NCBI GenBank assembly: GCA_043809585.1
Contig: JBDROZ010000095.1
Span: 1-33,341, forward strand
Length of the DNA stretch: 33,341 nt
Direction: 5' to 3'
Origin: Candidatus Eiseniibacteriota bacterium
Lineage (GTDB): Bacteria; Orphanbacterota; Orphanbacteria; Orphanbacterales; Orphanbacteraceae
In this document: positions 1-33,341 of the stretch, piece by piece
How positions within the stretch are numbered: the first letter of the stretch is position 1
How the letters are laid out: each line of letters starts with the position of its first letter
The notes under the pieces: model-generated
Databases searched by the model: none
What the model was told of the DNA's origin: nothing
Seen by the model: the letters and a program-made list of their open reading frames with translations, nothing else
Position numbers and translations under genes: made by a program

Positions 1-150
1 TCGGGAGGGGCCGGGGCATAACCGGGGAGCTCATGGAAGATCTGCGCACCGCAGATTGCGCGCGTCCGGAGAATGGGAGGGTTATGACCCGCCGCACGAC
101 GAGCGTCCCAGCCTGCCCCGATCCCCTCCCTCCTCCGATCCGCCCCCCCC
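1..150 (+). repeat. M1 structured repeat element, copy A (candidate ncRNA / MITE module); the window starts inside or at its 5' end
   Basis: Near-identical to 1871-2020 (about 5 mismatches in 150 nt). Homologous to 9561-9693 and to the reverse complement of 32985-33123. The 5' GGGAGGGGCCGGGGC can pair with the 3' GCCCCGAUCCCCUCCC. No reading frame is conserved across copies. Confidence 0.7.
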
Positions 151-177
151 CGCCGGCATGCTGGCCCCCCGGTCGGG

Positions 178-250
178 CTGAGTGCCGCCCGGTCCTCTGG
201 GCGGTGTATCGAAGCCTGTCCTGAGTAGGACCGAAGGTCCGTATCGAAGG
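178..250 (+). repeat. two tandem REP-like palindromic units (M2a 178-213, M2b 214-250)
   Basis: M2a is CUGAGUGCCGCCCGG-UCCU-CUGGGCGGUGUAUCGAAG and M2b is CCUGUCCUGAGUAGGACC-GAAG-GGUCCGUAUCGAAGG. The same flanks with different, still self-complementary stems recur at 2092-2142, 25129-25168, 32651-32686, 32881-32916 and 32917-32956. Confidence 0.65.
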
Positions 251-274
251 GGGCGGGTGGGGGAAAGTGGGCTA

Positions 275-1675
275 CTACCGAATCACCACCACCCGCTCCG
301 TCACCGTCCGCTCGCCGTCTTCCATCCGCACGAAGTACACACCCGCCGGGGCGTCAATTCCGGAGGAGGTCCGTCCGTCCCAGGTGAGGACACCGGATGC
401 ATCCTTCCCTTCGAGGGCGCGGACGACGCGGCCGCGGATATCGTAGATGGTGACGGGAACGGACGAGGAGGAGGGGAGGGAGTAGCGGAGGCTCACCTCG
501 CCGGTCGTGGGATTGGGCGAAACGAAGAGACCGAAAGCGCGGCTTGGCATTGAGCCCCCCTCCGCGACGGAGGTGTAGACGTCGCACCCCTGGCCGAGCG
601 CGCCAATGAGGAAGGGGCCGTTCGGGTTGTTCTCGGGGAGGCAGGGAGATGCGGCGTCGAGGGAGTAGTCGCCGAGAATCGTCGGTGCTTCCATCCCATC
701 TCGCGGTCCACAAAACACCGGATCCGTGTAGATCGATTGATAGGGCCACTCTCCCGGCGGTATGAGCCCTGAGGTATCCACGTCGCAGTATCTTAAGATG
801 AAGTTACCCCAGCTTTCGTCATAGAGTTCGGCCCCTTCTGGGGCATCGTTTCCCCAAAGGACCGACCAACGGCCCTCATGGGGGGCATCTGGGTTGCTTC
901 CGCAGTATATTCCTCCCCCTCCCCACTCGAGAGCCCGATTCCCCGCGATTGTCGTATGCCGAAACTCGAGGTGAGCCGCATCAAAACCGCTAATGGCAAT
1001 GCCGCCACCCGCGCCGGTAGACAGGTTTCCAATCACGAGACAACTATCGAGGAAAACGGCCGCCCTATGGCCATCGCACGAGATCCCTCCTCCCCCCCAA
1101 CCAGTGTTTCCTGAGATGATCGAACGACGGACCTCCGTTACACCCTTCCAAGCGCGGATCCCCCCGCCCCCACCGGGACCGCTGCATTCTGCGATAAGAC
1201 AGTCATAGACCTTTGTGGATGCGTCCCAGGAGAGGATTCCTCCCCCTACTCCGCTCGTGTACGACGTGCAGCCGACTATTCGACAATTCCGAACCGTGGC
1301 GGCGGCTTCGACCCGAATTCCGCCTCCCCCGTTTGCACTTCCGTTCTGGATGGTCAGGCATTCGACAGTTGCTTCATATCCTTCTCCGTCCACATAGAAC
1401 CCGCGACCCGATTCCTGGCAGTCGATAACGGTGGAATCGGGACCCAAGGCGGATCTGACTACCACGGCCTTTCCGCCGAAGACGATGTCCCTATTCCCCG
1501 CCCCCGTGTAGATCCCGTCATGAAGCAGTACCGTATCTCCCGCCGCCGCGGAGTCGATTCCCGCCTGAATGGTCGGGGCGCTGCCCGTGCTGTCGGGTTG
1601 GATGTGCCATGTGCGGGAGAGGGCGGGAGAAAAAGCCAAGAAAAGCGCAATCAGACTAGCGGCGAGGCGGATCAT
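275..1675 (-). CDS. secreted right-handed parallel beta-helix protein (Gly-rich GGGGI repeats) with C-terminal T9SS/FlgD-Ig-like sorting domain
   Basis: N-terminal signal peptide MIRLAASLIALFLAFSPALS. Repeated GxGGGI/CxxxG beta-helix motifs. C-terminus ...VYFVRMEDGERTVTERVVVIR. GGGAGG RBS 6 nt upstream of the ATG at 1675. TAG stop at 275-277. Confidence 0.85.
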   Translation of the reverse strand: MIRLAASLIALFLAFSPALSRTWHIQPDSTGSAPTIQAGIDSAAAGDTVLLHDGIYTGAGNRDIVFGGKAVVVRSALGPDSTVIDCQESGRGFYVDGEGYEATVECLTIQNGSANGGGGIRVEAAATVRNCRIVGCTSYTSGVGGGILSWDASTKVYDCLIAECSGPGGGGGIRAWKGVTEVRRSIISGNTGWGGGGISCDGHRAAVFLDSCLVIGNLSTGAGGGIAISGFDAAHLEFRHTTIAGNRALEWGGGGIYCGSNPDAPHEGRWSVLWGNDAPEGAELYDESWGNFILRYCDVDTSGLIPPGEWPYQSIYTDPVFCGPRDGMEAPTILGDYSLDAASPCLPENNPNGPFLIGALGQGCDVYTSVAEGGSMPSRAFGLFVSPNPTTGEVSLRYSLPSSSSVPVTIYDIRGRVVRALEGKDASGVLTWDGRTSSGIDAPAGVYFVRMEDGERTVTERVVVIR

Positions 1676-1692
1676 GTAGCACCTCCCATTCG

Positions 1693-1720
1693 TGGGATGT
1701 GGGATGTGGGATGTGGGATG
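1693..1720. repeat. tandem heptamer (GTGGGAT)x3 plus one degenerate unit in the 5' leader of the beta-helix gene
   Basis: Direct reading: gtgggat gtgggat gtgggat gtggatg, 18 nt upstream of the start codon. On the mRNA strand it reads (CAUCCCA)n immediately 5' of the RBS. Confidence 0.8.
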
Positions 1721-1746
1721 TGGATGACGAGTATCTACATAGAGTC

Positions 1747-1776
1747 AGAATACCATGACACCCGATGACGTGTAAA
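1747..1776 (-). promoter_or_regulatory. candidate sigma70-like promoter for the beta-helix T9SS gene (TTTACA-18-TATTCT on the minus strand)
   Basis: AT-richer island in a 70% GC context. Reverse complement reads TTTACAcgtcatcgggtgtcatggTATTCT, about 70 nt upstream of the start. Confidence 0.3.
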
Positions 1777-1870
1777 GGAGAAACAGAAGCATGCGCCCTC
1801 CGGTTCATTTCCTCCGGCAACTAGGGAGAGTCTCCGGATCTCCTGCGTTCGGCGGGACGGGGAATCGGCA

Positions 1871-2020
1871 TCGGGAGGGGCCGGGGCATAACCGGGGAGC
1901 TCATGGAAGATCTGCGCACCGCAGATTGCGCGCGCCCGGAGAATGGGAGGGTACTCTCCCGCCGCACGACGAGCGTCCCAGTCCGCCCCGATCCCCTCCC
2001 TCCTCCGATCCGCCGCCCCG
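1871..2020 (+). repeat. M1 structured repeat element, copy B
   Basis: Positions 1871-1930 are identical to 1-60. The remainder has 1-2 nt changes per 10 nt, including a hairpin-preserving swap GGGUUAUGACCC to GGGAGGGUACUCUCCC. Confidence 0.75.
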
Positions 2021-2091
2021 CCGATTTCATATCATCGTCATCCTTCTGGAAGCAGGGGATCCAGGAGATCAGAATTCAATCCTCCGCGTTC

Positions 2092-2142
2092 GCCCTTCGA
2101 TACACTGCCCGGAAAGCTCGGCGGCACTCAGGACGAACGGGG
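2092..2142 (-). repeat. REP-like unit M2a in inverted orientation relative to M1 copy B
   Basis: Reverse complement reads CCGUUCGUCCUGAGUGCCGCCGAGC-UUUC-CGGGCAGUGUAUCGAAGGGCG, with the same conserved flanks and a different paired stem. Confidence 0.6.
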
Positions 2143-2437
2143 GGTGGTGGACGCGGCACGAATAACCGATTGCGATCGGGGGCCCGGAAAGGCGAACATC
2201 ATCCCTTCTCCTTCCTCCGAGCGGCAGTCCTTGCTGATCGTTCTGACCCACGGGCGGGTGGCCGCGACAGGGGTCCGCGAGACGCGCAGCCACCAAGCAC
2301 CAGATCCCGATCAACGTCTTGTCATCGAGAGCGAAACGCGCGGTTCACGAATTGCGGACGAAGGAAGTCAAGCGTGCGACTGGCGAGCATCGCAGCGGAC
2401 AGGAGCGGACAGGACCTGCCCGTCCGCGCATTTCATC

Positions 2438-4351
2438 CTACCGTATATACCCCAGCGCTCTCAGCCCCTCGAGCGTCTCCTGGTCCACGACAAGCTCGGC
2501 CGTTTCTCCCTCTTCGATCGAAGCGAGCCAGTCGTCGATGAGGGGCGTGAGGTTCGCGACCACGTCGGGCCGCGAACCGGCGAGGTTCGTCGTCTCCCCC
2601 GGATCGGCGGCGAGGTCGTACAGTTCGAAGAGGGCGCCCTCCGGGGCCGGGATCCGGATCAGCTTCCAGTCGCCGAGGCGCACCATCCTCCACTTCCCCT
2701 CGTCCCCCGGCACGAGCCATCTCGGATTTTCCTGTTCCCCGCTCCCCACCACCGTCCGCCCGTTCTCCGCGAAAGCGGGCCGGTCCGTCTCGTCCGCCCT
2801 TCCCTCCACGACGGCGGGCACCCGGCCGTCCATCTCGGATTCCGCCGGGACTCCGGCGAGCCGGAGAAGGGCCGGCGCGAGGTCGATGAGGGCGACCTGC
2901 CGGGGCGAGAGAACGCCCGCCGGAAGCCGCTCCGGATATCGCAGAACGAGGGGCACCCGCTGGGTCGGGTCGTAAAGCAGGTGGGTGTGGGCGAACCAGA
3001 GGTCCTGCTCGCCCAGGCTCTCCCCGTGGTCCGAGGTGATCGCCACGATCGTGTTCTCCCGGAGGCCGAGAGAGTCCAGGGAGGCGAGAAGCCGTCCGAT
3101 CTCCCGGTCCGTGAAGGCGACCTCCCCATCATAGAGCGCGAAGGACGCCTCGAGCTCTCCGGGCGAAGGCCGAAGCCCGAAGATGCGCCGCCGCCCGTCC
3201 GGAAGCCTCTCGTCCAGGAGCCGCGCCTTCTCCTCGCCGTCCGGCGCGAACATCCGGTCGTACGGCGCCGGCGGCTTGTACGGGTAGTGGGGATCGAGGT
3301 AGTGGGCGTAGACGAAGAAGGGCCGGCCGCTCTTCCTCTCGAGAAGGCGGATCGCGAAGTCCGTGACCCGGTTCGCCCGGTAGCCGACGTCGAGGTCCCG
3401 GAGGCCGAGCCGCCCGAGCATCCTCCCGAGCAGGGAGTCGTCGAAGCGAACCGGCCGGTGCAGATAGCGGTACTCGTCGAACCCCTGCGCGAATCCCCAC
3501 GCCGGCGTGAGCAGGGGATGGGAATTGGCGAAGCCGGTCCGGTAGCCGGCCGCGCCAAACGCCTCCGCGAGGGTGAGCCACCGCTCCTCCAGCCGGTTCG
3601 GATGATTGATCACGCCGATCCGGCTCGGCAGCGATCCGGTGAGGAGGGCGGCGATCCCCGGCTGCGTGAAGGGGGCGGGCGAGACGGCGTCAGGGAAGAG
3701 CACCCCCTCTCGGGCGACACGGTCGATGGCCGGGCTCGTCCCCCGGGGGTGGCCGTAGCAGGCGAGGTGGTCGGCGCGGAGCGTGTCGACGACGAGAAGG
3801 AGCACGTTCGGCCCCCGGCCCGCGGCTCCGCTCCGCTCCCCGGCGAACACGCCCGCTCCAAAGAGGGCGAGAATGACGATCCCCCCGGCGGCGACAATCC
3901 GCCTCTCCATGGGCCGCCCCGGCGGGCGCCTTCCGATCAGGAGAAGGGCGCAGGCCGCGAAGAGGAGCATCACCGCGCTCGCCACGATCCCCCTGACGTT
4001 GAAGAGGCCCTTCACCTTGAAATAGTGAAACCAGAACGCGGTCCAGAAGAGGGCGGTCAGCAGCGATGCCGCGAGCGCCTCGCCGCCCCGTCGACGGAGC
4101 ACACCCCCCGCGATCAGACCGAAGGGGATGGCGAAGATCACGCCCAGCGCGCCGTAGAAAAGGGCGAGGAGAAGGCCGTAGGAGAGCCGGTCTCCCGGGG
4201 AGGCGAACCAGTACGGATGGGACGCGAACTGGGCGACGGCACCCAGGATTCCCGCGGCGGCGAAGGCCGGGATCGTCCAGGCGGCGGTTCTCCTGTTGAC
4301 GGGCACGGGCAGCCTCCTTCCACGGGGGAACGGATCCCGGCTCCATTCCAA
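2438..4351 (-). CDS. membrane-anchored sulfatase-like hydrolase/transferase (alkaline-phosphatase superfamily; LtaS/EptA/MdoB-like architecture)
   Basis: Four or five N-terminal TM helices, then NVLLLVVDTLRADHLACYGHPRGTSPAIDRVAREGVLF. The position of the sulfatase CxPxR motif reads APFTQPG (Thr nucleophile, no FGly Cys). DHGE and HTH metal-site motifs are present. Start is TTG at the ORF edge, so the start is uncertain. TAG stop. Confidence 0.75.
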   Translation of the reverse strand: MEWSRDPFPRGRRLPVPVNRRTAAWTIPAFAAAGILGAVAQFASHPYWFASPGDRLSYGLLLALFYGALGVIFAIPFGLIAGGVLRRRGGEALAASLLTALFWTAFWFHYFKVKGLFNVRGIVASAVMLLFAACALLLIGRRPPGRPMERRIVAAGGIVILALFGAGVFAGERSGAAGRGPNVLLLVVDTLRADHLACYGHPRGTSPAIDRVAREGVLFPDAVSPAPFTQPGIAALLTGSLPSRIGVINHPNRLEERWLTLAEAFGAAGYRTGFANSHPLLTPAWGFAQGFDEYRYLHRPVRFDDSLLGRMLGRLGLRDLDVGYRANRVTDFAIRLLERKSGRPFFVYAHYLDPHYPYKPPAPYDRMFAPDGEEKARLLDERLPDGRRRIFGLRPSPGELEASFALYDGEVAFTDREIGRLLASLDSLGLRENTIVAITSDHGESLGEQDLWFAHTHLLYDPTQRVPLVLRYPERLPAGVLSPRQVALIDLAPALLRLAGVPAESEMDGRVPAVVEGRADETDRPAFAENGRTVVGSGEQENPRWLVPGDEGKWRMVRLGDWKLIRIPAPEGALFELYDLAADPGETTNLAGSRPDVVANLTPLIDDWLASIEEGETAELVVDQETLEGLRALGYIR

Positions 4352-4393
4352 CCTGGGGCGGCCGGTTTGTCAATGAAGGGGCTTGGGGTTTCT

Positions 4394-6982
4394 CTACGCG
4401 GGGCCGGGGCGGTACACGTCCAGGACCGGCATCAGGCGGTCGAGTTCCGTCTTCAGGATCTCGTAGGCCCGGATGGCGCCGTCCAGGTCGCCGGCCCGGG
4501 CGAAGTGCTCCACCTCCGCCGCCGCATCCATCGCCGACCGGGCGCCCAGGCACCCGATGGAACCGCGGATGCTGTGGGCCGCCCGCTCGATGGTGGCGGA
4601 GTCTTTCCCCTTCGCGGCGTTCTCCATGTCGCGGAGGAGCCGGGGCGCGCACTCCAGAAATATGCCGATGATCTCCTGGAGGACCCCCTCGTCACCTCCC
4701 ACCATCTCGATGGTATTGACGATGTCGAGGGGGGCGCCCGCCGGCGTCCGGTCTACGACCATCGCCATCTCCTCGACACTCTCCGCGGGTCCGTCCCCCT
4801 CGCCGGGGACGACGCTTCGGATCGCCTCGAAGAGAGGGCCTATGCGGACCGGCTTCGAGAGGTAGCCGTCCATTCCGGCGGCCAGGCATCGCTCCCGGTC
4901 CTCCTCGAGCGCGTGGGCCGTGAGGGCGATGATCGAAAGCCGTCCGCCTCTTTCCCGTTCCCGGATCCGGATCCGCTCGGTCGCCTCGAGCCCGCCCATC
5001 TCCGGCATTTGGACGTCCATGAGGGCCAGGTCGAACTCCTCCTGACCCGAGAGTAGAACCGCCTCCGCCCCGCTCTCCGCCAGGGTCACCCGGTGGCCTT
5101 CTTTCTCCAGGATTCGGGTCATCAGCTTCTGGTTCACCGGATGGTCTTCGGCGAGGAGGATCCGGAGCGGCCGTGCCCGTGGAGCGGTCTTTTCCTCCGA
5201 GTCGCGCGTTTCCCCGTCCGATTCCGCCGGGGCGAGACCGAGGGCGACGCGAATCGCCCGTAGGAGGTCCTCCTCACTTACCGGCTTGGTGATGGTCGTT
5301 TCCACGGCGAGATCCCGGCAGCCCCCGCTGTCGTCCCTCCGGCGGTCGATCGGAAAGAGGAGCACCAGCGGTTCCGGTCCCCGGTCTTCCTTCCGGAGGC
5401 GGTCGGCCAGAGCGAGTCCTCCCCCCTCGGGCATCACCGCATCGATGAGTACCCCGCCCCAAGGCCTCCCCCTCTTCCGGGCATCCAGGATCATCTCCAT
5501 CGCCTGCGCGGCGGTCCCCGCTCCACCTGCGGCGAGACCCCAACGGTTCAAGGTCCGGCAGAGGAATTCGCGGCACGACCCGTTGTCGTCCACCACCAGG
5601 ATCGCGGTCCCGGCGGGCGCGCCGAGGGAGATCTCTTCTTCTGAATCCGCCGAGGGATCCCTCGAGAAGGGACAGCGGAAGGAAAAGGTGCTTCCCGCTC
5701 CGGGTTCGCTCTCCAGCCGGATCTCGCCCCCCATCATCGTCACGAGGCGAGAGGCGATGGCGAGTCCGAGGCCCGTCCCCCCGAAGCGCCGGCTCGTTGA
5801 TCCATCCGCCTGGGTGAAGGCCTCGAAGATCATGTCCTGATCGTCGGGGTGGATTCCGATGCCCGTGTCGGAGATCGCGAACTCCAGATCGACGACTTCC
5901 TTCCTCCGCTCGCCGAGAAAGCGGACGTCGACCACCACTTCGCCCCGGTCGGTGAACTTGACGCCGTTGGCCATCAGGTTCACGAGGACCTGGCGGAGCC
6001 GCGCGATGTCCCCCACGAGGCGATCGGGCACGTCGGGATCCACGCGGACGAGGATCTCGACCCCCTTGTCGTGGGCCCCGAACGCGATCGCCCGGGTCAT
6101 GTCGCTCAATGAGCGGCGAAGCGTGAAGGGCAGGGGATCGAGCTCCAGTTTCCCCGTTTCGATCTGGGAGAAGTCGAGGACGTTGTGGATCACGGCGAGC
6201 AGGTTTTCCGCCGACTCCGCGATCGTCTCCATGTATTCCCGCTGCTCCCGGTCGAGGGAGGTGCTTCGGAGGAGTCCGGTCATCCCCAAGATTCCGTTCA
6301 GGGGCGTACGGATCTCGTGACTGATGTTGGCCAGAAACTCGGACTTCGTGCGGGACGCTTCGAGCGCCCCGTCCCTGGCCGCCCTCAATTCGTGTTCCGC
6401 CTTCTTCCGGTGGGTCACGTCCTGCTTGACCGCGATGAAGTGGTCGGGCTCGCCCCGGTCGTCGCGGACCGGCGTGATCGTCGCCTCCTCCACGTACACC
6501 CGACCGTTCTTGGCGGTGTTGACGAGTTCTCCCCGCCACACTTCCCCGGCCCGCACCCTCTTCATCACGCCCCGGAGGAAGCTCGGAGGATGATGCACCG
6601 ACGTCGGGACGAGGAGCTGACCCCCGAGGGTCTCGTCCATCGACTGGCCGGTCAGCTTCAGAAACGCCGGGTTGTACCAGATGATTCGCCCCTCCCGGTC
6701 GGCGATGGCGATGGCGTTCGCCGCCGACTCGAGGGCGGCGCCTTGCAGGCGAAGACGGAGCTGAGCCGACTCGATATCCCGCTCCACCCGCCCGATCAAG
6801 GCGCGAAAGGCCGCGAAGTAGAGGGCGCCGCCGGCCGCGGCGATCAGCGAAATCGTGATCGGGGACGCCTGGCCCCCCCCCCGCTCGAGAAGGTGGACGC
6901 CGGCCACGAGGACGACGAGAAGCAGACCCAGGGCCGCCGTCAGGGGGATCAGAATGCGTGTCGTCAGTTTCTGGGAGGCCAT
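4394..6982 (-). CDS. hybrid sensor histidine kinase (2 TM - PAS - HisKA - HATPase - REC - REC - Hpt)
   Basis: H-box [15 protein letters not shown]-boxes DTGIGI and GGTGLGLAI. Receiver motifs ILVVDDN...D and [11 protein letters not shown]...[11 protein letters not shown]-terminal Hpt [17 protein letters not shown] at 6982 with AGGGA RBS. TAG stop. Confidence 0.9.
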
Positions 6983-7140
6983 CGATGTTCCCTGCCCGGT
7001 GGGGGCGTCGCGGGAAAAACCGGACCGTGGGGCCCCCTCTCGGCGCGGACCCGCCGTCCCGAGTCTCCGCTGTTCTCCAAGTCACGTCCCTCGACAGAGT
7101 TTCGGCCGGGCCCGGTCCTCCCTTGAGAAAGTGGCCGGTC

Positions 7141-7169
7141 TTGTCAGGGAACGGGCCGTGAGGTAGGCT
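7141..7169 (+). promoter_or_regulatory. candidate sigma70-like promoter (TTGTCA-17-TAGGCT) for the nucleotidase-SDR operon
   Basis: Hexamers with 17-nt spacing, about 60 nt upstream of the ATG at 7227. The divergent intergenic region is shared with the kinase gene. Confidence 0.3.
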
Positions 7170-7226
7170 CGACCGGTTCCGGGGAGGTCGCCCGAGGAGG
7201 CGTCCCCCGGCCCGAAAGGGGGCGGC

Positions 7227-8696
7227 ATGTGGAGTAACGGCGGTTTCGCCGAGAGGGTCTACCTGAGCGGGCCCTTCGCCGGGGAGAGAAGGATCCCCCG
7301 GCGCCAGAGGGTGTTCGTCAACCGGAACCTCCGGCTTCTTTCGATCGGCGCGATCGGTTTCGACCTCGATCACACCCTCGCGCACTACGACCCGATCCAT
7401 GTCGAGGAGCTGGCCTTCCGGACGACGGCCCAGCGCCTGGTCAAGAAACGGGGATACCCCGCGGCGATCGGAACGATCCGGTACGATCCTGAATTCGTGA
7501 TCCGGGGGCTCGTCATCGACCGGATGCGGGGCAACATATTAAAAATGGACTATCACAACTACGTGACCCGCGCGTTTCACGGGCGGAAGGGCCTTTCTCG
7601 GGAGCGACTCGAGCAGTATCGGCACCGACGGGTCAATCTCTCCACACCGGAATACGCTTCGGTGGACACCCTCTTCCACCTCCCCGAGGTCTACCTCTAT
7701 CTCTCGATCATCGACTTCCTCGAGGAGCGGGGGGAGGAGCCGGACTTCGACAAGATCTACACCGACGTCCGGGAAACCATCGACCAGGCCCACGCGGACG
7801 GCAGCATCAAGAGCGTGATCCGGGAGAACCCGGGGCGGTTCCTCCGCACCGAACCGAAGCTCGCCCGCGTGCTCGACCGTTTTCGATCGTGGGGGAAGAA
7901 GCTCTTCCTTCTGACCAACTCGGAGTTCTATTACACCGACGTCTTGATGAAGCACCTCTTCCGGAAGAGGCGGGGGGAGGAAGAGCGGGATTGGCCCTCG
8001 TTCTTCGACGTGATCGTCACGGACGCCCGAAAGCCCGCGTTCTTCGATCCCGGCCAGGAGGACAAGGAACGGCCGATCACGAAGATCGACCACCCCTCGG
8101 CGTTCCGGGGAGGGAATACGAGGATTCTCGAGGAGCGGATCGGATACTCCGGGGACCAGGTCCTCTACTTCGGCGATCATACTTACGGGGACATCCTCAG
8201 GGCGAAGAAGTCGGCGGGATGGCGGACCGCCATGATCGTGAACGAGCTCGAGCACGAGTTGGCGGTGACCCAGAGCATCGAGCCGAAGATCCGCATTTAC
8301 TCGGGTCTTTCCGAGGAACGGGAGCGGATCGAGATGGAGAGGGCCTCCCTCGACCGGGAGCGGGGGAGGCTCCTCCTCTTGAACGAGGGGGAGTCGGTCG
8401 TCCGGACCCGATCCCGCAGGGAGAAGAAGGTCCGGCTTCTCACCGAGGAGATCGACCGGCGGGCGAAGACGGTGAACGATCTGGACCGTCAGATCGGGAT
8501 TCTTTGGCGGGAGCTGGAGCGGAGCTACAACCGGGTTTGGGGCCCCCTCTTCCGGGAGGGGAACGAGACGAGCCGTTTCGGGCACCAGGTGAAGGACTTC
8601 GCCTGTCTCTACACGAGCAAGCCGATCAACTTCCTGAATTACGCGGGCGACCACTACTTCCGCTCGCCCATGGATCTGATGCCCCACGAGACGTAG
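7227..8696 (+). CDS. HAD-superfamily subfamily IG 5'-nucleotidase (cytosolic purine 5'-nucleotidase-like, PF05761-type)
   Basis: RVFVNRNLRLLSIGAIGFDLDHTLAHY matches the NT5C2-type N-terminus with DxDxT motif I. AAAGGGGG RBS 6 nt upstream. TAG stop. Confidence 0.85.
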   Translation: MWSNGGFAERVYLSGPFAGERRIPRRQRVFVNRNLRLLSIGAIGFDLDHTLAHYDPIHVEELAFRTTAQRLVKKRGYPAAIGTIRYDPEFVIRGLVIDRMRGNILKMDYHNYVTRAFHGRKGLSRERLEQYRHRRVNLSTPEYASVDTLFHLPEVYLYLSIIDFLEERGEEPDFDKIYTDVRETIDQAHADGSIKSVIRENPGRFLRTEPKLARVLDRFRSWGKKLFLLTNSEFYYTDVLMKHLFRKRRGEEERDWPSFFDVIVTDARKPAFFDPGQEDKERPITKIDHPSAFRGGNTRILEERIGYSGDQVLYFGDHTYGDILRAKKSAGWRTAMIVNELEHELAVTQSIEPKIRIYSGLSEERERIEMERASLDRERGRLLLLNEGESVVRTRSRREKKVRLLTEEIDRRAKTVNDLDRQIGILWRELERSYNRVWGPLFREGNETSRFGHQVKDFACLYTSKPINFLNYAGDHYFRSPMDLMPHET

Positions 8697-8709
8697 GGGG
8701 GAGGCGCGC

Positions 8710-9444
8710 GTGACGGCGGCAGGCCCGATGGACGGCAGGGTGGTCCTCGTGACGGGGGCCGCGAAACGCATCGGGCGGGCGATCGCCCTCGACCTGGCCG
8801 GGAGGGGGGCCCGCGTGGCGGTCCATTACGGCCGCTCGAAGGTCGAGGCGGAAGAGACCGCCCGTCTCGCGGGGAACGGCGCCCGCCCCTTCGGCGCGGA
8901 CCTCCGTTCGACGAAGGAGATCCGCTGTCTCGCCGAGGAGGTCTACCGGTCGATGGGCCGCATCGACTTCCTCGTGAACAACGCCGCCCTCTTCGGGCGC
9001 ACCCCGTTCCTCGAGACCACGGAAGAGCAGTGGGACCGATTCCACGACGTGAACCTGAAGGCCGCCTTCTTTCTCACCCAGTCGGTCGCCCGTGCGATGA
9101 AAGAGGGGGCGGTCGTGAACATCGCCGACACTTGCGGCGTCAATCTCTGGCTCGGCTACCTCGCCTACGGCGCGTCGAAGGCGGGTCTCGTCGGATTGAC
9201 GCGGGGCCTCGCCCGGGCCCTCGCCCCGAAGATCCGGGTGAACGCCGTTCTCCCCGGACCGATGCTCCCCCCCGAGGGGGAAGGTGAACTCGAAACGCTG
9301 GACGAGGCCGTCTCCAAGACCTTGCTGAAACGCCCCGGCCGCCCAGAGGACATCGCCTCGGCGGTCCGTTTCCTCCTCGAATCCCCCTACATCACCGGCG
9401 CCGTTCTCCCCGTGGACGGCGGCCGCCTGGCGGCGGGGAAGTGA
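8710..9444 (+). CDS. SDR-family short-chain dehydrogenase/reductase (pteridine/FolM-like subgroup possible)
   Basis: VLVTGAAKRIGRAIA Rossmann motif and YLAYGASKAG catalytic YxxxK. GTG start at 8710 (alternative ATG at 8728). TGA stop. Lies 14 nt after the nucleotidase stop. Confidence 0.85.
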   Translation: MTAAGPMDGRVVLVTGAAKRIGRAIALDLAGRGARVAVHYGRSKVEAEETARLAGNGARPFGADLRSTKEIRCLAEEVYRSMGRIDFLVNNAALFGRTPFLETTEEQWDRFHDVNLKAAFFLTQSVARAMKEGAVVNIADTCGVNLWLGYLAYGASKAGLVGLTRGLARALAPKIRVNAVLPGPMLPPEGEGELETLDEAVSKTLLKRPGRPEDIASAVRFLLESPYITGAVLPVDGGRLAAGK

Positions 9445-9560
9445 TAACGACGAGCTCGCTCCGAATTACTTGGCTTCCTCGAACTCCTCTTCTGCATTCT
9501 GGAATGGTCGTGCTCGTGTGGGATACCCGTCTGGAGGGGGGGGGGGCGGGGGGTCCGGCT

Positions 9561-9693
9561 TTGGGAGGGATGGGGGCATAACCGGGGAGTTGTTAGCATC
9601 TTCCGCGACGCCACCTCTTACGAGGCCGGAGAATGGGAGGGTCCTCTCCCGCCGTGCGACGAGCGTTCAAGTCCGCCCCTCTATCCCTCCCTC
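9561..9693 (+). repeat. M1 structured repeat element, copy C (no adjacent M2 units); preceded by a G10-C-G6 homopolymer tract at 9535-9551
   Basis: GGGAGGGAUGGGGGCAUAACCGGGGAG...CCGGAGAAUGGGAGGGUCCUCUCCCGCCGUGCGACGAGCGU...GCCCCUCUAUCCCUCCC. The closing-stem substitution G to A at the 5' side is matched by C to U on the 3' side, relative to copies A, B and D. Confidence 0.7.
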
Positions 9694-9758
9694 AGCCGGC
9701 CCCCCGCCCCGCCGATGCGCGGAGCCGAGCCGGAAGCTCGGGCAGTGTCCGGCCCCGC

Positions 9759-11270
9759 TCACCTTCTCGTCACCCGGTGTACGTGGAATCCGAAATCGAC
9801 GGGCTGGGTTCTATACTTATGTTCAGCGAAATGGGGCCGGTTTTCCCACGGAATGTCCGGGTACGGGACGCGGTAGCGGGTCAATCTCCAGCCGCCCTTC
9901 TCCTCCATGGCCCGTGCATACTCCATTGCCGGGTTGACGATCTCGGACCTGGGCCTCTCGATGATCCAATCGGCCTGCTTGAAGCTGTAGAGATACGAGG
10001 GCAATCCCTCGACCCGCCTCCGCGCTTCCGGATCGGAGGTTGTGATCTGTCCCACCATCCGGAGGTTGGTATAGAACATGATGGGCAGAGGATTGTGAAA
10101 TGTGAAAACGAAATCGTCCGGACCGGCATGTTCCCTCAGGAACTCGACGATCCCCTCGTTCGGTCCGTCGTAGTCGTGAGTGATCTCATAGAGAAAGGGG
10201 AGAAAGGCGCGCCCGTGAAAGAGAAGAAGTGCGCCGAGCACGGCGAACCCGAGGATCCGCTTTCTTCGGAAGCACGCCACGACCATGAGCCCCGAGAGAA
10301 GAGACAAGAGTGGGATGAGGAACACGGTATACCGTGGATTCGGCCAGAGGAGGTAGGAGACGAGCAGTATGGGGGGAACGAAGAGACACGCCGCCAGATT
10401 CAGAATCCTGCGGTTTTGGCCAAGGAGCGGGTATGCGAGGAGGATGGCGAAAGGGAAAATGTGGTTGTTGTAAGCCGCGAGGTACTCCCCGATCGCGGGA
10501 AAGAAGGACGGGCGGTGAAAGTGCTGAATATGCCGATGAACACGCGCCGGATCGGAGTACAGGAACCACGGCGTGCCCAGAGCGGCGATGCCGATCGTGA
10601 TGGCGGCGAAGCGAAAGAACAGTCTGCGTTCGAACCCGAAGAGGAGAAAGTGGATCCAGAAGCCGAGCAACGTGAAGAGACATGCACTGTTCTGCGCGTA
10701 GAAGAGGAAGATCGCGCCAACAAGGAAGAGAAGGTCGTACCGAAACCGTCCGAGTTTGCGGTAGCCTGCCAGCATGAGAAGGAACCCGAACGGCAGCAGC
10801 CCATAGTACCGACACTGTCGCATGTGCAGAAGGTATGGAGTGTTCAGCGCCAGCAGCGCGGCGGACAAAAGCGCGGTTTTTGAATCCGCCGTGTAGAGCC
10901 GGCCGACCCAATAGAGAAGCAAGATGCCGGCGAGCCCGATCATCGCGAATAGGAACCTTCCTCCGAACGTGGTCGGTCCCCAGATCCGGAAGCCGGCGGC
11001 CGCGAAATAGTGCATCGCCCAGGGCGAAAGCGTCCACACGAGATCGTCGTTGAACTGGTCGCAATTGACCGATACCCCGGGCTCGGTAACGAGGTTTCGT
11101 CCGTCCCACGCCCGGGGAAGCCAGTTGAATCCGTCTTCCCCTGAACCGATTGTCCGGGCGACGAGGGCCGTCTCCGCCTCGTCGACCCAAAAGTAGACGT
11201 TTCCGAGGTTCTTGAAGAGAAGAACCGCTCCGACCACGAGTATCAGCAGAAGAGGACCGATTGTCTTCAT
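9759..11270 (-). CDS. polytopic membrane glycosyltransferase, GT-C fold (ArnT/PMT, GT39/GT83-like)
   Basis: About 12 predicted TM helices after the signal-anchor MKTIGPLLLILVVGAVLLF, then a C-terminal soluble domain. ATG at 11270 has a GGGGAG RBS. The longer ORF to 11324 begins with GTG and no RBS. TGA stop at 9759-9761. Confidence 0.6.
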   Translation of the reverse strand: MKTIGPLLLILVVGAVLLFKNLGNVYFWVDEAETALVARTIGSGEDGFNWLPRAWDGRNLVTEPGVSVNCDQFNDDLVWTLSPWAMHYFAAAGFRIWGPTTFGGRFLFAMIGLAGILLLYWVGRLYTADSKTALLSAALLALNTPYLLHMRQCRYYGLLPFGFLLMLAGYRKLGRFRYDLLFLVGAIFLFYAQNSACLFTLLGFWIHFLLFGFERRLFFRFAAITIGIAALGTPWFLYSDPARVHRHIQHFHRPSFFPAIGEYLAAYNNHIFPFAILLAYPLLGQNRRILNLAACLFVPPILLVSYLLWPNPRYTVFLIPLLSLLSGLMVVACFRRKRILGFAVLGALLLFHGRAFLPFLYEITHDYDGPNEGIVEFLREHAGPDDFVFTFHNPLPIMFYTNLRMVGQITTSDPEARRRVEGLPSYLYSFKQADWIIERPRSEIVNPAMEYARAMEEKGGWRLTRYRVPYPDIPWENRPHFAEHKYRTQPVDFGFHVHRVTRR

Positions 11271-11436
11271 GGCTGCTCCCCGCCGGAGCCTCCGGGACTC
11301 TTCAAGTCGATGATCGGTAGGCACTCCGCAAGGACTTTACCAGAGAACGGCTTGTCTCGGGTGTGTGATCGCGGATCCATGTTGTCATGGGAATCCCGAT
11401 CGGCTCCGCAGCGGGCCCCGACCCCGAATCGCGCAC

Positions 11437-11481
11437 AAATACAAAAAGAAGCCTCGCAGGTTCCGCTATTCCCCGCGAGGC
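11437..11481 (-). terminator. rho-independent terminator downstream of the TPR gene
   Basis: On the minus strand: GCCUCGC-ggggaauagcggaaccu-GCGAGGC followed by UUCUUUUUGUAUUUG. Confidence 0.5.
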
Positions 11482-11617
11482 CTTCACGTCTCCGCTCGCT
11501 ACCCTGGGGTCCTCGCGTCGCCCCGAATCCTTCGGGGCCGTCCCGAAAACCTCGCTGGAATGATACCACATCGAGAGTGATCCGGCAACAGTTTCTTTAC
11601 GAGACAATGACCGAGAA

Positions 11618-13540
11618 TCAGTCCCTCGGCTCGAGGGCCGGGTTCCCCTTCCCGTAGACGAGACTCTGGGCGTGGGTCTTTTCGGGGCGGTGGGGGGGCG
11701 CGTACTTCCAATAGTGGAGAAACTCCCGGTAGGCGAGCCGTGCCCGTTCGTCGTCTCCCCGTTCCTCGAGCGCCCGCCCCAAATAATAGAAGGAGAGAGG
11801 GAGCACCGGCGGTAGGTCGAGCAGCGACTCGCCCCGCTCGACCACCCACTCGAGATCCTGAACCGCCGCGCCCGAGCGCCCCGACTGCACCGACGCCCGG
11901 CCGAGCAGGTGCCGGACCAGACGATCCTCCCCGCGCCCGAGCGCCCGGCGGAGCGGGGGCGTCGCCTCCCATCCCTCGCCCTGCAGGAGGAAGTAGTAGG
12001 CGTCGATCAGCTCCGTCCAGGCGCCGCCCGCGCCGGGGATGGTCTCCAGCTCGAGCCGCTTCGCCGCGACCGCGCCCCGGTCGAGGCGGTACGCCCCGTG
12101 GAGCCCCTCCAGATAGACCGGGAACCCAGGGGGCCCGGGCGCGGCGTCCGGTCTCTTTCCCGCGCGATACCGGAGTTCGGCGAGTTCGGTCCACGCCGAG
12201 TCGACACTCCCCTCCTCGAGAAAGACGTAGACGAGGCGGGCCGTCAGGTCGAGAAGGCTCTCCTCGTCGTTCATGCGATACGCCTCGTCCCTCGCTTCGC
12301 GAAGGGTCACCCTCGCCTCGGCGAACCCCCCTTCGGCGAGAGCAAGACCCGCCCGCGCCGCGAGATGGAGGAACCGAGGCCTCGTTCCTTCTTCGCCGTG
12401 GGGGTCCGGGGAGGGGGGGAGGGCGAGGAGTTTCGCCGTCTCGTCGAGGAGACCTTCCGAGTAGAGAGCGGAAGCGAGGCCGATCCGGGCGAGCGTGTCG
12501 CGGGGGAGGAGATCGAGCGCCCGGCCGTACTCTTCTCGCGCGAGATCGAGAAGACCGTCCCGGAGGGCGGCGCCGCCGAGAAGCCGGTGAGGCAGGGGGT
12601 CGAGGGGGCGCGCACGAACGGCCTTGCCGAACAGATCCCGCGCCCCGCTCCCCCCCTCCCGGGACGATGCCAGGAGGCCCCGGAGGAGGAGCGTCTCGAA
12701 ACGGTCGGGAAAGCGGGAGTGGAGACCGCGAACGATCTCCTCGGCCTCGTCCCATGCCCCCCGGACGATCGCGAGGCGCGCCTCGTGCACCCGACGGTCG
12801 AAGGGCCCCAGCCTCTCGGCTCGGACCTCGCCGATCATCTCCCTTCCCCGCTCCCGTCTCTCCGAGAGGAAGAGCCGGAAGCCGAGCCACGATCGGACGG
12901 CGTCATGGTCGCCGTTCTTCTCGAGGGCCGCCGCGCCGAGCGTGAGGGAACCGAACCGGAGGGCCCGGGCGAAGACTGCTTCCCCTTCCGGGACCACGGG
13001 GAAGTTCTCCCGGGGGGGGGCGGGTTCGCCGCCGAGCCGGATCGCCGTCGAATCGGCCAGGGAACCGATGGCGGAGGAGAGTGATCCGTCGCCGCCCGCC
13101 CCGGCCCCGATCTCCCACGACCGGGCGAAGGGAGAGAGGGCCCCCGTGACGGTGACCGCCCCATCCGTCTGCCCCGTTCGCCACCGGAGGAGGAGAATGC
13201 CGTCCAGGTCGTATTCGTCCGCCTCGCTCCGGATGTACGACCGGGCCGACATGTCGGTGGAGCCCTGGAAATCCGCCATCGCCGCGGCCAGGTTCTCCTC
13301 GAGACCCTCGGGCAGGGAGGGAATGGTGAAGGCGAGCCCCGTCTCGTCGAGGGCCCGGGCGAAGGGGAGAACGAGGCCCTCCGCTTCGCCGCCGCCGGGT
13401 CCCGGAAGAACCGCCAGGACGAGGGGCCGGGCGCCGCCGGCCGGGGCCGCCATGAGCGCCGCTCCCGCCGCGAGGAGAAAGCAGATGCGCCGCGCCGCTT
13501 TCGCGAGAATCGGGTTTTTCATCGAGCGGATCATTTCCAT
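11618..13540 (-). CDS. secreted TPR-repeat protein
   Basis: Signal peptide MEMIRSMKNPILAKAARRICFLLAAGAALMAAPAGG. Multiple TPR-like helical repeats (LGRALEERGDDERARLAYREFL etc.). Only the C-terminal 640 aa of the 1301-aa six-frame ORF are real. The N-terminal part is antisense to the permease gene. Confidence 0.7.
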   Translation of the reverse strand: MEMIRSMKNPILAKAARRICFLLAAGAALMAAPAGGARPLVLAVLPGPGGGEAEGLVLPFARALDETGLAFTIPSLPEGLEENLAAAMADFQGSTDMSARSYIRSEADEYDLDGILLLRWRTGQTDGAVTVTGALSPFARSWEIGAGAGGDGSLSSAIGSLADSTAIRLGGEPAPPRENFPVVPEGEAVFARALRFGSLTLGAAALEKNGDHDAVRSWLGFRLFLSERRERGREMIGEVRAERLGPFDRRVHEARLAIVRGAWDEAEEIVRGLHSRFPDRFETLLLRGLLASSREGGSGARDLFGKAVRARPLDPLPHRLLGGAALRDGLLDLAREEYGRALDLLPRDTLARIGLASALYSEGLLDETAKLLALPPSPDPHGEEGTRPRFLHLAARAGLALAEGGFAEARVTLREARDEAYRMNDEESLLDLTARLVYVFLEEGSVDSAWTELAELRYRAGKRPDAAPGPPGFPVYLEGLHGAYRLDRGAVAAKRLELETIPGAGGAWTELIDAYYFLLQGEGWEATPPLRRALGRGEDRLVRHLLGRASVQSGRSGAAVQDLEWVVERGESLLDLPPVLPLSFYYLGRALEERGDDERARLAYREFLHYWKYAPPHRPEKTHAQSLVYGKGNPALEPRD

Positions 13541-13678
13541 ATGATGAAGATCGTCCTCCTCCGGCGGGAATGCAAGGGGAGTTTGACCGGAACCGACACC
13601 GCTCCACCGACTTACCCTTTGTGCCGATAAGGGGATGGGAGGTGTGCTACCATTGCCCTCCCCGAGAGGCAGGAAGGA

Positions 13679-15829
13679 ATGATGGGCGCCATGGCCGGGT
13701 TCTTTCGGACGTTCTTTCTCGAGACCGTCCGAGTGCTCTACGAGAGCGGGATCTTCGTACTCTTCGGCTTCTTCATCGCCGGACTCCTGCACCATTATCT
13801 CGCGACGGACCGGATCGTCCGCCATCTCGGGAAGCGCGATTTCCGGTCGATCCTGAACGCGGCCGTGCTCGGCGCCCCCCTCCCCCTCTGTTCCTGCGGG
13901 GTCCTTCCCGCGGCGGTCGCCCTCCGGCGGAAGGGGGCGAGCCGGGAGTCGGTCCTTTCCTTCCTCGTCTCCACCCCCGAGACGAGCGTCGAATCGATCG
14001 CCGTCTCTTATGGTCTTCTCGGTCCCGTGTTCGCCGTGGTTCGGCCCCTGGCCGCCCTCTTTTCCGCGGCCGTGGCGGGCGTGGCCCATCTGGTCTTCGG
14101 CGAGGAGCGGGCGGGGGAGGTGGACGAAGGGGAGGCGCCGGCGGCGAAAGCGGACGATGGCGGGTGCGAACCGGCATCGGAGGCGAAACCTCCGGCGACG
14201 GCCGGGAAGGGGCGGTTCCGGGGGTCCGTCGACTACGCCTTCGTCACCCTCTTCGACGAACTGGTCTTCTGGTTCCTCTTCGGCGTGATCCTGACCGGGC
14301 TTCTCGGTGCCGTCCTGCCGGAGGATTTCTTCGCCCGCACTCTGGGGGCGGGGTTCCTTTCGATGCTCTTCGCGATCGCCGTCGGCATCCCCCTCTACAT
14401 GTGCGCGTCCGGATCGACCCCGATCGCCGCCGCGTTTCTGGCGAAGGGACTGAATCCAGGAGCCGTCCTCGTCTTTCTTCTCGCGGGGCCGGCGACGAAC
14501 GCCGCCACCCTCACGGTCCTGGGGCGGACTTTCGGCAAGCGTTTCCTCCAGATCTTTCTCGCGTCCATCGTCGTCTCCGCCCTCGCGGCGGGATACGCGC
14601 TGAACCGGGTGTACACATGGAGCGCCGATCAGGTGCCGGACTACGGCGAAGGGACGGCCGGCTTTCTGATCAGCGTGATCAAGGGGCTCGGCTTCCTCGC
14701 GTTCCTCTTTCTCGCCTGGCGGAGCCTCCGCCGGACCGGTCTCGGCCCGGGGATACGGGAGCTCCGGGGGAACCTGGTCACCGTCTTCACCCCCCTCCTC
14801 CGCCTCCGGCCCCGTCATCTGTTCGGCACGCGGGCCGGCCGGATCGCACTCGTCCTCGCGGTTCTCGCCTGGCTCGCGAGCGGGTTCTATTCGGTGCGTC
14901 CGGGGGAAGTCGGCCTGGAAAGGGACTTCGGGAAGGTGGCGGCGACGAACGTTCCTCCGGGACTTCACTGGTGTTTCCCCCGGCCCGTGGGGCGGGTGGC
15001 GAAGTGCTCCGTGGAGGGGATCGTCCGGGTGGACATCGGATTCCGGTCGGGGACGAAGACCCGGGACCCCCTCGCGTTCTACGGCGCGCCGGAGGAGGAG
15101 GAGACGCCGGTCAGCCGGGTCTTCGACGAGTCGGTCTTCCTCACCGGCGACGAGAATCTGATCGACGTGGTCAGCACGGTTCACTACCGCGTGACCGACG
15201 GGGCGACGTACGTCTTCGGCGTCGAGTCGGGGGAGGGAATCGTGCGGAGCACCGTCCTCTGGGCTCTGGTCCGGGAGCTCGCGAACCGGTCCATCGACCG
15301 GATCTACACCACCGACCGCCTCGACGTGGAAGAGCGGGTCCGGGATCGGGCGAACCGCATTCTGGTCGAAGCCGATTCGGGGCTCCGCATCGAGGGAGTT
15401 CGCCTCGTCGATGTCCACGCCCCCCGCGAGGTCCACTACGATTTTCGCGACGTGGCAAGCGCCCAGGAAGACCGGGCCCGGATGATCCACGAGGCCCGGG
15501 TCTACTGGCAGGGGACGGTTCACGAAGCCCGGGGGCGGGGGGCACGGATCGTCTCCGACGCATCGGGCGCCAAAGCCCTGGCCGTCGCCGGCGCGGCGGG
15601 CTCGGCCCGCCGGTTTCGCCTTCTCGAGGAAGCGGCCCGTGCCGAGCGGGGGGGGACCCGCACCCGCCTCTACCTGGAGTCGATGGAGCGCGTGCTCCCC
15701 CTGTCGGGACGCACCGTGGTCCGGCCCGACCCGGTCGGCGTGAAGGATTTCGAACTCTGGTTCAAACTCGGGGAGGAACCGACGGTGCTCCCCGGATTGC
15801 TCGGTGAAGAGAAAGGGGACCTGCGATGA
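13679..15829 (+). CDS. fusion protein: DUF318/COG0701 (ArsP-like) two-repeat permease + C-terminal HflK-like SPFH/band-7 domain
   Basis: N-terminal half carries the GAPLPLCSCGVLPAAVAL permease motif and two 4-TM repeats joined by an acidic linker. C-terminal half, VRPGEVGLERDFGKV...NVPPGLHWCFP...FLTGDENLIDVVSTVHYRV..., aligns with HflK. GAGGCAGGAAGGA RBS. TGA stop overlaps the next start (ATGA). Confidence 0.8.
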   Translation: MMGAMAGFFRTFFLETVRVLYESGIFVLFGFFIAGLLHHYLATDRIVRHLGKRDFRSILNAAVLGAPLPLCSCGVLPAAVALRRKGASRESVLSFLVSTPETSVESIAVSYGLLGPVFAVVRPLAALFSAAVAGVAHLVFGEERAGEVDEGEAPAAKADDGGCEPASEAKPPATAGKGRFRGSVDYAFVTLFDELVFWFLFGVILTGLLGAVLPEDFFARTLGAGFLSMLFAIAVGIPLYMCASGSTPIAAAFLAKGLNPGAVLVFLLAGPATNAATLTVLGRTFGKRFLQIFLASIVVSALAAGYALNRVYTWSADQVPDYGEGTAGFLISVIKGLGFLAFLFLAWRSLRRTGLGPGIRELRGNLVTVFTPLLRLRPRHLFGTRAGRIALVLAVLAWLASGFYSVRPGEVGLERDFGKVAATNVPPGLHWCFPRPVGRVAKCSVEGIVRVDIGFRSGTKTRDPLAFYGAPEEEETPVSRVFDESVFLTGDENLIDVVSTVHYRVTDGATYVFGVESGEGIVRSTVLWALVRELANRSIDRIYTTDRLDVEERVRDRANRILVEADSGLRIEGVRLVDVHAPREVHYDFRDVASAQEDRARMIHEARVYWQGTVHEARGRGARIVSDASGAKALAVAGAAGSARRFRLLEEAARAERGGTRTRLYLESMERVLPLSGRTVVRPDPVGVKDFELWFKLGEEPTVLPGLLGEEKGDLR

Positions 15830-16728
15830 GCCGAAGGAAGCGGTGGACCCTGATCGTCCTCTCAGCCCTCGCGGCGGTGTACGTCGCCTCCTCGTTCTAC
15901 GTGGTCGACGTGACGGAGTACGTGGTGGTGACCCGGTTCGGTGACCCGGTGGCGGTCCACACGTCGCCCGGGCCCCACTTCGACCTCTGGAAGCCGATCG
16001 AGACGCTCGTCCGCATCGACGCCCGGCTCCTCACTCTCGATCTGGAACCGTCCGAGTTCCTCACGGAGGACAAGAAGAACGTGGTGGCGAGCGGGTACAC
16101 GCTCTGGCGGGTGGACGACCCGCTCCTCTATCTCAGGCGCGTCTACAGCCGGCGGGGGGCGGAGGCGAGGATCGCTGACATTATCTCCTCCGAGATCGGC
16201 TCCGCTCTCGGCCGGGTCCCCTTCTCCGCCCTCGTCTCCACGGACAGCACGGTGATCCGTCTCGACGAGGTGGTCGCGTCGATCAAGGAGCGGAGCGCGG
16301 GGCGGCTGAGCGAGGACTACGGGCTCGAGATCCGCGAGTTCCGGATCAAGCGGCTCGCCTTCCCCGAGCAGAACAAGGAATCGGTCTTCCAGCGGATGAG
16401 GGCCGAACGGCAGCGGATCGCCCGGCAGTACCGTTCCGAGGGGGAAGAGGAGTCGATGAAGATCAAGGCGGACGCGGACAGGCAGAAGACGGAGATCCTC
16501 GCCGATGCGTCCCGCCGGGCCGAGGAGATCCGGGGGGAAGGGGAGGCGGACGCCGCCCGCATCTACGCCGAGGCGATCCGGGCCGATCCGGATTTCTACA
16601 CCTTTCTCCGGACTTTGGACAGCTACGAGAAGATCGTGGACGAGAACACGACCTTGGTCCTGCCGAGCGATTCGGAGCTGATGCGGCTCCTGACGACCGG
16701 CCGGACGGCGTCAGGGGGGGGACGGTAG
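15826..16728 (+). CDS. hflC: HflC-like SPFH/band-7 protein
   Basis: N-terminal TM, then SFYVVDVTEYVVVTRFGDPV...GPHFDLWKPIETLVRIDARLLTLDL and the C-terminal coiled region typical of HflC. The start overlaps the upstream stop. TAG stop abuts the GTG of the next gene. Confidence 0.8.
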   Translation: MSRRKRWTLIVLSALAAVYVASSFYVVDVTEYVVVTRFGDPVAVHTSPGPHFDLWKPIETLVRIDARLLTLDLEPSEFLTEDKKNVVASGYTLWRVDDPLLYLRRVYSRRGAEARIADIISSEIGSALGRVPFSALVSTDSTVIRLDEVVASIKERSAGRLSEDYGLEIREFRIKRLAFPEQNKESVFQRMRAERQRIARQYRSEGEEESMKIKADADRQKTEILADASRRAEEIRGEGEADAARIYAEAIRADPDFYTFLRTLDSYEKIVDENTTLVLPSDSELMRLLTTGRTASGGGR

Positions 16729-17640
16729 GTGCGGTTACCGGTCTCACCGGGCAGGGGTCTGCTGATTCTCGGGGCGGCCGTCTGGCTGCTGGCGGGGGTC
16801 TATACGGTCGAGCAGGACGAGGAGGCGGTGGTCCGCCTCTTCGGTCGTCCGTGGAAGACCCGCGTCCCTTCGGGCATCCACTACGCGCCCCCCTGGCCGA
16901 TCGGGATCCGCACCGTGGTCCGCACGACCACGTCATACCAGATGAGCGTCGGCTTCAAGATCGCCGACTCGGTCCGCGGCCTCCCGCCGGCGCGGACGGA
17001 GGTCGAGTTCCTCACCGGGGACACGAACATCATCGATCTCGAGATGATCCTCTAGTACACGATCGAGAACCCCTTCCGATTCGCATTGATGGTGGAGGAT
17101 CCCCACTTCCTGGTCCGCCGCGCCGCGGAGGCGGCGGCGACGGGCGTCCTCGCGAAGGGCGGCGTCGACCGGGCGCTCACGTCGGGCCGGACGTCCTTCC
17201 TCGACGAGGTCCGGCGGGCGACCCAGGAGATGCTCCGGGAGTCGGACGCGGGGGTGACGGTGGTCTCCGCGACGCTGAAGCGCATCGAGCCGCCCGGCGA
17301 GGTGATCGAGGCTTTTCAGGACGTACAGAACGCCAAGTCGGACCGGGAGCGGGCCATCAACGAAGCGAACGGCTATCGGAACGAGATCCTGCCGAGGGCC
17401 AGGGGCGAAGCGGAGGCGGCCCTCTCCGCGGCCGAGGCGGACCGCCACGCCCGGGTCGAGCGCTCTCGGGGGGACGCGGACCGATTCCTCCGGGTCCTCG
17501 CCGAATACCGGAAGGCCCCTCAGGAGACCCGGGAGCGCCTCTACCTCGAGGTGGCGGAACGGGTGCTGTCGAAGGCGAAGGTCTACGTGATCGACTCGGA
17601 CGGCGGCCGCAATCCCGTGGGCGTCAAGCTGATCGACTGA
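16729..17640 (+). pseudogene. hflK: HflK-like SPFH protein interrupted by an in-frame TAG at 17053-17055 (expected Gln codon)
   Basis: 16729-17052 and 17056-17640 are in the same frame. The translation is co-linear with HflK across the stop (...FLTGDTNIIDLEMIL*YTIENPFRFALMVEDP... versus E. coli ...VDVELNVQYRVTNPEKYLF...). TAG is a normal terminator in this window (12 genes). Confidence 0.7.
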
Positions 17641-17675
17641 AGAACGAATCCTCTTCGTTCCCGAGCCCCCGTCCG

Positions 17676-18716
17676 CTACACGAAGATTCCTTCCCGGTTC
17701 AAAGAGAGGAAGCAGAGGAGCGGCTCGGTGAGGTTTCCGATCTCTTTCTCCGGTTCCTTCGGATTGAAGAGATGGAAGGGATCGACCAAGTGGCGGGGGT
17801 TCACCAGGCGCGGTCCGGCCCGGAGGATCTCCACGGTGATCGCCCGGGTCCCGTACGTCTCGTGGAGGTAGTCGGACTCGGTGCCCCGCGTGAGAAAGAA
17901 GGGGGCCTGGCGACCCATCTGCTTCGCCCGGTAGCCGTAGGCCGGTTGGTGGTCGATCAGGGTCTGGCCGAGGTTCCGGTACCACTCGTCGTGGCGGGAG
18001 CGGCGCCGGGTCCCCCCGTAGGGGAAAAGGAAGCGCCCCCCGAAGGAGTGGAGGGAGAGGGCGTAGTCGAAGCGGTTCTCTTGAAGATGGGACCGAAGCG
18101 CCGCGGTCTCGGGCTCGCTGAACGGCCGGTGTCCCGGATAGTAGAATCGCCGGAGGGCCCGGTGCCAGAAATAGCGCCGGGAAAAGAAGGCGCTGAAGTT
18201 CCGGTTCAAGTCGACGCCCCGCCCGTTCCTTCTCCGGAGCCGGGGCCGCCCCCGCGCGAGATCCCGCTCCACCTCCAGGTATCCGTCCGGATTCAAGACA
18301 GGCACGAAGTGGACTTCCCGCTCGTGAAGCAGGGGGTTCTGCTTCATGTTGGCGGTGAACCGGTCGAGAAGGTGGATGTTGGTCTCGGCGCCGATGAACT
18401 CGATCGAGTGAATGAGGGACGTGACGAGAAAGCGGACCGGCTCCGCGGAGGTCTCCGACACGTTGACCGCCTGGAAGAGCCAGATCGGTTCTCCCCCGAC
18501 GCTCGTGCCTATCTGAACCGGGAAGATGTGCCGGGGGTACCGCTTCAAGAGCCGGTCGATCTGGATGAAGATCTCCCGGTAGGTGTGGTACGGGCCGTAC
18601 CGCTTCGTGTCGAAGGTGGTCCCGTACTTCTCGTCTTTCAGGAGCCGGTCGTAAAAGCTCCGCCAGCTTCTCCGGTAAGGTGGTTTCGCCATGGTCCTCC
18701 GCCGTTCACTCTCCAC
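17676..18716 (-). CDS. M14-family zinc carboxypeptidase
   Basis: Motifs HSIEF (Zn-binding HxxE), NPDGY, VDLNRNF and SLHSFG. An alternative start MAKPPY at 18692 is possible. TAG stop. Confidence 0.8.
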   Translation of the reverse strand: MESERRRTMAKPPYRRSWRSFYDRLLKDEKYGTTFDTKRYGPYHTYREIFIQIDRLLKRYPRHIFPVQIGTSVGGEPIWLFQAVNVSETSAEPVRFLVTSLIHSIEFIGAETNIHLLDRFTANMKQNPLLHEREVHFVPVLNPDGYLEVERDLARGRPRLRRRNGRGVDLNRNFSAFFSRRYFWHRALRRFYYPGHRPFSEPETAALRSHLQENRFDYALSLHSFGGRFLFPYGGTRRRSRHDEWYRNLGQTLIDHQPAYGYRAKQMGRQAPFFLTRGTESDYLHETYGTRAITVEILRAGPRLVNPRHLVDPFHLFNPKEPEKEIGNLTEPLLCFLSLNREGIFV

Positions 18717-18876
18717 CGCTTACCATAATGGATGGAGGCGGCCGGTGTAAAGCTCCTTCCCCCCGGCTCTTGCGCGCCTCCCTGCGGTTCGATTCCCCAT
18801 TGAATAGTCCGCCCCCTCTTGAGGTATGCTGCAAGGGAACGGCGGGATGTCCGCTCGGGGAGAACGCGAACCGGCG

Positions 18877-19452
18877 ATGGAAAGACGGGATGAGCAGGAG
18901 TGGATCGCCCGCTGCCGGGCGGGGGACCGGGACGCCTTCGCTCCGATCGTGGAGGCGTACAAGCGGCGCGCCTACTTCACCGCCCTCGGACTGGTCGGGG
19001 ACCGGGAGGAGGCGTACGACCTCTCCCAGGAGGCCTTCGTCCGGGCTTTTCGGGCGATCCGGCGCTTCGACAACTCCCGGGAGTTCGCCCCCTGGTTCTT
19101 CCGGATCTTGCGCAATCTGTGCGCGTCGTCCCTCTCCCGCAGGAGCGCCCGGAAGACCGATTCCCTCGACGAAATGCAGGAGGGGGGGCGGGATTTTCCC
19201 GCGGGCGACCGCTACCGGCCCGACCTCCTCGCCGAACGGGACGAAACGGTGGAGAGGGTCTGGCGGGGCCTCGCCTCCCTCGACCGGAAGAGCAGGGAGG
19301 TGATCGTCTTGAAAGATCTCCAGGATTACCGCTACCGGGAGATCGCGGAGATCTTGGAGATTCCGATCGGGACGGTGATGTCCCGGCTCTTTCACGCGCG
19401 GCAGAAACTGAAAACCAAGCTCTCGGAGGAGGAGAAGCCTCTTGCGGTGTGA
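18877..19452 (+). CDS. ECF-family RNA polymerase sigma-70 factor
   Basis: Region 2, IARCRAGDRDAFAPIVEAYKRRAYFTALGLVGDREEAYDLSQEAFVRAF, and region 4, LKDLQDYRYREIAEILEIPIGTVMSRLFHARQKLK. The ORF is open from 18826. In-frame ATGs at 18826, 18847 and 18877. 18877 gives the typical ECF N-terminus. Confidence 0.85.
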   Translation: MERRDEQEWIARCRAGDRDAFAPIVEAYKRRAYFTALGLVGDREEAYDLSQEAFVRAFRAIRRFDNSREFAPWFFRILRNLCASSLSRRSARKTDSLDEMQEGGRDFPAGDRYRPDLLAERDETVERVWRGLASLDRKSREVIVLKDLQDYRYREIAEILEIPIGTVMSRLFHARQKLKTKLSEEEKPLAV

Positions 19453-19888
19453 GGACTTCCCGGGGCTGTCCATGGCCTGGCTGGACGACGAGATGGAGGC
19501 GGACGAGCGGCGCTCCTTCGAGGAGCACCTCCGGAACTGTCCCGCCTGCCGCGCGGAACTCGAATTGCTACGGGGGGTAAAGGAAGTGACGATCCGGATG
19601 AAGCTGGCCGATCTGGAAGATCGGGAGTGGCGCCGGTACGGAACCCACGTCTACAACAGAATCGAGCGGGGGACCGGTTGGGTGCTGCTCTCGCTCGGCG
19701 CCATCGTAACGCTCGGCTACGGGATGTGGGGGGCCTTCGCGGATCTCCTCCGGGACGATTCGCTCCCGGTGGTCGTCCGCGCCGGAATTGGATGCGCCCT
19801 CCTGGGGGTCGTGATACTCTTCGTCGGCGTGGTCCGGCAGAGGCTCCATTCCTGGCGCCGTGACCCGTACCGGGGGGTGGAACGATGA
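19442..19888 (+). CDS. anti-sigma factor, zinc-finger (ZAS-like HxxxCxxC) with a C-terminal TM segment
   Basis: EEHLRNCPACRAELELL motif. Two C-terminal hydrophobic helices. GTG start overlaps the sigma gene stop. Stop overlaps the next start (ATGA). Confidence 0.7.
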   Translation: MRCEDFPGLSMAWLDDEMEADERRSFEEHLRNCPACRAELELLRGVKEVTIRMKLADLEDREWRRYGTHVYNRIERGTGWVLLSLGAIVTLGYGMWGAFADLLRDDSLPVVVRAGIGCALLGVVILFVGVVRQRLHSWRRDPYRGVER

Positions 19889-20211
19889 TTCTGGTCACCA
19901 TGGACGACGCGGCCGGATACCGGGTGGTCGAGGTTCTCGGGCTCGTCCGGGGGAACACGGTCCGGGCGAGGGACATCGGCCGGGACATCCTCGCGGGGTT
20001 CCGAAACATCACGGGCGGCGAAGTCCCGGAGTACACCAAGCTGCTCGCCGAGGCCCGGGAGCAGGCGATCGACCGAATGGCGTCGGAGGCCGACCGGCTC
20101 GGCGCAGATGGGGTGTTCGCGATCCGCATGTCGACCGCGGAAGTGATGAAGGGAGCCGCGGAGATCGTGGCCTACGGCACGGCGGTCCGGCTCGAGAAGA
20201 CCGGTTCATGA
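19885..20211 (+). CDS. YbjQ/UPF0145 (DUF74) family protein
   Basis: MILVTMDDAAGYRVVEVLGLVRGNTVRARDIGRDILAGFRNITGGEV...AIDRM...GADGVFAIRMSTAEVMKGAAEIVAYGTAVRL is a full-length match to the family. Confidence 0.8.
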   Translation: MILVTMDDAAGYRVVEVLGLVRGNTVRARDIGRDILAGFRNITGGEVPEYTKLLAEAREQAIDRMASEADRLGADGVFAIRMSTAEVMKGAAEIVAYGTAVRLEKTGS

Positions 20212-20231
20212 CCCTGAGAAGGGAGTTCCCG

Positions 20232-20837
20232 ATGCGGAAGACGTTCGTGCTCCTCTTCGCGCTCGCGCCGTGGCTCGCCCCCTCCTCCGCCTCGGCCCGG
20301 CTCCACGTCGATCTCGGCGACCCGGCCGCCCACCAGTTCACCGTGACCTACCGTTTCGTGGACAGCGACATGGGGAGCCAGTCGATGGACGTCCTCCCCT
20401 ACGAGGCGGAAATCGAGATCGTCGAAGTGGTCCCCGACAAGGGGGGGCGCCCCCTCGAGTGGGAGCCTATCGAAGGCGCGAAGAAGGGGGACCCGAAGAT
20501 CCGCATCAAGTACCCCCAGACGATCAAGCCGGGAGAGCGGTTCGCCTTCCGCATGGTCGCGAAGCTGACCGACGAAAACGCCTACTTCGAGGACACGGCG
20601 AAGCTGAACTTCCTTTACCGTACGGGGCACGAAACCAGCGTGAGCCTTCCCCGGGCGTTCTATCCGATTTACTCGGACGAGGCGATGGAGCTGATCCAGG
20701 AGAACGAGCGGGTCGTTCTCTCCTCCAAGGGGGGGAAGGTCCGTCCTATCGTGATCTTCGCCGTGCGGTGCGGTCCCGGGGGCCCTTCCCGGGCGCCGGA
20801 CAACATCTCCACGGCCCCGGAGGGGGCGGGGGACTGA
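20232..20837 (+). CDS. secreted hypothetical protein (signal peptide; no recognisable domain)
   Basis: MRKTFVLLFALAPWLAPSSASA signal peptide with a GAAGGGA RBS 8 nt upstream. An alternative ATG at 20208 overlaps the ybjQ stop. Coding-like GC3. Confidence 0.55.
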   Translation: MRKTFVLLFALAPWLAPSSASARLHVDLGDPAAHQFTVTYRFVDSDMGSQSMDVLPYEAEIEIVEVVPDKGGRPLEWEPIEGAKKGDPKIRIKYPQTIKPGERFAFRMVAKLTDENAYFEDTAKLNFLYRTGHETSVSLPRAFYPIYSDEAMELIQENERVVLSSKGGKVRPIVIFAVRCGPGGPSRAPDNISTAPEGAGD

Positions 20838-20949
20838 TCGGATCCTTAGATTCTGTCGCTATGGACCCCATTCTCCAAGTTAGCCATGAGATTCCGTAGC
20901 GAGGTTTCGGATCGCGAACCGGAACCACAGCAGGAATCTCATGGCTGGT

Positions 20950-22098
20950 TCAGGCTGGGCTTCCGTTCGCGGAGGGGGGGCGGCCCTTCCTCTTCGAGAG
21001 GGCCCGCCGTACTTTGAGCCGCCCGTACTCGGCGGCCACCTTCGGCAGCATCCGGGGGGTGAAGAGGATGTTGTTGGTCATGAAGCACTCGAAGGTGCAG
21101 TAGCACTTCGTCTCCCGGATCATGCGGCGGACCTCCTCGGTCCGTTCGGAAAACCAGATCTTCCGGAAGTCGTAATCCGTCTCGCGCAGGTTGCCGAGGG
21201 GCTCCTCGAGGATCTCGCACGGGTAGACGTCGCCGCCCGCGTAGATCACGCCGGAGAGGTTCGCCGCGTAGCAGGGGACCTGGTAGCCCTTCTCGCCCTT
21301 CACGATCCGCGTGATCATGTCCTGGCGGACGTTCTTCATCGCGTTGATCACGTCGGAGCCCGGGTAGTCGTGATACCCGTCCAGGCCGTCCGTCTCCGTC
21401 TCCTCCCGGAGGCGGTTCACCCACTTCTCGTAGGTGCCGGCGTCCACGCCCAAGGCTCTCTCGGCCCGCGCCCCCTTCCGGGCGATCAGGTTGTTCACGT
21501 TCCGGACGCCGTGTTTCTCCCGCATCACCGTGGTCACCTCCATCGCTTTGTCCTGGTTGAAGGAGGACATGGTGGTGCAGATGTTGGCGTTGAAGTTCCG
21601 GTGCTCCTCTTCGAGCTTCTGCAGCTCTTTCAGCGTCCAGAGGCACTTGTCGAAGAGGCCGGGGATGGCGCGGAGACGGTCGTGCTCCTCGCCGAGGGCG
21701 TCGATGGAGACGTCGACGGCGAAGTCCACGCCCGGGTTCTCCCGGAGCATGACGCGGACCTGGTCGATCACCTTGGTCGTGAGCGAGCCGTTCGTCGGGA
21801 TGCCCACGTTCCGGACGTCGTTGTTCCGGCAGAAGATTCTCACGATCTCCGAGAGGTCGTCGCGGAGGAACGGCTCGCCGCCGGTGGGGAGGAGGAAGAG
21901 GATGTCGCCCATGGAACGGGAGGTCTTGTCGTATTCGTCGACGGTCATCTCCCGGGTGGTGGAGATCACCTGTCCGAGGAGGCAGTGGCCGCAGTGGGCG
22001 TTGCAGACGTCGGTGACGAACAGAATGATGTAGTGGGGGTCGGCGTTCCGTTTCCGGAAGACGCGTTTTCCGTACTTGGCGTATCCGAGAAAGCTCAC
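20950..22098 (-). CDS. radical SAM enzyme with C-terminal SPASM/twitch-type auxiliary cluster domain
   Basis: CNAHCGHC (CxxxCxxC) and GGEPFL. C-terminal CYAANLSGVIYAGGDVYPC (CX12GX4C) followed by CYCTFEC. GTG start 4 nt after the upstream gene stop. TGA stop. Confidence 0.8.
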   Translation of the reverse strand: MSFLGYAKYGKRVFRKRNADPHYIILFVTDVCNAHCGHCLLGQVISTTREMTVDEYDKTSRSMGDILFLLPTGGEPFLRDDLSEIVRIFCRNNDVRNVGIPTNGSLTTKVIDQVRVMLRENPGVDFAVDVSIDALGEEHDRLRAIPGLFDKCLWTLKELQKLEEEHRNFNANICTTMSSFNQDKAMEVTTVMREKHGVRNVNNLIARKGARAERALGVDAGTYEKWVNRLREETETDGLDGYHDYPGSDVINAMKNVRQDMITRIVKGEKGYQVPCYAANLSGVIYAGGDVYPCEILEEPLGNLRETDYDFRKIWFSERTEEVRRMIRETKCYCTFECFMTNNILFTPRMLPKVAAEYGRLKVRRALSKRKGRPPSANGSPA

Positions 22099-22102
22099 CG
22101 CC

Positions 22103-23578
22103 CTACCCCCGCTCTCCGGGATCGCTCCGGCTCCCCCCCTTGCCGCCCTTCTTCTTGACCGACATGGCCTCCACGAAGCTCTTGAAGCCGTACAGTTTTC
22201 TCTTCACGTCGCCGACGCCCCGGATCGTGGCGGCCATCTTCGCGATCTGCTTCGGCCGGAGGTAGAACTCCTTGAGGCCCTGGTCGATGAGGGCGTCGAT
22301 CCTCTCCTTCGGCAACTCGGGATAGTCGACGACGGTCACCTGCTCCTCGTTCTCGCCCAGATACTCGCTCCAGTCTTTCGGGATCAGGTGGCCGTTCTTC
22401 TTCGCCCAGTCGTACAGCTCCGTCCCCGGATAGGCGGCGATGCCGGAGATCTGGATCGTGTCGAGGGGGAGGGACTTGGCGAAGTCGATCGTCTTCCGGG
22501 CCGACCGCTCCGTCTCTCCCGGCGCGCCGATCATGAAGCACCCGTGCAGGGTGAAGCCGAGGTCCGCCGCGTCGTGGGCGAACTCGACGGTCCGCTCCAG
22601 ATTGGTCCCCTTCTTCACCGCGTCCAGGGCCTCCTGGGTGCCGAACTCGAAGCCGATCATCAGCATCCGGCATCCGGCCCTCTGCATGAGTTGCAGGAGG
22701 TCCCGCTTCACGTCGGTCCTGACGTTGCACGACCAGCGGAGCCTCGTGTCGAGCCGCCGTCCCAGGATCTCCCGGCAGACGCCCTCCACGTGCTCCCGGT
22801 TCGCCGTGAACGTGTCGGTCTCGATCATCACCTCCCGGAGGTTCGGGAAGAGGGAGAGATCGTATTCCATCTCGTCCACCACCAGCTTCGGGTCCCGGTA
22901 GCGGTTTTCGTGGCCGTACATCAGCTGAGGATCCCGGCAGAAGGTGCACCGGGCGAAGCAGCCCCGGCCCGAGAGGAGGGTGAGGAAGGGATGGAGCTTT
23001 CCCCCGTCGTAGTACCAGTCGGGATCGATGTGGTGCCACGCGGGGAAGGGGAGTTCGTTCACGTCGATGAACGGGCGGGGGGGCGTACGGACCATCATCC
23101 CGCCCCCGCCGAGGAATGAGAGCCCCCGGGTCGACGCGGGGTCCGATCCGCCGATCAGCTCCCGCAGGGTGTAGTCGTACTCGCCGAGGGCGATGAAGTC
23201 GAGGGCCCCCTTCGCCCGCTCGAAGGTCTCTTCCGGGACGGCGGTCACGTGCTGCCCGACGAGGACCGTCTTGGCGCCGGCCGTCTCCTTCGCGAGGGCG
23301 CAGTAGGCGAGGTCGTTGTCGATGGAGGGGGTGGCGGCGTGCATGACCACCCACTCGGGGGGCTCCTGCCGGAAGAGCCTCTCGGTCCTCTCCCGGTCCC
23401 AGTTCTGGGCGCAGGCGTCAACGAGCTTCGCGTCCAGCCCGGCCTTCTCCAGAACCGCCGTCGCCACGGCGATGTAGTCCGGGTGACGTTGGACCCGGCC
23501 CCGGGAGCGGGCGTCCCATCTCGCGGAGCGCACGAAGTCTTTCACGAAGGGGGGGTTCAGCATCAGGACATTCGCCAT
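22103..23578 (-). CDS. B12-binding-domain radical SAM enzyme (COG1032-type, class B)
   Basis: N-terminal cobalamin-binding-like domain (MANVLMLNPPF...VLVGQHVTAVPEE). Radical SAM core CFARCTFC. ATG at 23578. TAG stop. Confidence 0.8.
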   Translation of the reverse strand: MANVLMLNPPFVKDFVRSARWDARSRGRVQRHPDYIAVATAVLEKAGLDAKLVDACAQNWDRERTERLFRQEPPEWVVMHAATPSIDNDLAYCALAKETAGAKTVLVGQHVTAVPEETFERAKGALDFIALGEYDYTLRELIGGSDPASTRGLSFLGGGGMMVRTPPRPFIDVNELPFPAWHHIDPDWYYDGGKLHPFLTLLSGRGCFARCTFCRDPQLMYGHENRYRDPKLVVDEMEYDLSLFPNLREVMIETDTFTANREHVEGVCREILGRRLDTRLRWSCNVRTDVKRDLLQLMQRAGCRMLMIGFEFGTQEALDAVKKGTNLERTVEFAHDAADLGFTLHGCFMIGAPGETERSARKTIDFAKSLPLDTIQISGIAAYPGTELYDWAKKNGHLIPKDWSEYLGENEEQVTVVDYPELPKERIDALIDQGLKEFYLRPKQIAKMAATIRGVGDVKRKLYGFKSFVEAMSVKKKGGKGGSRSDPGERG

Positions 23579-23665
23579 GATCCGGTCCTTCTCCCGGCGG
23601 GATCCGAGGAAGAGCGAGGGGGGAATGGCGGCCGCGCCGGCCCGCTGGTTCTCTGAAACACCCTT

Positions 23666-23694
23666 ATTTTACTGGAGTTACAGGGCTATGTCAA
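23666..23694 (-). promoter_or_regulatory. near-consensus sigma70 promoter (TTGACA-17-TAAAAT) for the radical SAM operon
   Basis: Minus-strand reading cCTTGACAtagccctgtaactccagTAAAATaag, about 90 nt upstream of the ATG at 23578. Striking in a 70% GC genome. Confidence 0.5.
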
Positions 23695-23775
23695 GGTCTC
23701 TCCCGCCCGACTCCGGCCGGCGTGTCTCTTGAAGATAGTCACCCCTCCGGATCCCGTCCACAGTCCTGGTGAAGG

Positions 23776-23803
23776 GGGGAACATCTTGCGGGCCGGGCCG
23801 AGA
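23776..23803 (+). promoter_or_regulatory. candidate sigma70-like promoter (TTGCGG-16-TATACT) for nfuA
   Basis: Lies 100 nt upstream of the nfuA start, in the divergent intergenic region. Confidence 0.35.
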
Positions 23804-23902
23804 CGAGTATACTAAGAGATAGAGACCATCCCTCTTTTCTTCTTGATCACGAGCGAGCGAAGAGGACCGAACCGAAGCCTCACCGAAAACGGGAGCGAAT
23901 CG

Positions 23903-24490
23903 ATGATCATCTTCACGGACGCGGCGCGGGAGCGAGTTCTCGCGGTGATGGAAGCCCAAGGAAAGACGGACCACGGAATCCGCGTGCGGATCGCGGGCCG
24001 CGGGTCGAGCGGATACCGGCACGAGCTCTCCTTCGTCGAGCCGGGGACGGAGCGGGAGGAGGACGGGGTGGTCGAGATCGAGGGCTTCAAGGTCTACGTC
24101 GACACCCAATCGGCCGCTCTCGTGAAAGACACGAAGGTCGACTACGTGGAGGACGCCGCGGGGGGCGGCTTCGTCTTCGACAACCCGAACGAGGTGACCT
24201 TCTCGGACCCGGACAAGGGGAAGGCGGTCCAGGATCTGGTGGAGAGTTCCATCAACCCGGCCCTCGCCAACCACGGCGGTTTCGTAGAACTCCTCGACGT
24301 GAAGGACGGGAACGTCTTCGTCCGTCTCGGCGGCGGTTGCCAGGGGTGCGGGATGGTGGACGTCACTCTGAAACAGGGGATCGAACGAATCATCAAGGAG
24401 AAGGTGGAGGGGATCGACGCCGTGATCGACACGACCGATCACGCGGGCGGGAACAACCCCTACTACCAGCCCTCCCATCATCACGGATAG
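23903..24490 (+). CDS. nfuA: Fe-S cluster biogenesis protein NfuA (degenerate A-type carrier domain + Nfu domain)
   Basis: N-terminal IscA-like fold without the Cys ligands (RIAGRGSSGYRHELSF). C-terminal Nfu domain with GGGCQGCGMVDVTLKQGIE. The ORF is open from 23843; the ATG at 23903 has a GGGAG RBS. TAG stop. Confidence 0.85.
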   Translation: MIIFTDAARERVLAVMEAQGKTDHGIRVRIAGRGSSGYRHELSFVEPGTEREEDGVVEIEGFKVYVDTQSAALVKDTKVDYVEDAAGGGFVFDNPNEVTFSDPDKGKAVQDLVESSINPALANHGGFVELLDVKDGNVFVRLGGGCQGCGMVDVTLKQGIERIIKEKVEGIDAVIDTTDHAGGNNPYYQPSHHHG

Positions 24491-24518
24491 ACAGGCTTCG
24501 AAAAGACGGCGATCGACG

Positions 24519-24546
24519 GGCGCGGCCCCCGGCCGCGCCTTTTTTC
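24519..24546 (+). terminator. rho-independent terminator of nfuA
   Basis: GGCGCGGCC-CCC-GGCCGCGCC followed by TTTTTTCT, 30 nt after the stop. Confidence 0.7.
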
Positions 24547-24644
24547 TGCCCGACTATTCGTACCGGCTTCGGAGCGAGTGGTCTCGTGCCCCTCGGGGGG
24601 CGCCGTTCCCTGCGTCTCGAATCATCGGGGGGTGTAAACTTGCT

Positions 24645-24673
24645 TTACAAAGCCCGGGGGGATGGTGTATGAT
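24645..24673 (+). promoter_or_regulatory. candidate sigma70 promoter (TTACAA-17-TATGAT)
   Basis: Lies immediately upstream of the small-ORF leader. The in-frame ATG at 24662 sits inside the -10 element, so it is not the start. Confidence 0.4.
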
Positions 24674-24721
24674 CCAAACTGTCACCCGGTACCACACCGA
24701 GAGAGCAAAGGAGGCCTGGAC

Positions 24722-25057
24722 TTGGAGCGCGGGAACCATGCCCTCCCCTCCCGCGAGACGCCCCTCCTCGACCGCCCCGTGACCCGCCCGGTCTGGGGCG
24801 TGAGGCAGCGATCCCGTACGCACCGGCCCCGATGGGTTCCCATCTTCTTCTACGTCGTTCTGTTTCTTCTCAACGTTTCCGTGCTCGCCCTCTTCGCCGG
24901 CGGCGATCTCGGGCTCGGAGTCGCGCATCTCTTCCAGAAGGTGTCGCCCGGGGGCGGGACGGACGCCGAGGCGGCGATCCGACTCCAGTACCCGCCCGGG
25001 GAAAACTGGGGGAACCGCGAAGGCGTCACCCCCCAGCCCATGCCGAACGGGCGCTGA
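24722..25057 (+). CDS. small hypothetical membrane protein (one TM helix), TTG start
   Basis: AAAGGAGG RBS 7 nt upstream of the TTG at 24722. GC3 is about 88% in this frame. TM segment WVPIFFYVVLFLLNVSVLALFAGG. No homolog recognised. Confidence 0.4.
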   Translation: MERGNHALPSRETPLLDRPVTRPVWGVRQRSRTHRPRWVPIFFYVVLFLLNVSVLALFAGGDLGLGVAHLFQKVSPGGGTDAEAAIRLQYPPGENWGNREGVTPQPMPNGR

Positions 25058-25067
25058 GATCCCGAGT

Positions 25068-25168
25068 CCGGGGGACACAATATCGGAACGGAGTTAAGTT
25101 TTGTGTCCCCCGGATTCCTACGATTCCGCCTTCGATACACCGGCCAGCTTGGCTGGCCGGCACTCAGG
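25068..25168 (-). repeat. composite repeat: M3 perfect hairpin (25068-25112) + REP-like M2a unit (25129-25168), downstream of thyX
   Basis: CCGGGGGACACAA-20 nt-UUGUGUCCCCCGG is a 13-bp perfect stem. Minus strand reads CCUGAGUGCCGGCCAGC-CAAG-CUGGCCGGUGUAUCGAAGG. This is the same architecture as 32608-32686. Confidence 0.65.
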
Positions 25169-25319
25169 GTGAACGGTGGAGGCAAGCGCGGCACAAACAA
25201 CCGCCTGCGATCGAGATCACGATTAGGCGGACACGCTTTCTCCCCCCTGAGCGGCAGTCTTCGCTGATTGCCTGCAACCACGGACAGGCCCCGCCCGTAC
25301 TCGACCTGCCCGCTGCCTT

Positions 25320-25997
25320 CTACCCCCCCCCGTCGATCTTCACGATCTCGTCGAAGGCATTCGCCGTCCAGGGCATCTTCTCGCGGAAGATCTCCCGGAT
25401 GACGTTCGCGTAACAGCGGATCTCGTGCTGGGCGTGGAGGTCCGAGCGGAGCTTGATGAAGTTCATCAGGGACCGGGCGTTCACGGACCAGTAGAACTGG
25501 GTGTACATGTTGAGGGGGAGGACGATCCGCGCGAGCTCCTTCGCCGCCCCCTCCTCGAGGAGCGCCCGGTAGGCGGCGAGGGCCCGCTTCGTTTCCTCCC
25601 GGATCCGGCCGGCGAAGGCCCGGTGCTCCTCCTCGGAAACGTCCGCGAGCACCGAGCCCTGCTTGTTCACCTTCTCCCGGACCCGCTTCTTCTCCGGGAC
25701 GTAGAACTCCTCGTCGTCGAAGACCGTGTACCGCCCCGAGATCTCGTTGAAGCTCGACCAGCGGTGGCGGAACCACTGGCGGGCGACGAAGAGGGGGCAC
25801 TTCACGTGAAACTGGAAGACCGACTGTTCGAAGGGGGTCTCATGGCCGTGGGAGAGGAGATACCGGATCAGCTTCCGGTCCTTCTCCTCCCCCTTGCTTT
25901 CCTGGCCGAAGGAAACGCGGGCCGACTGGACGACCATGAAGTCACCCCCCATGAAGTCGACCAGCCGGATGAACCCGCGATCCAGGACTTTCCGCAT
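25320..25997 (-). CDS. thyX: flavin-dependent thymidylate synthase ThyX
   Basis: ThyX signature RHRWSSFNEISGRY. 225 aa. The ATG overlaps the stop of the upstream aldehyde dehydrogenase gene by 1 nt. TAG stop. Confidence 0.9.
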   Translation of the reverse strand: MRKVLDRGFIRLVDFMGGDFMVVQSARVSFGQESKGEEKDRKLIRYLLSHGHETPFEQSVFQFHVKCPLFVARQWFRHRWSSFNEISGRYTVFDDEEFYVPEKKRVREKVNKQGSVLADVSEEEHRAFAGRIREETKRALAAYRALLEEGAAKELARIVLPLNMYTQFYWSVNARSLMNFIKLRSDLHAQHEIRCYANVIREIFREKMPWTANAFDEIVKIDGGG

Positions 25998-27436
25998 CAG
26001 CCGCGGTCTCCGATCCCCTTCATTTGGAGATTGAAGCAGACCATCTTCGGTTCGGTCATCTCCTGGAGGGCGAACTGGATCCCCTCCCGGCCGAGACCGC
26101 TCCGCTTGACGCCGCCGAAGGGCATCTGGTCGACCCGGTAGTCGGAGGAATCGTTCACGACGATGCCTCCCACGTCCATCTCCCGGATGGCGTAGAAGGC
26201 GTTGTCCAGGTTCGACGTGAAGATGCCGGCGAGGAGGCCGTAGTCCGGCTCGTTCGATTTCCTCACCGCCTCCTCGAGGGAGTCGACCGGGTAGAGAGAG
26301 ACCACCGGCGCGAAGACCTCCTCGCAGCCGACCCGGGCCGTCTCCGGCACTCGAGTGAGGACCGTCGGTTCGTAGACCGCCCCCTTTCGGCCCCCGCCGG
26401 TGAGGAGCTTGGCTCCCGCCTTCACCGCCTCGTTCACCCATCCCTCGATCCGGATCGCCTCTTTCTCCGTGATCATCGGGCCCATGTCGCACTCTTCATC
26501 GAGCTTCGGCCCGATCTTGTACTTCTTCGTCCGCTCCACGAAGGCCTTCACGTACCGGTCGTAGATCGGCCGTTCGATGTAGATCCGCTGCACGCCGATG
26601 CAGTTCTGCCCCGCCGCCCAGAAGGCGCCGGAGACGTTGCACTCCACGGCGAGATCGAAATCGCAATCCGCCATCACGATGACCGGCGAGTTGGAACCGA
26701 GCTCCATGCCGATCTTCTTGAGGCCCGCCTTCTTCGCGATCGCCTCGCCCGCCTCCGGGCCGCCGGTGAAGGAGACCATGCGGACCCGCGGGTCCGTGAC
26801 GAGGACGTCGCCGATCTTGTCGCCGTACCCGGTGACCACATTCAGTGCCTCCGGGGGCAGCCCGGAGTCGACGAACGCCTCGGCGAGCATAAGCGCCGAG
26901 AGAGGTGTCACCGTCGCCGGCTTCAGCACGACCGAGTTCCCGCCGGCGAAGGCGGGCCCGAGCTTGTGGGCCACCAGGTTCAGGGGATCGTTGAAGGGCG
27001 TGATCGCCGCGATCACGCCGATGGGAAACCGGTAGTAGTAACCAACCCGGTTTTCCGAGCCGGGCACGGCATCGAAGTTGATCGTCTCGCCCACGATCCT
27101 GCGCGCTTCGTCCGCCGAAACCTGCAATGTGTTGCCGCAGCGGAACGCCTCTTTCCGGGCCTCCCGGATCGTCTTCGACGCTTCCCGGGCGATCACCTTC
27201 GCGAACTTCTCCTGGTTCTCGGCGATCCGGTTCGCCGTCTTCCGGAGGATGTCGACCCGCCGGTGCGTCGGCAGACGCCGCATGATTTCGAATCCCCGGA
27301 CGGCGCTTGCCACCGCCGCGAGGACGTCCTTCTCGTTGCCCGAGGGAACCGTGTCGACCAGGGACCCGTCGTACGGATCGAGGACTTCGATCTTGTCGTC
27401 CCGGTCGACCCACTTCCCGCCGATCGGCATCTTCAT
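25997..27436 (-). CDS. NAD(P)+-dependent aldehyde dehydrogenase family protein
   Basis: ALDH motifs: FTGGPEAGEAIAKKAG, catalytic Cys in GQNCIGVQRIYI, ELGSNSP. ATG at 27436 with an AGGAG RBS. TGA stop. Confidence 0.85.
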   Translation of the reverse strand: MKMPIGGKWVDRDDKIEVLDPYDGSLVDTVPSGNEKDVLAAVASAVRGFEIMRRLPTHRRVDILRKTANRIAENQEKFAKVIAREASKTIREARKEAFRCGNTLQVSADEARRIVGETINFDAVPGSENRVGYYYRFPIGVIAAITPFNDPLNLVAHKLGPAFAGGNSVVLKPATVTPLSALMLAEAFVDSGLPPEALNVVTGYGDKIGDVLVTDPRVRMVSFTGGPEAGEAIAKKAGLKKIGMELGSNSPVIVMADCDFDLAVECNVSGAFWAAGQNCIGVQRIYIERPIYDRYVKAFVERTKKYKIGPKLDEECDMGPMITEKEAIRIEGWVNEAVKAGAKLLTGGGRKGAVYEPTVLTRVPETARVGCEEVFAPVVSLYPVDSLEEAVRKSNEPDYGLLAGIFTSNLDNAFYAIREMDVGGIVVNDSSDYRVDQMPFGGVKRSGLGREGIQFALQEMTEPKMVCFNLQMKGIGDRG

Positions 27437-27458
27437 GGCGTTTCTCCTACTCCTCGCG

Positions 27459-28493
27459 CTATTTGCGGGAACGGTGGATCTCGAGGAGGTCGGCAAGGAC
27501 CGAGAACCCGGTCTCCACCCGCCCCGCGCCGGCGCCGATCACGGTCACCGGGCCCATGAGGTCCGTCTCGAAGGTGACGGCGTTCGTCGCGCCCCCCACG
27601 CCCGCGAGCGGGTCGGAGAGGGGGAGGGCGACCGGCTTCACCGACGCCTTCAGCTTCCCGTTCTTCATCTCGGCGCGGCCGATCAGCTTGTAGCGCCTGC
27701 CCTCTTTCGCCGCTTTTTGGATCATCTCCGGGGTGATTTTGGTGATCCCCTGGCAGGGGATGTCGGACGGTTTCACATTCGCGCCGAGGACGTAGTTCGA
27801 GAGGATCACGACCTTGGCGAGGGCGTCGAAGCCCTTCACGTCGGCGTCGGGCACCGCCTCGGCGTAGCCGAGCTTCTGGGCCTTGGCGAGCACCGTGTCG
27901 TAGGCGACGCCCTTCTCCATCTCCGAGAGCATGTAGTTCGTCGTGCCGTTCAGGATTCCCGCCACGGCGCTCACCCGGCAGCCGGCCAGGTTCCGGCGGA
28001 AGAGGGAGAGGGTGGGTGTCCCGCTCATGACGGTTCCCTCGAAAAGGAACTCGACTTTCTTTCGCTTCGCGAGCCTCGAGAGCTCGGGCAGGAAGAGGGC
28101 CACGGGGCCCTTGTTCGTGGTCGCGACGTGCATGCCCCTGCTCAGAGCCGCCTTCACGTGGCCCGTCGCCGGCTGGCCGGTCTTGATGTTCGTGTAGGCC
28201 AGCTCGATCATGATGTCCGCGTTCGTTTCCTTGATGGTGGCGAGGGCGTCCAGGCCCTTCTTCCCCCCCGGATACGCGCCCAGGGTCTTGCCCGACTTCA
28301 CCAGGGCGAGGGCCTTCTTCAGATCGATGCCCGACGGGACGAGGACGGAACCGAGCTTGAAGTCGGAAATGGCCGTGACCTTCACGGCGAACCCTTCCTT
28401 CTCCTTCAGTTCCTTCTCCTTGGCGAGGAGAATTTCCGCCAATCCCTGCCCGACGGTTCCGAAGCCGATCATCGCGACTTTCCAGGTCTTCAT
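27459..28493 (-). CDS. hom: homoserine dehydrogenase (no ACT domain)
   Basis: MKTWKVAMIGFGTVGQG NAD-binding N-terminus, and the characteristic central region of homoserine dehydrogenases. TAG stop. Confidence 0.8.
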   Translation of the reverse strand: MKTWKVAMIGFGTVGQGLAEILLAKEKELKEKEGFAVKVTAISDFKLGSVLVPSGIDLKKALALVKSGKTLGAYPGGKKGLDALATIKETNADIMIELAYTNIKTGQPATGHVKAALSRGMHVATTNKGPVALFLPELSRLAKRKKVEFLFEGTVMSGTPTLSLFRRNLAGCRVSAVAGILNGTTNYMLSEMEKGVAYDTVLAKAQKLGYAEAVPDADVKGFDALAKVVILSNYVLGANVKPSDIPCQGITKITPEMIQKAAKEGRRYKLIGRAEMKNGKLKASVKPVALPLSDPLAGVGGATNAVTFETDLMGPVTVIGAGAGRVETGFSVLADLLEIHRSRK

Positions 28494-28521
28494 CTCTCCC
28501 GTTCCTCCGCGCCGCCGGGGT

Positions 28522-29658
28522 TCACTTGAGCGCTTGTTTCAGGTCCTTGACGATGTCGTCCACGTTTTCGATGCCGACGGAGATGCGCACGAGCCCGTCG
28601 GTGAGGCCCCGGGCGAGCCGCTCCGCCTTCGGCACGTCCGCGTGGGTCATGGTCGCCGGGTGGGTCACCATGGTCTCCACGGCGCCGAGACTCTCGGCGA
28701 GGGAGCAGAGCTTCACGCGGTTCATGAGGTTCCGTCCCGCCGGGATGCCCCCCTTCAGCTCGAAGGAGATCATTCCGCTGAAATCGGACATCTGGCGCTT
28801 GGCGATCTCGTGGCCGGGGTGGCTCGGCAGTCCGGGGTAGGAGATCCGCTTCACGTTCGGGTGGGCCTCGAGGAACCGGGCCACGGCCATGCCGTTCCTG
28901 CTGTGCCGCTCCATCCGGATGGCGAGGGTCTTCACCCCCGTCAGCGTCAGCCAGCAGTCGAAGGGGCTCGGCACGGCCCCCACCGCCTTCTGCACGAACT
29001 TCAAGTGCTCGTGAAGGGCGGGGTCGTTCACGATCACCACGCCCCCGATGATCTGGTTGTGGCCGGAGATGTACTTGGTGGTCGAGTGCATGACGATGTC
29101 GGCGCCATGCTCGATGGGGCGGAGCAGGGCGGGCGTGGCGAAGGTGGAATCCACGCCGAAGAGGACCTTCTTTCTCCGGCAGATGTCGCCCACCGCTTCT
29201 AGGTCGGTCACTTTGAGGAGCGGGTTCGTCGGCGTCTCGACCCACACCATCTTGGTGCTCTTCTTGATCGCTCGGGCCACGTTCGCCTGGTCCGACGTGT
29301 CGACGTAACTGAACTTCAGGCCGTACCGGGAGAGGATCCGGTTGAAGAGCCGCGAAACGCCGCCGTACACGTCGTCGGAGGAGACGATGTGGTCGCCCGG
29401 ATTGAAAAGACGGAAGAGGCCGTCCACCGCCGAGAGGCCGGAGGCGAAGGCGACGGCGTGCCTCCCCCCCTCGAGGGCGGCCAGGTTCGCTTCGAGCATC
29501 TGGCGGGTCGGGTTCGAGGCCCTCGTGTAGTCGAACCCCCTGTTCTTGCCCACCTCGGGGAGCACGTAGGTGGCGGTCTGGTAGATGGGGGGGACGATCG
29601 CGCCCGTCGTCGGGTCGGGGAGGACGCCCGCCCGCACTGCCTTGGTTTCGAACTTCAT
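28522..29658 (-). CDS. PLP-dependent Cys/Met-metabolism enzyme (cystathionine gamma-synthase / beta-lyase / O-acylhomoserine sulfhydrylase family)
   Basis: MKFETKAVRAG N-terminus. PLP lysine in STTKYISGHN. The longer ORF to 29781 has no support. TGA stop. Confidence 0.85.
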   Translation of the reverse strand: MKFETKAVRAGVLPDPTTGAIVPPIYQTATYVLPEVGKNRGFDYTRASNPTRQMLEANLAALEGGRHAVAFASGLSAVDGLFRLFNPGDHIVSSDDVYGGVSRLFNRILSRYGLKFSYVDTSDQANVARAIKKSTKMVWVETPTNPLLKVTDLEAVGDICRRKKVLFGVDSTFATPALLRPIEHGADIVMHSTTKYISGHNQIIGGVVIVNDPALHEHLKFVQKAVGAVPSPFDCWLTLTGVKTLAIRMERHSRNGMAVARFLEAHPNVKRISYPGLPSHPGHEIAKRQMSDFSGMISFELKGGIPAGRNLMNRVKLCSLAESLGAVETMVTHPATMTHADVPKAERLARGLTDGLVRISVGIENVDDIVKDLKQALK

Positions 29659-29755
29659 CGCTCGAGGATCTCCTTCCGGATGGACGTCTGTTCGGGCAAT
29701 CCCCGGAAGGATATCAGACCCGCCCGGGGAAGGACAAGGCGGGCGACGGGCCCGG

Positions 29756-31045
29756 TCAGCGGTTCTCCGGGGGAAGGGCACGGTCGGGCCGGACCCGGGC
29801 GAGGAGGAGGGCGCCGGCGACGAAGAAGAGGACCAGGAGGAGAATCGCGTGGCGGCTCGTCCCCGTCCGCTGCGCGACGAGGCCGAAGAGGAGGGGGCCG
29901 GCGATTCCGGCGAAGCGGCTGCTCACGCTGAAGAAGCCGAACCACTCGGCGCTCCGTTCCTTGGGGGTCAGGGAGGCGAAGAGGGAGCGGGAGAGGGCTT
30001 GGGTTCCTCCCTGCACGGTGCCGACGAGGAGGGCGAGGACCCAGAAGTGCCACGGTTTCGACAGGAAGGCGGCGCCCACGGCGATTCCGGCGTAGACGGC
30101 GAGGCCGAGGAAAATGCCCGTCCGGGCGCCGATCCGGCCGGCGAGGCGGCCGAAGAGGAAGGAGAAGGGAACGCCGACGAACTGCACCGCCAGGAGGGCG
30201 CCGATCAGGTCGTCCCTGCCGATGCCGATCTCGGCGCCGTAGATCACCGCCATCTTGATGATGGTGCCGATGCCGTCTCCGTAGACCCAGAAGGCGAGGA
30301 GGAACTTCCACGCCTCCCGGTAGCGGCGGATCTCGCGGATGGTCCGGGAAAGGCGCTTGACGCTCGCCGCGAGGGCCGCGCCGAGGGTGGGAACGCCGTC
30401 CGGCGCGGAGGCTTCCGGTTCGGGAATCCGCCGGGCGAGGGGGATCGTGAAGAGGAGCCACCAGATCGTGACCGTGACGAAGGAGGCCCGGATGCCCGCG
30501 GTCGCCGAGGGGAGGAGGAAGGCCGACGGGAAGAGGACCATCGCCGTGTTCAGGAGAAGGAGGAGGCCGCCGCCGAGGTAGCCGACGGCGTAGCCCCGCG
30601 TCGAGATCCGGTCCAGGTCGCCGGGGCGGGCGACGAAGGGGAGGAGGGAGTCGTAATGGACGAAGCTGAGGACGAAGGGGACGTGGGCGAGCATGTAGAG
30701 GAGCGAGGCACGGCGCCAGCCCCCCGGTCCCACGGTGGCGAGGAGGGAGGTGGCGAGGGCGCCGAAGAGGGCGAAGACGAGAAGAAAGCGTTTGCGGCGG
30801 CCGAGGTGGTCGGCGGCGGCGCCGGCGAGGGGGGAGAGGATGGCGGCCACGGCGAGGGAGACGGCGGTGGTGTAGCCCCAGTAGGCGGTGGCCCGCGCTC
30901 CGGGGAGGTGGCCCGCGGCGACGCCGGCGTAGAAGATGGGGAGGAAGGCGGCCATGACGGTGGTGGCGAACGCGGAGTTGGCCCAGTCGTAGAGGCACCA
31001 GGCGTTGACGCGGCGGCAGTAGAGGTTGTCGGCGGTCCGGTTCAT
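29756..31045 (-). CDS. MFS transporter, UMF1/Atg22-like family
   Basis: 12 predicted TM helices. N-terminal YDWANSAFATTVMAAFLPIFY motif typical of the UMF1 family. TGA stop. Confidence 0.75.
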   Translation of the reverse strand: MNRTADNLYCRRVNAWCLYDWANSAFATTVMAAFLPIFYAGVAAGHLPGARATAYWGYTTAVSLAVAAILSPLAGAAADHLGRRKRFLLVFALFGALATSLLATVGPGGWRRASLLYMLAHVPFVLSFVHYDSLLPFVARPGDLDRISTRGYAVGYLGGGLLLLLNTAMVLFPSAFLLPSATAGIRASFVTVTIWWLLFTIPLARRIPEPEASAPDGVPTLGAALAASVKRLSRTIREIRRYREAWKFLLAFWVYGDGIGTIIKMAVIYGAEIGIGRDDLIGALLAVQFVGVPFSFLFGRLAGRIGARTGIFLGLAVYAGIAVGAAFLSKPWHFWVLALLVGTVQGGTQALSRSLFASLTPKERSAEWFGFFSVSSRFAGIAGPLLFGLVAQRTGTSRHAILLLVLFFVAGALLLARVRPDRALPPENR

Positions 31046-31394
31046 AGGGTCGGTTGTTCCGGCAGGGTCTTACCGGGTGCGAGTTCGGACGGGTCCTGTC
31101 GCCGATTGCCCGCTGCAGTGCTCGCCAGTCGCGCCATGTCTTTCTTGATTGCCCGGTGAGAACCGCGCCTTTCGATAGAGGCTCGGTCTTGTTTGTCGGG
31201 ATCGGGCGCTTGGTGGCTGCGCTCCTCGCGGGCCCCCATCGGCGCCACCCGCCCGTGGTTTCAAATGATCGGCAAGGACTACCGACAGGAGGGGGAGGAG
31301 AGGCGTTCGCCTTCCCGGGCCCCCGGTCCCCGACACCACTCGTGCCGCGCTCACCACTCCCCGTTCGTCCCGAGTGTCGCCCTCCCCCCGTCCT

Positions 31395-32492
31395 CTACCC
31401 CTCGGCCTCCCGTTCGATCGTCTCGAGCAGGTCGTAGTACGACTTCTCGAACTTCCGGACGCCGTCGGGCACGAGGGTGTTCATGGTGATGTCGTCGATG
31501 TCGATGCCGGCCTCTGCCAGCTCTCCGAGGACGGCCTTCGCGTCGGCGATGGTCGCGTCCGTCAGGGTTCGCTCGGGCGTTCCGTGGTCCCGGTAGGCGT
31601 CGATCGTGTCGTCGGGCATGGTGTTCACGCAGTGCGGACCGATCAGGTCCTGCACGTAGAGGATGTCCGAGTAGGAGGGATCCTTGGTGCTCGTGCTCGC
31701 CCAGAGGGGGTTTTGGATGCGGGCGCCGGCGGCCTCGAGTTCCTTCCAGTCCCGGCCCGCGAACCTCTCCTCGAAGGCGCGGTAGGCAAGGCGGGAGTTC
31801 GCGACGGCGACCCGGCCGCACAGATCGGTCCGGCCCGCCGCCTTCAGACGCTTGTCCGCCTCCGAGTCGACGCGGCTGACGAAGAAGCTCGCCACCGAGG
31901 CGATCCGGTCGACCGGCTTCCCCTCGCCGATCTGTCGCCGGAGGCCCCGGAAGAAGGCGCTCATCACTTCTTCGTAGCGGCTGACGGCGAAGAGAAGGGT
32001 GACATTCACGTTCATCCCCTCGGCCAGGAGCTCCTCGATGACCGGCAGGCCCTCTTCCGTACCCGGAACCTTCAGCATGAGATTGGGCCGGCCGACCTTC
32101 TTCCACAGCTCCCGTCCCTGAACGAGGCTCTCCGCGGTCTTGTGGGCGAAGGTCGGATTCAGCTCGAGGCTGACGTAGCCGTGGGCGCCGTCGCTCTCGT
32201 CGTAGAGGGGGCGGAAGATGTCGCACGCACGCCGGACGTCGCCGATCATGATCTCCCAGCAGATCTCTTCGGTCGAACGCCCGTCGGCGGCGAGGCGGCG
32301 GATGTCCTCGGCGTACTCGACGCCCTTCGACACGCCCATCTGGAAGATGGTCGGATTCGATGTCTCGCCCCGGATGCCGTCCTCGTCGATCAGCCTCTGC
32401 AGCCTCCCCGAGTCCATCAGGTTTCGGTCGAGGTAGTCGAGCCAGACGCTGACGCCTTCGTCTTGCAGCCGCTTCAGGGGGTTCGATGCCAT
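31395..32492 (-). CDS. tal: transaldolase (about 365-aa actinobacterial-type)
   Basis: SNPTIF, catalytic K in NLMLKVPGT, NPLWASTSTKDP. ATG at 32492 with a GGAGGA RBS 8 nt upstream. The upstream ORF extension is low-complexity. TAG stop. Confidence 0.85.
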   Translation of the reverse strand: MASNPLKRLQDEGVSVWLDYLDRNLMDSGRLQRLIDEDGIRGETSNPTIFQMGVSKGVEYAEDIRRLAADGRSTEEICWEIMIGDVRRACDIFRPLYDESDGAHGYVSLELNPTFAHKTAESLVQGRELWKKVGRPNLMLKVPGTEEGLPVIEELLAEGMNVNVTLLFAVSRYEEVMSAFFRGLRRQIGEGKPVDRIASVASFFVSRVDSEADKRLKAAGRTDLCGRVAVANSRLAYRAFEERFAGRDWKELEAAGARIQNPLWASTSTKDPSYSDILYVQDLIGPHCVNTMPDDTIDAYRDHGTPERTLTDATIADAKAVLGELAEAGIDIDDITMNTLVPDGVRKFEKSYYDLLETIEREAEG

Positions 32493-32607
32493 GAGAGATC
32501 CTCCGATGTATGAGATTGAGGTCGATTGCCTTGCTGGTCTCGGCACCGATTGTAGGGCAGACGAAGAGGAAGGGCTAGCGGGATCGGATGGAGGGGGAAA
32601 GCCCGAA

Positions 32608-32686
32608 GGGAATGCGGGGGACACGAAACGAGTTCATGTCCCCCGCATTCCGCCGGAGGCCTGTCCTGAGTAGGGCCGGAGGTCCG
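32608..32686 (+). repeat. M3 hairpin (32608-32650, 15-bp perfect stem) + REP-like M2b unit (32651-32686)
   Basis: GGAAUGCGGGGGACA-cgaaacgaguuca-UGUCCCCCGCAUUCC. Then CCUGUCCUGAGUAGGGCC-GGAG-GUCCGUAUCGAAGGG. This is the inverted partner of 32881-32916. Confidence 0.7.
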
Positions 32687-32880
32687 TATCGAAGGGCTCG
32701 GGCGGAACCAGTCCCCCACTGATTTCAAAGTGACTGAGCTCAGATGAGCAACGCTCCGATTCATTCCAAAGTCCCAAGCGCGGTGAGACTAACGAGGGGC
32801 CCGCGGGCCCGGGTGGGCGAACGTCTCTCCCCCCCCCTTTTACGTGTGCGCGTGGTCCCTCGCCTTTCCCCGGTTCGTCC

Positions 32881-32956
32881 CCTTCGAGACAGACCTTCGG
32901 TTCTACTCAGGACAGGCTTCGATACACCGCCCGGCCTCCGGCCGCGGCACTCAGGA
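32881..32956 (-). repeat. REP-like units M2b (32881-32916) and M2a (32917-32956) of repeat copy D
   Basis: Minus strand reads CCUGAGUGCCGCGGCCGG-AGG-CCGGGCGGUGUAUCGAAG then CCUGUCCUGAGUAGAACCGAAGGUCUGUCUCGAAGG. Together with 32651-32686 these form 36-bp imperfect inverted repeats around a 194-nt core. Confidence 0.7.
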
Positions 32957-32984
32957 CGAACGGGGGGGGAATCGGTGGGGCGGT

Positions 32985-33123
32985 GGATCGGAGGAGGGAG
33001 GGGATCGGGGCAGACTGGGACGCTCGTCGTGCTGCGGGAGATAACCCTCCCATTCTCCGGCCTCGTACAGTTAGCGTTGCGGAGGCCGCCAACAACTCCC
33101 CGGTTGTGCCCCGTCCCCTCCCG
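32985..33123 (-). repeat. M1 structured repeat element, copy D
   Basis: Reverse complement reads CGGGAGGGGACGGGGCACAACCGGGGAG...CCGGAGAAUGGGAGGGUUAUCUCCCGCAGCACGACGAGCGUCCCAGUCUGCCCCGAUCCCCUCCCUCCUCCGAUCC. Its 3' half is near-identical to copies A and B. Confidence 0.75.
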
Positions 33124-33275
33124 GTGCCGGTCCGCCGACCCGCCGCGTGCGGAAGACCGACGGCTGTCCCCACTCAACCTTCTACTCCCCCCGGTTCACA
33201 GACAGAAAAGCCCGGCCGGGGATTCCCGGCCGGGCACGATCTCGATCGCGCGCTTCACGCGCGCCCGTTCTTCCC

Positions 33276-33341
33276 TACCGAATCAGCGTCATCCGCTTCG
33301 ACTCGGAGAACTCCCCCGCCTGAAGACGGTAGAAGTACACC
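33276..33341 (-). CDS. 3' end of a gene encoding a protein with T9SS/FlgD-Ig-like C-terminal sorting domain (partial; continues beyond the window)
   Basis: C-terminal translation ...VYFYRLQAGEFSESKRMTLIR* parallels ...VYFVRMEDGERTVTERVVVIR* of the 275-1675 gene. TAG stop at 33276-33278. Confidence 0.6.

Follow-up and report, generated by a model that had tools for sequence, protein, structure and literature searches.

The IS110 bridge RNA, with a length of ~177 nt, and the omega RNAs of TnpB/IscB are guide or scaffold RNAs of mobile elements. The bacterial MITEs (ERIC/IRU, Correia/NEMIS, RUP and RPE) have been summarised previously (Delihas 2008, PMC2229807), and the REP/BIME and "TIR" repeat families have been linked to RAYT/TIRYT transposases (Di Nocera et al. 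2013, PMC3733652). A REP is defined as a palindrome of 20-40 bp, one end of which bears an unpaired tag, GTAG or CGTC (PMC3733652). Here we analyzed a 33,341-nt stretch of DNA (called the window below) with a GC content of 66%, in which a GC-rich imperfect palindrome of ~177 nt, named M1, is present in four copies. On balance, M1 is likely to be a lineage-specific, non-autonomous dispersed repeat of ~177 bp in an uncultured Eisenbacteria-like genome.

The four copies, claimed in the original prediction, were recovered by self-blastn of the window, by an nhmmer profile and by a covariance model (named R1), and the pairwise blastn E-values of 1e-12 to 1e-62 place the similarity beyond chance. 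The profile and R1 recover exactly these four copies in the window, the next best match having an E-value of ~0.4. They are as follows:

Positions 1-155, plus strand: M1 copy A, 128 bits with R1, flagged as cut off at the window end.
Positions 1850-2026, plus strand: M1 copy B, full length, 177 nt (blastn limits), 194.9 bits with R1.
Positions 9540-9716, plus strand: M1 copy C, full length, 168.4 bits with R1.
Positions 32970-33145, minus strand: M1 copy D, full length, 201.7 bits with R1.

Because the window start falls inside copy A, this copy is without ~21-25 nt of its 5' arm. The three pairwise alignments between full-length copies all stop at the same positions, which therefore give the limits of copies B, C and D, with GGCGGG at one end and GCCGAT at the other; the length of 140-150 nt given originally is corrected by these limits to ~177 nt. 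In self-blastn of the window, B and D are 83.6% identical over 177 nt (E 2e-47), C and D 77.8% over 176 nt (E 3e-32), and B and C 75.3% over 178 nt (E 1e-24). Copies A and B, for which 97% identity had been claimed, measure ~95% (94.6% over 149 nt, E 4e-62). The differences between copies are internal substitutions and 1-nt indels, and the ORFs over B, C and D run in three different frames. No reading frame is common to the copies, just as the absence of a consistently bounded ORF had been noted.

M1 is built of two complementary ~40-nt arms around a 60-90-nt non-palindromic core, and both strands of every copy fold as a single long imperfect hairpin. From the outside inward, an outer stem of ~18 bp is followed by a 4x4 internal loop, an invariant stem of 8 bp (GGGAGGGG/CCCCTCCC) and a stem of 6 bp (GGGGC/GCCCC). 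The closing stem proposed earlier between the 5' and 3' ends is thus real, and it runs ~18 bp further outward than described. On either strand the 5' arm is G-rich and the 3' arm C-rich, and therefore a quadruplex could compete with the hairpin. In the whole window, 17 G-quadruplex-type motifs (four runs of G3+, loops of 1-7 nt) were observed, eight of which lie in the M1 arms:

Positions 3-27 and 107-130 (minus): motifs in the arms of copy A.
Positions 1873-1897 and 1977-2000 (minus): motifs in the arms of copy B.
Positions 9536-9553 and 9563-9587: motifs in the arms of copy C.
Positions 32996-33019 and 33098-33122 (minus): motifs in the arms of copy D.

The core is composed of three invariant blocks and one fast-evolving segment of 36 nt. 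Among the conserved blocks pointed out before, CCGGAGAAUGGGAGGGU and CGACGAGCGU are indeed identical in all four copies, whereas GGGGCAUAACCGGGGAG has one mismatch in copy D. The sequences CCGGAGAATGGGAGGGT and CGACGAGCGT are also identical in four of four copies, and block GGGGCAYAACCGGGGAG carries a single change, in copy D. The hypervariable segment (35-36 nt) lies between CCGGGGAG and CCGGAGAATGGGAGGGT:

Positions 30-64: hypervariable segment of copy A.
Positions 1900-1935, plus strand: hypervariable segment of copy B.
Positions 9590-9625: hypervariable segment of copy C.
Positions 33061-33095: hypervariable segment of copy D.

Copies B, C and D differ in 24 of the 37 columns between CCGGGGAG and CCGGAGAATGGG, and this clustering is significant in a permutation test (p = 0.0002). 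The invariant runs of M1 (17, 10 and 10 nt) are all internal and longer than expected (p = 0.04). For the outer arms, 29 of 40 columns are invariant, compared with 68% of columns for the whole of M1, so that their conservation is not above average. The internal blocks are thus the best conserved parts, a pattern that would be unusual for ends bound by a transposase and that points to a constraint of another type. Invariant blocks of 17, 10 and 10 nt next to a delimited hypervariable segment are unlike neutral repeat decay, and they bring in a different reading, namely that the copies are paralogous structured ncRNA genes or a cis-acting RNA module whose variable 36-nt segment gives copy specificity, which we consider quite improbable.

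The folding results bear on this reading from both sides. The fold is strongly stable, with RNA z-scores of the copies from -2.0 to -5.7, and the reverse strand, on the whole somewhat the more stable, forms 8 further pairs, three of which are G.U pairs conserved in the copies. The RNA minimum free energy of copy B is -113.4 kcal/mol on the reverse strand (z -5.7) versus -90.4 kcal/mol on the plus strand (z -2.0), that of copy C is -112.1 kcal/mol on the plus strand versus -109.5 kcal/mol on the reverse strand, and for copy D the reverse of the strand originally assigned is the more stable one (-109.2 versus -99.5 kcal/mol). A consensus of 59 pairs finds 93.8% of cells paired, compared with 43-54% after a shift of the partners by 1-3 columns. 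Three compensatory pairs are seen, but with only three independent M1 sequences, too few to establish covariation, the two-sided changes in 3 of 59 consensus pairs are not significant (62 of 500 shuffles reach 3). The hairpins described earlier in the variable segments do exist, yet their registers differ in A/B, C and D, which is not covariation and therefore provides no compensatory evidence, and this counts against a structured RNA as well.

Transcription and genome placement are likewise divided. The reverse strand of copies A, B and C is co-directional with the gene immediately upstream and would therefore lie in the 3' UTR of that gene, but copy D is oriented oppositely relative to its neighbouring genes. 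Neither a promoter (of the sigma-70-like type covered) nor an own intrinsic terminator was found at any copy, no match to Rfam was obtained, and M1 is absent from the syntenic sites and from all ~84 kb of the relatives' loci described below; each of these results argues against RNA genes. Elsewhere in the window, nothing matches the variable segments over more than 11 nt, which also speaks against this reading, and guide-target pairing by these segments was discarded on the same result. We also considered and rejected a sigma-54 promoter in the variable segment of A and B (the spacing deviates by one, and C and D do not conserve it), a diversity-generating retroelement TR/VR pair (the A-B differences are not adenine-specific, and all copies are intergenic), a retron ncRNA (there is no reverse transcriptase) and a tRNA- or tmRNA-like element, since ARAGORN finds no such gene. 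A bolder version would have M1 be a new class of multicopy structured RNA, from a poorly sampled lineage of Eisenbacteria, with a rod scaffold, invariant blocks and a copy-specific 36-nt module, possibly guide or specificity RNAs of a mobile element or defence system with its genes elsewhere, or regulatory RNAs with C-rich seeds; we think this very unlikely. M1 would matter more only if the internal blocks and the variable segment reflected an RNA function, which four copies cannot tell.

Two further repeat families were detected around the M1 copies. The unit of the first, M2, consists of CTGAGT, a variable GC-rich hairpin and GTATCGAAG, and a pattern search found seven units in the window versus 0.02 expected. 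M2 comes in two types (a and b) with units of ~30-38 nt, which resembles the REP format, and the M2b units (CTGAGTAGGACCGAAGGTCC...) read GTAG beside a stem GGACC/GGTCC. None was found in the relatives' loci. The second family, R2, was found by self-blastn; it is ~335 nt long and begins with an inverted M2a unit, its copies are 71-72% identical, and it has no Rfam match at gathering thresholds. The positions of both families are:

Positions 178-214 and 221-249: M2 units.
Positions 178-249, plus strand: M2a and M2b units directly 3' of M1 copy A.
Positions 2095-2131, minus strand: M2 unit.
Positions 25130-25167, minus strand: M2 unit.
Positions 32666-32694: M2 unit.
Positions 32882-32910 and 32917-32954, minus strand: M2 units.
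Positions 32882-32954, minus strand: M2a and M2b units directly 3' of M1 copy D, arranged as at copy A.
Positions 2094-2430, plus strand: R2 repeat, starting 68 nt after M1 copy B.
Positions 25129-25268, plus strand: R2 repeat, shorter.
Positions 31078-31381, minus strand: R2 repeat.

From the placements of M1, M2 and R2, six intergenic regions are mosaics of three repeat families. Comparable intergenic mosaics have been described in REP-rich genomes and in Neisseria (PMC3733652). In addition, two self-complementary palindromes unrelated to M1 were noted in intergenic regions of the window (20882-20946, 65 nt, and 32609-32651, 43 nt).

The arrangement of these families also allows another explanation to be weighed, according to which the M1 copies are remnants of segmental duplications of larger intergenic blocks and have no identity of their own. 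Copies A and D do share a longer M1+M2 composite (2-267 versus 33123-32864, 81% identity over 268 nt), and copies A and B, 1.9 kb apart, are 95% identical; to this extent the idea that the copies are fragments of a larger duplication, which the original prediction named as a possible refutation, has something in its favour. However, B and C share the 177-nt unit alone, with unrelated flanks on both sides, all pairwise alignments stop at the same positions, and the A-B similarity (95%) stops at the M1 3' end although only A carries M2; therefore M1 was copied as its own unit. Segmental duplication is already disfavoured by these results, and we give it hardly any weight.

According to Pfam, the window mostly holds housekeeping genes, including those for a sulfatase, a hybrid histidine kinase, a 5'-nucleotidase, an SDR, a permease/SPFH protein and an ECF sigma factor, and further for radical SAM enzymes, an aldehyde dehydrogenase, a homoserine dehydrogenase, an MFS transporter and a transaldolase. 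All M1 copies are intergenic on the gene map and occur in both orientations relative to neighbouring genes, and the original prediction was right on both points. Copy B is placed between the T9SS-tail gene listed below, which starts at 1675, and the sulfatase gene, whose stop is at 2438, and copies A and B flank this T9SS-tail gene as direct repeats. Copy C is located between convergent ends, the stop of the SDR gene (9444) and that of a minus-strand membrane-protein ORF (9759), and copy D comes 65 nt beyond a hairpin (33210-33235, minus strand) that resembles an intrinsic terminator and belongs to a minus-strand gene whose end is near 33275. Two of the neighbouring genes are:

Positions 275-1675, minus strand: gene for a beta-helix protein with a T9SS sorting tail, with low GC3 (0.68); copy A lies beyond its 3' end.
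Positions 9759-11324, minus strand: ORF for a multi-pass membrane protein of 521 aa, with GC 58% and GC3 0.74, adjoining copy C.

The 521-aa ORF has no Pfam or NCBIfam match and is probably an acquired gene, and three of the four M1 copies adjoin accessory-looking genes (lower in GC or with a T9SS tail). A short tandem repeat, (GTGGGAT)n, was also seen at 1684-1717, just ahead of the T9SS-tail gene's start codon. Neither a transposase nor a RAYT, integrase or reverse transcriptase gene was found in the 33-kb window, and the same holds for an HUH or tyrosine recombinase. With regard to insertion marks, a target-site duplication is seen at B only (TTC/TTC) among the three testable copies, with none at C or D, and the copies have no TA termini.

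Given no reproducible target-site duplication or TA end and no visible parent transposase, a hairpin mechanism that leaves no duplication is therefore a serious variant. Its concrete form is a sub-variant of the mobile-repeat reading: M1 would be a hairpin ssDNA recombination or transposition site, recognised strand-specifically and accompanying the gain of accessory genes, for an HUH enzyme (of the IS200/IS605 or RAYT/TIRYT type) or a tyrosine recombinase encoded elsewhere. The absence of target-site duplications is what is expected for HUH-type elements, and the neighbourhood would suit such a site, with three of four copies beside accessory-looking genes, A and B as direct repeats around one of them, and M1 adjoining the REP-like M2, one type of which has GTAG beside a stem as in the REP definition (PMC3733652). 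On the other hand, the window lacks any HUH or tyrosine recombinase, the orientation to the adjoining accessory genes is inconsistent (A is inverted versus D), and the M1 ends have no conserved cleavage tetranucleotide or attC-type core sites. As ssDNA, copy B forms a stable hairpin on both strands that is stronger on the reverse strand (-61.2 kcal/mol, z -5.2) than on the plus strand (-54.4 kcal/mol, z -3.4), and in the stems common to both strands four sites pair on the reverse strand only (G.T/G.U) versus one on the plus strand only; nevertheless, this reverse-strand preference is mild and not decisive, and part of it arises because the structure was chosen on the reverse strand. Taken together, we regard a strand-specific site of this type as rather unlikely.

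Syntenic loci of relatives, ~84 kb in total, were reached from the 5'-nucleotidase and the T9SS-tail protein; protein identity is 69-79% for L014-L021 and 84% for L033. In the database, the sequences closest to the window's 5'-nucleotidase are 84%, 79% and 73% identical to it, the named ones being Candidatus Eisenbacteria, and exact look-ups of three window proteins returned none on record. The relatives' loci keep the gene order of sulfatase, histidine kinase, 5'-nucleotidase, SDR, TPR protein and permease. At the density of the window, ~10 M1 copies would be expected in these ~84 kb, and 0 were found, with no nhmmer match at E<=10 and no covariance-model match better than E ~0.4; at 79-84% protein identity, exact empty sites are not definable in these relatives. 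The spacer from SDR to TPR measures 2.2 kb in the window versus 352 nt in L014, the extra part consisting of copy C and the membrane-protein ORF.

The earlier failure to match M1 to known RNAs was confirmed, as the Rfam 15 covariance models found no match at gathering thresholds in the whole window, and at E<=10 on 1-2500 and 32500-33341 (covering A, B and D) only noise was obtained, the best being a plant miRNA hairpin on D with an E-value of 9. A scan for CCGGGGAG-N20-50-GGAGAATGGGAGGG in 596 Gb of species-representative genomes and in JGI metagenome contigs returned 7 and 6 loci, respectively, which share the pattern only (blastn); these scans required an exact 22-nt pattern, which diverged M1 relatives could escape. 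Two M1 block patterns gave only chance matches in viral contigs, and blastn found no M1 match in plasmids and phages. The six frames of B, C and D joined as a pseudo-protein had no match at E<=10 among 5.8 billion proteins, and an ORF spanning D and M2 had 0 matches among 1.84 billion representative proteins; such translated-frame searches see only M1 copies that a gene caller translated. In the literature, the conserved block of M1 retrieved human primers only, and a search for Eisenbacteria repeats gave nothing relevant.

Besides these repeats, a ~130-nt non-coding block conserved in three Eisenbacteria species was observed just past the stop of the TPR-protein gene. It has a core of UCCGCUAnyUCCCGGAAGG and is located at:

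Window positions 11445-11590: block downstream of the TPR gene.
L014 positions 8215-8350: the same block.
L018 positions 12340-12470: the same block.

One stem of this block looks compensatory, with GCCUCGC/GCGAGGC in the window versus CCUCCCGG/CCGGAAGG in L014, and no Rfam match was found for it. As a candidate for a conserved structured RNA or 3' UTR element, it is better than M1. The SDR-to-TPR spacer of L014 also contains, at 8085-8125, a tandem repeat of tgtccgtggttccatga (~2.5 units) that is absent from the window.

M1 is a discrete, multicopy unit in both orientations, confined to intergenic mosaics and absent at the same sites in relatives. The proposal of an ncRNA or mobile repeat family made in the original prediction is therefore supported for the repeat family, as a discrete unit in both orientations that the relatives lack, whereas an ncRNA is not demonstrated. 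As a dispersed repeat, M1 may have been spread by an enzyme that would be encoded elsewhere in the genome, either through transposition in trans or through hairpin-dependent recombination or copying; only four copies, all from one 33-kb window, are known. Read-through transcription across a copy would produce a rod of >50 bp, which could act as a barrier or processing site through 3' end protection, attenuation or as an RNase III target, as for ERIC, Correia and REP. Any cellular function would come about as a by-product when M1 inserts, and would not be the reason for its existence. If M1 is indeed a dispersed repeat, a phylum known from metagenomes alone gains a repeat family. Repeats of this type break assemblies, mark sites of gene gain, can be used as strain markers and, in high-GC genomes, can lead ncRNA and ORF prediction astray.

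Compared with known systems, M1 shares with the IS110 bridge and omega RNAs a similar length and a conserved, structured scaffold with a delimited variable segment, a likeness that is formal only. Unlike them, it has no adjacent recombinase or nuclease gene and no match to such Rfam families, and its variable segment matches neither the flanks nor the rest of the window. Integron attC sites resemble M1 in being imperfect palindromes (up to ~140 nt) that act as folded single strands 3' of accessory gene cassettes. M1 differs from them in having no R''/R' core sites (RYYYAAC / GTTRRRY), in the absence of an integrase gene (intI) from the window, and in its mixed orientations without a compact array, most of the intervening genes being syntenic housekeeping genes. 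With the REP and TIR families, M1 has in common that they are GC-rich palindromes downstream of genes, clustered with other repeats in intergenic mosaics and without target duplication, and the G.T pairs of its stem suggest a single-strand function. It is, however, four to eight times longer than a REP, with a large non-palindromic core and no GTAG/CGTC end tag, and unlike the families linked to RAYT/TIRYT it is not accompanied by a RAYT/TIRYT gene in the window.

The ERIC and MITE families have no sequence similarity to M1. In contrast to them, M1 has no TA termini or reproducible target-site duplication (with three testable copies, a weak point), no parent IS is known, its arms are much longer (~40 nt) and extremely GC-rich, and its conservation peaks in internal blocks rather than at the termini. 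In other respects the likeness is close. M1 is non-coding and falls in the range of ~100-200 bp, its terminal inverted repeats form a long stem-loop, it is dispersed in multiple copies, and its presence differs between related genomes (4 copies in 33 kb versus 0 in ~84 kb). Like ERIC and the MITEs, it is an imperfect palindrome of 100-200 bp without coding capacity whose transcript would form one long stem-loop, and its copies are intergenic, lie in both orientations and vary by internal substitutions and small indels. M1 thus looks like a member of the known MITE/ERIC-like kind, so far seen in this window only.

Follow-up and report, generated by a model that had tools for sequence, protein, structure and literature searches.

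Hairpin-forming spacer repeats around a T9SS cargo gene in Candidatus Eisenbacteria: probable modules of a lineage-specific, non-coding family

The repeat designated M1 is probably one module of a lineage-specific, GC-rich, hairpin-forming, non-coding repeat family (M1 to M4) whose members form mosaics in permissive spacers of this Candidatus Eisenbacteria genome. The window, meaning the whole stretch of DNA analysed, is 33,341 nt long and is the entire contig of a Candidatus Eisenbacteria MAG. Two M1 copies lie on either side of a T9SS cargo gene (T9SS1), and this bracketing by REP/BIME/MITE-like repeats is most likely incidental. In the proposed scheme, M1 copies would have spread or been copied into spacers, mostly beside gene 3' ends and M2 units, and would then exchange sequence via homologous recombination or gene conversion. 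T9SS1 would be bracketed because each of its two spacers received a copy, with neighbouring copies partly homogenised, and the contig would start in copy A because the assembler probably broke in the repeat. Such a history would make M1 mobile and, presumably, selectively neutral. No shared target-site duplication could be recognised at the borders of copies B, C and D when these were read by eye (M2 and M4 modules blur the borders, and A is truncated), and no transposase, RAYT, integrase or other recombinase was found among the window ORFs scanned against Pfam.

Copies and mosaic arrangement of the repeats

M1 is present in four copies in 33 kb, in four separate spacers and in both orientations, with copy D inverted relative to A, B and C.

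1..151, + strand: M1 copy A, 5' end lost at the contig start, type I variable segment (covariance model 169.5 bits; 94% to B)
1824..2026, + strand: M1 copy B, full length, core 1871-2021, type I variable segment (171.3 bits; long-hairpin fold)
9540..9716, + strand: M1 copy C, core 9561-9712, type II variable segment, between convergent SDR and GT39 genes (153 bits)
32970..33170, - strand: M1 copy D, full length, core 32975-33124, type II variable segment (176.8 bits)

A covariance model built from all four copies scored those same copies at 153-177 bits (E 1e-27 to 1e-31). Exact matches to the 14-mer GGAGAATGGGAGGG number four in the window, rising to six when up to two mismatches are allowed, where shuffles give an expectation of 0.73. 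In self-blast, 1824-2026 around B is homologous to 33170-32970 around D, which puts full-length M1 at about 200 nt and shows copy A to be cut at the contig start. The initial annotation had described A and B as direct repeats about 97% identical. The shared orientation and the gene between them were upheld, but their identity is 94.6-95% in self-comparison of A 1-149 with B 1871-2019 and 94% (141/150) by a count of mismatches, nine in 150 positions, so the earlier figure is somewhat high. Their longest stretch of perfect identity covers 64 nt (positions 1-64).

M1 is accompanied by M2 (REP-like hairpin units, seven copies), M3 (three copies) and M4, which together make up a mosaic of spacer repeats.

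165..267, + strand: M2 module after copy A, with tandem hairpin units M2a (178-214) and M2b (221-249) (self-blast, fold)
2095..2430, + strand: left M3 copy, beginning with an inverted M2a unit at 2095-2131 (self-blast)
9459..9547, + strand: M4 motif adjoining copy C, common to contigs of the closest relatives (sequence comparison)
25116..25288, + strand: middle, partial M3 copy, containing an M2a unit at 25130-25167 (spacer absent in the relative's locus L050)
31078..31381, - strand: right M3 copy, between the transaldolase and MFS genes (self-comparison)
32656..32720, + strand: solitary M2b unit with tail (self-comparison)
32864..32967, - strand: M2 module after copy D, with M2b at 32882-32910 and M2a at 32917-32954 (self-comparison, fold)

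The order of modules varies from spacer to spacer. Copies A and D are each followed by M2 (2-267 against 33123-32864, 81% identity in self-blast), B is followed by an inverted M2a unit and M3, and C is preceded by M4 and followed by an M2 tail. M2 and M3 are also found apart from M1. The seven M2 units, a small number from which to read a REP/BIME pattern, are 29-38 nt long, occur only in spacers and in both orientations, and have stems that vary yet stay paired. Each takes the form CTGAGT-hairpin-GTATCGAAG, with GTAG directly before the stem in the M2b type and GTGC in the M2a type. An apparent resemblance of M2 to a hammerhead (CUGAGUAG ... CGUAUC) was rejected since the core positions were wrong on inspection and there was no Rfam match. 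In the case of M3, 2120-2430 aligns with 31381-31078 at 72% over 313 nt, and 2080-2258 also matches 25116-25288.

That the contig begins inside copy A suggests an assembly break in the repeat. It also raises a highly improbable alternative, in which copy A was placed next to T9SS1 by a mis-join through the repeat at the contig end and the gene is not truly bracketed. The identity of positions 1-64 to B would be compatible with a mis-join, as would the fact that the M2 module beside A is itself a repeat. Copy A is nevertheless distinct, with its nine differences from B and variants of its own at 83-87, and its M2 differs by 12-19% from the other M2 copies, enough to provide unique k-mers.

Genes adjoining the repeats and the corresponding loci of relatives

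The genes and signals next to the M1 copies were identified from Pfam, promoter, terminator and sequence comparisons.

275..1675, - strand: T9SS1 cargo gene, 466 aa, Beta_helix + FlgD_ig + Por_Secre_tail, GC3 0.69 (Pfam)
1692..1723, - strand: perfect heptanucleotide tandem repeat, GTGGGAT x 4.6, in the T9SS1 5' UTR (TRF score 64, the window maximum)
1747..1776, - strand: predicted sigma-70-like T9SS1 promoter, TTTACA-18-TATTCT, conserved in L047 (promoter search)
9759..11270, - strand: GT39/ArnT-like membrane glycosyltransferase gene, GC3 0.74, absent from the syntenic site of relatives (sequence comparison)
33210..33235, - strand: predicted intrinsic terminator of T9SS2, 11 G-C pairs then a T-run (terminator search)
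33275..33341, - strand: 3' end of T9SS2 with C-terminal sorting tail, the rest of the gene lying beyond the contig end (translation, alignment)

T9SS1 was assigned to T9SS type A cargo by PF18962 at residues 386-464 (E 2.9e-8), and a hydrophobic leader is visible by eye at the N-terminus of its translation. T9SS2 ends in VYFYRLQAGEFSESKRMTLIR* with its stop codon at 33275-33277. Its tail aligns with that of a FlgD_ig/Por_Secre_tail protein encoded at the equivalent place before the transaldolase gene of the relative L005. It had been noted that a second T9SS-CTD gene ends at 33276 and is followed by copy D; this was confirmed, the noted end falling inside the stop codon. Copy D lies about 150 nt past that stop, beyond the separate terminator (33235-33210), on the T9SS2 strand and with its 5' side toward the stop. 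Copy A is antisense to and convergent with T9SS1, with its M2 side toward the stop. Every M1 copy is downstream of the 3' end of at least one gene. The Pfam scan revealed no further T9SS tail in any other ORF that it covered; the thyX-like and transaldolase genes, which lay outside it, were recognised from sequence reading together with a database look-up.

The earlier observation that both T9SS CTD genes abut M1 held, as a copy is present in each of the three spacers that border T9SS genes in the window. Three of the four M1 copies adjoin T9SS genes, for which p is nominally 0.004-0.07 under the different nulls used; this is a post hoc test that concerns two genes at two contig ends, both conditioned by assembly breaks. 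This adjacency, the direct orientation of A and B with their 64-nt identical block, the signs of exchange between copies and the presence of repeat modules after the L047 homolog as well are what would favour an enrichment of M1 and M2 at T9SS cargo genes that drives programmed deletion or amplification and thereby surface-protein variation. We consider such a system highly improbable. Copy C is away from T9SS genes, the orientation of M1 is inconsistent, orthologs or homologs in L005, L047 and L056 are without M1, and the repeats flank housekeeping genes too (transaldolase, MFS and thyX-like). A T9SS-specific role, whether as UTR regulator or as cassette element, is not borne out, given the position of copy C, the inconsistent orientation and the T9SS genes of relatives that are without M1. 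Of the three options first put forward, coincidence fits best.

Comparison with relatives supports the reading of M1 as a spacer repeat. Syntenic loci of relatives have the same gene order with short spacers and are without M1-type modules. The T9SS-TAL spacer is 782 nt here and 382 nt in L005, which has neither M1 nor M2, and the TAL-MFS spacer is 349 nt here compared to 98 nt (L005) and 55 nt (L050). ThyX and its neighbour are 273 nt apart here and overlap in L050. In L015, the region from the SDR gene to the TPR gene is without copy C and without the GT39 gene, and both are missing at the syntenic site in four relatives. M1-free spacers at corresponding junctions in L005, L050, L015 and L047 thus provide the empty sites expected of a MITE, the relatives being so distant (53-88% protein identity) that exact empty-site borders cannot be drawn. 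The T9SS2-transaldolase adjacency is, as judged from sequence, older than the repeats, since L005 has the same gene order and neither M1 nor M2. The closest available relative, L047, has an apparent T9SS1 ortholog in which the promoter and 5' UTR are conserved, M1 is missing upstream and the downstream repeat modules are different. The stretch of homology between the two is bounded precisely by the stop codon on one side and by a point about 108 nt before the start codon on the other. Short contigs of this relative terminate in M4 or M2-like sequence, a pattern that assembly breaks within repeats would produce. A T9SS1 homolog in the 21-kb L056 locus, from another relative, has no flanking repeats.

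These comparisons bear on a second possibility, that M1 is a recombination site bounding mobile cassettes (attC-like, or through Campbell-type integration leaving direct copies) and that the T9SS and GT39 genes were acquired. Direct hairpin repeats with a variable centre do bracket a gene, and the two genes abutted by M1 at their 3' ends have atypically low GC3, the lowest in the window (T9SS1 between A and B, 0.69; GT39 beside C, 0.74; other genes 0.81-0.94), a feature that also counts against the preferred reading. The absence of GT39 and copy C from the syntenic site in four relatives agrees with acquisition, as do the GT39 homologs, which come from other phyla, one at 60% and the rest at ≤40% (≤35% over most of the length), and the abrupt limits of the T9SS1/L047 homology. 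We nonetheless regard this possibility as quite improbable. M1 flanks the GT39 gene on a single side, and copy D is at an ancestrally conserved gene junction. T9SS1 is resident in the lineage, with its promoter and 5' UTR conserved in the M1-free L047, and its homologs in relatives also show lower GC3 (0.78-0.79, against 0.90 for the transaldolase gene). A foreign origin of T9SS1, as suggested by low GC3, is weakened because the homologs in relatives are likewise below housekeeping GC3 and because the promoter is conserved. In addition, M1 is longer than attC, no GTTRRRY/RYYYAAC core sites are visible at its ends by reading, and no integrase or recombinase is present among the scanned window ORFs.

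Searches beyond the window agree with a lineage-specific family. Neither the covariance model nor blastn detected M1, M2 or M3 across some 660 kb of loci from Eisenbacteria and related loci, and the exact M1 core pattern had no occurrence in viral contigs or in GTDB species genomes. Plasmid and phage records searched with the repeat-rich spacers gave no match. Three M1-core matches in JGI metagenome contigs were dismissed as chance: two are in an unrelated spacer and the remaining one is in a coding-looking stretch (WGEWEGPF...), calpain-like by our own reading. Two weak covariance-model matches were likewise set aside. The first, L022 10695-10837, is inside a 5'-nucleotidase gene and is a chance match; the second, L056 17191-17316, is apparently the coding part for the N-terminus of an ECF sigma factor and shows no folding (z = -0.46). 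A literature search returned no paper linking Eisenbacteria with T9SS or with such repeats. Separately, a different long GC-rich hairpin was observed upstream of the transaldolase gene in L053 (270-413; 12 bits, no blastn similarity).

Fold and architecture of M1 compared with known systems

In B, C and D, M1 carries inverted arms of about 45 nt, whose pairing closes a long imperfect hairpin, with an MFE of -100 to -125 kcal/mol on either strand. These complementary arms correspond to the terminal inverted repeats of a MITE, and M1 is also small (~200 nt), non-coding and multicopy (four in 33 kb), as MITEs are. No conserved reading frame was found in it; an antisense frame stays open in three copies (A, B and D) yet is interrupted by stops in C and lacks a start, and a protein-coding M1 was rejected. 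Between the arms lie the invariant blocks GGGGCAYAACCGGGGAG, CCGGAGAATGGGAGGGT and CGACGAGCGT, all in predicted loops, and an internal 36-nt segment that exists in two unrelated versions (types I and II). The scaffold is 79-94% identical between copies and the 36-nt segment only 35-53% identical between types. This pattern of conservation is unlike that expected for a neutrally decaying MITE, and the swapped segment together with the invariant loop blocks hints at constraint, either on an RNA or on a protein-binding DNA hairpin.

This architecture is one argument for M1 as a functional structured RNA. Such an RNA could be a small RNA in several copies, or an element acting in 3' UTRs or as an insulator; its conserved loops would bind a partner, and the 36-nt segment would serve as a variable module. 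All copies retain the long closing stem, which has two compensatory pairs, and the exchanged internal segment sits in a conserved scaffold. Each copy is downstream of at least one gene 3' end, and the hairpin of L053 occupies a position upstream of the transaldolase gene in a relative whose transaldolase is 73% identical. Such a function seems unlikely, since only 2/41 predicted pairs carry a compensatory change and several pairs are broken, so that the four copies give no statistical support for RNA structure. The two strands fold about equally well, and M1 shows no consistent orientation to the genes beside it. It was found to carry neither a promoter nor a terminator signal, and no copy was called as an intrinsic terminator. 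No homolog was present in the relatives sampled. Rfam gave no hit in the whole window at gathering thresholds, and at permissive E-values in three sub-regions it returned only generic hairpin or miRNA-type noise; no tRNA or tmRNA was found in the window.

The preferred reading, a family of spacer repeats, was compared with described systems. The REP, BIME and REPIN elements of Enterobacteria and Pseudomonas are short imperfect palindromes with conserved flanks, confined to spacers, present in both orientations, grouped with other modules into mosaics and frequently located just beyond the 3' ends of genes; M2 units appear to follow this pattern. M1 differs from it in being far longer (~200 nt) and in having conserved internal loops, and no sequence similarity to described REPs was apparent from the plasmid, phage and Rfam searches. 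M1 resembles MITEs (Neisseria Correia, ERIC/IRU, RUP and the cyanobacterial Nezha elements) in being non-coding, 100-300 nt long and bounded by inverted terminal arms, with diverged copies, insertion in spacers relative to empty sites in related genomes, assembly breaks and service as a recombination substrate. Unlike MITEs, M1 has very GC-rich arms, no recognisable target-site duplication and an uneven divergence of invariant blocks and one swapped segment. Composites of paired MITEs (Tn3-derived TIMEs and integron mobilisation units) also flank a gene with two small, non-autonomous elements in the same orientation. In the case of A and B, no shared target duplication surrounds the pair, the left border being missing at the contig end. 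M1 is without the Tn3-type 38-bp terminal repeat, and there is no sign that the A-T9SS1-B unit has moved, as L047 has the gene without M1.

Integron cassettes share with this locus a gene between direct imperfect hairpins, conserved arms around a variable centre, highly similar neighbouring sites and arrays that break assemblies. They differ in that attC sites are 57-141 nt long (M1, 150-200 nt) and stand in arrays of one orientation, whereas M1 copies are scattered and one is inverted. An attC reading of M1 was rejected because the RYYYAAC ... GTTRRRY core sites are absent and no copy has GTTRRRY at its 3' end. The only occurrence of GCATAAC is in an internal loop of M1, and neither B nor C conserves its partner GGTTAT. 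A related proposal, that M1 is a structured nucleic-acid element in which a 36-nt module can be exchanged within a fixed scaffold and which acts as a recombination or guide-type site for the insertion, exchange and loss of accessory genes, is in our view very unlikely. If it were true, the locus would represent an integron-like or bridge-RNA-like cassette system for genes such as those of the fast-evolving T9SS surface proteins and GT39, and we know of no such system in this candidate phylum.

Exchange between copies and significance for the lineage

Sequence variation among the copies points to exchange. Copy A agrees with B at 18/18 informative sites in positions 1-63 and is a B/D mixture from position 83 on; mismatches between A and B number 1 in 82 positions compared to 8 in 68 (Fisher p = 0.011). 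A mosaic of B and D in copy A suggests that M1 copies do recombine. Because A and B are direct repeats that share 64 consecutive identical nucleotides, homologous recombination between them is plausible and could delete or duplicate 152-1870. The recombination idea raised in the initial annotation is therefore retained in part: the A/B pair is a plausible substrate and the mosaic copy A an indirect sign of exchange, but the T9SS-specific role attached to it was not supported.

Nothing found here shows a dedicated system of surface-protein variation. A more conventional candidate for such variation is the GTGGGAT repeat in the T9SS1 5' UTR, which has about 1.5 units in the apparent T9SS1 ortholog of L047.

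The bracketing of T9SS1 also serves as a caution against inferring a function for genes from their chance position between two repeat copies. A previously undescribed family of mosaic spacer repeats in Candidatus Eisenbacteria would explain the fragmentation of MAGs in this lineage, because contig ends fall within the repeats both here and in the nearest relative. Should a genome-wide excess of M1 at T9SS or accessory genes be seen, or deletion or duplication of 152-1870 in reads, this would indicate a simple, repeat-driven turnover of surface proteins in a phylum that, to our knowledge, has no cultured member.

M1 copies and the spacer modules around them

The initial annotation had placed a T9SS gene between direct repeats, and self-comparison bore out the repeat (1-149 against 1871-2019, 94.6-95% identity). 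Copies A and B of this element, M1, differ at 9 of 150 positions and begin with an identical run of 64 nt. Two more copies, C and D, lie in the window, which is an entire MAG contig of 33,341 nt with a GC content of 66%, and a covariance model made from the four scores them at 153-177 bits. Homology between B and D covers 1824-2026 and 33170-32970. This puts full M1 at about 200 nt and makes copy A a truncated one at the contig start, where we infer that the assembler broke inside the repeat.

Copies of repeat modules.
1-149, plus strand: M1 copy A, from self-comparison; start cut by the contig edge
1871-2019, plus strand: M1 copy B, from self-comparison (homology with D, 1824-2026)
9561-9712, plus strand, as A and B: M1 copy C
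32975-33124, inverted: M1 copy D (homology with B, 33170-32970)
2095-2430: M3, after copy B
31381-31078, inverted: M3, between the transaldolase and MFS genes
25116-25288: partial M3, after the thyX-like gene
9459-9547: M4 motif; also at 1-36 and 1243-1265 of L004 and 1690-1790 of L047, two relatives' loci

The same M2 module follows copies A and D (2-267 against 33123-32864, 81% identity). Copy B is followed by an inverted M2 unit and then an M3 element, and copy C has an M4 motif before it and an M2-like tail after it. The M2 module is built of CTGAGT-hairpin-GTATCGAAG units, seven in all, which come in two sizes and face either way; their stems vary in sequence from unit to unit, and the majority still pair. 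Each of the three M3 copies (about 310 nt, one partial) opens with an inverted M2a hairpin unit, and in syntenic relatives the spacers that host them measure 55-98 nt or do not exist. Among the 13 spacers that reach 100 nt, 6 contain at least one module. M4, which contains ...CTCCTCTTCTGCAYTCTGGA..., is common to the window and to short Logan contigs from the sample of the closest relative. M4 forms the start or the end of those contigs, which suggests a high copy number for it in that clade; M2-like sequence is present there too, with contigs ending in it. A near-perfect 43-nt palindrome (GGAATGCGGGGGACA...TGTCCCCCGCATTCC) occupies 32605-32655, a short way upstream of the 5' region of the transaldolase gene, with a solitary M2b unit directly after it.

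Folding predicts that full M1 copies form a long imperfect hairpin on either strand, closed by complementary arms of about 45 nt. Between copies, the 5' stem, core and tail are 65-100% identical (79-100% for 5' stem and core). An internal segment of 36 nt comes in two unrelated types, one shared by A and B (97% identity) and the other by C and D (75%), with cross-type identity only 35-53%. The invariant blocks GGGGCAYAACCGGGGAG, CCGGAGAATGGGAGGGT and CGACGAGCGT fall mostly within predicted loops. This unusual conservation keeps alive the proposal that M1 is a structured RNA, to which we assign a low probability. The predicted structure is plausible and statistically unsupported with four sequences, since only 2 of 41 pairs show compensatory change and several break. 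M1 has no conserved reading frame, no attached promoter or terminator and no matching Rfam family, and the window holds no tRNA or tmRNA gene.

Homologous recombination is known to act on direct repeats of this length, and in principle the proposal that A and B could serve as its substrates is sound. At all 18 informative sites in positions 1-63, copy A matches B; beyond these it agrees with D, D, B, D and B in turn, and it has D's M2 module. Mismatches between A and B are uneven, with 1 in 82 positions and 8 in the remaining 68 (p = 0.011). This mixture of B-like and D-like sites gives indirect support to interaction among M1 copies and, as read from sequence, speaks for gene conversion or for copy A being a recombinant; it does not extend to deletion or amplification of the intervening gene.

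Corresponding spacers in relatives

The nearest available relatives are distant, with a transaldolase 88% identical in L004 (a 1.3-kb Logan contig) and at most 76% identical in all others. The minus-strand gene run from 33275 to 23843 (T9SS-tail gene, transaldolase, MFS transporter, Cys/Met enzyme, homoserine dehydrogenase, aldehyde dehydrogenase, ThyX ... NifU) has the same order in two loci, of which L005 covers the T9SS-tail gene to aldehyde dehydrogenase and L050 covers transaldolase through ThyX to NifU. Compared with the window, the spacers of these two loci are much shorter, and they hold none of the modules.

Spacer lengths in the conserved gene run.
T9SS-tail gene to transaldolase: 382 nt in L005; 782 nt in the window
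Transaldolase to MFS: 98 nt in L005, 55 nt in L050; 349 nt in the window
ThyX to neighbour: genes overlapping in L050; 273 nt in the window

For the 5'-nucleotidase region the comparison drew on 31 loci of GTDB genomes, most of them Eisenbacteria. In one of these relatives, L015, the SDR gene is followed at once by a conserved spacer block and a TPR gene; the window has M1 C and a gene for a GT39/ArnT-like membrane glycosyltransferase (9759-11270, minus strand, ABIK65_13190) in between. Four relatives lack the glycosyltransferase gene, whose GC3 is 0.74, at the syntenic SDR-TPR site. The nearest homolog shares 60% identity and the other listed matches at most 40% (at most 35% over most of the length); those that are named come from different phyla, Omnitrophota and Planctomycetota among them. 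The gene, which adjoins copy C, is probably accessory or acquired. The only locus with a close homolog (L048) has as convergent downstream neighbour a T9SS-tail (FlgD_ig) gene fragment at 2283-2477, minus strand. No M1 was seen by eye in its flanks, and the covariance model gave only a chance-level match of 10.9 bits inside the glycosyltransferase gene.

The spacer block, about 150 nt long and upstream of the TPR gene stop, is conserved between 11440-11600 of the window and 10250-10440 of L015; the relative sharing it has a 5'-nucleotidase 73% identical to that of the window. It has no Rfam match and could be an unannotated small RNA or regulatory region.

Neither blastn nor the covariance model found M1, M2 or M3 in about 660 kb of relatives' loci. 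GTDB species genomes and viral contigs had no exact match to the M1 core pattern, and all its matches in JGI metagenome contigs were due to chance. As far as can be seen from these collections, the repeat family is therefore confined to this lineage. A different long hairpin, GC-rich and very stable (-108 kcal/mol), occurs at 260-420 of L053, and also in L054 and L055, upstream of a transaldolase gene (73% identical transaldolase), placed and oriented like M1 D in the window. The M1 model gives it only 12 bits and blastn shows no similarity to M1; it may be a distant homolog or an analogous structure.

T9SS genes and their M1 neighbours

Both T9SS-tail genes of the initial annotation are present. 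The bracketed gene (275-1675, minus strand) encodes 466 aa with Pfam Beta_helix, FlgD_ig and Por_Secre_tail domains. The right-end gene, which continues past the contig edge, encodes a C-terminus VYFYRLQAGEFSESKRMTLIR before a stop codon at 33275-33277 and matches the tail of an L005 FlgD_ig/Por_Secre_tail protein encoded upstream of a transaldolase gene. Pfam scans found no further T9SS tails in the window, whose other genes encode a sulfatase, hybrid histidine kinase, 5'-nucleotidase, SDR, GT39-like membrane protein, TPR protein, ArsP/Band7 proteins, M14 peptidase, ECF sigma/anti-sigma pair, two radical-SAM enzymes, NifU, ThyX (by sequence reading), aldehyde dehydrogenase, homoserine dehydrogenase, Cys/Met PLP enzyme, MFS transporter and transaldolase.

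Homologs of the bracketed gene are common in Eisenbacteria, the best only 56% and 53% identical. The 53% homolog (L047) is an apparent ortholog, because it comes from the same sample as the 88%-identical transaldolase and its promoter, 5' UTR and start region are well conserved (window 1783-1676); the bracketed gene thus appears to be a fast-evolving resident and not a recent import. Its GC3 is 0.69, versus 0.81-0.94 for most window genes, and its homologs show a milder version of this (0.78-0.79, versus 0.90 for a relative's transaldolase gene). No M1 occurs in the 228 nt of L047 past the upstream homology, whereas in the window copy B begins 41 nt past it; downstream, L047 shows two M4 motifs and an M2-like unit where the window has M2 and M1 A. 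In L056, a 21-kb locus, a 48% homolog is free of repeats on both sides. The bracketed gene's protein is absent from a collection of 5.8 billion proteins that holds the contig's transaldolase and GT39 proteins; the gene may be unannotated or pseudogene-flagged in the public record, despite an intact 466-codon ORF.

All three T9SS-adjacent spacers in the window carry M1 (nominal p = 0.014 among 13 long spacers; 0.004-0.07 under other nulls), a value weakened because the test was post hoc, a single gene accounts for two of the spacers, and both contig ends were set by assembly breaks. The association is further weakened because the fourth copy, C, lies between the SDR and glycosyltransferase genes, related T9SS genes lack M1, sister modules adjoin housekeeping genes, and orientation differs: A has its M2 side towards the stop of its T9SS gene, on the opposite strand, and D is on the same strand as its gene, 3' of a separate terminator. 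A mild excess at T9SS genes would be expected if monocistronic, dispensable genes with long spacers best tolerate insertions. That M1 marks a cassette boundary is likewise improbable, and stays in consideration because M1 copies abut the two lowest-GC3 genes.

On balance we lean towards a new, lineage-specific mosaic repeat family of REP/BIME/MITE-like character that brackets the T9SS gene incidentally, with no named-family membership established. M1 resembles a MITE in that it is small, has inverted arms, occurs in multiple copies and has empty sites in relatives; target duplications and a parent element would complete the likeness. In its form M2 fits a REP, and M1 lacks the core sites that define attC.

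The 5' UTR of the bracketed gene

The top-scoring tandem repeat in the window is a perfect heptanucleotide, GTGGGAT, repeated 4.6 times at 1692-1723, in the bracketed gene's 5' UTR. A sigma-70-like promoter (1776-1747) precedes it and the RBS and ATG follow; in L047, where the upstream region is otherwise conserved, only about 1.5 units are present. The repeat is a candidate slipped-strand 'contingency' repeat. For surface-protein variation, which the initial annotation had tentatively linked to an M1 cassette system, it is a more conventional candidate than M1.

Follow-up and report, generated by a model that had tools for sequence, protein, structure and literature searches.

The intergenic hairpins of this 33,341-nucleotide stretch of DNA (the window) belong to a repeat family with a common structure, a wide distribution among bacteria and viral contigs, and a physical link to the gene for a small nuclease. 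The reading we favour, at a probability of about 0.55, is that the window units belong, as non-autonomous members, to a REP/MITE-like hairpin family that spans phyla, with a GIY-YIG nuclease in the role of RAYT. The hairpins would then act at the level of DNA, be recognised by the nuclease and spread by a mechanism of the kind proposed below.

The window has a GC content of 66% and the gene content of an ordinary chromosome. It encodes a sulfatase, a hybrid histidine kinase, a 5'-nucleotidase, an SDR, ArsP/Band-7 proteins, two radical-SAM enzymes, NifU, ThyX, an aldehyde dehydrogenase, a homoserine dehydrogenase, a Cys/Met PLP enzyme, an MFS transporter, a transaldolase and a secreted beta-helix protein with a Por C-terminal sorting domain. 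The closest relatives of these proteins come from Candidatus Eisenbacteria, the top match being 84% identical and the named matches 69-73%.

Seven intact hairpin units are present in the window, four of type a (CTGAGT-G[stem]T-GTATCGAAG) and three of type b (CTGAGTA-G[stem]C-GT(A/C)TCGAAG). All seven are intergenic and 30-38 nt long, and they occur on both strands (Table 1). Pattern counts across the window gave four matches to CTGAGT-N15-35-GTRTCGAAG against 0.00 expected and eight matches to GTMTCGAAG against 0.95 expected, and all seven occurrences of the hexamer CTGAGT fall within units. The flanks are invariant; the stems vary yet remain complementary, and the four type a stems are all different. 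The original prediction had described four such units with the same flanks and different self-complementary stems (its M2a), and this was borne out for the copies at 178-214, 2095-2131, 25130-25167 and 32917-32954. It had counted eight units in all, where we find seven intact, as its M2b unit at 32917-32956 is the type a unit at 32917-32954 counted twice. Its remaining M2b coordinates hold for 214-250 (here 215-250) and 32881-32916, but 32651-32686 was 9 nt off (32660-32695).

Table 1. Hairpin units and companion repeats in the window.
Feature	Position	Strand	Description
Type a unit	178..214	+	CTGAGT-GCCGCCCGG-TCCT-CTGGGCGGT-GTATCGAAG; first of tandem pair; DNA fold -12.5 kcal/mol, z -2.56
Type b unit	215..250	+	CCTGTC-CTGAGTA-GGACC-GAA-GGTCC-GTATCGAAGG; CCTGTC prefix; second of tandem pair
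Type a unit	2087..2139, core 2095-2131	-	Outer stem CGTTCGTC / GGCGAACG
Type a unit	25130..25167	-	CTGAGT-GCCGGCCAGC-CAA-GCTGGCCGGT-GTATCGAAG; thyX 150 nt upstream; DNA fold -14.1 kcal/mol, z -3.05
Type b unit	32660..32695	+	Antisense; transaldolase start 36 nt downstream; inverted partner is 32881-32916
Type b unit	32881..32916	-	3' flank is a GTCTCGAAG variant
Type a unit	32917..32963, core 32917-32954	-	CCGTTCGTC precedes the core; tandem with type b unit 32881-32916
Decayed unit	31361..31381	+	CCGTTCGTC-CCGAGT-GTCGCC; ends an X repeat; 3' half gone
Decayed unit	9721..9748	+	After Y repeat; hairpin CCGAGC/GCTCGG retained, flanks degenerate
Y repeat	1..165	+	Directly upstream of the 178-250 units; context, outside the unit itself
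Y repeat	1871..2035	+	Other copy
Y repeat	9541..9709	+	Other copy
Y repeat	32965..33156	-	Other copy
X repeat	2132..2430	-	Directly upstream of the 2095-2131 unit; context, outside the unit itself
X repeat	25168..25310	-	Other copy
X repeat	31078..31381	+	Other copy

The units occur singly, in tandem (178-250 and 32881-32954) and as an inverted pair (32660-32695 with 32881-32916), the arrangements that had been anticipated. Relative to the neighbouring genes, four units at three sites are sense and three units at two sites are antisense. Y and X, two families of longer repeats within the window, have units at their ends. The outer flank of the unit at 2087-2139 is also the flank of the inverted repeats around GIY-YIG genes elsewhere. 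The ends of the window are inverted copies of a composite of about 250 nt, Y plus two units, and this is what might be expected if the units were the product of a local segmental duplication, or alike by chance. We give that explanation next to no chance. The flank matches expected by chance are close to zero, the four type a stems differ from each other, and hundreds of copies lie in unrelated genomes; the expected counts, together with the viral and genome scans described below, refute it.

The fold that we propose from comparison of the copies, on the strand reading CTGAG...CGAAG, is an irregular hairpin with two helices. The outer stem would be variable, often CGTTCG(Y)C paired with G(R)(Y)CGAACG. 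It would lead into an invariant core of C-G, T-A, tandem G.A/A.G and G-C, above which a small junction places T(A) opposite GTAT, and a variable apical stem is mostly capped by C(GNA)G triloops. Many copies keep the upstream sequence CCGTTCG(Y)C, whose pairing partner is a downstream G(R)(Y)CGAACGG; in the window this is seen at 2087-2139.

Comparison between copies strongly supports this pairing. Immediately outside CTGAG/CGAAG, the first two positions on either side form pairs in 193 and 188 of 204 non-redundant units; shuffling the partners lowers these counts to 136 and 123. In 35 units of equal length, 88% of the cells of the proposed structure pair, against 35-48% with a slid partner; changes on both sides are seen in 10 of the 14 pairs, and none of 500 shuffles reached the observed pairing score. 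The apical stem of type a is closed by a conserved G.T(U), which was found 131 times against six Watson-Crick pairs among the 204 units (about 140 of them type a). The rest of the 204, with neither, are type b, in which the extra A sits at the closing-pair position. Fold z-scores with DNA parameters were -2.6 and -3.05 in two type a units and about 0 in the other window units. As nearest-neighbour folding is significant only for units with long stems, the case for the structure is built on the comparison between copies.

Forms of the unit range from a 15-nt minimal version, CTGAG-CNNG-TCGAAG, through types a and b to nested units with a second TGAG...CGAA module within the apical stem. The smallest viral version is CCTGAGTA-GCGAAGC-GTATCGAAGG. 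Triloops account for 86 of 159 apical loops; 61 are closed by C-G and 39 are GNA (GCA, GAA, GTA, GGA), and GNRA and UUCG loops are nearly absent from the 159. Several known motifs were considered for the core and dropped. A K-turn would have a 3-nt bulge followed by GA, which is missing; the bulged-G/sarcin-ricin motif was dropped since type a does not have the A; a T-loop on the reverse strand has its closing pair only in the GGTTCGATAC variant; and the 11-nt tetraloop receptor, boxA/boxB and the RfaH ops site showed only partial string resemblance.

The likeness to a hammerhead is confined to CUGA/GAG...CGAA. CUGAG...CGAA resembles CUGAUGAG...CGAAA, including the tandem G.A beside a helix; both share the order CUGA..GAG[helix]CGAA, in which a helix is lengthened by the tandem G.A. 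Intergenic regions of phages and bacteria also contain repeated ribozymes. A variant hammerhead, or another self-cleaving ribozyme, nevertheless seems barely credible. The unit has two helices, not three, it has no G5, A6, G8 or cleavage-site strand, and the nucleotides needed for catalysis are missing. Its orientation is independent of genes. Rfam ribozyme models did not match the window units even at E<=10, which indicates that the unit is not a hammerhead, as the original prediction had held. Rfam searches by gathering threshold and by E-value, covering the window ends and 12 GIY-YIG loci, returned nothing relevant.

Outside the window, genomes were scanned with the pattern CTGAGTGCCG-N8-25-GTGTATCGAAG, which specifies 21 bases, fixes the first four stem bases (GCCG) in the type a form, and should give a handful of matches by chance. 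At least 112 stretches matched. The matches listed include Actinomycetes (Arachnia, Tessaracoccus, Microbacterium, Aeromicrobium), Bacteroidota (Schleiferiaceae, Sinomicrobium, Leeuwenhoekiella) and alpha-, beta- and gammaproteobacteria, with many Gallionella and Sideroxydans and also Solimonas and Alteromonas. Dependentiae/Babeliaceae, Myxococcota, Chloroflexi (Anaerolineae and Dehalococcoidia) and Fibrobacteres are among them too. Viral contigs, scanned with CCTGAGTAG-N6-34-GTATCGAAGG, gave 41 stretches with type b units, nearly all with self-complementary middles; an earlier viral pattern with 16 specified bases gave mostly chance matches, though the locus L080 surfaced.

At least seven phyla and viral contigs thus share the conserved core of the family. 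This overturns the earlier reading of the units as a REP with an unrelated consensus, specific to a genome or lineage. The more general reading, of dispersed intergenic palindromic repeats with conserved pairing, is supported by the copies both in the window and outside it. Restriction of the motif to these 33 kb and unpaired stems elsewhere had been named as grounds for abandoning it; more than 200 further non-redundant copies were found, and they keep the pairing. Nested and alternating copies, tandem arrays and convergent pairs without an ORF are common outside the window, and single 'half' units are the commonest form.

No units are present in 14-21 kb of Eisenbacteria contigs that are syntenic with the window (79%, 69% and 67% protein identity). 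This patchy occurrence among relatives points to mobility, and we count it in favour of a mobile element. BLAST searches with the unit consensus sequences gave partial matches at chance level in plasmids, and no match in annotated phages. We found no prior description of the family in Rfam 15, in family libraries or in the searchable literature, which is no proof that there is none; a literature search with the unit sequence string returned only primers.

The units outside the window led to a gene. Genes of about 92 aa for UPF0213/YhbQ-type GIY-YIG proteins are bracketed by inverted copies of the unit hairpin, and an Alteromonas contig and Dependentiae contigs carry dense clusters of units around such an ORF. 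One locus (L191) has perfect inverted copies of ccgttcgtcCTGAGCTTGTCGAAGgatac on either side of the ORF. At all four loci of homologues retrieved by exact protein sequence (from Gallionella, Nitrospira, an alphaproteobacterium and a metagenome), a sense unit lies 15-45 nt before the start codon and an antisense unit just after the stop. A profile of the family found 80 metagenome loci; a unit was present upstream in 49/78 and downstream in 56/78 (63-72%), and on both sides in 40/76, against a background frequency of about 0.02 per equivalent interval at the same loci.

Comparison of the left end with the reverse complement of the right end shows inverted repeats of about 30 bp that start sharply at CCG(T/C)TCG(Y)C; the flanking DNA beyond them is unrelated between loci. 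The ORF and its terminal inverted repeats form a module of about 400 bp that looks autonomous. The ends of the module showed no consistent target-site duplication; duplications of 3-4 bp occur only at the outer composite in Gallionellaceae. At several loci (L278, L283, L307, L295, L310 and L320) the flanking units are of the window-like types a or b, which makes the window units and the gene-flanking units one family.

The density of the gene is six per 0.81 Mb around type a units, and there are none in the viral unit loci. A scan of viral contigs for the GIY-YIG gene found only two loci, both flanked by a variant unit, and the gene is absent from the 33-kb window. Its named matches (Babeliales, Chloroflexota, Gallionella, Nitrospira and Alphaproteobacteria) overlap with the taxa that carry units.

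All protein matches of the linked nuclease are assigned to Pfam PF01541, and its closest solved relatives are the UPF0213 proteins 1zg2 (E 5e-23) and 1ywl (E 1e-18). It is a bare GIY-YIG domain, with no DNA-binding extension, and looks active, judged by its invariant signature residues (Y11, Y20, Y21, G23, R31, H35 and E68). PADLOC, PHROGs and NCBIfam gave no family name for it. The unit-bracketed protein is thus a minimal domain of the Slx1/YhbQ/YazA family of UPF0213 GIY-YIG proteins (PMC7017083; PMC1564403). Within the family, structure-selective cleavage is known only for eukaryotic Slx1, an endonuclease that acts on branched and hairpin DNA (PMC7017083); the folded repeat would be a substrate of this kind. 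The unit-linked proteins form a distinct clade with the signature SYYTGHTD...KGWxRKKKEAL; E. coli yhbQ, which is more distantly related, lacks units in its flanks.

The original prediction had recognised a REP-like organisation and suggested that a cognate RAYT may exist elsewhere in the genome, and we weighed the view that the units are classical REP/BIME elements mobilised by such a Y1/HUH enzyme. The resemblance is real. These are short imperfect extragenic palindromes in many copies, arranged as singles, tandems and inverted doublets. As with REPINs and RAYTs, the cognate nuclease gene lies between inverted copies, is mostly present once and may be syntenic, and most of the repeats lie far from it. 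The likeness in the tag of REPs is less clear: type b has GTAG directly 5' of the stem, like the GTAG-tagged REPs (PMC3733652), but type a has GTG, with its G paired to T, and CGTC lies within the frequent upstream CCGTTCGTC. Against this, no Y1/HUH RAYT was found in the window, in about 2 Mb around units or among the ORFs bracketed by units, and none recurs near them. All-against-all clustering of ORFs near units gave no transposase; its clusters came mostly from spurious high-GC ORFs and from Gallionella synteny. What the units do bracket is a gene for a UPF0213/Slx1-like GIY-YIG nuclease, not an HUH/Y1 enzyme, which leaves the expected RAYT unsupported. The core, moreover, is identical across phyla, unlike most REP families, which are confined to one species or a few (PMC3733652). 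All this makes mobilisation by a RAYT very improbable. Even as a set of sequence features the unit stands apart: we know of no REP counterpart to the tandem G.A core with the 3' flank GTATCGAAG.

In the explanation that we favour, a UPF0213/YhbQ-type, Slx1-like nuclease would take the part of RAYT in REP systems. Its target would be the folded core, in the lagging-strand template, a transcription bubble, single-stranded DNA or an extruded cruciform, and it would nick there or nearby. Host replication or repair may then copy, duplicate or correct the hairpins. Either one arm would template the other, or only copies that can fold would stay substrates, and in both cases the arms would remain complementary despite drift. 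Nicking followed by copying or correction by the host would explain why the stems drift yet stay complementary around a fixed core. Several points count against the proposal. A 92-aa nuclease cannot carry out strand transfer alone, and in Gallionellaceae the gene is single-copy at a conserved syntenic site, so its flanking units could be regulatory. The missing target-site duplication at the ends of the module, the missing GIY-YIG gene in the window and the missing units at E. coli yhbQ also speak against it.

A different relation between gene and repeat is that the GIY-YIG protein is a free-standing homing-type endonuclease, with the hairpins as its target and habitat and spreading by another route. 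The gene sits exactly between two inverted units, as it would after insertion into a convergent pair, and such pairs are common with no ORF inside. The missing target-site duplication would fit as well, as would the finding that ORFs 81-88% identical at the nucleotide level lie in unrelated flanks. We consider this distinctly unlikely, since the protein has only the nuclease domain and not the DNA-binding extension of classical GIY-YIG homing enzymes, it is single-copy and syntenic in Gallionellaceae, and the multiplication of the units would be left unexplained.

Other mobile systems share parts of the pattern. Like a MITE or an insertion sequence, the module has terminal inverted repeats that bound an ORF, many derivatives with no ORF, and a patchy occurrence among relatives. 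It differs in having no DDE or serine/tyrosine transposase and no consistent target-site duplication, in that each terminal repeat is itself a conserved hairpin, and in that single 'half' units are the commonest form. IS200/IS605 ends and integron attC sites are DNA hairpins read as folded single strands. In them, as here, structure is kept and stem sequence is free, and only one strand folds well; conserved unpaired or mismatched bases are their features for recognition, as they would be in the units. The consensus is unrelated to theirs, there is no R''/R' core, TnpA guide or cleavage tetranucleotide, and the enzyme is of another class. An integron attC was rejected outright, the flanks being CTGAGT and GTATCGAAG rather than RYYYAAC...GTTRRRY and the window having neither integrase nor cassette array.

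A rival to action at the level of DNA is a structured RNA. The hairpin with its invariant internal loop could be an mRNA motif for protein binding, processing, stability or translation control, with the copies around the GIY-YIG gene as UTR elements. Invariant nucleotides that look unpaired, next to covarying helices, are what functional RNAs have. The closing G.U pair is conserved, the mismatches are strand-specific and good folding is confined to one strand. The window copies are all intergenic, and in five viral loci (L080, L127, L131, L143 and L146) the unit ends 5-10 nt before an ATG, where GAAGG(AGG) could act as a Shine-Dalgarno sequence. The conserved G.T(U) closing pair and the viral units before start codons fit an RNA role equally well.

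Against this, the units show no bias towards the sense strand. Between co-directional genes we counted 40 sense and 42 antisense units, with crude gene calls, and the window copies are mixed. The copy downstream of the GIY-YIG gene is antisense, which would put pyrimidine mismatches in the mRNA. With the gene-flanking copies inverted, each strand has one well-folding hairpin that points inward. C(GNA)G triloops prevail over GNRA and UUCG, no Rfam family matches, and the syntenic intergenic regions of relatives have no units. The nested, alternating and tandem arrangements, and the GIY-YIG ORFs of 81-88% nucleotide identity that lie in unrelated flanks, likewise speak for DNA. We therefore regard a structured RNA as unlikely and favour a DNA-level, REP/MITE-like element by roughly three to one, chiefly on the missing bias in gene direction, the DNA-type triloops, and the missing units in syntenic Eisenbacteria. 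The core itself is compatible with DNA, where sheared tandem G.A has the context 5'-YGAR-3', which both core strands match. GNA mini-hairpins of the d(GCGAAGC) type, described by Hirao and co-workers in the 1990s, are reportedly exceptionally stable in DNA when closed as d(C-GNA-G). The apical loops of the units are mostly of this C(GNA)G kind; the mini-hairpins differ in that they are isolated thermostable hairpins of DNA and form no repeat family.

Few non-coding features are as common in bacterial genomes as REP-type repeats. To our knowledge only one class of enzyme, the RAYTs, has so far been tied to them, in a system that is mostly proteobacterial, and a search of the literature for links between GIY-YIG proteins and REP, RAYT, REPIN, MITE or YhbQ found no such paper. 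The present family has one structured core, identical from Actinomycetes through Dependentiae to viral contigs, and is physically linked to a different, minimal nuclease. It is quite possible, at somewhat less than an even chance, that this reflects an ancient cross-phylum partnership of repeat and nuclease, new to description, in which a minimal UPF0213 GIY-YIG nuclease recognises a tandem-G.A DNA hairpin and drives or polices the spread of thousands of copies in bacterial and phage genomes. If so, it would be the GIY-YIG counterpart of REPIN-RAYT, and would give a UPF0213 clade its first substrate and role. Should the nuclease act on the hairpins, the lifestyle of a domesticated nuclease with a population of hairpins would have had a second, independent origin. 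The unit and its protein would then provide a compact, conserved protein-DNA recognition module for annotation, and breaks in assemblies and false C-terminal extensions of ORFs would be explained.

Longer repeats adjoin the hairpin units (CTGAG, a variable stem, then CGAAG) in the window, and two families, X and Y, can be recognised (see table). The X repeat (up to 300 nt) carries a unit at its end in every window copy and lies 3' of a sulfatase gene, 3' of thyX, and between the genes for an MFS transporter and a transaldolase. The contig of the closest syntenic relative (L356) stops 113 nt past the sulfatase stop codon; in the window, the X repeat and a unit start at exactly this point. This fits either an assembly break at the repeats or the absence of the X repeat and unit at that site.

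In the Y repeat (about 170 nt, four copies), GGGAGGGG/CCCCTCCC is predicted to form the closing stem and the branch CCGGAGAATGGGAGGG...CGACGAGCGTCCCAG is conserved; an inner segment of about 35 nt varies from copy to copy. Neither X nor Y matched Rfam, and Y may represent either an unknown ncRNA or a further kind of mobile repeat. Near the two window ends, inverted copies of one composite (Y, a type a unit and a type b unit) lie 32.6 kb apart with the whole gene block between them. Hairpins of a third family (CGGGGGACAC...GTGTCCCCCG, with ATTCC directly after) stand at two sites, in each case 10-12 nt from a unit; in Rfam they hit only miRNA models, with weak, chance-level scores.

Positions of repeats and related features
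Feature	Locus	Position (strand)	Remark
X repeat	window	2132-2430(-), 25168-25310(-), 31078-31381(+)	
Y repeat	window	1-165(+), 1871-2035(+), 9541-9709(+), 32965-33156(-)	
Y + type a + type b composite	window	1-250, 32881-33156	inverted copies
Third hairpin family	window	25068-25118, 32611-32649	
Contig end	L356	1-113	closest syntenic relative
Variant core	L363	1420-1460	flanks viral GIY-YIG gene
Variant core	L364	1385-1425, 1790-1835	flanks viral GIY-YIG gene
Tandem minimal units	L263	2845-2955	Nitrospira
yhbQ	L365	3299966-3300268	E. coli K-12

Units also occur in viral contigs. Five related IMG/VR contigs (L080, L127, L131, L143 and L146) carry them in front of homologous genes, 5-10 nt 5' of the start codon, where the GAAGG(AGG) of the unit overlaps the likely ribosome-binding site; in L080 one unit is nested within the loop of another. 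Only two GIY-YIG nuclease genes were found in viral contigs (L363 and L364), and in both the flanking core is a variant, with the stem set between GGTGAGGAG and CGTCTCGAACC or between CCGAGGAG and CGTCTCGAGGG. The outer two pairs of this core are swapped, from CC/GG to GG/CC, and the T-A, G.A, A.G and G-C pairs are retained.

In Gallionellaceae (L262, L264-L273) the GIY-YIG gene occupies a fixed site adjoining a peptidase-U32 gene. E. coli K-12 yhbQ, which is not flanked by units, lies 1.2 kb from ubiT-ubiU-ubiV, of which ubiU and ubiV belong to the same U32 family. These shared neighbours may reflect old synteny. The alignment of GIY-YIG proteins contained three members (P0044, P0073 and P0096) with spurious C-terminal 'HPSTSSGRT' tails. 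These are an annotation artefact produced by the repeat, because gene callers run through the downstream antisense unit.

Units are also built into larger arrays and palindromes. A Nitrospira has a tandem row of four minimal units, 24 nt each, directly 5' of the GIY-YIG gene, and a Schleiferiaceae chromosome (OY970262.1; L152, L155 and L215) has tandem arrays whose periods are about 100, 195 and 263 nt, each containing one or two units. Four Gallionellaceae loci (L214, L246, L177 and L158) each hold a long palindrome of about 150 nt, with covarying 21-bp outer arms (AAGGAAG...) and the unit motif nested once in each orientation. Direct duplications of 3-4 bp (TTAA, TTAA, TTAT and CAA, judged by eye) flank the palindromes and suggest that this composite moved by transposition.

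Follow-up and report, generated by a model that had tools for sequence, protein, structure and literature searches.

Among the dispersed palindromic intergenic repeats of bacteria, ERIC (~127 bp), Correia, bcr1 (~155 bp, with compensatory changes) and Chunjie are elements of the same kind as the one described here (PMC3184786). In bcr1, a dispersed repeat of the Bacillus cereus group, compensatory changes keep a branched double-stranded structure whose stability varies between copies, and this variation has been interpreted as decay (PMC3184786). REPINs, which are inverted REP doublets, are mobile DNA hairpins in which compensatory changes across the hairpin are common (PMC3116915). Because compensatory changes are reported in both REPINs and bcr1, such a pattern is not by itself diagnostic of RNA function. 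Here we describe M1, a previously undescribed hairpin-forming repeat of ~176 bases that is dispersed between genes in an uncultured Eisenbacteria-like bacterium.

The window, meaning the whole stretch of DNA that was analysed (33,341 nucleotides), comes from an uncultured relative of Candidatus Eisenbacteria whose best protein match is only 84% identical, and represents ordinary chromosome with a gene order common to its relatives. It contains four copies of M1. Copy A (1-155, plus strand; core 3-130) has its outer 5′ arm truncated by the window start, copy B (1851-2025, plus strand; core 1873-2000) is a full unit of ~175 nt, and copy D (32971-33144, minus strand; core 32996-33123) lies in inverted orientation. 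Copy C (9541-9716, plus strand; core 9563-9691) is the most diverged and is the copy under study. The unit length of ~176 nt was obtained from self-BLAST, nhmmer and a covariance model, none of which detects a fifth copy within the window, and the ends of the element are placed to within a few nucleotides. The preliminary description correctly recognized a repeat at copy C and quoted arm sequences that are present in the window as given; its coordinates were off by 2 at each end, and the 128-nt core that it took for the extent of the repeat is too small. By self-BLAST copies A and B are 95% identical over 149 nt, and the remaining pairs of copies are 72-84% identical. All four copies are extragenic within 33 kb, copy D alone lying on the opposite strand from the other three. 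A reading of M1 as a small ORF was rejected, the frame differing between copies.

M1 is a long imperfect palindrome in which a G-rich left arm and a C-rich right arm, each of ~60 nt, pair with one another inward from the outermost GGCGGG/CCCGCC, giving the element terminal inverted repeats (end sequences GGCGGG..GGGAGGGG). The 5′ arm is unable to fold alone because it is G-rich and has no internal complement. Between the arms lie a variable segment of ~36 nt (9590-9625 in copy C, plus strand) and a non-palindromic core of 40 nt (9626-9665 in copy C, plus strand; CCGGAGAATGGGAGGGT..TCTCCCGCCG..CGACGAGCG). The 40-nt core is 85-93% identical across all copies and holds a 6-bp GGGAGG/UCUCCC hairpin. 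The variable segment has sharp boundaries and occurs as an A/B type and a C/D type that are only 35-53% identical, each forming its own, different small hairpin. The two types are 93% alike outside this sharply bounded segment and 53% alike inside it, indicating a mosaic structure. Predicted folds of the copies range from -98.6 to -109.5 kcal/mol (z -3.4 to -5.5), with copy B at -98.6 kcal/mol (z -3.4) and copy C at -109.5 kcal/mol as RNA (z -5.5) and -54.3 as single-stranded DNA (z -4.3). The stems span the entire element, and 89.9% of stem cells are paired compared with 50-60% after partners are slid by 1-3 columns.

These properties place M1 close to ERIC, Correia/NEMIS, RUP, Chunjie and Nezha, which are likewise non-coding imperfect palindromes of similar size (about 100-240 bp) (PMC3184786). 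Like ERIC/MITE-type repeats, M1 is extragenic, is present in several copies and in both orientations, can form a long stem-loop on either strand, and is located in plastic regions of the chromosome (PMC3184786). The resemblance to MITEs includes small size, absence of coding capacity, multiple extragenic copies and terminal inverted repeats. Unlike ERIC/MITE-type repeats, however, M1 has no TA or other target-site duplication, has unusually long arms (~60 nt) composed of G-runs and C-runs together with an asymmetric 40-nt core as conserved as the arms, and is found only in one uncultured Eisenbacteria-like lineage. Strict membership among MITEs is therefore not established, since none of the three complete copies has a target-site duplication and M1 has no known parent insertion sequence. 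We consider it probable that M1 is a lineage-specific, non-coding, dispersed palindromic intergenic repeat of ~176 bp belonging to the MITE/ERIC/bcr1 class. This reading draws on the repeat structure, copy number, occurrence in both orientations and extragenic location documented here, as well as on the absence of M1 from relatives and its symmetric folding on both strands.

M1 and REPINs have in common two conserved inverted ends, a less conserved spacer, a hairpin in single-stranded DNA or mRNA, and a lack of target duplications (PMC3116915). The arms of M1 are not short palindromes with a conserved 5′ tetranucleotide and so do not qualify as REPs, the 5′ arm being G-rich with no internal complement; this excludes M1 from the REPINs. 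bcr1 differs from M1 in having 5-bp terminal direct repeats and documented transcription, neither of which is known for M1.

The evidence that first drew attention to RNA structure lies in the closing stem, in which the 5′ arm of copy C (9563-9577, plus strand; GGGAGGGATGGGGGC) faces a 3′ arm (9675-9691, plus strand; GCCCCTCTATCCCTCCC) that is one inserted nucleotide longer than in copies A, B and D. As originally described, copies A, B and D have G:C at pair 8 of this stem (columns 31:146) and copy C has A:U, its changed base A9570 facing T9684 so that pairing is kept. A second double change, at columns 33:142, converts the C:G of the other copies to G:U in copy C; it directly adjoins the pair 8 change, in a patch that also has the 1-nt insertion. 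The third is in the outer stem at columns 16:161, where copy B has U:A, copy C has C:G and copy D has a C.A mismatch. The core changes of copy C form one contiguous patch, with 5′ GCC replaced by ATG and the opposite 3′ GAT by TCTAT, that could be a single event. Template switching in quasi-palindromes can yield clustered complementary changes in one step. The changes between copies A and B in the internal hairpin, previously regarded as pairing-preserving, turn out to be of a different kind. Copies B, C and D have in common the 6-bp GGGAGG/UCUCCC hairpin, and the two substitutions in copy A are both one-sided (CU to GA on the 3′ side) and break two of its pairs, so that the hairpin of copy A survives only via a 3-nt register shift in the G-run and C-run (-8.4 versus -9.0 kcal/mol). 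The difference between A and B in this hairpin is thus a register shift, not covariation. A/B is the youngest pair of copies, and its four stem-column differences are all one-sided and all alter the pairing state.

The stems were analysed over the full unit with a hand-curated structure of 50 pairs in the four copies. Thirty-three pairs are invariant, 3 are changed on both sides, 2 are changed on one side but still paired, and 12 are unpaired in at least one copy, leaving 18 stem cells unpaired in total. In a column-shuffle control, 71 of 500 shuffles reach three double-change pairs, which for four copies is not significant; the observed covariation score is reached by 26 of 500, likewise reported as not significant. 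Four M1 sequences, with only three effectively independent lineages among them, are too few for R-scape.

These counts bear on the alternative that M1 is a structured RNA under RNA-level selection, acting either in cis as an untranslated-region stem-loop or as a multi-copy small RNA. In the cis-acting form, a stem-loop located in a 3′ or 5′ untranslated region could influence how stable an mRNA is or how it is processed, an effect shown for some copies of ERIC and Correia. The small RNA form could combine the conserved core with a variable hairpin. Such selection would fit the one clean change from G:C to A:U and the two further double changes, the pairing that copy C has retained despite ~18% stem divergence, the conserved 40-nt asymmetric core adjoining a hypervariable hairpin, and folding z-scores of -2.4 to -5.5, and RNA-level compensatory changes have a precedent in bcr1 (PMC3184786). 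It is harder to reconcile with the 12 of 50 pairs broken in at least one copy, with the shuffle control, or with the uniformly one-sided differences between A and B. A single compensatory pair, observed in a handful of copies of an inverted repeat, is not sufficient to infer RNA-level selection.

Additional evidence against RNA-level selection comes from the symmetry of the two strands. A G.U mismatch is tolerated only in sense RNA, and an A.C mismatch would read G.U on the opposite strand. The variable mismatch sites of M1 comprise three of the G.U type and seven of the A.C type, and thus have no G.U bias. Two G.U pairs on the sense strand are invariant in all four copies, which does favor an RNA. 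The antisense strand nevertheless folds equally well or better than the sense strand, with sense/antisense minimum free energies of -94.4/-116.4 for copy B, -106.6/-106.7 for copy C and -97.5/-106.6 for copy D, and under the covariance model the reverse strands of the individual copies score 35-43 bits. Because the reverse complement folds as well or better and attains these scores, M1 behaves as a DNA palindrome. Neither the energies nor the mismatch types have the strand specificity of a structured non-coding RNA family.

The positions of the copies relative to neighboring genes are also mixed. Copies A and B are antisense to the genes able to read through them, copy C sits between convergent genes, and copy D is in the sense orientation but 65 nt behind a canonical intrinsic terminator composed of an 11-bp GC hairpin and a T-tract. 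The flanks of the copies have no common promoter-like or terminator-like signal. M1 itself was considered as an intrinsic terminator and rejected, being without a U tract and, in copy D, already following a real terminator. No Rfam family matches, either at the gathering threshold over the whole window or at E up to 10 with copies A, B and C; these searches returned only spurious microRNA-like hairpin matches. M1 therefore differs from a structured RNA in having no consistent context, no promoter or terminator of its own, and no conservation in related taxa, no copy having been found outside the lineage in ~115 kb of relatives or, as the core pattern, in the collections searched. Together these observations make an RNA-level function unlikely, although it is the best surviving of the alternatives to a dispersed DNA repeat. 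The earlier proposal of selection on RNA structure stands in part: the arms have kept their complementarity (89.9% of stem cells paired, with no net loss of pairs in copy C), but the further step to RNA-level selection is unsupported in view of folding on both strands, the lack of G.U bias and the mixed orientation.

A second alternative dispenses with maintenance altogether and views M1 as a neutrally decaying palindromic duplicate in which the compensatory-looking pair is coincidental. The shuffle control (71 of 500), the 18 unpaired stem cells, the small number of effectively independent lineages, and the G-runs and C-runs, which permit slipped pairing after almost any change, are all compatible with decay. 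To set against this, a simulation introduced independent substitutions, with the number of changed stem columns and the fraction of transitions both set to the observed values. Between D and C, 18 stem columns differ, yet both copies keep 44 of 49 pairs intact versus 33 expected, and no run reached 44 (P below 1e-4), although the structure was picked after viewing the sequences and two outer pairs are paired in C only. Double changes across all stems number 4 versus 0.67 expected (P 0.0014), with the qualification that the changes are clustered in one patch and G-runs and C-runs slip readily. In the core alone there are 2 versus 0.16 expected (P about 0.005), a post hoc value from 3 to 4 sequences. 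On the basis of this core value (P about 0.005; post hoc), the simulation suggests that the arms of copy C stay complementary beyond the expectation from independent decay, and at ~18% divergence in its stem columns this copy has no net pair loss. In the 14-pair closing stem, moreover, all four changed columns sit in two mutually facing pairs, which also speaks against decay. We regard purely neutral decay as improbable, more so than selection on an RNA.

The known distribution of M1 is restricted to this lineage. The core pattern GGAGAATGGGAGGGN6CCCGC (19 specified bases) was scanned against genome, metagenome and viral contigs and gave 6, 8 and 1 matches, respectively, most of them coding or due to chance; the coding matches specify GEWEG in glycosyltransferase-like genes. 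A genuine M1 core is absent from the species-representative genome and metagenome contig collections, which contain chance and coding matches only. One match in Thermoanaerobaculia (L003) was rejected, as it lies inside a different, perfect 25-bp hairpin and has in common with M1 the pattern alone. A BLAST against plasmids gave no match. M1 is also absent, by blastn, nhmmer and covariance model, from ~115 kb of relatives, which were fetched via the 5′-nucleotidase gene (84%, 79%, 73%, 72% and 71% protein identity) and to which a homologue (56%) of the secreted type IX secretion (T9SS) sorting-domain protein was added.

The site of copy C can be compared with relatives through an orthologous spacer that runs from the short-chain dehydrogenase (SDR) gene to the terminator of the TPR-protein gene. 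An exact-protein look-up with the SDR protein (GTG start) finds no identical record. In the window this spacer is ~2 kb and contains copy C together with a membrane-protein gene of atypical composition, and in two relatives it is only ~30 nt. Four relatives (SDR protein identity 68-71%) have the spacer without M1, and their spacers are otherwise unalignable; the contig of the nearest relative (84% protein identity) ends 145 nt past the SDR gene. Two relatives have palindromic inserts unrelated to M1 in this spacer. The insert in L015 (8060-8215) is a near-perfect 104-nt hairpin (z -7) preceded by a ~20-nt tandem repeat, and that in L025 (2936-3181) has inverted ends of 28 nt that are 93% complementary, together with a perfect direct repeat of 46 nt. 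The SDR-TPR spacer thus looks like a hot spot for palindromic elements in this phylum.

At the other border of the spacer, a minus-strand hairpin with a T-tract after it, together with a GCTACCCTGGG motif, is found 3′ of the TPR-protein gene in all relatives (window 11440-11510, minus strand; L015 8215-8285; L019 12335-12405; L024 10270-10340; L025 3190-3260). Its stem covaries, with CCCGG/CCGGG in the relatives and GCGAGG/CCTCGC in the window. This hairpin is probably the intrinsic terminator of the TPR gene with its 3′ untranslated region.

The genes of the window include a sulfatase, a histidine kinase, the 5′-nucleotidase, the SDR, an ArsP-family membrane protein, Band 7 proteins, an M14 peptidase, two radical SAM enzymes, an aldehyde dehydrogenase, a homoserine dehydrogenase, a cystathionine-type enzyme, an MFS transporter and a transaldolase. 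REPINs are mobilised by RAYT transposases, and no transposase, integrase or RAYT gene is present within the window. Two genes are the sole outliers in composition. The gene between copies A and B (275-1675, minus strand), encoding the secreted protein with a T9SS sorting domain, has a GC3 of 0.685, and the gene abutting copy C (9759-11324, minus strand), encoding a multi-pass membrane protein with no Pfam match, has a GC3 of 0.743; the remaining 14 of 16 genes have values of 0.86-0.94. The membrane-protein gene is absent from the same spot in relatives, and both outliers are probably recent acquisitions. Since three copies of M1 adjoin these two genes of atypical GC3, M1 occupies plastic spots beside probably acquired genes. 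A short tandem repeat (GTGGGAT)n at 1694-1725 lies just upstream of the start of the T9SS-domain gene, and the only sigma-70-like promoter match of this region (1776-1747, minus strand) adjoins it.

This association raises the question of whether M1 serves the acquisition of genes. One version holds that M1 is a functional folded element, consisting of the conserved 40-nt core and an exchangeable hairpin module, that acts as a recombination or integration site for single foreign genes or as a mobile structured RNA. What speaks for the first of these options is that one gene of atypical GC3 lies between direct copies that are 95% identical and that another such gene adjoins a third copy; overall we give this version little credence, about as much as neutral decay. 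Integron attC sites such as the Vibrio VCRs are imperfect palindromes of ~60-140 nt that are homogeneous within a genome and conserve structure above sequence. M1 and attC sites are both imperfect palindromes beside genes of atypical composition. Identity with attC was rejected: the 5′ side of M1 reads GCATAAC or GCACAAC (one mismatch to RYYYAAC) and no GTTRRRY is present 3′, and the window has neither an integrase nor a co-oriented cassette array, copy D being inverted and the neighbors being syntenic core genes. Least probable of all is that M1 is a recombination substrate bordering acquired genes, either as a folded single-stranded site for a site-specific recombinase or through Campbell-type homology, in which a circular gene-plus-M1 unit could integrate by single crossover and leave direct repeats; the A/B direct repeats around a single atypical gene, the second atypical gene, which copy C abuts and which lies within ~2 kb missing from this spot in relatives, the location of A, B and C downstream of minus-strand genes in the same relative orientation, and the conserved ends and variable center of the imperfect palindrome are in its favor, and against it are the absence of the attC core sites RYYYAAC and GTTRRRY, the lack of an integrase within the window, the opposite orientation of copy D, and the sulfatase gene beside copy B, which is a syntenic core gene and not a cassette.

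Other repeats occur in the same region. A second family, of 45-50 nt, has units at 165-214 (plus), 211-260 (plus), 2095-2144 (minus), 25129-25180 (minus), 31340-31381 (plus), 32656-32705 (plus), 32880-32920 (minus) and 32917-32967 (minus), with conserved flanks ..GTCCTGAGT(G/A) and (T)GTATCGAAGG. At its center the sequence of a hairpin varies and the fold is kept, as in GACC-GAAG-GTCC and CCGGCCAGC-CAA-GCTGGCCGG, and tandem long-plus-short dimers of these units adjoin M1 copies A and D. The family looks like a REP-type element (GTAG plus palindrome), and a REP description fits it better than it fits M1. No Rfam entry matches the family, and a hammerhead-like identity was rejected for misfit at the core positions as well as for this lack of an Rfam match. 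A repeat of ~300 nt with copies 71-72% identical continues from three of the 45-50-nt units (2120-2430, plus; 31078-31381, minus; 25129-25268, plus) and lies shortly 3′ of the sulfatase and the transaldolase gene, oppositely oriented at the two. A pair of similar GC-rich hairpins (GGGGGACA...TGTCCCCC) occurs at 25070-25111 and 32610-32650, each 5-20 nt from a 45-50-nt unit, and a separate self-palindrome occupies 20882-20946.

If M1 is a dispersed palindromic repeat of the MITE/ERIC/bcr1 class, its mobility and the manner in which complementarity is maintained, both of which we infer, may be pictured as follows. Copies would be generated through transposition in trans, or through recombination from a small set of master copies, would insert into extragenic DNA in either orientation, and would afterwards decay. 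The complementarity of the arms would be maintained at the level of the element, and not via host selection on an RNA, if propagation is restricted to copies with two ends that continue to match each other, as a DNA hairpin or a pair of terminal repeats. Alternatively, template switching or gene conversion between the arms of the quasi-palindrome might introduce clustered complementary changes in one step. In either case the complementarity of the arms would be maintained by element propagation or DNA-level correction. Several observations stand against this reading. A consistent target-site duplication is lacking at the three complete copies, TTC abutting both ends of copy B only; the window has no transposase, integrase or RAYT gene; two sense-strand G.U pairs are invariant; and there are four copies only. 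The 40-nt non-palindromic core is in addition as conserved as the arms, which a purely selfish terminal-repeat model does not predict.

The window starts (1-3) inside copy A and ends (33277-33341) inside the conserved sorting domain at the C-terminus of another T9SS protein. The window thus probably represents a whole contig, with the assembly broken at repeats on both sides, and more, highly similar M1 copies would therefore be present elsewhere in the genome; extrapolating from their density here, the total may run to tens or hundreds. Since the window begins inside copy A, M1-type repeats probably break assemblies of this lineage. DNA-level maintenance of a hairpin or terminal-repeat pair predicts the same compensatory pattern as selection on RNA. 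Were the RNA reading true, M1 would represent a new structured RNA, present in several copies, from a phylum without cultured members. As the evidence stands, M1 adds a new family to the well-known palindromic intergenic repeats of bacteria.

Follow-up and report, generated by a model that had tools for sequence, protein, structure and literature searches.

The window (the whole stretch of 33,341 nucleotides that was analysed) carries a compact module of three same-strand genes, in which a metal-transporter-type permease fused to an HflK-like protein is followed by an HflC-like protein and a second, unfused HflK-like protein. The features of the module and of its flanks are as follows.

13516-13678, plus strand: upstream intergenic region, divergent from a minus-strand TPR gene
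13679-15829, plus strand: gene 1, 716-aa fusion of an SO_0444-family permease and an HflK-like paralogue (K')
13733-14605, plus strand: permease domain (Pfam ArsP_1 aa 19-309; NF033936 aa 17-319)
13883-13900, plus strand: PLCSCG motif, aa 69-74, in the broken helix of repeat 1
14390-14422, plus strand: PLYMCASGSTP, the motif of repeat 2, aa 238-248
14654-14830, plus strand: extra TM helix (aa 326-353) and basic linker, from hydropathy, the positive-inside rule and DSSP of the AF2 model
14831-14896, plus strand: HflK-type membrane anchor helix, aa 385-406
14885-15829, plus strand: HflK-like SPFH domain, coiled-coil helix and C-terminal strands, aa 403-716
15826-16728, plus strand: gene 2, HflC-like protein (C'), 300 aa
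16729-17640, plus strand: gene 3, second, free HflK-like protein (K2), GTG start, interrupted
17053-17055, plus strand: in-frame TAG of gene 3, a Gln codon (CAA) in the related locus L001
17642-17660, no strand assigned: 7-bp hairpin GAACGAA-TCCTC-TTCGTTC, read from the sequence

Gene 1 is a single open reading frame without interruption, in which Pfam detects ArsP_1 (E 3e-41) and, at aa 405-607, Band_7 (E 1e-11); the fusion of an ArsP/DUF318-type permease to an SPFH domain that an earlier, sequence-only reading had proposed is thus borne out. The ArsP label holds at the level of the Pfam superfamily, whereas the best curated match is to the 'SO_0444 family Cu/Zn efflux transporter' of NCBIfam (NF033936; cutoff 300), at 347.8 bits over positions 2-320 of 351 in the profile; the SO_0444 Cu/Zn family is the better-supported assignment for the permease half. 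An organoarsenical permease of the ArsP family proper (TC 2.A.119) was considered and rejected on these grounds; the genes of the window include no ars genes (arsR, arsC and similar). Tolerance to Cu and Zn mediated by SO_0444 has been demonstrated only in S. oneidensis, by mutant fitness and complementation, growth under Zn/Cu stress requiring this gene (PMC3219624). In the permease domain, a disordered acidic loop (aa 141-178) lies between two repeats of four helices each. The PLCSCG motif (discussed in bioRxiv 10.1101/2022.07.06.499078), initially read as present in both repeats, is found once, repeat 2 having the degenerate PLYMCASGSTP instead. Across the 61 fusion homologues compared, the Cys-Ser-Cys of the former (C71 S72 C73) is invariant, and so are residues P238, Y240, C242, A243, S246, T247 and P248 of the latter.

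The C-terminal half of gene 1 is an HflK-type SPFH domain: although its score against TIGR01933 (hflK; 152.3 bits, aa 403-674) falls just below the cutoff of 159.4, phmmer matches K' to HflK of the PDB entry 7VHP with E 7e-27, and the top Foldseek matches of the K' model are the HflK chains 9CZ2, 7VHQ and 7WI3. The coiled-coil helix is about 90 residues long (583-672 in the AF2 model). The basic linker contains 8 Lys/Arg and probably lies on the cytoplasmic side, which would leave the SPFH domain outside, a topology compatible with that of HflK. Gene 1 encodes a complete SO_0444-type permease with the Cys-Ser-Cys intact joined to a complete HflK-like module (anchor, SPFH and coiled coil).

The identification of gene 2 as HflC stands (177 bits against TIGR01932, cutoff 134), and the gene junctions are in the sequence as described: the start of gene 2 overlaps the stop of gene 1 in ATGA (15826-15829), and the TAG of gene 2 (16726-16728) abuts the GTG of gene 3. 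Purine-rich Shine-Dalgarno-like runs precede all three starts, the one immediately 5' of the gene 1 ATG being AGGAAGGA, and Pfam finds Band_7 in all three genes. Gene 3 is indeed HflK-like but it is not intact, the in-frame TAG having been missed in the first reading. This stop ('DLEMIL*YTIENPF') leaves pieces of 108 and 194 codons; at the site, L001, the closest relative, reads CTG CAA TAC and the window CTC TAG TAC, and intact 303-aa K2 orthologues are present in L001 and L002. In the NCBI annotation, only the C-terminal 183-aa piece is recorded (P0140). Because the gene is split, each half (25.3 and 154.5 bits on the HflK profile) stays under the HflK equivalog cutoff. TAG does act as a stop codon in this genome, since gene 2 terminates on it and matches its orthologues in length. 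The dN/dS values against L001 are between 0.10 and 0.26 for every part of the module, including 0.17 and 0.10 for the two halves of gene 3, that is, without decay; the stop is therefore either a nonsense change that arose very recently or an error of sequencing in the contig. If it is real, K2 is dispensable in the source organism.

So could the fusion and the three-gene structure be an artefact of annotation or assembly, and the locus a decaying pseudogene cluster? The interruption of gene 3 and the origin of the locus from one MAG contig, of which no further copy is recorded, would fit such an explanation. However, the fused frame runs without a break and recurs in complete chromosomes as well as in more than 120 independent clusters, AF2 models the gene 1 product as one chain with confident domains (mean pLDDT 81), and the low dN/dS extends over the whole module, so that we regard this explanation as scarcely credible; for genes 1 and 2, it is already contradicted.

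The flanks offer few regulatory signals. The upstream region is about 90% identical to that of L001 and contains one sigma-70-like match (13516-13545); no motif common with more distant relatives and no Rfam riboswitch was found in it, and no MerR/ZntR gene lies near the module. The hairpin downstream of gene 3, between that gene and a convergent Peptidase_M14 gene, is a possible operon end; it lacks a T-run and went uncalled in the terminator scan.

The fusion is not a curiosity of one contig. More than 120 clusters, formed at 90% identity, contain the SO_0444-K' fusion in full length (E < 1e-135), and the order [transporter-HflK'] / HflC' / HflK2 recurs in more than a dozen bacterial phyla, being kept in Eisenbacteria, Acidobacteriota, Gemmatimonadota, Planctomycetota, Alphaproteobacteria, one CPR genome and others. 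An HflC-like gene and then a second, unfused HflK-like gene always follow 3' of the fusion, tightly spaced or with overlapping codons; the three genes overlap or abut in L001-L006, in L008 (CDF type) and in L010 (P1B type). Three unrelated families of metal transporters occupy the fused position, namely SO_0444, CDF and P1B heavy-metal ATPases. Among the 150 best representatives (50% identity) of an exhaustive HMMER search with the K' domain alone as the query, SO_0444/ArsP fusions number 45, CDF fusions 25 and P1B fusions 16. The CDF parts consist of the membrane domain only, with the HxxxD/HxxxD site; the P1B parts carry CPC and score 555-611 bits on TIGR01525 (cutoff 346); in HflK/HflC equivalog scoring, the CDF- and P1B-fused relatives reach 161-240 bits. 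A scan of GTDB species genomes with HflC' gave, among the best 80 loci, SO_0444-K' at 32/80, CDF-K' at 25/80 and P1B-K' at 14/80, with an unfused P1B gene directly upstream at one (L066) and 8 loci cut or unclear, one of these (L069) with an Nramp gene directly upstream. The transporter is a separate upstream gene in rare cases, and the HflC' subfamily is linked almost exclusively to transporter fusions. Chance falls far short of explaining the arrangement, as dozens of independent genomes share both the fusion and the order of the genes, and selection clearly acts on the tie between scaffold and transporter. The sequence-only observation was mostly real, and its interpretation, a scaffold dedicated to a specific transporter, is supported in part, inasmuch as the clusters, the conserved order and the three transporter families bear out the link itself. 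The architecture turns out to be widespread and routinely goes under the labels 'SO_0444 family Cu/Zn efflux transporter' and 'HflK', with no known function of the fusion, so that the refuting condition set in the first reading, a widespread architecture already annotated with known function, applies by half. We found no paper in the literature that describes it, in agreement with the first impression that the fusion is uncharacterised.

How, then, does the module relate to HflK and HflC proper, the partners of FtsH? K', C' and K2 form three separate orthologous groups that are kept together across phyla, with identities of 31-80%, 43-92% and 39-89% within the respective groups and about 30% between K' and K2. 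By HMM, sequence and fold, K' and K2 resemble HflK, and C' resembles HflC, of the E. coli HflK/HflC-FtsH complex (7VHP, 7WI3, 9CZ2), with identities of about 30% (K', K2) and 33% (C'); an anchor helix at the N-terminus, an SPFH domain and an extended coiled coil are common to all of them, and in both systems the genes for K and C lie next to each other with coupled translation. The module differs from that complex in that it has three paralogues in the order K'-C-K2 rather than two, one K bears a transporter of about 380 residues on its cytoplasmic N-terminus, K2 is almost without a cytoplasmic tail, and the context is metal transport, not hfq-hflX. It could be held that the module is an ordinary FtsH-HflK/C quality-control complex in which the fusion merely recruits a metal transporter, whether for control of its turnover by FtsH or for metal flux beside FtsH, itself a zinc metalloprotease. 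This possibility is compatible with the score of gene 2 above the HflC equivalog cutoff, with the intact K2 orthologues being named HflK by NCBI and clustering with free-standing HflKs close to the clade of E. coli, with the presence of a CDF-type module in an 878-kb CPR genome (CP006914.1) that may have room for only one HflKC, and with the link to HflB/FtsH, a Zn-protease, that was pointed out by the authors of P. aeruginosa proteomics. Nevertheless, we consider it unlikely. Canonical loci look different, with hflX-hflK-hflC-DUF2065 in E. coli, a similar order in Tistrella and a K-C pair without a transporter in Rokubacteria. HflC' hardly occurs apart from transporter fusions, and a protease substrate would hardly be expected to be presented by covalent fusion to a stable scaffold. 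The absence of FtsH homologues within 8 kb of 88 related loci weighs only weakly against the FtsH connection, and the one contact residue that has been published maps ambiguously. As first noted, there is no ftsH in the window (no AAA + Peptidase_M41 match in the 33 kb), which is uninformative as to whether the scaffold serves the transporter rather than FtsH, because ftsH is far from hflKC in E. coli as well.

With regard to the direction of transport, the contexts of the module point both ways. Characterised members of the SO_0444, CDF and CPC-type P1B families mostly export metal from the cytoplasm. Extra P1B ATPase genes lie beside 8 modules. On the resistance side are the P1B contexts and a module copy on a conjugative plasmid of the cultured Aquibium oceanicum, which is flanked by a heavy-metal ATPase and a two-component system. 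On the acquisition side, ZnuABC-like or ZIP uptake genes adjoin about 17 SO_0444-type loci (ZnuABC-like genes directly 3' of 8 modules and ZIP genes near 10). PpiD/SurA-like periplasmic chaperone genes come after 11 CDF-type modules, and a Zn-carboxypeptidase gene is a conserved neighbour in Eisenbacteria. Furthermore, in P. aeruginosa, the SPFH genes PA2439-PA2437 and the P1B ATPase HmtA (PA2435), which is described as an importer, make up one Zur-bound locus that is induced 9-14 fold by Zn depletion. To our knowledge, the SPFH genes of this locus have never been studied functionally. The observations on the acquisition side can be accommodated if the module is a device for metal acquisition or delivery that is expressed under zinc limitation, rather than a detoxification pump, the tethered transporters importing metal or feeding extracytoplasmic metalloproteins within an SPFH-bounded space. 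We view this as possible but rather doubtful, in light of the export activity typical of the three families and the similarity of the plasmid copy to resistance islands; moreover, no Zur-like box or shared palindrome is recognisable upstream of the module in the window and 13 related loci, the Zur box of the host phyla not being established.

The PA2439-PA2435 (hmtA) locus appears to be the nearest described analogue of the module, likened here by description and annotation: three SPFH paralogues share one locus with a P1B heavy-metal ATPase, and the locus is tied to zinc homeostasis. By annotation, its unfused genes would correspond to the P1B-K' modules and to L066; its paralogues are annotated K-C-C, not K-C-K. 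The permease half similarly has its counterpart in S. oneidensis SO_0444, which is, unlike gene 1, a stand-alone permease of about 350 aa beside a ZntR-like regulator. Oligomers of SPFH proteins with a specific membrane transport protein or partner are also known from stomatin-aquaporin 1 (9ZD2) and QmcA-YbbJ (8Z5G), both of which were recovered by Foldseek as fold matches. In these cases, however, the clients are bound non-covalently. The module SPFH proteins, for their part, belong to the HflK/C type, and NfeD, the partner of the bacterial stomatin type, is missing both from the genes of the window and from the called genes of L001-L006, L008 and L010.

Taken together, the analysis makes it fairly probable, in our view, that the three genes encode a hetero-oligomeric SPFH assembly of the HflK/HflC type whose client is the covalently attached transition-metal transporter. 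By extrapolation from the 24-mer of E. coli HflK/C, in which HflK alternates with HflC, K' and K2 would take turns with C' around a ring or cage at the outer surface of the cytoplasmic membrane, and the short basic cytoplasmic linker would join the permease to the cage wall, so that several transporters would be held in or at one SPFH-bounded patch of membrane; whether they would sit inside or outside the ring is likewise extrapolated from the E. coli structure. The unfused K2 could dilute the bulky fused subunits and thereby allow the ring to close. Export of metal, probably Zn and possibly Cu or Cd, would then be confined and regulated in a membrane/periplasmic microdomain, in which FtsH may or may not also reside.

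A more far-reaching scenario, which we deem improbable, is that the K'/C'/K2 ring is a closed, dome-like chamber on the outer side of the cytoplasmic membrane that the tethered exporters fill with Zn or Cu. In such a metalation compartment, metal in short supply would accumulate and be handed to metalloproteins that are secreted or periplasmic, or else toxic metal would be buffered at its exit, in analogy to the supply of the eukaryotic secretory pathway by ZnT transporters. Hints in this direction are the ZnuABC/ZIP neighbours and the PpiD/SurA-like genes of the CDF-type modules; others are the carboxypeptidase neighbour in Eisenbacteria and the response of the P. aeruginosa analogue to Zn starvation. 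If true, this scenario would provide a concrete FtsH-independent function for SPFH cages. Under the preferred reading, that of an SPFH assembly with a tethered transporter as its client, the recurring module speaks for a scaffold, so far unstudied, that serves metal transport specifically.

Three ORFs lie on one strand of the window (33,341 bp, about 66% G+C) and together span positions 13679-17640. A public protein identical to one encoded here (P0001) places the window in a Candidatus Eisenbacteria MAG. The features of these genes that matter here are the following.

13679-15829, + strand: gene 1, 716 aa, permease followed by an HflK-like SPFH domain (K')
aa 69-74 of gene 1, + strand: PLCSCG, motif of the first permease repeat, (nearly) invariant in the family
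aa 238-248 of gene 1, + strand: PLYMCASGSTP, motif of the second permease repeat, (nearly) invariant in the family
15826-16728, + strand: gene 2, 300 aa, HflC-like (C')
17053-17055, + strand: in-frame TAG in gene 3 (K2), with HflK-like sequence on either side

Both domains that the sequence-only reading assigned to gene 1 are indeed present: Pfam places ArsP_1 at aa 19-309 (E 3e-41) and Band_7, the Pfam name for SPFH, at aa 405-607 (E 1e-11). The curated NCBIfam models are more specific, with NF033936 ('SO_0444 family Cu/Zn efflux transporter') yielding 347.8 bits (cutoff 300) over aa 17-319 and TIGR01933 (hflK) 152.3 bits, against a cutoff of 159.4, over aa 403-674. In the AlphaFold2 model of the gene 1 product, for which an alignment of 61 homologues served as input (mean pLDDT 81), the permease half is predicted to consist of two repeats of four helices each, with a disordered acidic loop (aa 141-178) between them. 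A broken helix in each repeat bears a conserved motif; PLCSCG, which had been claimed for both repeats, is found once. After the repeats come a further, ninth transmembrane-region helix (aa 326-353), a linker containing 8 Lys/Arg residues and an HflK-type anchor helix (aa 385-406), so that, by the positive-inside rule, the linker would be cytoplasmic and the SPFH domain would lie outside the membrane, as in HflK. The C-terminal part comprises the SPFH fold, a helix of about 90 residues and terminal strands. In a phmmer comparison with the PDB, the sole match is HflK (7VHP, E 7e-27), and Foldseek ranks the HflK chains of 9CZ2, 7VHQ and 7WI3 at the top, followed by HflC, stomatin, prohibitin and erlin; the permease half has no match in the PDB.

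Could the fusion be an artefact of assembly or annotation? This possibility is ruled out by more than 120 full-length proteins (700-770 aa) that contain both domains and were detected at E <1e-135 in a search of 5.8 billion proteins, by the AlphaFold2 model, and by the dN/dS values of the two halves of gene 1 (0.11 and 0.26; Nei-Gojobori, window versus L001, the closest of the related loci, with 83% identity in gene 1). The fusion is real and both halves are intact. A 1301-aa antisense ORF (11618-15523, - strand) that covers most of gene 1 is a high-GC artefact; the true TPR gene on the - strand starts near 13540, and its orthologues are 633-635 aa long. The hosts of the SO_0444-HflK proteins include Eisenbacteria, Gemmatimonadota, Holophagales, Thermoanaerobaculia, Vicinamibacteria, Myxococcota and 'Deltaproteobacteria'.

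Conservation extends to the three-gene unit. In all relatives' contigs examined (L001-L006), the gene 3' of the fusion encodes a Band_7 protein of about 300 aa and the next one a Band_7 protein of about 303-320 aa. Most of the junctions are flush or overlap by 1-11 bp, a few show a gap of 10-46 bp, and the flanking genes vary from phylum to phylum. The coupling noted from the window sequence is likewise borne out: the ATG of gene 2 overlaps the stop of gene 1 (ATGA), and gene 3 starts with GTG at 16729, immediately 3' of the gene 2 TAG. An identity matrix resolves three orthologous groups, with 31-80% identity within K', 43-92% within C' and 39-89% within K2. The assignment of gene 2 to HflC holds, given that it passes the equivalog model (177 bits, cutoff 134), and C' proteins show 31-34% identity with E. 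coli HflC. K' and K2 share only about 30% identity with each other, and each about as much with E. coli HflK, so they are old paralogues rather than products of a recent duplication.

Gene 3 was originally read as a second HflK; it is HflK-like, but the TAG that interrupts it was overlooked. At this site the window reads CTC TAG TAC versus CTG CAA TAC in L001, the orthologues in L001 and L002 are uninterrupted (303 aa), and the NCBI annotation retains only the downstream 183-aa piece (P0140). Programmed read-through or recoding can be rejected, because the relatives have a plain Gln codon and because this genome uses TAG as a normal stop, as gene 2 shows by ending on it at orthologue length. 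The two halves of gene 3 show dN/dS values of 0.17 and 0.10, compared with 0.12 for gene 2 and 0.14 for the adjacent peptidase gene, and thus no sign of pseudogene decay. The stop therefore arose very recently by nonsense mutation, or it is a minority allele or a sequencing error; the exact window sequence is known from one contig only.

A pattern that is invisible from the window alone emerges when the fused position is followed across genomes. At L008, found through the Eisenbacteria K2 relative P0165, a 573-aa protein combining Cation_efflux (CDF) with Band_7 precedes both SPFH genes; such CDF-HflK fusions are widespread, with both domains in nearly all of the 120 clusters listed, mostly from Eisenbacteria, and are named 'FtsH protease activity modulator HflK' by NCBI. 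The K' domain of the window alone, used in an exhaustive HMMER search across 1.84 billion representatives, gave 317 matches below 1e-30, the best 150 of which were sorted by phmmer, with examples verified by Pfam and NCBIfam.

Composition of the best 150 of the 317 K' matches
SO_0444/ArsP fusions: 45
CDF fusions: 25
P1B heavy-metal ATPase fusions, about 990-1040 aa: 16
N-terminal extension without an identified family: 3
Short or unfused: 61

The P1B parts score 555-611 bits with TIGR01525 (cutoff 346) and contain CPC; in the P1B-type locus L010 the gene order is K'|C'|K2, as in the window. The CDF parts comprise the membrane domain only (profile positions 2-208 of 285), with HxxxD in TM2 and again in TM5. 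The paired HxxxD is the signature of Zn-type CDF transporters and CPC that of Zn/Cd/Pb- or Cu-type P1B pumps. Three unrelated families of transition-metal transporters occupy the fused position. A complementary survey, in which the HflC' alignment was scanned against one genome per GTDB species, gave at least 588 relatives.

Gene order at the best 80 HflC' loci
SO_0444-K'|C'|K2: 32
CDF-K'|C'|K2: 25
P1B-K'|C'|K2: 14
Unfused P1B gene immediately 5' of K|C|K (L066): 1
Cut by a contig end or otherwise unclear: 8

Among the 8 unclear loci, L069 (6554-9881, a Blastocatellia MAG) has an Nramp gene 11 bp 5' of C'|K2 and lacks a K' gene, a fourth metal-transporter family with the SPFH pair, here unfused. 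The hosts in this survey are labelled Acidobacteriota, Eisenbacteria, Gemmatimonadota, delta-proteobacteria, Planctomycetota, Armatimonadota, Verrucomicrobiota, Chloroflexota, Actinomycetota, Spirochaetota, Zixibacteria, Marinimicrobia, Alphaproteobacteria (including the cultured Tianweitania sediminis Z8) and WWE3 (CPR), the last represented by a complete 878-kb genome. A tblastn search of plasmids detected no SO_0444-HflK fusion at 80% coverage or more and revealed a CDF-type module, L092 (NZ_CP018172.1, 16552-20197), on a conjugative plasmid of Aquibium oceanicum B7, in which a CDF-HflK fusion (WP_072608301.1, annotated as HflK only) is followed by HflC and then HflK. Upstream of it are a response regulator and kinase of a two-component system and an IS fragment, and downstream a PPIase and a heavy-metal P-type ATPase; the host is a cultured marine alphaproteobacterium, which makes L092 a tractable experimental system. 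In a p-distance neighbour-joining tree, which is rough and serves coarse grouping only, the SO_0444-fused K' domains fall in basal clades, the CDF- and P1B-fused ones together in one clade closer to E. coli HflK, and K2 alongside free HflKs. This placement suggests at least two fusion lineages with swapping of transporters.

Where does this leave FtsH? The sequence-only reading proposed a scaffold independent of this protease and correctly stated that the window contains no ftsH; nor was an FtsH homologue found within 8 kb at 88 loci, where there is a single weak AAA match (65 bits). The absence of ftsH near the modules is, however, uninformative, because ftsH and hflKC are unlinked in E. coli as well, and an FtsH-centred role is partly compatible with a scaffold that holds a tethered transporter. 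The published FtsH-contact residue of HflK, 'Arg191', disagrees with K-12 numbering, which has Ala at 191 and an Arg close by at 193; the aligned column varies in every group, and the comparison is uninformative. Canonical pairs differ from the module in their surroundings: hfq-hflX-hflK-hflC-DUF2065 in E. coli, hflK-hflC with a DUF2065 gene nearby on a Tistrella plasmid, and hflK-hflC in a sugar-metabolism context in Rokubacteria.

The neighbours of the module were examined in the window (genes called by GC3, domains scanned by hand) and across the related loci. Upstream in the window is the divergent TPR gene, and downstream are the following.

17642-17660, no strand: 7-bp hairpin in the 35-bp gap between gene 3 and the peptidase gene
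17676-18716, - strand: Peptidase_M14 zinc carboxypeptidase gene, convergent with gene 3
18826-19452, + strand: ECF sigma factor, in the downstream operon
19442-19888, + strand: zf-HC2 anti-sigma factor, overlapping its neighbour genes
19885-20211, + strand: YbjQ_1 protein (Pfam name 'putative heavy-metal-binding')

The Peptidase_M14 gene is kept in L001-L003, and its product may be a zinc-dependent client or reflect mere synteny. The sigma factor, anti-sigma factor and YbjQ_1 trio, also found 3' of the module in L001 and L002, could be a local regulator. Conservation of the TPR, peptidase and trio genes is limited to Eisenbacteria. Further downstream, a radical SAM and SPASM gene (20950-22098, - strand) stands in tandem with a B12-binding radical SAM gene (22103-23578, - strand), a pair that is kept in L001 and could serve peptide or cofactor maturation. 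On the other side, a 521-aa polytopic membrane protein (9759-11324, - strand) has no Pfam match, and the segment 10001-11000 around it has an unusually low G+C for the contig (0.585) and an AT skew of +0.27.

Across phyla, the recurrent neighbours are metal-related, and the genes around the module are enriched for metal transport: ZnuA/ZnuC/ZnuB-like genes lie immediately 3' of 8 SO_0444-type modules, ZIP genes are close to 10 modules, an additional P1B ATPase gene adjoins 8 CDF-type modules, and Fe/Mn SOD genes occur at 4 loci. Transport may serve detoxification; a role of the module in metal acquisition or delivery, the other alternative to be weighed, would again be a partly compatible variant of the tethered-transporter scaffold, not its opposite. 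In 11 CDF-type modules (e.g. L045, 9977-12196), K2 is followed by a PpiD/SurA-like protein of about 740 aa with two parvulin domains, a hint that periplasmic protein folding may be connected with the module. In 15 P1B-type modules (L010, 12097-12651; L058, 9918-10451; and 13 others), it is followed by a protein of about 180 aa that has a hydrophobic segment at its N-terminus and matches no Pfam family, and which may be a fourth component particular to this class.

A riboswitch or leader RNA 5' of gene 1 has no support in Rfam, as no family matches the whole window at the gathering threshold, nor the stretch 13400-13800 when E values up to 1 are allowed. Likewise, an alignment of the upstream regions of the window and L001-L003, together with inspection of 13 related upstream regions, yielded no convincing shared palindrome of the Zur/Fur type; several fusion genes lie within longer operons. 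A CTAACGT core located about 40-60 bp 5' of the fusion in four Gemmatimonadota-like loci (L028, L032, L055 and L076), and present in three of these as part of the longer CCTAACGTG or CCTAACGTA, probably represents a promoter element of that lineage rather than an operator for metal control.

SO_0444 itself is annotated as a copper/zinc efflux protein on the strength of transposon fitness and complementation data, and its gene adjoins that of a ZntR-like regulator (PMC3219624). The Cys-Ser-Cys signature is shared with SaoE and is at times Sec-Ser-Cys (10.1101/2022.07.06.499078). The nearest published observation is an unfused analogue, likened here by gene annotation: in P. aeruginosa, the P1B ATPase HmtA (PA2435) is encoded at one locus with PA2439 (HflK family), PA2438 (HflC) and PA2437 (HflC family). 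These genes are induced 9-14 fold on zinc depletion, their proteins are elevated in the proteome under Zn depletion, and the PA2439 promoter is bound by Zur (PMC4542158, PMC11761036, 10.1101/2021.05.28.446167). Fusions of SPFH domains to SO_0444/ArsP, CDF or P1B transporters were not found described in the literature, and neither the TOG-superfamily paper on ArsP nor the prokaryotic SPFH-operon survey mentions one. The architecture is widespread and routinely, if inconsistently, annotated and, as far as the searchable literature shows, uncharacterised. The initial observation is partly confirmed and its interpretation partly supported.

Together, the real fusion with its two intact halves, the conserved three-gene unit, the three transporter families and the metal-transport neighbours offer strong comparative ('Rosetta stone') evidence that this subfamily of HflK/C-type proteins acts in physical association with metal transporters. 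If the E. coli 24-mer is taken as a guide, K' and K2 might alternate with C' and so build a ring or cage on the membrane's outer face; the transporters would be held at its wall, and K2 could dilute the bulky fused subunits. We consider it reasonably likely, although by no means certain, that the module is a dedicated scaffold with a tethered client.

[quoted passage not shown] In the present module the client is known because it is covalently fused to an SPFH subunit: the bond itself names it, with the same outcome for three unrelated transporter families in more than a dozen phyla. The phenotype would be simple to measure (metal tolerance, metal content, growth at zinc limitation), and there are cultured hosts, Aquibium oceanicum B7 with its conjugative plasmid and Tianweitania sediminis Z8, as well as P. 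aeruginosa as a genetically tractable unfused analogue. Because these proteins are currently named 'HflK' or 'Cu/Zn efflux transporter' and never both, the annotation problem is systematic. Bacterial zinc and copper homeostasis gains a hitherto unrecognised layer.

Follow-up and report, generated by a model that had tools for sequence, protein, structure and literature searches.

A tightly spaced radical SAM gene pair in an uncultured bacterium and its possible role in tailoring lipid-linked sugars

Two radical SAM genes lie end to end behind a strong promoter-like sequence in a contig of Candidatus Eiseniibacteriota (JBDROZ010000095.1), and the question raised by this locus is on what kind of molecule their products act. 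The stretch of DNA analysed, referred to here as the window, is 33,341 nucleotides long. The features of the locus itself are as follows.

20882–20946, minus strand: long hairpin with a 14-bp perfect outer stem, directly 3' of the gene 2 stop and between convergent genes
20950–22098, minus strand: gene 2, radical SAM enzyme with a reduced, apparently twitch-like SPASM C-terminal domain, 382 aa, GTG start (MFH1279333.1)
22103–23578, minus strand: gene 1, class B (B12-binding-domain) radical SAM enzyme, 491 aa (MFH1279334.1, named by NCBI just 'radical SAM protein')
23579–23665, minus strand: 5' leader of about 80 nt, with Shine-Dalgarno-like GGGAGAAGGA at 23586–23595 before the ATG
23666–23694, minus strand: putative sigma-70-type promoter TTGACA-17-TAAAAT, read directly from the sequence (-35 at 23694–23689, -10 at 23671–23666)
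23843–24490, plus strand: NfuA-like Fe-S cluster carrier (HesB/IscA domain and NifU domain, from Pfam), divergent from the gene pair

A preliminary description of the window had read the two genes as an operon with a 4-nt gap, and the open reading frames, the Pfam domains and direct reading of the sequence confirm this anatomy: both genes are on the minus strand, the gene 1 stop is separated from the gene 2 start by 22099–22102, and both frames have a coding-type composition (GC3 0.93 and 0.94). Gene 1 and gene 2 overlap by 4 nt in related loci (GTGA or ATGA), and across six of these (70–100% identity) the two either show this 4-nt overlap or lie 4–20 nt apart, a tight spacing which implies selection for co-expression. 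The promoter, earlier called near-perfect, scores 11/12, is the top match in a scan of 15–30 kb and is the sole match in the window to TTGACA-N17-TATAAT with at most one mismatch (0 of 100 shuffled sequences contained one). An equivalent -35/17/-10 arrangement is conserved 5' of the orthologous gene in five related loci (L006, L007, L009, L010 and L022), and the element probably works as the promoter of the operon. The leader that follows has no match in Rfam (none at gathering score across the window, none at E ≤ 1 in 23540–23860), on which ground a riboswitch or other known RNA was rejected; a C-rich stretch within it is common to the closest relatives only. At the opposite end, the 123-nt stretch 20838–20960 that contains the hairpin is predicted to fold at -46.6 kcal/mol (z = -3.2, with 0 of 200 shuffles as stable), and the hairpin may be a bidirectional terminator, albeit one without a T-run. 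The NfuA-like gene is divergently upstream of the pair in L006–L010 also, an adjacency which suggests that its product may supply Fe-S clusters to both enzymes.

Gene 1 has the class B architecture, in which an N-terminal B12-binding-type Rossmann domain (PF02310, 44.2 bits against a cut-off of 32.1) precedes a radical SAM core (PF04055, 61.3 bits) with the CxxxCxxC motif (C207-x3-C211-x2-C214, all three cysteines invariant), and the enzyme may use cobalamin. The NCBIfam subfamily check proposed in the preliminary description produced no confident assignment for either gene, the best matches all falling under their cut-offs. That of gene 1 was to the HpnJ model (TIGR03471; 341.2 bits, cut-off 577.6, E = 1e-101, residues 4–476), with BchE a distant second at 106 bits and AprD4 at 64 (cut-off 500). 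Identity to annotated HpnJ proteins, whose genes adjoin hpnI, is 31–33%. Judged from these comparisons, gene 1 is a member of an uncharacterised HpnJ-like subfamily. The AlphaFold model (pLDDT 82.3) has AprD4 as its nearest solved fold (TM 0.72), the further matches being TsrM, MgmA, OxsB and TokK.

Gene 2 contains a radical SAM domain (44.9 bits; C32-x3-C36-x2-C39) and a SPASM match (PF13186, residues 276–335, 29.0 bits against a cut-off of 21.5). The C-terminal motif given in the preliminary description, CX12GX4C followed by an atypical CxCxxxC, was found as described (C276-x12-G289-x4-C294, then C332-x-C334-x3-C338), and among 24 homologues C276, G289, C294, C332 and C334 are invariant while C338 is present in at least 90%. 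The seven-cysteine SPASM motif of two auxiliary [4Fe-4S] clusters (CX9-15GX4C ... CX2CX5CX3C ... C) is not present in gene 2, the second half being CxCxxxC, and with just four or five C-terminal cysteines a single auxiliary cluster fits, as in a twitch domain, rather than a full SPASM domain; the domain thus appears better named twitch-like or partial SPASM. No NCBIfam model exceeds 64 bits, and the nearest solved folds to the AlphaFold model (pLDDT 89.8), namely SkfB, CteB, SuiB, DesII and anSME, are generic matches (TM 0.5–0.6, 13–20% identity).

As had been noted earlier, there is no precursor peptide nearby: a comparison of every open reading frame of 12 aa or more flanking the pair in six related loci showed none of the short frames in the 264-bp upstream region to be conserved, and the conserved 'small ORFs' downstream proved to be the tail of the convergent gene together with a shadow frame of it, so that a precursor next to the pair was rejected. 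HemN and HemE lie about 8 kb from the pair in one relative only. Two more distant features of the window deserve mention.

2438–4351: sulfatase-like protein with Thr at the nucleophile position (FTQPG)
9759–11324: GT-C gene, 10.8 kb from the pair

The first bears out the earlier remark that an anSME role is unsupported, and the sulfatase-like protein of L021 (MTTPSH) likewise has Thr at this position. This role was rejected on account of the Thr nucleophile; in addition, the top 25 of the 41 NCBIfam matches include no anSME model, and the structural similarity to anSME is no more than generic (TM 0.55). The second was considered as a missing transferase and rejected, since its homologues elsewhere lie amid housekeeping genes with no radical SAM neighbour and no link to the pair can be claimed. 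Neither in the window nor in the six Eisenbacteria-type loci does a glycosyltransferase adjoin the pair, and the same holds for a GacI/GacJ/GT-C-type module; such modules are present beside orthologues in other phyla.

Loci carrying gene 1 were collected by a scan of a genome collection with the single protein (10 loci), to which a metagenome scan with an alignment was added, and gene calls in the collected loci were chosen by homology support. Orthologues of 54–62% identity make up 78 non-redundant groups in a sample comprising the best 80 of 382 metagenome hits, a biased sample in which many loci come from one marine-sediment lineage. They occur in Elusimicrobiota, Nitrospinota, Nitrospirota, Acidobacteriota, Latescibacteria, Bacteroidota, Sumerlaeota, Altiarchaeota and Nanoarchaeota. 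With the Eisenbacteria clade excluded, a glycan-pathway gene directly adjoins the gene 1 orthologue in 50 of 71 non-redundant groups, and one lies within five genes in 44 of the 54 groups that have at least four visible neighbours. The recurring partners are a 239-aa GT2 (best matches PpgS, AglJ and dolichyl-phosphate hexose transferase), DUF2304 (the GacJ family), a 330-aa GT2 and GT4, together with PMT_2/GT-C, Alg13/14-like genes and Wzm/Wzt. GacJ activates the GlcNAc-P-undecaprenol synthase GacI (bioRxiv 10.1101/180810). In about eight loci the orthologue sits amid housekeeping genes with only a ferredoxin adjoining it. A cultured example is found on plasmid 1 of Lawsonia intracellularis, where a 33%-identical relative of gene 1 belongs to a cluster of GT2, GalE, GT2, two DUF2304 genes, a SIS protein, methyltransferases and heptose-pathway genes.

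For gene 2, five distinct orthologous proteins (45–51% identity) from about three independent lineages were inspected. The gene directly follows a 340-aa GT2 in four of the five and directly precedes a 233–239-aa GT2 in four of the five, and in four of the loci a GT-C gene of the TMEM260_N or YfhO type was called as well. Two other radical SAM genes close to gene 1 relatives, for a 376-aa enzyme on the Lawsonia plasmid and a 421-aa SPASM enzyme in L005, proved not to be orthologous to gene 2. The gene 1 and gene 2 families occur together only in the Eisenbacteria-type clade and are found apart in all other lineages.

Orthologues of both genes belong to clusters for envelope glycans, beside polyprenyl-phosphate sugar synthases and GT-C transferases, which favours a lipid-linked sugar as substrate over a lipid core, a cofactor or a protein; the cofactor or protein maturation step suggested in the preliminary description is correspondingly less likely. 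We see about an even chance that the pair carries out radical tailoring of a lipid-linked hexose or N-acetylhexosamine, on polyprenyl phosphate or another lipid or glycan anchor, for a cell-envelope glycoconjugate, and on our best reading it is detached from its glycosyltransferases in Eisenbacteria. As no glycosyltransferase lies beside the pair in Eisenbacteria-type loci, the link to glycans rests wholly on the orthologues in other phyla, and since the two families meet only in this clade, a new function specific to it is conceivable.

Under such a scheme a GacI/PpgS-type GT2 encoded elsewhere in the genome would charge polyprenyl phosphate with the sugar on the cytoplasmic side of the membrane. 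The gene 1 product would then convert SAM to the 5'-deoxyadenosyl radical, abstract a hydrogen from the sugar and carry out carbon-skeleton chemistry, either an HpnJ-type ring contraction or a C-methylation of the MoeK5/Fom3 type, possibly with cobalamin; a published similarity network (PMC9204698) places HpnJ together with MoeK5 and Fom3, which are C-methylases of sugars and phosphonates. With its radical SAM cluster and one auxiliary cluster, the gene 2 product could next oxidise, epimerise or deoxygenate the sugar in a reaction like those of BtrN, DesII or anSME, after which a GT-C transferase would pass the modified sugar to an acceptor outside the membrane. The substrate class and the order of these steps are those that we infer.

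The alternative that survives best, although we regard it as unlikely, is tailoring of the core or head group of a membrane lipid (hopanoid, ether/tetraether or other), in the manner of HpnJ/HpnH, of Grs/Gmm with Tes/Gms or of the ladderane enzymes. HpnJ is the top family match of gene 1, gene 2 has a weak match to HpnH (TIGR03470, N-terminal half only), a ladderane-associated B12 model scores 87 bits, and in archaeal tetraether loci too a SPASM enzyme is partnered by a B12-domain radical SAM enzyme (PMC13459092). However, these scores are far under the cut-offs (HpnJ 341/577.6, HpnH 39/225, HpnR 70.6/650, ladderane 87/360), and hpnI, hpnK, hpnH and shc are absent from the window and the six related loci, while true HpnJ adjoins hpnI and hpnK. 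Orthologues in other phyla and in DPANN archaea lie inside glycan rather than lipid clusters. Tes and Gms, moreover, have a full two-cluster SPASM domain (PMC13459092), as against the four or five C-terminal cysteines of gene 2, and tetraether synthases appear neither among its PDB sequence matches (E ≤ 0.01) nor among the 50 Foldseek matches shown. The only lipid-pathway relative to emerge is HpnJ, the proposed ring-contraction enzyme of the hopanoid head-group sugar; the hopanoid methylases and tetraether enzymes named in the preliminary description did not emerge, and the functions suggested there are only loosely right.

It is also possible, though in our judgement quite improbable, that the genes serve separate pathways, being two independently useful radical SAM genes that are co-transcribed near an Fe-S carrier gene in the Eisenbacteria-type clade. 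The restriction of the combination to this clade, with each family lacking the other in all remaining lineages, would fit such an arrangement. The overlap or 4–20 nt gap maintained in six loci of 70–100% identity argues against separate pathways, as does the fact that in other lineages both families have partners of the same kinds, one a long GT2 and the other a short GT2 resembling GacI/PpgS.

We consider cofactor or tetrapyrrole maturation, with gene 2 acting like AhbD, NirJ or a tungsten-cofactor maturase and gene 1 like BchE, to be very unlikely. The best models for gene 2 do come from such pathways (AhbD 63.6 bits, NirJ2 61.9, tungsten cofactor maturase 49.8), gene 1 has BchE as its second match, and a gene for an Fe-S carrier is conserved beside the pair. 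However the scores are 5 to 10 times under the cut-offs of 380–650 (the AhbD/NirJ haem-pathway models give 63.6, 61.9, 50.6 and 43 bits against 500–650), the vicinity of the pair has no conserved gene of haem d1, alternative haem or chlorophyll synthesis, and the orthologues sit with glycosyltransferases rather than cofactor genes. Least probable, if only by a small margin, is a peptide or protein maturase (RiPP-like or cross-linking) with its precursor encoded elsewhere, which could draw on SkfB, CteB and SuiB as nearest folds of gene 2, on weak matches to WgkB, PapB and DynA (33–47 bits) and on the pilin-like and small secreted-protein genes upstream of some marine-sediment gene 1 loci, but which is opposed by the lack of any conserved small ORF adjoining the pair in six loci, by a radical SAM motif starting at residue 32 of gene 2 and leaving no space for an N-terminal peptide-recognition domain, by the absence of a protease, leader peptidase or RiPP-type exporter near the pair, and by the generic nature of the fold matches, which include the sugar enzyme DesII.

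Returning to lipid-linked sugar tailoring, a more specific proposal, to which we attach only a small probability, is that the gene 1 family performs a ring contraction of the HpnJ/calditol-synthase type on polyprenyl-phosphate-linked hexosamine. On this view, envelope polymers or proteins of many uncultured bacterial phyla and of DPANN archaea would bear carbocyclic (cyclitol) pseudo-sugars delivered by GT-C enzymes, and in Eisenbacteria the twitch-type partner would contribute a further radical step. If true, this would represent a glycan building block and a pathway not previously described. Radical SAM enzymes are well known in the tailoring of antibiotic sugars and in lipid head-group chemistry (HpnJ, calditol synthase). 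Our literature searches turned up no such enzyme in the pathways that decorate bacterial envelopes with side chains from lipid-linked sugars, and nothing relevant on radical SAM enzymes in GacI/DUF2304-type or O-antigen pathways or in Eisenbacteria. What the window itself contributes is more modest, namely one copy of two such genes, strongly promoted and detached, from a phylum that is uncultured. The gene 1 family, however, with about 60% identity from Elusimicrobiota to Altiarchaeota and consistent genomic partners, is a well-defined target. Its reaction, once solved, would be an instance of radical chemistry on lipid-linked sugars and may shed light on the putative mechanism of HpnJ, and its function would serve hundreds of genes annotated just 'radical SAM protein'.

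Among known systems, gene 2 resembles BtrN, DesII and anSME in combining a radical SAM core with a Cys-rich C-terminal domain, and its C-x17-C ... C-x-C pattern is one that we take to bind a single auxiliary cluster, as in twitch enzymes such as BtrN. DesII and anSME are among its top fold matches, at 13–20% identity and TM 0.5–0.6, although the setting differs from that of anSME in that no formylglycine-type sulfatase partner is present here.

The best solved-structure match of gene 1, AprD4 (PDB 6fd2; sequence 63.5 bits, TM 0.72 over about 485 columns, 22% identity), is the radical SAM 1,2-diol dehydratase of apramycin biosynthesis, which works on a sugar ring of an aminoglycoside pseudo-disaccharide. 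Its N-terminal domain is not known to bind cobalamin and its reductase partner is AprD3, which is absent here. The genomic partners of the gene 1 family recall the GacI/GacJ/GacL-type pathway (also PpgS/Rv3632 in mycobacteria), made up of a polyprenyl-phosphate HexNAc synthase, a small DUF2304 activator and a GT-C transferase: in many loci gene 1 orthologues directly follow a short GT2 and DUF2304 pair, with PMT_2/GT-C in the same clusters, whereas the described pathways of this type have no radical SAM enzyme.

The closest parallel remains HpnJ, for which ring contraction of glucosamine, converting bacteriohopanetetrol glucosamine to the cyclitol ether, has been proposed. Like gene 1 it joins an N-terminal B12-type Rossmann domain to a radical SAM barrel, its model aligns over the full length (positions 3–471 with residues 4–476), and the WSCN cysteine (C284 of gene 1) is common to both, whereas C303 and C347, conserved in the gene 1 subfamily, are Leu and Thr in HpnJ. 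Its typical neighbour hpnI encodes a family-2 glycosyltransferase that puts hexosamine on a lipid, and the counterpart beside gene 1 orthologues is a GacI/PpgS-like or long GT2. HpnJ belongs to hopanoid clusters, however, while the gene 1 family belongs to glycan clusters in many phyla and in DPANN archaea.

The window spans one entire contig of 33,341 bp from a Candidatus Eisenbacteria metagenome-assembled genome. The two radical SAM genes lie in tandem on the minus strand, 4 nt apart, with strong coding composition in both; NCBI names the products (MFH1279334.1 and MFH1279333.1) merely 'radical SAM protein'. The features in and around the pair are as follows.

20950..22098, minus strand: gene 2, 382 aa, GTG start, GC3 0.94, radical SAM with SPASM match (MFH1279333.1)
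22103..23578, minus strand: gene 1, 491 aa, GC3 0.93, radical SAM with B12-binding-type domain (MFH1279334.1)
23579-23665, minus strand: leader of about 80 nt, 5' of gene 1
23694-23666, minus strand: predicted promoter TTGACA-17-TAAAAT, a sequence match 5' of gene 1
23843..24490, plus strand: NfuA-like Fe-S carrier gene, divergent from gene 1
24518-24540, plus strand: strong terminator-like hairpin at the end of the NfuA-like gene, with a T-run after its 10-pair stem (9 GC pairs)
24644-24673, plus strand: promoter-like site TTTACA-18-TATGAT (10/12), about 100 nt past that hairpin

In five related loci gene 1 either runs 4 nt into gene 2 (GTGA or ATGA) or is separated from it by about 20 nt, a spacing that marks a co-translated operon; the ORFs and spacing bear out the two-gene operon proposed in the preliminary description. 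The near-perfect promoter proposed there also holds up: no other place in the window comes within one mismatch of the sigma-70 consensus, none of 100 shuffles yields such a match, and the site ranks best in a 15-kb scan. Since an equivalent -35/17/-10 arrangement precedes the gene 1 orthologue in five related loci (L006, L007, L009, L010 and L022), the reading of this site as the promoter of the operon has comparative support. A strong hairpin lies 3' of the gene 2 stop codon. The leader has no Rfam family match; two of its elements, the C-rich CCCCCCTC and a box resembling CAGTTCGGCG, are common to the closest relatives only (L009, L010 and L022). The L010 leader (about 1180-1400) also holds an insertion of about 190 nt between perfect 22-nt inverted repeats (TTAACCTGGATGATGCACGCGT); the insertion resembles a small mobile element. 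The divergent position of the NfuA-like gene is kept in all relatives examined, and its product may supply Fe-S clusters to both enzymes.

Gene 1 encodes a B12-binding-type Rossmann domain and a radical SAM core (C207-x3-C211-x2-C214). Its best NCBIfam match, end to end, is HpnJ (341.2 bits, E = 1e-101, short of the 577.6-bit cut-off), followed by BchE (106 bits) and a ladderane-associated model (87 bits), while the hopanoid C-3 methylase HpnR gives 70.6 bits against a cut-off of 650. The nearest fold to its AlphaFold model (pLDDT 82.3) is AprD4 (TM 0.72), which deoxygenates an aminoglycoside sugar, followed by TsrM, MgmA, OxsB and TokK. Annotated HpnJ genes adjoining hpnI are 31–33% identical to gene 1, and HpnJ has been proposed to contract the ring of a lipid-bound glucosamine, grouping with the C-methylases MoeK5 and Fom3 (PMC9204698). 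The resemblance to HpnJ and AprD4 points to a sugar on a lipid carrier as substrate.

Gene 2 combines a radical SAM core (C32-x3-C36-x2-C39) with a Pfam SPASM match, and NCBIfam models score 64 bits at most (AhbD 63.6, NirJ2 61.9). An alignment of 24 homologues confirmed the CX12GX4C and CxCxxxC motifs described earlier, the only invariant C-terminal cysteines being C276, C294, C332 and C334, with C338 nearly so. As these suffice for one auxiliary cluster, 'twitch-like' is a better label for the domain than a full seven-cysteine SPASM. SkfB, CteB, SuiB, DesII and anSME match the structural model (pLDDT 89.8) generically only (TM 0.5–0.6).

We consider comparative context decisive. About 100 loci were fetched, with homology-supported gene calls, de novo clustering of neighbours and annotation of recurrent clusters. 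Gene 1 orthologues (54–62% identity) occur in Elusimicrobiota, Nitrospinota, Nitrospirota, Acidobacteriota, Latescibacteria, Bacteroidota, Sumerlaeota, Altiarchaeota and Nanoarchaeota, and with a mean column identity of 65% in a 20-sequence alignment they form a strikingly well conserved group. In this biased sample of loci, and excluding the Eisenbacteria clade, a glycan-pathway gene directly adjoins the orthologue in 50 of 71 non-redundant groups; where at least four neighbours are visible, one lies within five genes in 44 of 54 groups, and 36 of the 54 have at least two such families. Three arrangements recur: a short GT2 and DUF2304 ahead of the orthologue, then one to five B12-domain paralogues, a GT4 and a long GT2, surrounded by PMT_2/GT-C genes and epimerases; a GT-C with TPR repeats ahead of the orthologue, then Wzm and Wzt; and a long GT2, the orthologue and Alg14-like and Alg13-like genes. 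The short GT2 is closest to PpgS, AglJ and dolichyl-phosphate hexose transferases. DUF2304 is the family of GacJ, which complexes with and stimulates the GlcNAc-P-undecaprenol synthase GacI, the sugar then being transferred by a GT-C enzyme on the outer side of the membrane (bioRxiv 10.1101/180810). A cultured example is plasmid 1 of Lawsonia intracellularis, with a 33%-identical relative among GT2, GalE, GT2, two DUF2304, SIS protein and heptose-pathway genes.

Several loci have features of their own. L011, L079 and L078 each hold one glycan cluster in which the orthologue stands in a row with three to five B12-domain radical SAM paralogues (23–32% identity). A marine-sediment order (L030, L034, L035, L041, L043, L045, L056, L066 and L068) runs from an 85-aa pilin-like gene through a small secreted protein, ABC-2 transporter genes and a GT-C with TPR repeats to the orthologue, Wzm and Wzt, which hints at glycosylation of pilin or another surface protein. 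Five further loci, from one lineage (L087, L092, L095, L097 and L098), have a lone orthologue (54–56% identity) among housekeeping genes (aconitase, chorismate synthase), directly followed by a 94-aa 2x[4Fe-4S] ferredoxin that is likely its dedicated electron donor.

Five distinct orthologues of gene 2 (45–51% identity), representing about three lineages, share their operons with both of these kinds of GT2: four directly follow the long one, four directly precede the short one, and a GT-C gene is called at four of the five loci. Because this glycan partner set is common to both families, the substrate of both enzymes may be a sugar held by a lipid carrier, and we give such glycan tailoring by the pair an even chance. 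Gene 1 would rework the carbon skeleton of a polyprenyl-phosphate-linked hexose or hexosamine by contracting the ring or by C-methylation, gene 2 would add a second radical step, and enzymes encoded elsewhere would pass the product to an envelope glycoconjugate; beyond domain content and context, we infer these steps.

The families occur together only at Eisenbacteria-type loci, where the pair has conserved housekeeping synteny and no glycosyltransferase neighbour. This detachment from any glycan gene is the main weakness of glycan tailoring, and a new, clade-specific function is therefore possible. Maturation of a cofactor has family matches of 40–64 bits as its sole support. Strict membrane-lipid tailoring (hopanoid, tetraether or ladderane), a candidate function in the preliminary description, is disfavoured: family scores all fall below cut-offs, the window and related loci contain no hopanoid (shc or hpn) gene, the cysteines of gene 2 are too few, no solved tetraether synthase stands among the matches listed, and the orthologues sit in glycan clusters. 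That description was right to find no precursor nearby, and a RiPP role lacks both this gene and a recognition domain. An anSME role, which it called unsupported, is excluded because the sulfatase-like proteins have Thr. Its interpretation as a whole is supported in part.

Other features of the window are listed here.

1692-1723: perfect tandem repeat of GTGGGAT, 4.6 copies, the sole tandem repeat
2438-4351, minus strand: sulfatase-family protein; membrane region at its N-terminus, Thr at the formylglycine Cys/Ser position
9759-11324, minus strand: 521-aa polytopic membrane protein ABIK65_13190 (PGAP: hypothetical)
13679-17640, plus strand: operon of an ArsP-type permease–SPFH/Band 7 fusion (716 aa), Band 7 (300 aa), a 108-aa product and Band 7 (184 aa)

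The Thr at 2438-4351 fits the pattern of LtaS/EptA-type phosphotransferases, and the protein clusters at 30% identity with one in L021 (8233-9996), encoded between B12-domain enzymes and the gene 2 orthologue. ABIK65_13190, in the lowest-GC, most skewed kilobase (GC 0.585), has no significant Pfam match (PMT_2, E = 0.63); as PMT_2 or Glyco_transf_22 is found in its homologues, which go by the names ArnT-like or GT39, it is predicted to be a GT-C glycosyltransferase using lipid-linked sugar donors, and elsewhere those homologues have no radical SAM neighbour. The relative L007 keeps the ArsP–Band 7 fusion and two Band 7 genes in synteny, and the 108-aa gene has no Pfam match.

Both families are without a curated model or a descriptive name, and the literature searched holds no description of either. 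The kind of enzyme, a class B radical SAM protein with a twitch/SPASM radical SAM protein, is known already, unlike the two subfamilies and their embedding in glycan modules of the GacI/GacJ/GT-C type.
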